A DNA stretch of 24,000 nucleotides from Hydrogenimonas sp. (lineage in GTDB: Bacteria > Campylobacterota > Campylobacteria > Campylobacterales > Hydrogenimonadaceae), in NCBI GenBank assembly GCA_003945285.1, contig AP019005.1, positions 2,035,747-2,059,746 of the forward strand, given 5' to 3'. A program made the translations under genes and the position numbers. A model generated the notes under the pieces. It was given only the letters and a program-made list of their open reading frames with translations, was not told where the DNA came from and searched no databases. How positions within the stretch are numbered: the stretch's first letter is position 1; the number at the start of each line of letters is the position of its first letter. Positions 1 to 24,000 of this stretch are shown here, in pieces.

Positions 1-43
1 TGCTACAATCCGCCCGAAAAATAATAGATATAAGGAGACAAAG

Positions 44-253
44 ATGAAAAGATCGTTTCTGATTGCGGCGACATTCGCCTTCACACTCTCTGCATTCGCA
101 CAGGATACTGTCTATTATGCGGACACTACCTACGGTCCTTCAGATACCGTAGTCCACTACGACAACGACAGGCACCAGGAGAAAAACGGTAACGGTATGG
201 ACCAGACAAACATACCAAACAACGATATATATACGGAGTCAAAAGATAAGTAA
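44..253 (+). CDS. small secreted hypothetical protein (69 aa, predicted signal peptide)
   Basis: ATG at 44 preceded by AAGGAG 7 nt upstream. N-terminus MKRSFLIAATFAFTLSAFA-QD looks like a Sec signal peptide with an AxA cleavage site. The mature part is D/N/T/Y-rich and acidic. No family recognised. Confidence 0.5.
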   Translation: MKRSFLIAATFAFTLSAFAQDTVYYADTTYGPSDTVVHYDNDRHQEKNGNGMDQTNIPNNDIYTESKDK

Positions 254-348
254 CCGGCGTTACACAGGGGACGTTCACTCCCCGCCAAAACCCGGGCTTC
301 GCTTAACATAGGGAAGCTGGATGTTGCGCCGATTCGCAACACCCTCTC

Positions 349-876
349 TCAAAGCTTCCCTATCTGCCTCTCTATAATGGAGAGTATAGTCTCAAACTCC
401 TCTTCGGGAATCTTTCCGCTTCTTGCATAAATAACCGTACCTTTCGGGTCTATAACGGCGATATTGGCATCGCCATCGGCCATTTGCCATACCTCTACAC
501 CCTTTTTTACCATATCTTTGACATAGATCGTGTCGGGATACCTCTTCTGCTTGCTTTTCAGTGCTGCCGCTATCGCGAAGTTGGGCATCCATGTAGCTTC
601 CATATTTATGACAGCGACGGATCGGTAGCGGCTTCGGTCGAATTTTCTGGCTTTCAGCCTTTCTACAAACGGTTCGTTGAGATCCTTCTTGTCGGGGTCG
701 ACATAAAAAATCACTGTCACCTTGCCTCTCAACAGATCACTCTTGAAAGGAGTACCGTCTACCCTCCCGCCATCCTTTCCCGAAAGCTCGAGAGAGGGGA
801 GCGGCTCCCCGACTTCGAGCGCAAAAACAGGAATTGATATCAAAAAGGCCGTCAGCAGAAGCTTTAGCGATCTCAC
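349..876 (-). CDS. ytfJ: YtfJ-family periplasmic protein (thioredoxin-like fold)
   Basis: 175 aa with a signal peptide (MRSLKLLLTAFLISIPVFA). Colinear by eye with E. coli YtfJ (GxxxP...GKVxV...RY...VxN...DxxGxV...G...PEE). GTG start at 876 overlaps the tkt stop (GTGA), suggesting translational coupling. Confidence 0.75.
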   Translation of the reverse strand: MRSLKLLLTAFLISIPVFALEVGEPLPSLELSGKDGGRVDGTPFKSDLLRGKVTVIFYVDPDKKDLNEPFVERLKARKFDRSRYRSVAVINMEATWMPNFAIAAALKSKQKRYPDTIYVKDMVKKGVEVWQMADGDANIAVIDPKGTVIYARSGKIPEEEFETILSIIERQIGKL

Positions 877-2816
877 TTAAGCAGCGACTCCGCCCGGGCG
901 ACTACATTGTCGATTGTAAAACCGAAGTGTTTGAAGAGATCTGAAGCTTTTCCGCTGGCGCCGAAACTCTCCATACACAAAACGTCGTCGGCGAAGCGGT
1001 ACCACTCGCTGCCGCTTGCGGCTTCTATGGCCAGAACCCTGGTATTCGGGTCGATAACACTCTTTATATACTCCTCATCCTGTTCAAGGAAGAGCTCGTA
1101 ACATGGAACAGAGACGACGTTTGCCATGACTCCGCGCTCCTCGAGATGGCAGCCGCTCTGTAGGGCTAGCATAACTTCGCTCCCGCTCGCAACGAGTGTC
1201 AAAGCCGCATTCTCCCGCCTTTTGATCAGGTAGCCCCCCTTCTCCGCGCTTCCGAAGGCGATCTTATCTTCCCCTTTGAGAACTTTCAGCTTCTGGCGGC
1301 TGCATACGAAGGCCGAGGGGGCGTTCAGCCTGAGCGCAACCTTCCAGCAGGCGACATTTTCACTCGCGTCAGCCGGGCGGAAAGTATAGAAGTCGGGAAG
1401 CGCTCTGAACTGGCTCAGATGCTCTATGGGCTGATGTGTCGGTCCATCTTCTCCCACTCCGATACTGTCGTGCGTCCAGACGAAGAAGTGTCGAAGACCG
1501 CTGAGCGCGGCAATCCTCACGGCCGGCTTCATATAGTCGCTGAATACGAAGAATGTAGCACTGAAAGGCAGAAGCGGCCCATACGCCGCGATAGCGTTGC
1601 AGATGGCCGCCATCGCATGTTCACGGATTCCGAAGTGCATATTCCTGCCCAGAGGGAAGTCGCGCATATCTTTCAGCTCTGTCTTGTTGGATGGTGCAAG
1701 ATCGGCGCTTCCTCCGAAAAATCCGGGGACCGCTTTCGCGATCGCATTTAGAATCTTCCCGTTGCTGTCGCGGGTGGCGACTTCGCTGCCGGGCTCGAAC
1801 TCCGGCCACTCGATGGAGTCGAAATCGGGGTTGAGAAGTCTGTTCAGAGCTTCGTTCTGCTCTATGTATGGAGCCTGTTTCAGAAGATGGTTCCACTCCT
1901 TCTCCGCAAGCTCACCCTCTTCGACGGCACACCGGAACCTGACCAGCACGTCATCCGGCACATAAAACTTTTTGTCGGGATCGAACCCTGCGACCTCTTT
2001 TGCCCTGCGTATAAGATCTTCACCGAGCGGCGCACCGTGGCTGTTGTGATCGCCCGCCATTTCCAATGCGCCTTTCGCGATAATCGTATGGGCTATTATC
2101 AGCACAGGCCTGTCGGCCTTTTTCGCAAGCTCCAGGGTCTCGTCTATCTGCTCGTAGTTGTGGCCGTCGGTCTCCAGAACTTTCCACCCCTGCGCTTCGA
2201 ACCTCAACTTCACATCCTCGTCCCACGCCAGGGATGTATCCCCTTCGATCGTGATCCTGTTCGAGTCGTAGATCATGATGAGATTGTCAAGCTGCTGCTT
2301 TCCGGCGATGGCGCACGCTTCGTAGCTGATCCCCTCCATCAGGTCTCCGTCTCCGCAGAGACAGTAGACGTAGTGGTCTATGATCTTCGCCGTTTCGGAG
2401 TTGACCATGTTCGCGCAGTATCTGCTCGCCATCGCGAACCCTACCGCATTGGCCACACCCTGCCCCAGCGGCCCGGTCGTTATCTCTATTCCGGGCGTAT
2501 GTCCATACTCCGGGTGTCCCGGTGTCCTGCTGCCGAGCTGGCGGAAGTTCTTTATATCCTCCATAGAGAGGTCGTAGCCCCAAAGATACAGAAGAGAGTA
2601 GATGAGACCCGTAGCGTGGCCTCCGCTGAAGACCAGCCTGTCCCTGTTCAGCCATTTCGGATTTTTAGGGTTGTGCTTCAGGTGCCTGCTGAGCACGACC
2701 GCAATATCTGCAAGCCCCATCGGAGCACCTGGGTGTCCGCTGTTCGCCTGCTGAATCATATCGGCCGCCAGAAAACGTATTGTGTCGGCCATCTTTTTCA
2801 TCATCTGGTTATCCAT
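873..2816 (-). CDS. tkt: transketolase
   Basis: 647 aa. Has N-terminal SGHPGAPMG, the TPP-binding GDGDLMEG motif and the THDSIGVGEDGPTHQP motif. ATG at 2816 with AAGGAA upstream. Confidence 0.97.
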   Translation of the reverse strand: MDNQMMKKMADTIRFLAADMIQQANSGHPGAPMGLADIAVVLSRHLKHNPKNPKWLNRDRLVFSGGHATGLIYSLLYLWGYDLSMEDIKNFRQLGSRTPGHPEYGHTPGIEITTGPLGQGVANAVGFAMASRYCANMVNSETAKIIDHYVYCLCGDGDLMEGISYEACAIAGKQQLDNLIMIYDSNRITIEGDTSLAWDEDVKLRFEAQGWKVLETDGHNYEQIDETLELAKKADRPVLIIAHTIIAKGALEMAGDHNSHGAPLGEDLIRRAKEVAGFDPDKKFYVPDDVLVRFRCAVEEGELAEKEWNHLLKQAPYIEQNEALNRLLNPDFDSIEWPEFEPGSEVATRDSNGKILNAIAKAVPGFFGGSADLAPSNKTELKDMRDFPLGRNMHFGIREHAMAAICNAIAAYGPLLPFSATFFVFSDYMKPAVRIAALSGLRHFFVWTHDSIGVGEDGPTHQPIEHLSQFRALPDFYTFRPADASENVACWKVALRLNAPSAFVCSRQKLKVLKGEDKIAFGSAEKGGYLIKRRENAALTLVASGSEVMLALQSGCHLEERGVMANVVSVPCYELFLEQDEEYIKSVIDPNTRVLAIEAASGSEWYRFADDVLCMESFGASGKASDLFKHFGFTIDNVVARAESLLK

Positions 2817-2849
2817 AAAAGAGTTCCTTTTTCATTGAGTGGGAGGTTA

Positions 2850-2891
2850 GAAGTGAGCAGTGGAAATTCGACGCTTTCCACTGCTCACCCC
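2850..2891 (-). promoter_or_regulatory. strong stem-loop between ispA stop and tkt start (possible U-tract-less terminator, attenuator or mRNA processing/stability element)
   Basis: Perfect 14-bp inverted repeat gtgagcagtggaaa (2853-2866) / tttccactgctcac (2875-2888) with an 8-nt loop. On the minus-strand RNA it extends by G-U, G-U, G-C to 17 bp. No U-run follows on either strand. Confidence 0.4.
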
Positions 2892-2898
2892 TGACCTG

Positions 2899-3753
2899 TC
2901 ACTTCCGCCTGTGCCTGTAGAGGTAGTTTTTCAATATCGGCTCCAGCTCGGATCTGAGCGGTTCGTCAAAGCCCTCCAGCGTCTGCGCCACACTCTCGGC
3001 CAGTCTCTCCGCACGCTGCACGGAGCCTTCGAGACCGAAGTGGTTTATATAGCTGTTTTTATCCTCGTCGTTGCCGGTTGTCTTTCCCGCATCCTCGGAG
3101 CTGCTGGTGGCATCTATGATGTCGTCCTGTATCTGAAAGAGCAGACCCAGATCGAGCCCGAATCTGAAAAGCTCATCCTGCATCCTCTTGTCGAGCCCCG
3201 CTATGATCGCACCCATTTTGAGGCTTGCGGCGATAAGCCTGCCGGTCTTGTACTCATGCAGAAAGTCAACCTGCTCGGTACTCAGCTTCTCTCCCTCGAA
3301 ATAGCAGTCTATCGCCTGCCCGAGAACCATGCCGCCTATTCCGCCGCTGTAGGCAAGCTCCTTGATGAGGGCGACTTTGACATCGTTGTGCAGAGGTGCG
3401 TCGGCGATAAGGTAAAATGAATGGGTGTTCAGGGCATCTCCAACCAGCACCGCGGTCACCTCGTCGTAGCGCTTGTGAAGCGTAGGTTCGCCGCGGCGAA
3501 GATCGGCATTGTCCATAACCGGCAGGTCGTCGTGCACAAGCGAATAGGTGTGCAGCATCTCCAGTGCCATTGCCGCCGGATAAGCACTCTCTCTCAACAG
3601 AGGTGTATAGGCATCTACGACGGCCAGCAGAAGCTGCGGCCTGAACCTCTTTCCGCCGGCCTCGAGCATAGCCCCCAGCGCCTTGTCGAAAGTGGGATGG
3701 AAACTTGGAGCTTTGGGAAGATTGGCCCTCAGATAGGCTTCGAAGTTCTGCAT
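2899..3753 (-). CDS. ispA: polyprenyl (farnesyl/geranyl) diphosphate synthase
   Basis: First Asp-rich motif HDDLPVMDNADLRRG and second motif QIQDDIID. I use the ATG at 3753 (MQNFEAYL..., GAGGG upstream) rather than the ORF-track start at 3819, which would run into the upstream gene. Confidence 0.9.
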   Translation of the reverse strand: MQNFEAYLRANLPKAPSFHPTFDKALGAMLEAGGKRFRPQLLLAVVDAYTPLLRESAYPAAMALEMLHTYSLVHDDLPVMDNADLRRGEPTLHKRYDEVTAVLVGDALNTHSFYLIADAPLHNDVKVALIKELAYSGGIGGMVLGQAIDCYFEGEKLSTEQVDFLHEYKTGRLIAASLKMGAIIAGLDKRMQDELFRFGLDLGLLFQIQDDIIDATSSSEDAGKTTGNDEDKNSYINHFGLEGSVQRAERLAESVAQTLEGFDEPLRSELEPILKNYLYRHRRK

Positions 3754-3778
3754 GGACACCCTCAATATATTTTGCGAA

Positions 3779-4762
3779 TTATAGCGAAGTAGGGAGTAAA
3801 AAAAACTGAAACCCTTCACGCTCCCAAAGCATATTTTCGGGTGTGCGTTTCTGTACCGCGTAACCGCTCAGCACTTCTCTGACTTCGGCTTCGCCGCCTA
3901 CCGGTTTTCCGTCTATCATGAGCAGTCTGTCTCCGACTCTCAGCCCCTTTTTGTAGGATATGGAAGAGGTATCGATTTCGCTTATTCGAAGCGATTTAGA
4001 GAAGTGCATACCGAAACGCTCCAAAAAGGTGTCGGAGAGTACTCCCCCTCCCCGTCTGTCGAAACAGGGAGCTTCGACACTCACACTCTTTCCGTTTCGC
4101 TCTACACCGAAAGTGAGCCTCTCTCCGACCCTGCAGCCGTCGACCAGCTCCCTCGTTTTTCTCAATGAGGGGTGATCGAAACTCCCCGCTTTCAAAATCT
4201 TGTCACCGGGCATCAGACCGGAACCGGCAAACGGATCGACGCTATCTACGACAACGCCTATCTTTTTCTCCGCAAAACGGGCACCCACATCGGAGTGGCT
4301 TGTATCGCCTTCAAGAAGCCTGCGGATCGCTTCGGCATCGAACCACCTGCCCTCGCCGTCGAAGATACCGGCAAGTCTGCAGCATCCGGAGAAGAGCGCC
4401 CCTTCATGTCCGGGCCTTTTCGCCAGCTCACCCGCATAGACGGAGACCGGGTAGGTTCGTATGGGGTGTTTCGATTCGGTTTTGTCGGGGCAGATATAGA
4501 GCGGGGGTTTGGCATCGCTAAGATAGAGCGGTTTTGAAGCCCTCTCTTCAAAGAGACAGATCCCCCTGAAGCGGTCATGGGCGACCACCTTTTTTCTGTC
4601 GGGGCACTTCATGGAGACGAAGCGGTTTACGCCGACAGCGAAGGAGGGGTGTCCGCCGATGATCTTATAGCTTCCGGGGAAAAAGTCGAAGCAGCCTCTA
4701 TCGGCCGCAAAAGTCTGGCTGAAGAGTAGAACGGAGGTTAAAAGAAGGGTACGCAGCGGCAT
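3779..4762 (-). CDS. periplasmic PDZ domain-containing protein (Cys-rich N-terminal domain plus two PDZ-like segments)
   Basis: 327 aa with signal peptide [22 protein letters not shown]-like segments around GVVVDSVDPFAGSGLMPGDKILK and LRISEIDTSSISYKKGLRVGDRLLMIDGKPV. ATG at 4762 overlaps the ybaB stop by 1 nt. Confidence 0.75.
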   Translation of the reverse strand: MPLRTLLLTSVLLFSQTFAADRGCFDFFPGSYKIIGGHPSFAVGVNRFVSMKCPDRKKVVAHDRFRGICLFEERASKPLYLSDAKPPLYICPDKTESKHPIRTYPVSVYAGELAKRPGHEGALFSGCCRLAGIFDGEGRWFDAEAIRRLLEGDTSHSDVGARFAEKKIGVVVDSVDPFAGSGLMPGDKILKAGSFDHPSLRKTRELVDGCRVGERLTFGVERNGKSVSVEAPCFDRRGGGVLSDTFLERFGMHFSKSLRISEIDTSSISYKKGLRVGDRLLMIDGKPVGGEAEVREVLSGYAVQKRTPENMLWEREGFQFFLLPTSL

Positions 4763-5088
4763 CAGCTCGGGCTGCCGCCCCCTCCAAACGGATTGATGCC
4801 GCCCATCATGCTCAAGGCGGCACTCTTTTTGTTATCCTCGACCATCTTAATAACGTCGTTTATTGCCGAGATGAGCAGTATCTGAAGAGCCTCTTTGTCC
4901 TCCAGCAGCGAGTCGTCTATCTCTATATCGATAATCTCCCCTTTGCCGTTAGCGGTCACTTTGACGAGTCCGCCGCCGCTCTTGGCGGTAAGCTCTACCG
5001 ATTCACTCTTCTCCTCGAGCTCCTTGGCCCGCTTCTGAACCTCTTCGAGCATCTTGCCCAGATCGCCCAGGTCCATACCTTCAAACAC
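4762..5088 (-). CDS. ybaB: YbaB/EbfC family nucleoid-associated DNA-binding protein
   Basis: 108 aa. N-terminus [26 protein letters not shown] and central [17 protein letters not shown] are typical of YbaB. GTG start at 5088 with GAGGAG 6 nt upstream. Confidence 0.9.
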
Positions 5089-5457
5089 CTATATCTCCTC
5101 GTGGACTGCGGCTATGGTGTTGCTATCTTCGTTCATAAGCACCACGGTCGGTTTGTAACTCTCGAGCTCTTTTTCGTCGTAAGAGGCGTAGGCGACGATG
5201 ATGATCTTGTCCCCCTGGTGAGCTTTTCTGGCCGCCGCACCGTTTAGGCATATATCGCCTTTGCCTCTTTCGCCTTTGATGATATATGTACTGAAACGCT
5301 CACCGTTGTTGATGTTGAGAATCTCCACTTTCTGCCCTACACGCATCTTTGCCGCATCGAGAAGATCTTCATCAATGGTGATGGAACCGACATAGTTCAG
5401 GTTGGCATCCGTCACCGTGGCACGGTGGATTTTTGAGTAGAGCATCTCTATACGCAT
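5089..5457 (-). CDS. panD: aspartate 1-decarboxylase (pyruvoyl-dependent)
   Basis: 122 aa. [25 protein letters not shown] contains the conserved Gly-Ser self-cleavage site. Good overall PanD colinearity. Confidence 0.93.
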
Positions 5458-5835
5458 CTAGCTCGCTCCGGTCATCTTCATCATCTGTTCGGGCGTTATA
5501 GGATCGTCCCACGCCTCATGCTCTATAACGAACTCTTCGACCACTTTCCCGCCAATGATATGCTCGTCGATAATGCGGTCTATCTTCTCTTTGGTAAGTC
5601 CGGCATACATGACATGACCCGGCTCAACCAGCATTACGGGGCCGTAGCTGCAGCGGTTGAGACAGCCGGTACGTACCGGCTGAACCGTGCCTATGATACC
5701 CTTCTCCATAAGGCGCTGTGCCAGATGCTGAAAAAGATCTCTGTTCTCGTTTGTCACACAGCTCGGCTTCGGCATACCCGGAGGCGAAGACTGCTCACAC
5801 TTGAAAATATAGAATGCTGGTTGCGGTATTCCCAT
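5458..5835 (-). CDS. thioredoxin-like [2Fe-2S] ferredoxin
   Basis: 125 aa. Cys13-x12-Cys26-x31-Cys58-x3-Cys62 matches the spacing I recall for the Clostridium pasteurianum / Aquifex Fd4 class (Cys11/24/56/60). Confidence 0.8.
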   Translation of the reverse strand: MGIPQPAFYIFKCEQSSPPGMPKPSCVTNENRDLFQHLAQRLMEKGIIGTVQPVRTGCLNRCSYGPVMLVEPGHVMYAGLTKEKIDRIIDEHIIGGKVVEEFVIEHEAWDDPITPEQMMKMTGAS

Positions 5836-5922
5836 TTTCCCAATCCTTTATATAAGATAAAAATTGTCCAAATTATAGTATTTGAGCCTTAACCTAGAAT
5901 TACACTATAATTTTACCAAAAT
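5836..5922. promoter_or_regulatory. AT-rich divergent promoter region (ferredoxin-panD-ybaB... leftwards, cls rightwards)
   Basis: Plus-strand TATAAT at 5906-5911 is about 36 nt upstream of the cls ATG at 5947. Minus-strand TATAAT (attata on plus, 5872-5877) is 37 nt upstream of the ferredoxin ATG at 5835. No clear -35 boxes, as is usual for Campylobacterota. Confidence 0.35.
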
Positions 5923-5946
5923 TTGTCAAAAAAACGAGACACATCC

Positions 5947-7329
5947 ATGGATATGCAGCTTATCTTTAACTACACCCTTCTCGTCGGAGGAGAAATTCTG
6001 GCGATTGTAGCACTGCTGCACATGATCGCCACGAGACGCTCCCCGAGCAGCATGATAGCCTGGATGCTCGCCATTTTCATATTTCCATACATTGCAGTAC
6101 CCTTCTACTTCCTCTTCGGCCACAGAAAACTGATAAAACGGTATCAGAAGTTCCGTTTCTCTCTAAAGCCTATAGAGAGCGGCACCGCGGCCGGCAGGCA
6201 CCCTGTGGAGAGGCTGCTGGAGACCGACGGAATCCCTCCTGCGACCGACGATAACTCGTTTACCCTGATAGACTCCCCCTCAAAAGTCTACGAGGCCCTG
6301 GAGGAGTCCATACAGAAAGCCGAAAAGAGCATAGAAATATGCGTCTACCAGTTTACAATCGATAAGACTACGAAACCTCTTGTCGAGCTACTTTGCGAAA
6401 AAGCCTCTGCCGGTGTCAGGGTCCGCCTTCTTCTGGATTCGATCGGTTCACTTGGGCTCTACCTCTTTCCCGCCCCTCTGGATCGACTCAAAAAGAGCGG
6501 GGCGGAGATAGCCTTTTTCATGCCCTTTCTAAAACTCCCGTTGAGAAACTTCATCAATCTGAGAAACCATAGAAAGATCTTCATTTTCGACGGAATAGAG
6601 ACCTACACGGGAGGTATGAACCTTTCAGAAAAGTACTTCGCAAAAGATGAGAGCCTACCCCTCTACAGAGATTTTCTGTGCCGCATCGAAGGCAAGGCGA
6701 CACACTTCTACGCGCAGATCTTCGCAATGGACTGGGCATTCGCGACAAATAGCGTTCCGACCCTTCCGAAACCTCCATCCGGAGAGTTCGGTTCCGCCTC
6801 CGTACAGGTGATACCATCGGGACCCGATACCCCCTCGGAAGCGCTCGTCGAAGCGCTTCTGAGCCTCATCTACTCCGCATCTTCACAGATCAGGATCGTA
6901 ACTCCATACTTCGTTTTGAACGAAGATTTCATGCAGGCGCTTATCATAGCTCTCCATAGGGGTGTGGATGTCACCGTAATCGTACCGGAACACTCCGACC
7001 ATGCAATCTCCGACATCGGACGCGGAAGTTATTTGAGGGAGCTTCACTCAGACGGCGGAAAGATACTGCTCTACAGGGGGAAGATACTGCACGCGAAAGC
7101 GATCCTCTTCGACAGAAGCTGCGCAAGCATAGGATCAGTAAACTTCGACAACAGGAGTCTTTTCTACAACTTCGAGGCTACCGGATTCATCTACTCCGAA
7201 GAGGAGATTCTCAGCATAGAGGAGTGGATGGAGAAGATTATGAAAAACTGCATCCCCTACTCGCCGCCGCGGAGTGTCGTCAAGAGGCACACGGAGAACT
7301 TTATGAGAATTCTCTCGCCGCTGGTATAA
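5947..7329 (+). CDS. cls: cardiolipin synthase (phospholipase D superfamily, two HKD motifs, N-terminal TM helices)
   Basis: HKD motifs HRKIFIFDG and HAKAILFDR, each followed by GS/GG-xN. Two hydrophobic N-terminal helices. The start is uncertain: TTG 5923 (ORF track), ATG 5947 or ATG 5953. TTG 5923 lies only 12 nt after the putative -10 box, so I prefer 5947. Confidence 0.9.
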   Translation: MDMQLIFNYTLLVGGEILAIVALLHMIATRRSPSSMIAWMLAIFIFPYIAVPFYFLFGHRKLIKRYQKFRFSLKPIESGTAAGRHPVERLLETDGIPPATDDNSFTLIDSPSKVYEALEESIQKAEKSIEICVYQFTIDKTTKPLVELLCEKASAGVRVRLLLDSIGSLGLYLFPAPLDRLKKSGAEIAFFMPFLKLPLRNFINLRNHRKIFIFDGIETYTGGMNLSEKYFAKDESLPLYRDFLCRIEGKATHFYAQIFAMDWAFATNSVPTLPKPPSGEFGSASVQVIPSGPDTPSEALVEALLSLIYSASSQIRIVTPYFVLNEDFMQALIIALHRGVDVTVIVPEHSDHAISDIGRGSYLRELHSDGGKILLYRGKILHAKAILFDRSCASIGSVNFDNRSLFYNFEATGFIYSEEEILSIEEWMEKIMKNCIPYSPPRSVVKRHTENFMRILSPLV

Positions 7330-7336
7330 TCGATTT

Positions 7337-8035
7337 ATGAAAGAGAGAGATATATACAGATTCGGCTTTTTGTGCTGGAATATACAGAAGCGCTCCCTAA
7401 GCGCGGAGTTTCAACACACATTTTCCCATCTGTTGAAAAACTACCGGTGCGATCTGATAGCCCTTCAGGAGGTGAAGGTGGCACATGCCGGACTGCCGGG
7501 ACACTTTCAGGACTATCACACGGCATTAAGCTGCAACTTCGAGCGCAACGGCCACAGGTTCGGCGTCATGACACTCTCCAGACTGCCGATAGCACAGAAA
7601 ACTCTATTTACAACCAAAGTGCGTGAAGCAGGAATCGCCACGAGAAAGAGCGCTTTGCTGAGCAGGCACACCCTTCACAACGGCAAAAGAGTGGCGCTTT
7701 TGAATCTCCATGCCATTAACTTCGTTCCATACAGGCTTTTCGCGAAAGAGCTCAACCGCATCAGAGAGCTGATAGAGAGTGTCGAAGAGGAGAGTTTTAT
7801 CGTCGCCGGAGACTTCAATACATGGAGTGCCAAGAGGCAGAGGCTGCTCGAGAAGGTTACGGAAAAATCGAACCTGGTCAGACTGATACCGGAAAACAGT
7901 AAAGATATAAAGTCTATCCTGGGCCGGCCGCTCGACCATATCTACTACCGCGGGCTCAAAGCTCTCTCATCGATCGTCATCGACACTACGGTATCGGACC
8001 ACAATCCTATATATGCGAGATTCAGCGACGGCTGA
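7337..8035 (+). CDS. endonuclease/exonuclease/phosphatase (EEP) family protein
   Basis: 232 aa. N-terminal DLIALQEV motif and C-terminal SDHNPIY motif are typical of the EEP fold. Starts 7 nt after the cls stop, so it is probably co-transcribed. Confidence 0.85.
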   Translation: MKERDIYRFGFLCWNIQKRSLSAEFQHTFSHLLKNYRCDLIALQEVKVAHAGLPGHFQDYHTALSCNFERNGHRFGVMTLSRLPIAQKTLFTTKVREAGIATRKSALLSRHTLHNGKRVALLNLHAINFVPYRLFAKELNRIRELIESVEEESFIVAGDFNTWSAKRQRLLEKVTEKSNLVRLIPENSKDIKSILGRPLDHIYYRGLKALSSIVIDTTVSDHNPIYARFSDG

Positions 8036-9311
8036 GAATCTCCCTCACCACCTCACGGTCATCAAACGGAACTCTCTTGCCGCCTATCTCCTGCCAGCTC
8101 TCGTCTCCCTTTCCGAGTATCAGCAGCACCTCGTTCGGCTCCAACTCCGCAAGTGCCCGCTCTATCGCGGCTCTGCGGTCCACGATCTTCTCCATTTTTC
8201 GGCTATCCTCCACCCCTTCGGAGATTTCGTCGATGATTTTGGCCGGATCTTCGCTTCGCGGGTTGTCGCTCGTAATGTAGACCTTCTTAGCCATAGAGGC
8301 GGCCGCGCGCCCCATAGCGGGGCGTTTCGTTGCATCCCTCTCTCCCCCGGCACCGAAAACCACCCGAATCTCCTTCTCTTTCAGGGAGTCCAGAACCTGG
8401 CGGATTCCATCTTCGGTGTGGGCAAAATCCACAATCACCAGAGGATCTTCACTCACAATCTCCATTCTTCCCGCGACTCCGCCGAAGTTTTCCGCAGCAT
8501 CACAGATGTCGGCCAGATCTTCATCGGTAAGAATATGTACTGCCGCAACGGCTGCAGTTATGTTATAGAGATTGAAAAAACCGTGAAGTGAAGTTTCAAG
8601 CGGCAGAACGGTCTCGAAGTGCTTAAGCACCCCGCTTACTCCCCCCTCAAGCGTATAGGCCATTATCTTGTATGTCGCCGGATTCTCTATACCGTATCCG
8701 AAAGCGTTTTTCGGGTTGAATTTCAAAATCTCCTCATCCCGGTTTATCAGCTTCTTTCCCTCATCCTGAAAAAAGCTGCTCTTTACGGCCCTGTATGCCT
8801 CGAGCGATCCGTGATAGTCGAGATGGTCACTGGTTATATTGGTATGTATCTTGAGAGAGAACTCTATACCGCCGATCCGCTCCTGCTCAATGGCGTGCGA
8901 ACTAACTTCCATCACGAAAAATTCGCAGCCTCTCTTTTTCGCCTCGTACATATGTGCGAATGTAGCGAGTGCGGGAGGGGTCGTCAGGGTTTTCGGCTCC
9001 ACCCTCTCGTCGTTTATGAAGAGCCCTCTTGTCCCCTGTAGGGCCGCTTTGTAGTCAAGATCGAGAAGTATGGAGTAGATAGCCGCGGCAGTGGTCGTTT
9101 TGCCGTTCGTCCCTGTAACGCCTACGACATCCAGTTCATCCAGTTTCAGTGATCTGTAGAGCTCTTCGACACATATGGTTTTCGAGCCTCTCTCCAGAGC
9201 TTCTCTCTCGAATCGCGCGTTCTGTGCGGTCAACAGGAAGAGTCTACCCTCTCCCGCTTCGCGGCTGTCATCGGTAACAGTCCCTACAGCACCTCCGAAA
9301 TCTACAGTCAA
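8022..9311 (-). CDS. murE: UDP-N-acetylmuramoyl-L-alanyl-D-glutamate--2,6-diaminopimelate ligase
   Basis: 429 aa. Mur-ligase P-loop GVTGTNGKTTT and the MurE-specific DNPR motif (ITSDNPRSEDP). TTG start at 9311 directly after the upstream stop, so the exact start is uncertain. Confidence 0.92.
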   Translation of the reverse strand: MTVDFGGAVGTVTDDSREAGEGRLFLLTAQNARFEREALERGSKTICVEELYRSLKLDELDVVGVTGTNGKTTTAAAIYSILLDLDYKAALQGTRGLFINDERVEPKTLTTPPALATFAHMYEAKKRGCEFFVMEVSSHAIEQERIGGIEFSLKIHTNITSDHLDYHGSLEAYRAVKSSFFQDEGKKLINRDEEILKFNPKNAFGYGIENPATYKIMAYTLEGGVSGVLKHFETVLPLETSLHGFFNLYNITAAVAAVHILTDEDLADICDAAENFGGVAGRMEIVSEDPLVIVDFAHTEDGIRQVLDSLKEKEIRVVFGAGGERDATKRPAMGRAAASMAKKVYITSDNPRSEDPAKIIDEISEGVEDSRKMEKIVDRRAAIERALAELEPNEVLLILGKGDESWQEIGGKRVPFDDREVVREILSRR

Positions 9312-9313
9312 GA

Positions 9314-9892
9314 TCAGCCTTTGATCTTTTCGATAAGGTCCTGAATTCTCTCCTCGCCGGGGTAGGCGACGGCAGCACCTTCGATATAGCGCATCGCCAT
9401 CTCGTTGAAGCCGTTGTCGACAAGCTGCTGAAGAAAGTCGAGCAGATCCTCCTTCTCGGTAATGACCACTTTGGTCGAGAACATAATATCTTCGAATGCC
9501 CGCCTGAAACTGCCTCTAAGAGTAACGAGCTCCTTGAAGTCACCGTAGGTGATACCCTCCGCAGCTTCGTCACGCACGAAGAGACTGCTCTCGAGCAGAT
9601 CGGAGATCTTCTCCAGTGCATTATCGAGTGAGCCTATCATATCCTCGATAATACGCTCGGCATCCTCCTGACCCTCATCTTTGAGGACCTGGTAGTACTC
9701 GAAGAGTGCCTGCGCCTCCTCGTCGTTCTCCAGTGCGATATCGCTCAAAATGGCTCCGATTCTCGCCTCTTCCAGTTGAGGACAATCTTTGAGCAATATT
9801 CCGTACATTCTCAAAGCTTCATCGTAGTCACCTCTGTAGAAGAGGTTCTCAGCCCGATCGAGAATTTTTCTGTTCTCTTTGTTTATCATCAT
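9314..9892 (-). CDS. conserved hypothetical helical protein with TPR-like N-terminal repeat
   Basis: Acidic, predicted all-helical. LFYRGDYDEALRMYGILLKDCP resembles a TPR helix pair. I chose ATG 9892 (MMINKEN...), 4 nt after the upstream stop. The ORF-track start at 9940 would overlap the NifU-like gene. Confidence 0.6.
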   Translation of the reverse strand: MMINKENRKILDRAENLFYRGDYDEALRMYGILLKDCPQLEEARIGAILSDIALENDEEAQALFEYYQVLKDEGQEDAERIIEDMIGSLDNALEKISDLLESSLFVRDEAAEGITYGDFKELVTLRGSFRRAFEDIMFSTKVVITEKEDLLDFLQQLVDNGFNEMAMRYIEGAAVAYPGEERIQDLIEKIKG

Positions 9893-9896
9893 TTTC

Positions 9897-10175
9897 CTAT
9901 TCCATCTTGTCCCACTGGTCTTCAAGACCGACCGGAACACTTATAACTTCTATCTCCGGATGAATATCCATGCGCATCTGTCGCTCGACACCGTACTTGA
10001 TGGTACTGCCGCTGCTTGCGCACCCTACGCACGCCCCCTGCAGCTGGACATAAACTTTCCCGTTCTTCACACCGAGAAGTTTTATATCACCGCCGTCTAG
10101 AGCAAGTGACGGGCGAACTTTTTCGATCACGTTTTCCACTGCCGGGTAAAGATCTTCATCACTGAATGGTATCAT
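9897..10175 (-). CDS. NifU C-terminal-domain (Nfu-type) Fe-S cluster scaffold/carrier protein
   Basis: 92 aa. VRPSLALDGGDIKLLGVKNGKVYVQLQGACVGCASS carries the Nfu CxxC motif. Confidence 0.85.
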   Translation of the reverse strand: MIPFSDEDLYPAVENVIEKVRPSLALDGGDIKLLGVKNGKVYVQLQGACVGCASSGSTIKYGVERQMRMDIHPEIEVISVPVGLEDQWDKME

Positions 10176-10212
10176 ATCTATCGTCCTAAAATCGTAATCG
10201 TATAGTGTAACT

Positions 10213-10241
10213 ATAATATCAAAAAAGTTTTGATTTTACAA
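10213..10241 (-). promoter_or_regulatory. putative sigma-70-type promoter for the nfu-hypothetical-murE unit
   Basis: Minus strand reads TTGTAA (10236-10241) - 17 nt - TATTAT (10213-10218), with TGn immediately upstream of the -10 box (extended -10). It sits about 38 nt upstream of the ATG at 10175. Confidence 0.35.
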
Positions 10242-10284
10242 CCGGGAGAGGATCTAGTTTCGAGAGTTTGGGAGAAATATATCA

Positions 10285-10302
10285 TCGGGGCACAAGCCCC
10301 GA
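10285..10302 (-). terminator. putative intrinsic terminator after rplQ (end of the alpha operon)
   Basis: The hairpin (tcggggc/gccccga on the plus strand) is a 7-bp GC-rich stem with a 4-nt loop, 9 nt downstream of the rplQ stop. On the minus strand it is followed by TGATATATTTCTCC, which is only moderately U-rich. Confidence 0.45.
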
Positions 10303-10310
10303 AAGAAGAA

Positions 10311-10661
10311 CTATACCAGTTCTATAATTGCCATCTCTGCGGCATCACCGCGTCTTTGGCGAGTCTTGATTATTCTTGTATATCCGCCGTTTCGTTCGGC
10401 ATACCTGGGAGCTATCTCCTCTACAAGTTTCTTGGTGGCCGCCTTGTCCTGCAGCTTTGCAAAGACTGCACGGTGAGCGTTGAAATCACCGGCTTTCGCA
10501 CGCGTCACAAGCTTCTCGAAAACACTTCTCAGGGTTTTCGCCTTTGCCAGAGTGGTCTCGATACGACCGTTCTGGACCAGGGCGATTGAGAGGTTTTTAA
10601 GAAGAGCTGCGCGATGAGCGGATGTACGGCTCAGTTTTCTGTATCCATGTCGATGTCTCAT
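10311..10661 (-). CDS. rplQ: 50S ribosomal protein L17
   Basis: 116 aa. [24 protein letters not shown] is the canonical L17 N-terminus. Confidence 0.96.
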
Positions 10662-10664
10662 CGT

Positions 10665-11678
10665 CTATCCTTCATTCTTGTTTTTTTCTTGCTCTATCTT
10701 TTTCTTAAGCTGTCGTTCGGCCTCTTCATCGAGTTTTGAGCCCGTCGGGAAACCGATCTCTTCGAGCTTCTCCTTTATCTCCTCGAGCGATTTTTTGCCG
10801 AGATTCTTTATCTCTTTGAGTTCGTTTTCACTCATCAGTGCCAGTTCACCGATAAATCTCAAACCTGCGCGCTCCAGTGAGTTGAAGCTTCTTGCGCTGA
10901 GCCCAAGAGACTCCAGCCCCTGCATAAGCTGTTTCACAATCGGACTCTCCGATGCGGAAGAGCTCTCTTCGGCCGCAACGTCTATATCGAGGATATTATT
11001 GAATACCGACATCTGCCGATACATCACTTCCAGCGTATTTTTGAACGCCGTCACAGGATCGATCTGGCCGTCGGTCTCAATATCGAATACGATCTTCTCG
11101 TAGTTGGGGTTGTCCTCTACGAGCATATTTTCGATTGTATAGTTCGCGGCTCTAACGGGAGTGAAAAAGGCATCGAGGCTTATGTATCCTTCAGGAAGAG
11201 AGTCTCTCAGCTCTTCACTCGGAACGTAACCGATTCCCTGATGAATGAGGAGCGAGAAGTTCAACTCCGCGTCCTCGTTCAGTGTTGCAAGGAATCCGTC
11301 CGGAGTCACCACCTCAACCTCATCGTTGTTCAGGTCTGAGCCCTTGATCTCAACAGGACCGGAGAAGCTGTAGTTCACTTCGACCTTTTTCTCGTCACCT
11401 TTGAGCTTGAAACGGAGGTTCTTGAGGTTAATTATGAAAACCGCAACATCTTCCAGCATTCCGCGTACTGAATCGAACTCGTGAGATGCCCCCTCTATCT
11501 TCACACCGATCGGAGCATATCCGATCGTACTCCCGAGAAGCAGTCGCCTTATCGGGTGGGCCAGTGAAACGGCATAGCCCGTCTCGAACGGGTAAGCAGT
11601 TATGCGAACCTTATTGGTGCCTGTCTGCTCGATGTTCACTTCACTCGGCATAAACGGTGATGTTTTTATTCTATTCAT
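10665..11678 (-). CDS. rpoA: DNA-directed RNA polymerase subunit alpha
   Basis: Strong colinearity with Campylobacter RpoA (e.g. [90 protein letters not shown]). ATG at 11678 (MNRIKTSPF...) preferred over the TTG at 11684. Confidence 0.97.
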
Positions 11679-11699
11679 GGGCAACTCGCTTTTTAACTA

Positions 11700-12326
11700 T
11701 TATTTAGAGTAAAGCTCGACGATCAAGCGCTCTTCTACAGGGATAACTACCTCTTCACGTTCCGGAATACGCGTAAAGATACCAAACAGCTTAGTTTCGT
11801 CAACATCGACCCACGGTGCCATCCCGGTCTGCTTCGTGAGCTCCATAGCCCGTAAAATCTGCGGGTTCTTCTTGCTCTTTTCACGCACCTCTATCTTCTG
11901 TCCCGGCTTTACTCTGTAGGAAGGGATATTTACACGCTTTCCGTCTACAAGTATATGGCCGTGAGTCACAAGCTGTCTCGCGAACGCACGTGTTGTCGCA
12001 AAACCCATTCTATAGACAACGTTGTCTAGTCGTCTCTCAAGCAGAGAGATCAGATTCTCTCCGGTGTTACCTTCCATTCTGTTGGCATCTTTGAAGAGTC
12101 TTCTGAACTGCTTCTCCGCAACTCCGTACATATACTTCGCCTTCTGTTTCTCTCTGAGTTGCAGTCCGTACTGGCTTATCTTGGTTCTTCTCTGTCCGTG
12201 CTGTCCGGGAGCGTACGGTCGTTTGTCGATTGCGCTCTTTCCCGCCAGTCTTCTTTCGCCTTTGAGTCCGAGACTCACACCAAGGCGACGTTCGATCTTT
12301 TCTACCGGTCCTCTATATCGTGCCAT
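11700..12326 (-). CDS. rpsD: 30S ribosomal protein S4
   Basis: 208 aa. [19 protein letters not shown]... is the canonical S4 N-terminus, with a C-terminal S4 RNA-binding domain. Confidence 0.97.
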
Positions 12327-12335
12327 CTCTTCCCC

Positions 12336-12728
12336 TTATACTCGTCTTCGTTTAGGCGGCCTGCACCCGTTGTGCGGCAGCGGTGTAATATCTTTCAGAA
12401 ACAGAACACGTATCCCCTCTGTGGCACCGACACTCTTGATAGCGGTTTCACGTCCGCTTCCGGGGCCCTGTACTTTTATTCCGACCTCTTTAATTCCGTG
12501 CTCTTTCGCTTTTGTAAGAGCGTCCTCCACCGCCTGCTGCGCAGCATACGGCGTAGACTTCTTGCTGCCTTTGAAGCCGAGAGATCCCGCACTGCTCCAT
12601 GAGATCACGTTGCCCGCTTCATCCGTCACGGTGATGACGGTGTTGTTGTATGTCGCACTTATGTAGACAACACCGCGCGCGATATTCTTTTTTACTATCT
12701 TTTTTCTTGTTGCTTTTCTTTTCGCCAC
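12336..12728 (-). CDS. rpsK: 30S ribosomal protein S11
   Basis: 130 aa. [49 protein letters not shown] start with AAGGAG 6 nt upstream. Confidence 0.97.
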
Positions 12729-12738
12729 TGCCTACTCC

Positions 12739-13107
12739 TTACTTGCTTGCCGCGCCGACTGTTTTACGCTTACCTTTGCGTGTTCTCGCATTGGTTTTCG
12801 TCTTCTGTCCACGTACAGGAAGGCCGCGCCTGTGGCGCAGACCGCGGTAACTGCCGAGGTCCATCAATGACTTGATATCCATAGCGACTTTCTTTCTCAG
12901 ATCTCCTTCGACCATATAGTTCTTCTGGATCTCGTTTCTGATCGCCGCGGCCTCCTCCTCACTCATCTCATGCACGCGCTTGTCGTAACTGATACCGGTT
13001 GCGTCGAGAATCTTTCTCGAAGTGGTCAGTCCGATACCGTATATATATGTGAGCGCATACTCCAGACGTTTCTTTTTAGGTAGATCAACACCTGCAATAC
13101 GTGCCAT
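12739..13107 (-). CDS. rpsM: 30S ribosomal protein S13
   Basis: 122 aa. [26 protein letters not shown]... is canonical S13. Confidence 0.97.
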
Positions 13108-13109
13108 GC

Positions 13110-13223
13110 TTATCCTTGTCTCTGTTTATGTTTTGGGTTTACACAGATAACGCGAACAATGCCTTTTCTCTTGATGATCTTGCATTTGTCGCACATCTTC
13201 TTGACCGACGGTCTAACTTTCAT
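13110..13223 (-). CDS. rpmJ: 50S ribosomal protein L36 (not in the supplied ORF track because it is under 60 aa)
   Basis: Hand translation of the minus strand from the ATG at 13223 gives [37 protein letters not shown]. That is 37 aa with the CxxC...C...H zinc-ribbon pattern. AAGGAG sits 6 nt upstream (spacer TTTTAG). The TAA stop lies 2 nt before the rpsM ATG. Confidence 0.93.
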
Positions 13224-13225
13224 CT

Positions 13226-13236
13226 AAAACTCCTTC
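13226..13236 (-). repeat. proximal copy of the 11-nt direct repeat GAAGGAGTTTT (minus-strand reading), which is the functional rpmJ Shine-Dalgarno
   Basis: Plus-strand aaaactccttc at 13226-13236 is identical to 13709-13719. Confidence 0.8.
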
Positions 13237-13422
13237 TATGCCGTTTTCCGGACTGAATCCGAAAAACCACGATGACTCTGCGTCCGACCAGACAACAGGC
13301 CCGCCGTAAAATACGGCTTTGCCGAGTCGCTGTACAACTGCTCAGACACACCTGAATAACTCTCACACCGTTCGCGACAACACTCTGATCCGGTCGTTCA
13401 CCGGGAGCTCAAGTGCCTACAA

Positions 13423-13435
13423 ACCGCACTCAAGC
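13423..13435 (-). repeat. copy 2 of the exact 13-nt repeat GCTTGAGTGCGGT (minus-strand reading)
   Basis: Plus-strand accgcactcaagc at 13423-13435 is identical to 13519-13531, offset 96 nt. It forms the 5' arm of the 10-bp hairpin at 13407-13435. Confidence 0.8.
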
Positions 13436-13518
13436 CCGCCTTGCCGGTTCACATGCCTCTATCCGGACCTCTCCGGACAGTGCAGGAGTCAATATGCCGG
13501 TGGTTATTGCAGAGCAAT

Positions 13519-13531
13519 ACCGCACTCAAGC
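13519..13531 (-). repeat. copy 1 of the exact 13-nt repeat GCTTGAGTGCGGT (minus-strand reading)
   Basis: Plus-strand accgcactcaagc at 13519-13531. AGTGCGG can pair with CCTGCACT about 40 nt downstream on the RNA (7 bp including one G-U), enclosing the 13505-13519 hairpin. Confidence 0.8.
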
Positions 13532-13708
13532 TTGTCGCTATAAGAGACAAAAACAGACTGCTTGTTGCAGACCGCCAACTGCCCGCTTCCTTCAAAGAAG
13601 CACTCTCTGTTTTGCACCGAACGATTCCAAAAGAGTCGGAATCCCCCTGAATTTAGGTTTGGCGAGTTACGGCCAAACCGACCCTTGCATAAACAGTGCG
13701 ATTTATGC

Positions 13709-13719
13709 AAAACTCCTTC
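13709..13719 (-). repeat. distal copy of the 11-nt direct repeat GAAGGAGTTTT (an orphan SD-like sequence)
   Basis: Plus-strand aaaactccttc at 13709-13719. No start codon at a proper distance follows it on the minus strand; there is only a TTG 2 nt after the GGAG. Confidence 0.8.
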
Positions 13720-13742
13720 ACATAGATGGAAAAGGGGATGGA

Positions 13743-13748
13743 ATTATA
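13743..13748 (-). promoter_or_regulatory. putative internal -10 box (perfect TATAAT) just downstream of infA
   Basis: Minus strand reads TAA GCTGTAAGTTGGCTTAATATATAATTCC. TATAAT lies at plus coordinates 13743-13748, 20 nt after the infA stop, in an AT-rich context. No spaced -35 box. Confidence 0.3.
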
Positions 13749-13767
13749 TATTAAGCCAACTTACAGC

Positions 13768-13986
13768 TTACTTATACCTGTAGGTTATCCGTCCCTTGTC
13801 CAGGCTGTAGGGAGTCAGTTCGACTTTTACCCTGTCACCGGGAAGTATTCTTATGTAGTGCATACGCATCTTTCCGGCTATATGGCACAAAACCACATGT
13901 CCGTTTTCAAGCTCCACACGAAACATAGCGTTAGGAAGCGCCTCTATAACCTTGCCGTCTATCTCAATAACATCATCTTTTGCCAT
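13768..13986 (-). CDS. infA: translation initiation factor IF-1
   Basis: 72 aa. [72 protein letters not shown] is canonical IF-1. AAGGAGG upstream. Confidence 0.97.
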
Positions 13987-14011
13987 TTTTCCTCCTTCTT
14001 TGCCGATACAC

Positions 14012-14770
14012 TCACGATTTCGAGAGAATCTCGGCTCTGTTGTCGACTATCGCCACAGTATGCTCATAATGGCTTCCGCGAAATCCGTCTCCACAGACTA
14101 CCGACCACTTATCTTCCAGAATCTTCGGCGTCCCGCACTTTTGGCAGATCATAGGCTCGAGACAGAAGACCATGCCGTTCTTGATTTTGGGACCGCTTTT
14201 GGCAGACCCGTGCTCCAGATAGTTGGGTATCTCCGGCTCCTCATGCGGTTTACGGCCTATGCCGTGGCCGCAAAAGTTATGAAGCGGCTCAAACCCTCTC
14301 GACCTGATGAACTTTTCCAGTTCAAGGCTGAGCTCCTTGAATCTCATACCGGCCTTTATGATATCTATCGCATGATAGAGCGCATCTTTCGCACAGGCTA
14401 TAAGACGCTCATCCTCTTCACTTATTCTGCCTATAGGAATCGTGATTGCCGCATCACCGTACCAGCCGTCAAGCTCCGTGCCTATATCGAGGCCGAGAAT
14501 ATCACCCTCTTTGATTTTTGTATCGTCCGGAATGCCGTGGATGATAACTTCATTCAAAGAGGTGCATACCGCCGCAGGAAAGCCGTAGAGACCTTTGAAC
14601 GAGGGTTTCGCCCCTTTTGAACGGAGAAACTCCTCGCCCATCGCATCTATCTCTTTCAGGGTCATACCCGGCTTTATACTCTCCTCGAGATACCGAAGAG
14701 TTTCGCCTACGATCCTGTTCGCACGCCGAAGTTTCTCTATTTCGGCGGGCTTCCGGATCGCTATAGACAT
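14012..14770 (-). CDS. map: type I methionine aminopeptidase
   Basis: 252 aa. Motifs [38 protein letters not shown] and HYEHTV contain the metal ligands. Confidence 0.96.
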
Positions 14771-16033
14771 CTACAGACCCACCGCGCTGAGCGTTTCATA
14801 CTTGCTCATATATATCTGCGCTTCGATCTTTCTCATCGTATCTAGTGCTACCTGTACGACGATGAGAACGGCGGTACCGCCGAAATAGAACGGGACACCC
14901 ATACTTTTTACGAGAATCCACGGAAGAGTCGATATGAGTGCCAGATATATAGCTCCCCAGAAGGTGAGCCGGCTCGCCACTTCGTTCAGGAATTCTGCCG
15001 TATGTTCACCCGGTCTCACTCCGGGTATGAAACCTCCCTGTCGCTTGAGGTTGTCGGCGATGTCCTTGGCGTTAAAAACAATCGACGCATAGAAATATGC
15101 GAAAAATATTACGAACAGGAACATCAGAAAATTGAAGGTGTAGCTGTTCGGATGCAGGAAGTCCGAAATCTTCTGGACGATCGGGTTGGTCGACGCCTGA
15201 AGTATTGTTGACGGGAACATAAGGATCGCTGAGGCGAAAATAGGGGGGATTACCCCGCTCAGGTTGACCTTGATCGGTATATAGTTCATGATTCTTTTCT
15301 TCTGGTTCTGCATCATGACTTTTCTGGAGTAGCTAACCGGTATACGTCTTTCGCCAAGCTCTACATAGATGATGAAACCCACGGTCAGCAATATGATGGC
15401 GAGTATTGCGAGGACAACCAGGAAATTGAGCTCTCCGGTATTCACAAGATTGATCGTACCGCCTATTGCGGACGGTATGGACGATACGATACCAGCAAAG
15501 ATGATCAGCGAAATTCCGTTCCCCACGCCTCTTTGTGTGATCTGCTCACCGATCCACATCAGCAGCATCGTACCTGTGAGCATAGAGAATGCCGCTATCG
15601 TCACAAAGGATGTCGTATCGATCATTATCGCACTTTCACCGCCTTTTCCTGTAAGACTCTGAAGACCTATCGCGACACCTACGGCCTGTACAAGAGTAAT
15701 GGCAATAGTGGCATAGCGGATTATCTGCATATACTTCGTCATCCCGTCGCGCTCTTTTTTCATCTTGCCGAGTTCCGGGAAAGTTGCAGCGAGAAGTTCC
15801 ATGATAATAGACGCAGTAATGTAGGGCATGATACCTAGAGAGATGATACTGAGACGGCTTATTGCGTTACCGCTGAACATATTGAACATGCCCAGGGCAT
15901 TGGAGGAGTTGGAATCAAAGAACTCTTTGATAACATCGACGTTTACACCGGGTACAGGCACGTAGGCCAGTATCCGGTATGCCAGCAAAAACCCCAGTGT
16001 GATCAGGATTTTATTGACCAATGATCTAGTCAT
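14771..16033 (-). CDS. secY: preprotein translocase subunit SecY
   Basis: 420 aa, about 10 TM segments. Motifs LGIMPYITASIIMELL and GISLIIFAGIV. Operon position is between rplO and map. Confidence 0.97.
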   Translation of the reverse strand: MTRSLVNKILITLGFLLAYRILAYVPVPGVNVDVIKEFFDSNSSNALGMFNMFSGNAISRLSIISLGIMPYITASIIMELLAATFPELGKMKKERDGMTKYMQIIRYATIAITLVQAVGVAIGLQSLTGKGGESAIMIDTTSFVTIAAFSMLTGTMLLMWIGEQITQRGVGNGISLIIFAGIVSSIPSAIGGTINLVNTGELNFLVVLAILAIILLTVGFIIYVELGERRIPVSYSRKVMMQNQKKRIMNYIPIKVNLSGVIPPIFASAILMFPSTILQASTNPIVQKISDFLHPNSYTFNFLMFLFVIFFAYFYASIVFNAKDIADNLKRQGGFIPGVRPGEHTAEFLNEVASRLTFWGAIYLALISTLPWILVKSMGVPFYFGGTAVLIVVQVALDTMRKIEAQIYMSKYETLSAVGL

Positions 16034-16035
16034 TG

Positions 16036-16434
16036 CTATTTTCCGCTGGTCGTAATTTGCTCGTCTTTGATTTTCGCGGCGAGCTCTTTTGCACCCTTGC
16101 CGATCAATTTAACGCGCTTATGCTTGCCTTTGATTGAGTGTACAGTCAAAAGCGTTTCCATTGTGATTTCATTCAACTCAGCGATTGCCGGTACTCTTTC
16201 TATGTTGATGACATACGGCTTTTCAACTCGTGAGGTGAAACCTACTTTGGGCAGACGGCGCTGAATCGGCTGTTGACCGCCTTCAAAACCGCGCTTCTGC
16301 TTGTATCCGGTTCTCGACTTCTGCCCTTTGTTTCCGCGGGTGGCAGTTTTGCCCATCCCGCTTCCCTGCCCGCGGCCGACACGCTTGGCACTCTTGGTGC
16401 TTCCCTGTGCTTTGGTTAGATTGTGAAGTGACAT
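16036..16434 (-). CDS. rplO: 50S ribosomal protein L15
   Basis: 132 aa. Gly/Arg-rich N-terminus [24 protein letters not shown]. Confidence 0.96.
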
Positions 16435-16437
16435 CTC

Positions 16438-16881
16438 TTATCCTTTGATCCGGCTCAGTGCTTCGACAGTCGCACGAACCAGGTTGTTGGGGTTGTTCGA
16501 ACCCAGTGATTTGGTCAGGATATCCTTGATACCGGCAAGCTCGATGACCGGTCGTGCGGCACCTCCCGCGATGACTCCCGTACCTTCGCTGGCAGGCTTG
16601 AGCAGGATCTTGCTCGAGTTGTACTTGTGCTCGATATCGTGAGCGATAGTAGAACCTTTGATATTGACTTTGACCAGGTTTTTGAACGCCTCGTCTATTC
16701 CTTTGCGAATCGCATCCGGAACCTCTTTGGCCTTACCCATTCCGAAGCCGACAGTTCCGTTGCGGTCTCCCACAACTACGAGAGCCGTAAATCGGAATCG
16801 CCGACCGCCCTTGACAACCTTGGTTACCCGGCCTATATTGACGATAACCTCTTCGAAATCTTCTCGATTGATATTTTCCAT
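16438..16881 (-). CDS. rpsE: 30S ribosomal protein S5
   Basis: 147 aa. [47 protein letters not shown]. Confidence 0.97.
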
Positions 16882-16893
16882 TTCTATTACCCT

Positions 16894-17250
16894 TTAGACC
16901 TGTATTCCGTTTTCGCGCAGTGCATCGGCAAACGCGGCAACGACACCGTGGTATATATATCCGTTACGATCGAATACTGCGCTCTCGATACCCTTCTCCT
17001 TCATTGCGGCGGCGATTGCCTCCGCAACTTTGATAGCAGCCTCTTTGTTGGCTTTAAGACCCATTTTGCATCCGTCTGCAGCCGCCAGTGTGACGCCGGA
17101 AACATCATCGATCGCCTGCGCGTAGATATGCTTGTTGGAGCGGAACACGGTAACGCGCGGCTTCTCGGCAGTTCCGAAAATCTTGCCGCGGACACGGGCT
17201 TTACGCTTTGCGCGCTGTACATTTTTCTTCATGAGTAGTGTTCTATTCAT
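16894..17250 (-). CDS. rplR: 50S ribosomal protein L18
   Basis: 118 aa. [37 protein letters not shown] 17250 has AAGGG 7 nt upstream; an alternative ATG is at 17232. Confidence 0.95.
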
Positions 17251-17260
17251 AGTTCAACCC

Positions 17261-17794
17261 TTATTTACCTGTTTTACCGGCTTTGCGGAGAATCACTTCA
17301 TCCACATACTTGACACCTTTGCCTTTATAAGGCTCCGGCGGTCTGAATGCGCGGATCTCCGCCGCCACCTGTCCAACCTTCTGCTTATCCTGTCCCTTCA
17401 CGGAGACGATATTCTTCTCTACGGCTATAGTGATCCCCTCCGGAATCTCATAGTTCACCGGGTGGGAAAATCCGAGTTGGAGCTCGAGAACCTTCCCCTT
17501 TACCGCTGCACGGTAACCGACTCCGTTGATTTCGAGTCTCTTTTCGAACCCCTGTGTCAAACCGGTGATGATGTTCTGGGTAAGCGCACGGTATGTGCCC
17601 CAGAACGCGCTGCTTGCCTTGTCATCACCTTTTCGGTGGAAGATGATCTTGTTATCGCTGATCTCGATATCTACACGGCCGTGCGTATCGAGACGCTTTG
17701 TATCTTTTCCCTTGGAAACGACAACTTCTGTACCCTCGACTTTGACATCTACGCCTGCCGGGATATCAATCGGTTTCTTTCCTATACGTGACAT
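17261..17794 (-). CDS. rplF: 50S ribosomal protein L6
   Basis: 177 aa. [21 protein letters not shown]... is canonical L6. Confidence 0.97.
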
Positions 17795-17804
17795 ATTCTA
17801 TTCC

Positions 17805-18200
17805 TTACCAGATGCTGCAGAGAACTTCGCCGCCGATACCGCGCTTGTACGCTTCATCGTTGGCAAGAACGCCCTGAGATGTGCTGACGACTATCGTGCC
17901 GTAGCCGTTTTTGAACCGTTTGATCGCCTCTTTGCCTTTGTAGACGCGGCGACCGGGTTTGGAGATTCGCTTTATTTCGTTTATAACGCTTCTGCCTTCG
18001 TCATCATATTTCAATACGACATTGATCGCTTTTTTACCGTCATTCTCGACTACCTTGTAGCTCTCGATGTAGCCCTTCTCCTGTAGTATCTTCATGATCG
18101 CTTCAACAATTTTCGAATAAAGAAGCGTTGTAACTTCCAGTCTTCGCATTGATGCGTTTCTAATGCGTGTCAATGAATCTGCAATTAGATCGTTCACCAT
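17805..18200 (-). CDS. rpsH: 30S ribosomal protein S8
   Basis: 131 aa. [13 protein letters not shown]...GGEVLCSIW. Confidence 0.97.
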
Positions 18201-18210
18201 TGCTATCTCC

Positions 18211-18396
18211 TTACCAGCTTGATTTTTTTACGCCAGGAAGAAGACCTTCGCTAGCCATTTTGCGCAGGCAGATTCGGCAGATGCCGAAATCCCTGTACAC
18301 TGAGTGCGGTCGGCCGCAGATGCTGCAGCGCGTATAGGCACGGACTTTGAATTTTGGTTTTCGCTGTTGCTTGGCAATCATCGATTTTTTAGCCAT
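18211..18396 (-). CDS. rpsN: 30S ribosomal protein S14, type Z (zinc-binding, 61 aa)
   Basis: [61 protein letters not shown], with CxxC...CxxC. ATG at 18396 overlaps the rplE 3' end by 8 nt. The ORF-track extension to 18435 is spurious. Confidence 0.95.
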
Positions 18397-18940
18397 TTTG
18401 TCGTCCTTTTGCAAAAGGCATACCGAGCTTTTCAAGAAGCGCGAATGCCGCTTTGTCGTTGTCAGTCGTTGTAACGATCGTGATGTTCATACCGTGTGTC
18501 TTGATGATATTGTCATATTCGACTTCCGGGAACATGAGCTGCTCGTCGAGTCCGAAGTTGTAGTTTCCGTGACCGTCAAAACCGTTTCTGGAGACGCCTC
18601 GGAAATCCTTCACTCTCGGAAGTGCTATCGAGATTAGTTTGTCGAGGAAGTTGTACATCATCTTTCCTCTCAACGTAACCTTGACACCTACCGGCATTCC
18701 CTCACGGACTTTGAAACCCGCGACCGATTTTCTCGCAGGTACTATAACCGCTTTCTGTCCCGCGATGAGAGTGATCGTGTCGGCAATGTTCTGAACGACC
18801 TTCGTATCTTTGGCATCGCTGCCGCATCCGACACTGATGACGATCTTCTCGAGAGCCGGGATCAGCATCGGGTTCTCTATCTCAAGCTCCTCTTTCAGGA
18901 CCGGCTTCAGCTCTTCATATCTCTCTTTGAGTCTCAGCAT
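18389..18940 (-). CDS. rplE: 50S ribosomal protein L5
   Basis: 183 aa from the ATG at 18940 ([10 protein letters not shown]...), 1 nt after the rplX stop. The ORF-track start at 18967 lies inside rplX. Confidence 0.96.
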
Positions 18941-18941
18941 A

Positions 18942-19178
18942 TCATGCACCTTCCACTTTTCGTACATTGGAGATGTGAATCGGCATCTCTTTGTTTACAA
19001 ACCCGCCTTCCGGATTCTTTTCGGAAGGTTTTACGGCTTTCTTGACAACTTTGCATCCGGCGACGATCACCGCATCTTTAGCCGGCAGAACACGAAGTAC
19101 TTCCGCCTGCTTGCCTTTGTCGTCTCCCGCGATGATCTCTACCGTATCACCCTTTTTGATCTTGAACTTCTTCGCCAT
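18942..19178 (-). CDS. rplX: 50S ribosomal protein L24
   Basis: 78 aa. [25 protein letters not shown] is a KOW motif. Confidence 0.96.
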
Positions 19179-19546
19179 TACAGCACCTCCGGAGCAAGAG
19201 ATACGATCTTCATGAAATTCGAGTAGCGGACTTCACGGCTTACCGGTCCGAATATACGAGTGCCGATAGGCTCTTTTTTCGAATCGAGAATAACTGCGGC
19301 ATTGTCATCGAAACGGATGAGAGAGCCGTTTTCACGCTGAATCTCTTTTTTGGTTCGTACGACGACCGCCTTTACAACCTGCCCTTTTTTCACTTTGCCG
19401 TTGGGGAGCGCTTTTTTGACGGAAGCTACGATAACGTCACCCACACTGGCATATCTGCGCTTGCTTCCGCCGAGAACCTTGATACACATAATCTCTTTAG
19501 CGCCGCTGTTATCGGCTACGTTCAATCTTGTAAAACTCTGAATCAT
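19178..19546 (-). CDS. rplN: 50S ribosomal protein L14
   Basis: 122 aa from the ATG at 19546 ([18 protein letters not shown]...). ATGA overlap with the rpsQ stop. Confidence 0.97.
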
Positions 19547-19800
19547 GATCCGACTCCTGTACTTACGATCTCCTTGAGACGGAACGATTTTGTCTTGGAG
19601 AGCGGTCGGCACTCGATTGCCGTAACCACATCACCTACGTTCGTTTCGTTTCTCTCATCGTGAACAAGATACTTTTTAAATCTTTTGACCGTTTTGTGGT
19701 ATCTGGGGTGCATGACACGGCGCTCGACCAGAACGGTCGCCGTCTTGTCACCAGCCTTCTTTACAACGGTCCCTTGAATAATACGTTTATGAGACGCCAT
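19543..19800 (-). CDS. rpsQ: 30S ribosomal protein S17
   Basis: 85 aa. [40 protein letters not shown]. Confidence 0.96.
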
Positions 19801-19809
19801 TTTTAATCC

Positions 19810-20001
19810 TTATCCATTCTTCTGCGCGTTGATGGCAGTTTTGATGCGGGCTATATCTTTGCGAACGGCACGCAGCTCGTTCGGGTTGGTAAGCTGCATC
19901 GTCTTGAGATTGAGTCTCATCTCAAACAGCTCCATCTTCTTCTCTTTCAACATCCCTTCAAGCTCTTTCAAGCTCTTATCCTGAATCTCAGTATATTTCA
20001 T
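19810..20001 (-). CDS. rpmC: 50S ribosomal protein L29
   Basis: 63 aa. Helical with the L29 pattern ([32 protein letters not shown]). Positioned between rplP and rpsQ. Confidence 0.94.
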
Positions 20002-20413
20002 TGCTTGCCTCTTGCGTTACAATTTTTGTTTTGAAAGGGAGTTTGTGCATCGCGAGCGTGAGCGCTTCGCGGGCCAGTTTGTCTTCCACTCCGGCCATCT
20101 CGTATATTATCCTGCCGGGCTTGATATTCATAACCCACTTGTCCACTGCACCTTTACCCTTACCCATTCTTGTTTCGAGTGGTTTGGCTGTTATCGGCTT
20201 GTCAGGGAATACGCGAATCCACACTTTACCTGTACGCTTTACGTGACGGGTCATAGCGACACGGGCAGCTTCTATCTGGCGGCTGTCGATACGTCCGGCT
20301 TCGGTCGCTTTGATCCCGATGTTGCCGAATGCCAGCTGATTACCGCGATACGCTTTTCCGCGGTTTCGACCCTTCTGCTGTTTTCGGTATTTCGTTCTTT
20401 TAGGCATCAACAT
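19988..20413 (-). CDS. rplP: 50S ribosomal protein L16
   Basis: 141 aa. [19 protein letters not shown]... is canonical L16. Its 3' end overlaps the rpmC start by 14 nt. Confidence 0.97.
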
Positions 20414-20415
20414 GA

Positions 20416-21111
20416 TTAACTCCTTCCGCGACGCGGTGCACGGCGTCCGCGCTTCTCTTCTGCAGGCTCGGGCTGGATCCCCTTTTGTAGAACTTCACCT
20501 TTGAAGATCCATACCTTCACACCGATTATTCCGTATGTTGTGTACGCCTGCGCAAAACCGTAGTCAATTTTTGCCCTGAGCGTATGGAGAGGAACACGTC
20601 CTTCGAGATACCACTCCGTTCTCGCCATTTCGGCTCCGCCCAGACGGCCTGCGACCTGGACCTTGATACCTTTTGCTCCAGCCTTCTGCGCAGCCTGGAT
20701 AACCTTTTTCATCGCCCGCCTGAACGCAACACGTCTCTCCAGCTGCGTCGCGATATTTTCAGCCGCGAGTTGGGCAGAAGCCTGCGGGCGCTTCTCTTCG
20801 CGAATGTTGAGAGCCACAGGCTTTTTGACCATATTCTGGAGCCTGGCTTTGAGCTTCTCGATATCGGCACCCTTTTTTCCGATAATGATGCCGGGGCGAG
20901 CCGCCACAATCGTTACGCGAAGACGTTTAGCCGTACGCTCGATGATAATATCCGCTATTCCCGCATAATAGAGCTCTTTTTTTAGAAACTTGCGGATTTT
21001 GTCATCCTCCGCAACGAATGCGGGAACGCGCTGCCAGTTCGGATACCAGCGTGATGACCAGTTACGGTTGATTCCAAGGCGCAAACCGATCGGATTGACT
21101 TTCTGACCCAT
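20416..21111 (-). CDS. rpsC: 30S ribosomal protein S3
   Basis: 231 aa. [23 protein letters not shown]..., with a KH domain. Confidence 0.97.
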
Positions 21112-21437
21112 TACTTATCCTTCGCTTCTGTGACTTCGACAATCACGTGAGATGTTGGTTTCATTATTCGTGATGCACGGCCGCGTGCACGCGGTTTCCA
21201 TCGCTTGAGAACCGGTCCTTTGTCGACTCGGCAGGAGGAGATAACCACCTCTTCCGGCTCATATCCGCCGTTGGCAACCGCCGAAGCGATCACTTTGGAT
21301 ATGACTTTCGCAGCTTTGTTCGGCATGAACTCCAGGCTCGCCAGGGCCTCTTCAGCATTCATACCCTGCACCTCTCTCGCGATAAGACGTGCTTTTGTCG
21401 GGCTGAGGCGAATGAATTTAAGTGTTGCTCTACTCAT
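21111..21437 (-). CDS. rplV: 50S ribosomal protein L22
   Basis: [44 protein letters not shown] closely matches Campylobacter L22. I prefer the second ATG (21437) because of its spacing from AAGGGG. Confidence 0.96.
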
Positions 21438-21447
21438 CATCTACCCC

Positions 21448-21729
21448 TTATTTCCCGATCTTTTTCTGAACAGAGCCCTTGTGGCCTCTGAATGTACGAG
21501 TCGGAGCGAACTCACCGAGTTTATACCCGACATGGTTCTCTGTAATATATACAGGAACGAACTGGCGTCCGTTGTGGACGTTGATGGTCAAACCGATCAT
21601 CTCCGGGAAGATGGTGCTTCGGCGTGACCATGTTTTAATCGGTTTCGTATCACCGGTCTCTTTCGCTTTGAGTACCTTTTTCATCAGGTGCTCATCGATA
21701 AAAGGACCCTTTTTAATCGATCTTGCCAT
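21448..21729 (-). CDS. rpsS: 30S ribosomal protein S19
   Basis: 93 aa. [19 protein letters not shown]...[51 protein letters not shown]. Confidence 0.97.
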
Positions 21730-21740
21730 TACTTACCCTC

Positions 21741-22571
21741 TTATTTCTTTTTGCGTCGTGAAATGATCAGTTTGTCACTAGCTTTCTTACGACGAGTTTT
21801 AAAGCCTTTTGTCGGCATACCCCAAGGTGTCACCGGGTGTCGTCCCGAGTTTGTCTTTCCTTCACCACCGCCGTGCGGGTGATCGACCGGGTTCATCGCT
21901 GAACCGCGCGTCTGAGGACGGATACCCAGGTGTCGGCTTCTACCTGCTTTACCTATGACGATGTTGGCGAACTCTTCGTTTCCTACCGTACCGATAGTCG
22001 CCATGCACTCGCCGAGGATCTTGCGCATCTCCGAGCTGGGAAGTCTGAGGATTACATATTTACCCTCACGACCCATGATCTGCGCATACCCGCCTGCGCT
22101 TCTTACCATCTGCGCTCCCTTGCCGGGTTTCATCTCGATATTGTGAACGAGTGTACCGACCGGTATGTTTTTAAGTTTCATCGCATTGCCCGGTTTGATG
22201 TCTAGACCGGACTCGGCAGACTGGATCTTGTCACCGACCTTGAGTCCGCTCGGCTGTATTATGTAGCGCTTCTCACCGTCTGCATAGTTGATGAGGCAGA
22301 TGCGGCAGTTTCTGTACGGATCGTACTCTATCGTCGCCACAGTGCCTTCGATACCGAACTTGTTACGCTTGAAGTCGATGATACGGTAGAGTTTTTTGGC
22401 CCCCGCTTCCTTGTGACGGGAAGTAATGCGTCCGCGATTGTTGCGTCCCGCTTTTGCCGGAAGCTTTTTCAGAAGCTTTCGGACTGTCGGTTTGCTTGTA
22501 ATGTCCCCGTTGTCGACAACGCTCATGTAGCGTCGGCTGGGGGTGTACGGTTTGTATGTTTTTATTGCCAT
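21741..22571 (-). CDS. rplB: 50S ribosomal protein L2
   Basis: 276 aa. [14 protein letters not shown]...[17 protein letters not shown]. Confidence 0.97.
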
Positions 22572-22581
22572 CTTCTATTCC

Positions 22582-22863
22582 TTACGCACTCAAGCTCTCG
22601 ATGTTTGCGCCTTCCGGCAGCTTAACATAGAACTTTTTGAAATCTGCACGCTTTCCTTCTTTGCCTCGGAAACGTTTGACCTTGCCGCTCTGGCGAAGCG
22701 AGTTCACCTTGACCGGATTTACTCCGAAGTACTCTTTGAAGATCGCTTTGAGCTGATTCTTCGTAACCTTCGGAGATGTCTGCACAACGATGACACCATC
22801 TTCTTGAAGACCGAGTGTCTTTTCCGTATAGAGTATCGATTTGATGTCTGTAATATCTGCCAT
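22582..22863 (-). CDS. rplW: 50S ribosomal protein L23
   Basis: 93 aa. Operon position and the [22 protein letters not shown] pattern. Confidence 0.94.
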
Positions 22864-22864
22864 C

Positions 22865-23479
22865 TTAGCCCTCTTTCGTCAGATTTTCCCAAACCGCTTT
22901 TTCGATAACAACCGCGCGGTACGCTGCTGCCAGATAGCCGTTGAGTTCATTCTCTTCGATCAAATAACAGTTCGGAAGATTTCTAAATGCCAAATAGGTT
23001 TTGTCGTCGATAAGAGACTTGACCCAAAGGGCATCACGTTCGCCAAGCTTATTCATCATCGCCGCGGCATCTTTCGTCTTGCCGCTTGCGACTTCTACGC
23101 TGTCGACGATGTAGAGCTTCCCGTTGGCAGCTTTCTCCGCAAGAGCGTGCAGAAGTGCGAGGCGCTTCTGTTTCTTGTTCACCTTCTGGTCGTAGTTGCG
23201 GTTCGCTTTCGGTCCGAAAGCGGCGCCGCCGCCGACAAAAAGAGGTGAGCGGATAGAGCCGGCACGTGCTCCGCCGCGCCCTTTCTGCGCCCACGGCTTC
23301 TTGCCGCCGCCGCTGACTGCGGAGCGGTTTTTACTGTGAGCGGTATTGGATCGCAGAGCCGCCTGATAGGACTTTACATATAAATATAGGTTGTGTGCGC
23401 CCGCTTCGAGGAACTTCGCCGGAACCTCAGCTTCGCCGGCACGCTCCAGGTTTTCGTTCAAAACTACTGCCGTACTCAT
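22865..23479 (-). CDS. rplD: 50S ribosomal protein L4
   Basis: 204 aa. [35 protein letters not shown]. Confidence 0.96.
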
Positions 23480-24000
23480 TTGGAAATCCTTACTCGACCC
23501 ATCGCTCCGTTAGGTCCCGGAACCGCACCTTTTACCACAAGGATTCTGTTCTCGGGATCGAACGATACGATCTCATTTTTTACTGTTACTTTTGTATTGC
23601 CGTACTGGCCGGGCATCTTCTGTCCGGGCTGTACGCGTCCGGGCCACTCACAGTTTCCGATAGAGCCCGGGGCTCTGTGAAAACGTGAACCGTGGCTCTT
23701 GGGGCCGCCTGCGAAGTTCCATCGCTTCATTACTCCCGAAAAGCCGCGCCCTTTGGTTGTAAAAGTCGTCTTGACTCTCTTGGCTTCCCCCAGAGGAGTG
23801 AGATCGATATCTCCCGCCTCGGTGTTGGCTACCTTGAGTGTCGCGAAGCGGTTGTACTCGGCGCTGAGGCCATACTTTTTCTGCTGGCCTTCGATAGCTT
23901 TGTTGCGCTTCTTGCCGCTCGAGTAGGCTACGATTGCACGTCCGTCTTCGGTAATTTCACAAACTTTTACATCCTGTACCTTCAAAAGCGTAACAGGGAC
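23476..24000 (-). CDS. rplC: 50S ribosomal protein L3 (5' end truncated by the window edge)
   Basis: The reading frame is open to position 24000 ([16 protein letters not shown]...). [36 protein letters not shown] is canonical L3. The ORF-track start at 23985 is an internal TTG. Confidence 0.93.

Follow-up and report, generated by a model that had tools for sequence, protein, structure and literature searches.

The infA-rpmJ spacer of this Hydrogenimonas ribosomal protein cluster is a composite leader rather than one large RNA. Only its two ends are conserved, ~145 nt on the 5' side (13606-13750) and ~100 nt on the 3' side (13224-13323; positions are those of the window, the whole 24,000-nt stretch analyzed here). 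The 5' part, which we call module A, contains on sequence comparison a predicted pseudoknotted motif of ~125 nt conserved across Campylobacterota, Campylobacter jejuni included. The reading we favor, and hold to be somewhat better than an even bet, takes the spacer as the 5' untranslated leader of the alpha-type rpmJ operon, with module A as a likely translational operator for a ribosomal protein to which an insert and a 3' unit have been added.

The spacer was delimited from the infA and rpmJ ORF coordinates and measures 544 nt. A first-pass annotation of the window had described it as an ORF-free gap in an otherwise tightly packed cluster and proposed that it held an undescribed structured leader RNA. 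Both descriptive points were borne out: no conserved ORF and no Pfam, tRNA, or Rfam match was found in the gap, and all 12 of the other cluster junctions measured, from rplQ to rpsH, span 0 to 25 nt. The proposal itself stands for the two ends of the spacer and fails for a single large RNA, the middle being essentially unalignable. The placement also suits autoregulation of the L36/S13/S11/S4 operon by a leader, as had been suggested. Relatives carry spacers of 273 to 693 nt within Hydrogenimonas and of 153 to 412 nt in other genera; in 10 related contigs the rpmJ protein is identical and the spacers run from 274 to 611 nt. The features of the region are as follows.

13768-13986, minus strand: infA (IF-1), upstream neighbor lying outside the element (ORF call)
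13224-13767, minus strand: infA-rpmJ spacer, 5' leader of the rpmJ-rpsM-rpsK-rpsD-rpoA-rplQ operon
13606-13750, minus strand: module A, the Campylobacterota rpmJ-leader motif, comprising P0, P1, P2, P3, and the pseudoknot strand (model R1)
13743-13748, minus strand: -10 box TATAAT, at spacer nt 20-25, after the infA stop
13736-13739, minus strand: predicted transcription start, ~7 nt past the -10 box, transferred from the C. jejuni transcription start site (TSS)
13733-13739, minus strand: P0 5' strand AUCCCCU, pairing with 13641-13647 (minimum free energy [MFE] structure, mean probability 0.57)
13680-13715, minus strand: P1 hairpin, 14 bp plus one bulge; its loop, CGCACU, holds the pseudoknot 5' strand
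13694-13699, minus strand: pseudoknot 5' strand GCACUG, within the P1 loop
13656-13679, minus strand: P2 hairpin, 8 bp
13641-13647, minus strand: P0 3' strand GGGGGAU, partner of 13733-13739
13623-13643, minus strand: P3 hairpin GAUUCC-GACUCUUUU-GGAAUC, inserted between P2 and the pseudoknot strand
13614-13619, minus strand: pseudoknot 3' strand CGGUGC, downstream partner of the P1 loop
13324-13613, minus strand: variable middle, with hairpins at 13585-13601, 13545-13584, 13459-13480, 13405-13437, and 13390-13404 (MFE helices)
13224-13323, minus strand: 3' unit, consisting of H1 (13303-13317), GGGCC, a degenerate H2, GACGCAGAGUCAUCG, Hb, and the Shine-Dalgarno sequence (model R2)
13243-13267, minus strand: 11-bp Hb hairpin, whose end lies 8 nt short of the Shine-Dalgarno sequence (pairing probability 0.98)
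13230-13235, minus strand: rpmJ Shine-Dalgarno sequence AAGGAG, 6 nt ahead of the ATG at 13223
13110-13223, minus strand: rpmJ (L36, 37 amino acids), first gene of the regulated operon (ORF call; ATG at 13223)

Folding of the whole spacer is stronger on the operon-sense strand, with an MFE of -210.1 kcal/mol (z = -4.6) on the minus strand versus -155.4 kcal/mol (z = -3.4) on the plus strand. The minus strand of the spacer contains 161 G versus 113 C, and the conserved pairs of P1 are frequently U-G, a combination that would turn into A-C on the opposite strand. These results agree with the earlier claim of a sense-strand RNA; the local base count offered for 13401-13500 was right for C (25) and wrong for G (36 rather than 39). 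The excess structure sits mainly at both ends of the spacer, and the middle ~300 nt taken alone reaches z = -2.0 against mononucleotide shuffles.

Every helix named in the first-pass annotation is present as written. P1 (13685-13710, pairing probability 0.95) and P2 (13656-13679, probability 0.98) correspond to its two perfect stems with 8-nt loops; the 13459-13480 stem has a partition-function probability of 0.99, and the 10-bp stem at 13407-13435 extends to 12 bp as 13405-13437 (probability 0.95). P1 and P2 are conserved, and the latter two stems lie in the variable part and have no homologues. For the long-range pairing of 13374-13380 with 13532-13538, proposed as the closure of a 150-nt domain, the probability is only ~0.16, and the MFE structure lacks it.

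Module A of the window scores 111.7 bits against model R1 (E = 7e-18). In relatives, the pseudoknot 3' strands AGUGG, AGUGCC, AGUGAA, and GGUGUUAA match the loop variants CCACU, GGCAC, UUCACU, and UUAACACC, respectively. Three sets of unpaired nucleotides are invariant: GAAG before P1, UC in the P2 loop, and CAC in the P1 loop. Other parts are less widespread. A P0-like closing helix occurs in many lineages without being universal and is individually significant in 6 of 27 sequences, and P3, whose arms covary, is found in most Hydrogenimonas-family sequences and is missing from L016, L104, L101, L115, and all other genera. The pseudoknot on the P1 loop had been missed in the first reading of the sequence.

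We next consider the alignment of module A from 27 Campylobacterota sequences (alignment A1), in which pairing across P1, P2, and the pseudoknot amounts to 91%, compared with 35 to 48% in slid controls; none of 500 shuffles reaches this value. Both sides have changed at 22 of the 30 pairs. Compensatory changes are abundant in both hairpins, with 12 of 15 pairs doubly changed in P1 (93.6% of cells paired) and 6 of 8 in P2 (92% of cells paired). The pseudoknot pair formed by columns 56-147 occurs as GC in 14 sequences, as CG in 11, as AU in 1, and as UA in 1, and is unpaired in none. Over the first 96 nt, the window and the L001 group do not differ at all (100% identity), against 83 to 86% identity in the flanking genes, which points to selection on module A.

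Module A is present in Hydrogenimonas, Nitratiruptor-like, and Sulfurospirillum-like genomes as well as in C. jejuni (52.8 bits, E = 3e-8). Arcobacter butzleri, in which rpmJ is not beside infA, has a weak match upstream of rpmJ (21.3 bits, E = 3e-4). In ~50 Arcobacter and Sulfurimonas loci where rpmJ does not follow infA, module A is absent downstream of infA. Because it is missing from these infA loci and the weak Arcobacter match precedes rpmJ, module A tracks rpmJ and not infA, and we rejected the idea that it is an infA 3' element. Enterohepatic Helicobacter species have the same operon behind an 86-nt spacer without module A, which is therefore dispensable. A metagenome scan with the 19-mer CCATCCCCTTTTCCATCTA was set aside, since 11 of its 19 matches lie in unrelated flanks without infA, L36, or S13.

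The start of the transcript can be placed by comparison with C. jejuni. Of the 27 aligned relatives, 23 have a TAnnAT hexamer at spacer nt 20-25 or 24-29, and the other 4 have it further downstream. In C. jejuni, rpmJ (Cj1591) has a primary TSS and a 132-nt 5'UTR by differential RNA-seq (PMC3656092, supplementary file 10), and this TSS falls 7 nt past the aligned -10 box (TAGAAT). By analogy, transcription in the window is predicted to start at 13736-13739.

At the other end of the spacer, the 3' unit scores 67.2 bits against model R2 (E = 1e-21), with an nhmmer E value of 9e-11. Its alignment (A2, 25 sequences) is 91.3% paired, compared with 35 to 44% in slid controls; the GGA of the Shine-Dalgarno sequence is invariant and the full AAGGAG is at least 90% conserved. 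The number of copies of a 97-nt unit differs among loci, with one in L001, two in L006 and L012, and three in L009 and L096. The tandem arrays comprise 3.1 copies of 97 nt or at least 2.1 copies of 113 nt (the latter in L013), and Tandem Repeats Finder (TRF) reported no tandem repeats in the window spacer. One ectopic 3' unit (77.5 bits) was identified in L061, a Sulfurimonadaceae MAG, where it lies reversed between infA and the contig end. The exact L061 InfA protein is absent from the collection searched, and the Sulfurimonas contigs closest to it by InfA lack the unit and have a gap of only ~27 to 45 nt after infA.

Strain-variable numbers of identical 97- or 113-nt copies, a middle that is hypervariable among near-identical strains, the reversed copy in L061 where related Sulfurimonas have only a short gap, and independent expansion of the same site in a few lineages of other genera would all be expected if the middle and 3' unit were REP/BIME- or MITE-like elements without a regulatory role, leaving module A as the one functional part. 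We regard this alternative as unlikely. Apart from L061, no copy outside this locus turned up in the 24-kb window or in ~130 loci, which mostly cover the same packed ribosomal region, and wherever a Hydrogenimonas-family spacer is complete at its rpmJ-proximal end, the last copy keeps a constant register, with its 3' end forming the rpmJ Shine-Dalgarno sequence. Hb pairing is moreover kept through 9 doubly changed pairs of 11 in alignment A2, which argues for selection on the fold and not for recent copying. Like BIME/REP tandem repeats, the 3' unit is ~97 to 113 nt long, rich in hairpins, and variable in copy number among strains; unlike them, it was found at a single locus and in the sense orientation (L061 excepted), and its last copy carries the rpmJ Shine-Dalgarno sequence.

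The distance between the pseudoknot and the ribosome-binding site differs widely among genera. The pseudoknot ends 5 to 14 nt ahead of the rpmJ Shine-Dalgarno sequence in 12 of the 27 aligned sequences, and the distance, as short as this in some genera, reaches 120 to 380 nt in others; the insert in the window is 378 nt. Within it, the middle ~290 nt is ~55% identical and essentially unalignable between strains whose flanking genes are 83 to 86% and whose S13 proteins are 98% identical, and homologues were found only as identical copies in L002 and L010. Spacer nt 336-370 (35 nt) show similarity to the 3' unit in its 5' half, with a score of 31 versus 19.4 +/- 3.1 in shuffles, 1 of 300 of which did as well. 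The resemblance falls at the second middle hairpin, 13407-13435. That the middle is built of decayed tandem copies of the 3' unit stays a weak conjecture: the 35-nt similarity is its sole support, and no additional copy turned up with an iterated HMM, model R2, or TRF. We rejected inserts that act as closed domains joining the pseudoknot to the Shine-Dalgarno sequence: across 18 variants, the path through the MFE graph was no shorter than in shuffled sequences and often longer.

The remoteness of module A from the Shine-Dalgarno sequence in Hydrogenimonas raises the question of whether, there at least, it is a separate small RNA of ~130 to 190 nt that is driven by the promoter past infA, ends at a hairpin and U-run, acts in trans or titrates a protein as a stable species, and leaves rpmJ to read-through. 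Pairing of its 5' end in P0 would suit such an RNA, as would the A-tract, GC stem, and U-tract that directly follow the pseudoknot strand in many relatives (terminator-shaped hairpins of this kind occur in L014, L015, L017, L108, L112, L113, and L117). A terminator scan of the minus strand was empty in the window, where an intrinsic terminator after the pseudoknot is unconvincing (z = -0.96); the scanner misses the hairpins of the relatives because the stem absorbs the U-run. A second promoter before rpmJ is not evident, module A adjoins the rpmJ Shine-Dalgarno sequence without a terminator in the 12 short-spacer sequences, and the C. jejuni TSS is annotated as that of rpmJ itself. On balance, we find a separate small RNA quite unlikely.

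Its compact junction and pseudoknot with invariant unpaired nucleotides, located just upstream of a Shine-Dalgarno sequence, could also make module A a riboswitch or sensor of a small molecule, an ion, or temperature in place of a protein operator. Zinc would be a possible ligand, since L36 is a zinc-ribbon protein. We consider a sensor of this type very unlikely, as module A was found ahead of no operon but this ribosomal one in every genome sampled, is never associated with metabolic genes, and is limited to one phylum, as is typical for ribosomal leaders (PMC7247131). Finally, a decayed protein gene, an IS fragment, or a small leader peptide is hardly credible: ORFs of 22 to 113 amino acids, all short, can be drawn across the gap, and one of 22 codons over P1 and P2 is kept within Hydrogenimonas, but spacer ORFs give no Pfam match above noise, the 22-codon ORF has no Shine-Dalgarno sequence, is without an initiation codon in 12 of 26 relatives, and ranges in length from 4 to 44 codons, the stem substitutions in alignment A1 are compensatory rather than synonymous, and a search for long inverted terminal repeats found none.

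To compare the leader with known RNAs, we ran cmscan with all 4,227 Rfam 15 families, at the gathering score and at E <= 10. Only noise (STnc630, RsaE, and microRNAs) was obtained in the window, nine related loci, C. jejuni, and L061, and a search of the spacer for tRNA and tmRNA was likewise empty, in keeping with the absence of known-RNA signatures noted earlier. The Alpha_RBS model (RF00140) has no match in the window at either threshold; in C. jejuni its only hit, of 12.7 bits where the gathering score is 38, falls on the rpmJ/rpsM junction and off the motif. The Rfam S4 leaders of Bacteroidia, Clostridia, Flavobacteria, Fusobacteriales, and Firmicutes match neither the window nor the nine related loci.

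The closest known parallel is the E. coli alpha operon, which S4 represses via a pseudoknotted leader (PMC3616713). Like Alpha_RBS, module A leads an operon encoding S13, S11, S4, RpoA, and L17, forms a predicted pseudoknot between a hairpin loop and a downstream strand, has a narrow taxonomic range, and in 12 of 27 Campylobacterota sequences places the knot beside the ribosome-binding site. Unlike Alpha_RBS, which encloses the Shine-Dalgarno sequence, start codon, and early coding sequence, it ends before the Shine-Dalgarno sequence, at a distance of 378 nt in the window; it also adds P2, P0, and P3, has no sequence or covariance-model similarity, and serves an operon that begins with rpmJ and not rpsM. 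The S4 leaders that precede rpsM in Clostridia and Fusobacteriales, for which the ligand was assigned from prior cases (Eckert and Weinberg 2020, PMC7247131), are likewise computationally defined and belong to the same rpsM-rpsK-rpsD-rpoA-rplQ operon; module A differs from them in phylum and fold, has no identified GUAA or rRNA-mimic element, and is not matched by their Rfam models. The E. coli S15 (rpsO) leader, a pseudoknotted 5'UTR operator that traps the 30S subunit (PMC3616713), could plausibly serve as a model of mechanism for relatives with short spacers, although its operon and protein are different and its pseudoknot overlaps the start region.

Viewed as a generic ribosomal-protein leader, the element lies on the sense strand in the 5'UTR of a ribosomal protein operon in every genome sampled, and covaries in both module A and the 3' unit. 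As for a possible expression platform, the structure adjoins the Shine-Dalgarno sequence in 12 of 27 sequences, terminator-shaped hairpins occur in many relatives, and in the window the Shine-Dalgarno sequence is remote and no convincing terminator follows. Given the 5- to 14-nt spacing in those 12 sequences, a translational operator is therefore the most likely function of module A. Under this reading, the minus-strand leader would be transcribed from a promoter just past infA, with read-through from the spc operon probably adding further leader transcripts. The 5' end of the transcript would pair in P0 in some lineages, P1 and P2 would form side by side, and the P1 loop would reach the 3' strand to close an H-type pseudoknot. 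A ribosomal protein of the operon, when in excess over free rRNA, might then bind the folded pseudoknot, and the bound pseudoknot would block or trap the 30S subunit at rpmJ. S4 is our candidate ligand by analogy with the alpha operon leaders. Against the choice of S4, we note that S13, S11, L36, and L17 share the operon and that C. jejuni has a separate TSS ahead of rpsD (PMC3656092).

How this scheme would extend to Hydrogenimonas is a further consideration. DNA would have been inserted there between the pseudoknot and the Shine-Dalgarno sequence, with ~290 nt of it forming fast-evolving independent hairpins and the 3' unit growing through tandem duplication. Since the operator of the window is 378 nt from the Shine-Dalgarno sequence, simple occlusion cannot apply here, and any feedback that has been retained must therefore use leader elongation or stability, or the 3' unit. 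Once the leader is processed, Hb might stabilize its 5' end; alternatively, it might offer a second site for a protein. A bolder version of the favored reading, which we think unlikely, would make module A the missing Campylobacterota alpha-operon operator, uncoupled from the ribosome-binding site in Hydrogenimonas, and the 3' unit a second autonomous module for protein binding or processing that duplicates in tandem and can move, as in L061. If true, the leader would be a natural example of a modular, expanding cis-regulatory RNA and not a fixed operator.

To our knowledge, ribosomal-protein leaders are known from few phyla only. The motif fills a gap in this respect, as Rfam 15 has no matching model and the phylum includes C. 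jejuni; within the library we could search, no such leader is described for Campylobacterota, and for Campylobacter or Epsilonproteobacteria the literature on an rpmJ, S4, or alpha leader yielded nothing but the C. jejuni TSS table. The genetics available in C. jejuni, together with its mapped TSS, offer a route to study how this phylum balances its ribosomal proteins. Hydrogenimonas provides a natural experiment, with a variable distance from operator to ribosome site and an insert that changes by tandem duplication between close strains, and this variation allows a direct test of how far an operator can move and still act. The 3' unit arrays also appear to break metagenome assemblies at the rpmJ-leader locus.

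The infA and rpmJ genes of the window are separated by a 544-nt spacer, whereas measurements at 12 other junctions between rplQ and rpsH gave 0 to 25 nt. Both figures agree with the long, ORF-poor gap in an otherwise tight cluster that the first-pass annotation had singled out. The features referred to below are as follows.

13768-13986, minus strand: infA
13224-13323, minus strand: copy of the 3' unit, a conserved element defined by an iterated nhmmer profile and a covariance model, R2 (R2, 67.2 bits; nhmmer, E = 9e-11)
13110-13223, minus strand: rpmJ

No ORF of the spacer has a Pfam match, and the spacer contains no tRNA, tmRNA or tandem repeat. Rfam 15 gave no match there at gathering score or at E <= 10, in keeping with the earlier failure to recognize a known RNA. 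The sense strand of the spacer folds at -210.1 kcal/mol (z = -4.6) and the antisense strand at -155.4 kcal/mol (z = -3.4). All of the local helices proposed earlier recur with high pairing probability, but the probability of the long-range 7-bp pairing is about 0.16, and a recount of G residues in 13401-13500 gives 36, not 39. The leader is structured and undescribed, as had been proposed, but it is modular and conserved only at its two ends, and the central hairpins that had been stressed are strain-specific.

The methionine aminopeptidase of the window assigns it to Hydrogenimonas (phylum Campylobacterota), and its S13 carries the annotation Hydrogenimonas sp. Related loci were collected from contigs with identical InfA, 80 GTDB genomes, a metagenome scan, contigs with identical L36, and S13 variants. 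The infA-rpmJ spacer is long in every Hydrogenimonas case (273-693 nt); the range is 153-288 nt, with a few at 382-412 nt, among Nitratiruptor-like, Sulfurospirillum-like and other genomes. Over spacer nt 1-96, the window is 100% identical to one strain group, against only 83-86% in the flanking genes; beyond about nt 160, spacer identity with that group drops to about 55%.

The conserved 5' part, which we call module A, shows the same elements in the same order across genera. A -10 box, TAnnAT, comes first; 23 of 27 sequences have it at spacer nt 20-25 or 24-29. It is followed by a run rich in pyrimidines, an invariant GAAG, a 13- to 15-bp hairpin with CAC in its loop (P1), an adjoining 8-bp hairpin that starts with GG and ends with CC (P2), and a downstream strand complementary to the P1 loop, with which it forms a pseudoknot. 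In a MAFFT alignment of 27 sequences (A1), P1, P2 and the pseudoknot are 91% paired, compared with 35-48% for slid partners. Both sides have changed in 22 of 30 pairs, and none of 500 shuffles reached the observed values. One pseudoknot pair occurs as GC (n = 14), CG (n = 11), AU (n = 1) and UA (n = 1) with no mismatches, and in locus L038 the pseudoknot is longer (8 bp) with different letters. A closing helix between the transcript start and a segment 3' of P2 (P0) is clear in Hydrogenimonas (AUCCCCU/GGGGGAU) and the Sulfurospirillum-like group, not in the Nitratiruptor-like group, and a further hairpin, P3, is present in most sequences of the Hydrogenimonas family. A 22-codon ORF over P1 and P2 was rejected as coding, as it is not conserved.

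To follow module A across genomes, we used R1, a covariance model built on P1 and P2, which scores 111.7 bits at 13606-13750 in the window. It also matches the C. jejuni infA-rpmJ spacer (52.8 bits, E = 3e-8) and, at the expected position, the region upstream of Arcobacter butzleri rpmJ (21.3 bits, E = 3e-4), where rpmJ comes after an unrelated gene. No match was found 3' of infA in about 50 Arcobacter and Sulfurimonas loci lacking rpmJ there. By this pattern, module A goes with rpmJ, the first gene of rpmJ-rpsM-rpsK-rpsD-rpoA-rplQ. R1 has no match in the 86-nt spacer of enterohepatic Helicobacter (L139:1720-1805; also L137 and L138), where the infA-rpmJ-rpsM order and a TAGAAT box are kept and module A is absent.

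In C. jejuni, published dRNA-seq places a primary TSS before Cj1591 (rpmJ) with a 132-nt 5'UTR (PMC3656092, supplementary file 10), 7 nt 3' of a TAGAAT box that is the counterpart of TATAAT in the window. By transfer, the window leader would start near 13736-13739 and be about 510 nt long. Further primary TSSs within the C. jejuni alpha operon precede rpsD (50-nt UTR) and rplQ (213-nt UTR) (same file), so S4 and L17 can be made there without the rpmJ leader. In the window, AAUUCC (13740-13745) lies upstream of the predicted TSS and shares bases with the 3' end of the -10 box. The MFE fold pairs it, with probability 0.83, to the GGAGUU of the rpmJ Shine-Dalgarno (13228-13233). Only read-through transcripts from infA would contain AAUUCC.

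In 12 short-spacer genomes, the pseudoknot 3' strand ends 5-14 nt upstream of the rpmJ Shine-Dalgarno, the geometry of a translational operator. The leader through which S4 represses the E. coli alpha operon is pseudoknotted and traps the 30S subunit (PMC3616713), and candidate S4 leaders lie upstream of rpsM in Clostridia and Fusobacteriales (PMC7247131). Because of this geometry and these precedents, module A is best read as a predicted r-protein operator, with S4 by analogy the most likely candidate ligand and the operon's other proteins also candidates. Module A may resemble the E. coli alpha (S4) and rpsO (S15) operators in mode of action, but it belongs to neither family: no covariance model matches it, its structure stops 5' of the Shine-Dalgarno, and its operon begins with rpmJ. 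No Rfam 15 family matches module A in Hydrogenimonas, Nitratiruptor-like or Sulfurospirillum-like genomes or C. jejuni, and the literature searched held no description of it. Module A is taken as new within an already known category, ribosomal-protein leaders; its category is familiar and its mechanism drawn by analogy, yet it is testable and bears on C. jejuni. A subthreshold Alpha_RBS match at the C. jejuni rpmJ/rpsM junction (12.7 bits; L120:2458-2520) probably reflects rpsM coding-sequence similarity, a kind of resemblance against which Fu et al. reportedly warned in 2013.

The site between the pseudoknot strand and the Shine-Dalgarno, 378 nt in the window, has been enlarged separately in several lineages, where the gap measures 26-65, 105-127 or 229-255 nt. 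Two Sulfurospirillum-annotated genomes (L042 and L048; spacers of 412 and 382 nt) carry independent, AT-rich inserts of 229-255 nt unrelated to those of Hydrogenimonas. The Hydrogenimonas expansion has up to three components: a terminator-shaped hairpin, a hypervariable hairpin string and the conserved 3' unit. Such lineage-specific expansion is unusual and its significance uncertain; the idea that inserts form closed domains holding the operator close to the ribosome site was put to the test and discarded.

The 3' unit spans about 100 nt and ends in the rpmJ Shine-Dalgarno. Its elements, in order, are hairpins H1 and H2 with G(G/A)GCC between them, then a short hairpin (GAC-GCAGA-GUC or AAC-UCAGC-GUU), CGUAG, Hb (a hairpin of 11 bp) and CGUAUnAAGGAG. 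Across 25 sequences its fold is 91.3% paired (slid controls, 35-44%), and both sides have changed in 9 of 11 Hb pairs. It exists in two paralogous versions, at times within one spacer, and as identical tandem copies (97 nt x 3.1; 113 nt x at least 2.1). Perfect arrays of this rpmJ-proximal unit (L009:2140-2435; L013:4227-4466; L130:1-229) vary in copy number among strains with a common L36 sequence and 100% or 97% identical InfA; the array runs off the end or the start of contigs L013 and L130 and therefore seems to break assemblies. Within the sequence available, the unit is confined to infA-rpmJ spacers with one exception, a full copy on a Sulfurimonadaceae MAG contig (L061:1922-2018, minus strand; R2, 77.5 bits). 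There it lies on the strand opposite infA, just past the infA stop; a bidirectional terminator hairpin follows, and rpmJ is absent. In related Sulfurimonas contigs, this position spans only about 27-45 nt and lacks the unit. The 3' unit may act as a 5' stabilizer once the RNA is processed, serve as a second site for protein, or be a repeat that duplicates locally.

In each of the 19 variants, the sense strand of the hairpin string is rich in G, with only a moderate excess of stability over shuffles (z = -0.3 to -6.5; window, -2.0). The middle of the window spacer (13324-13613) has no homologue except identical copies, which puts hairpins 13459-13480 and 13405-13437 beyond covariation testing. 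The latter and hairpin 1 of the 3' unit are similar over 35 nt, and neither HMM nor covariance model found further unit copies in the middle.

Many Hydrogenimonas strains carry an A-tract, GC stem and U-tract right 3' of the pseudoknot strand; the window has no convincing hairpin of this terminator shape. Right after the terminator-shaped hairpin, nine spacers (L014, L015, L024, L092, L108, L113, L117, L118 and L119), not including that of the window, contain four to six purine-rich heptads, approximately (A/U)GUG(A/G)G(C/U). In L015 and L024, a pyrimidine-rich stretch 3' of the heptads could pair with them into a long imperfect hairpin. The heptads share AGUG with the pseudoknot 3' strand.
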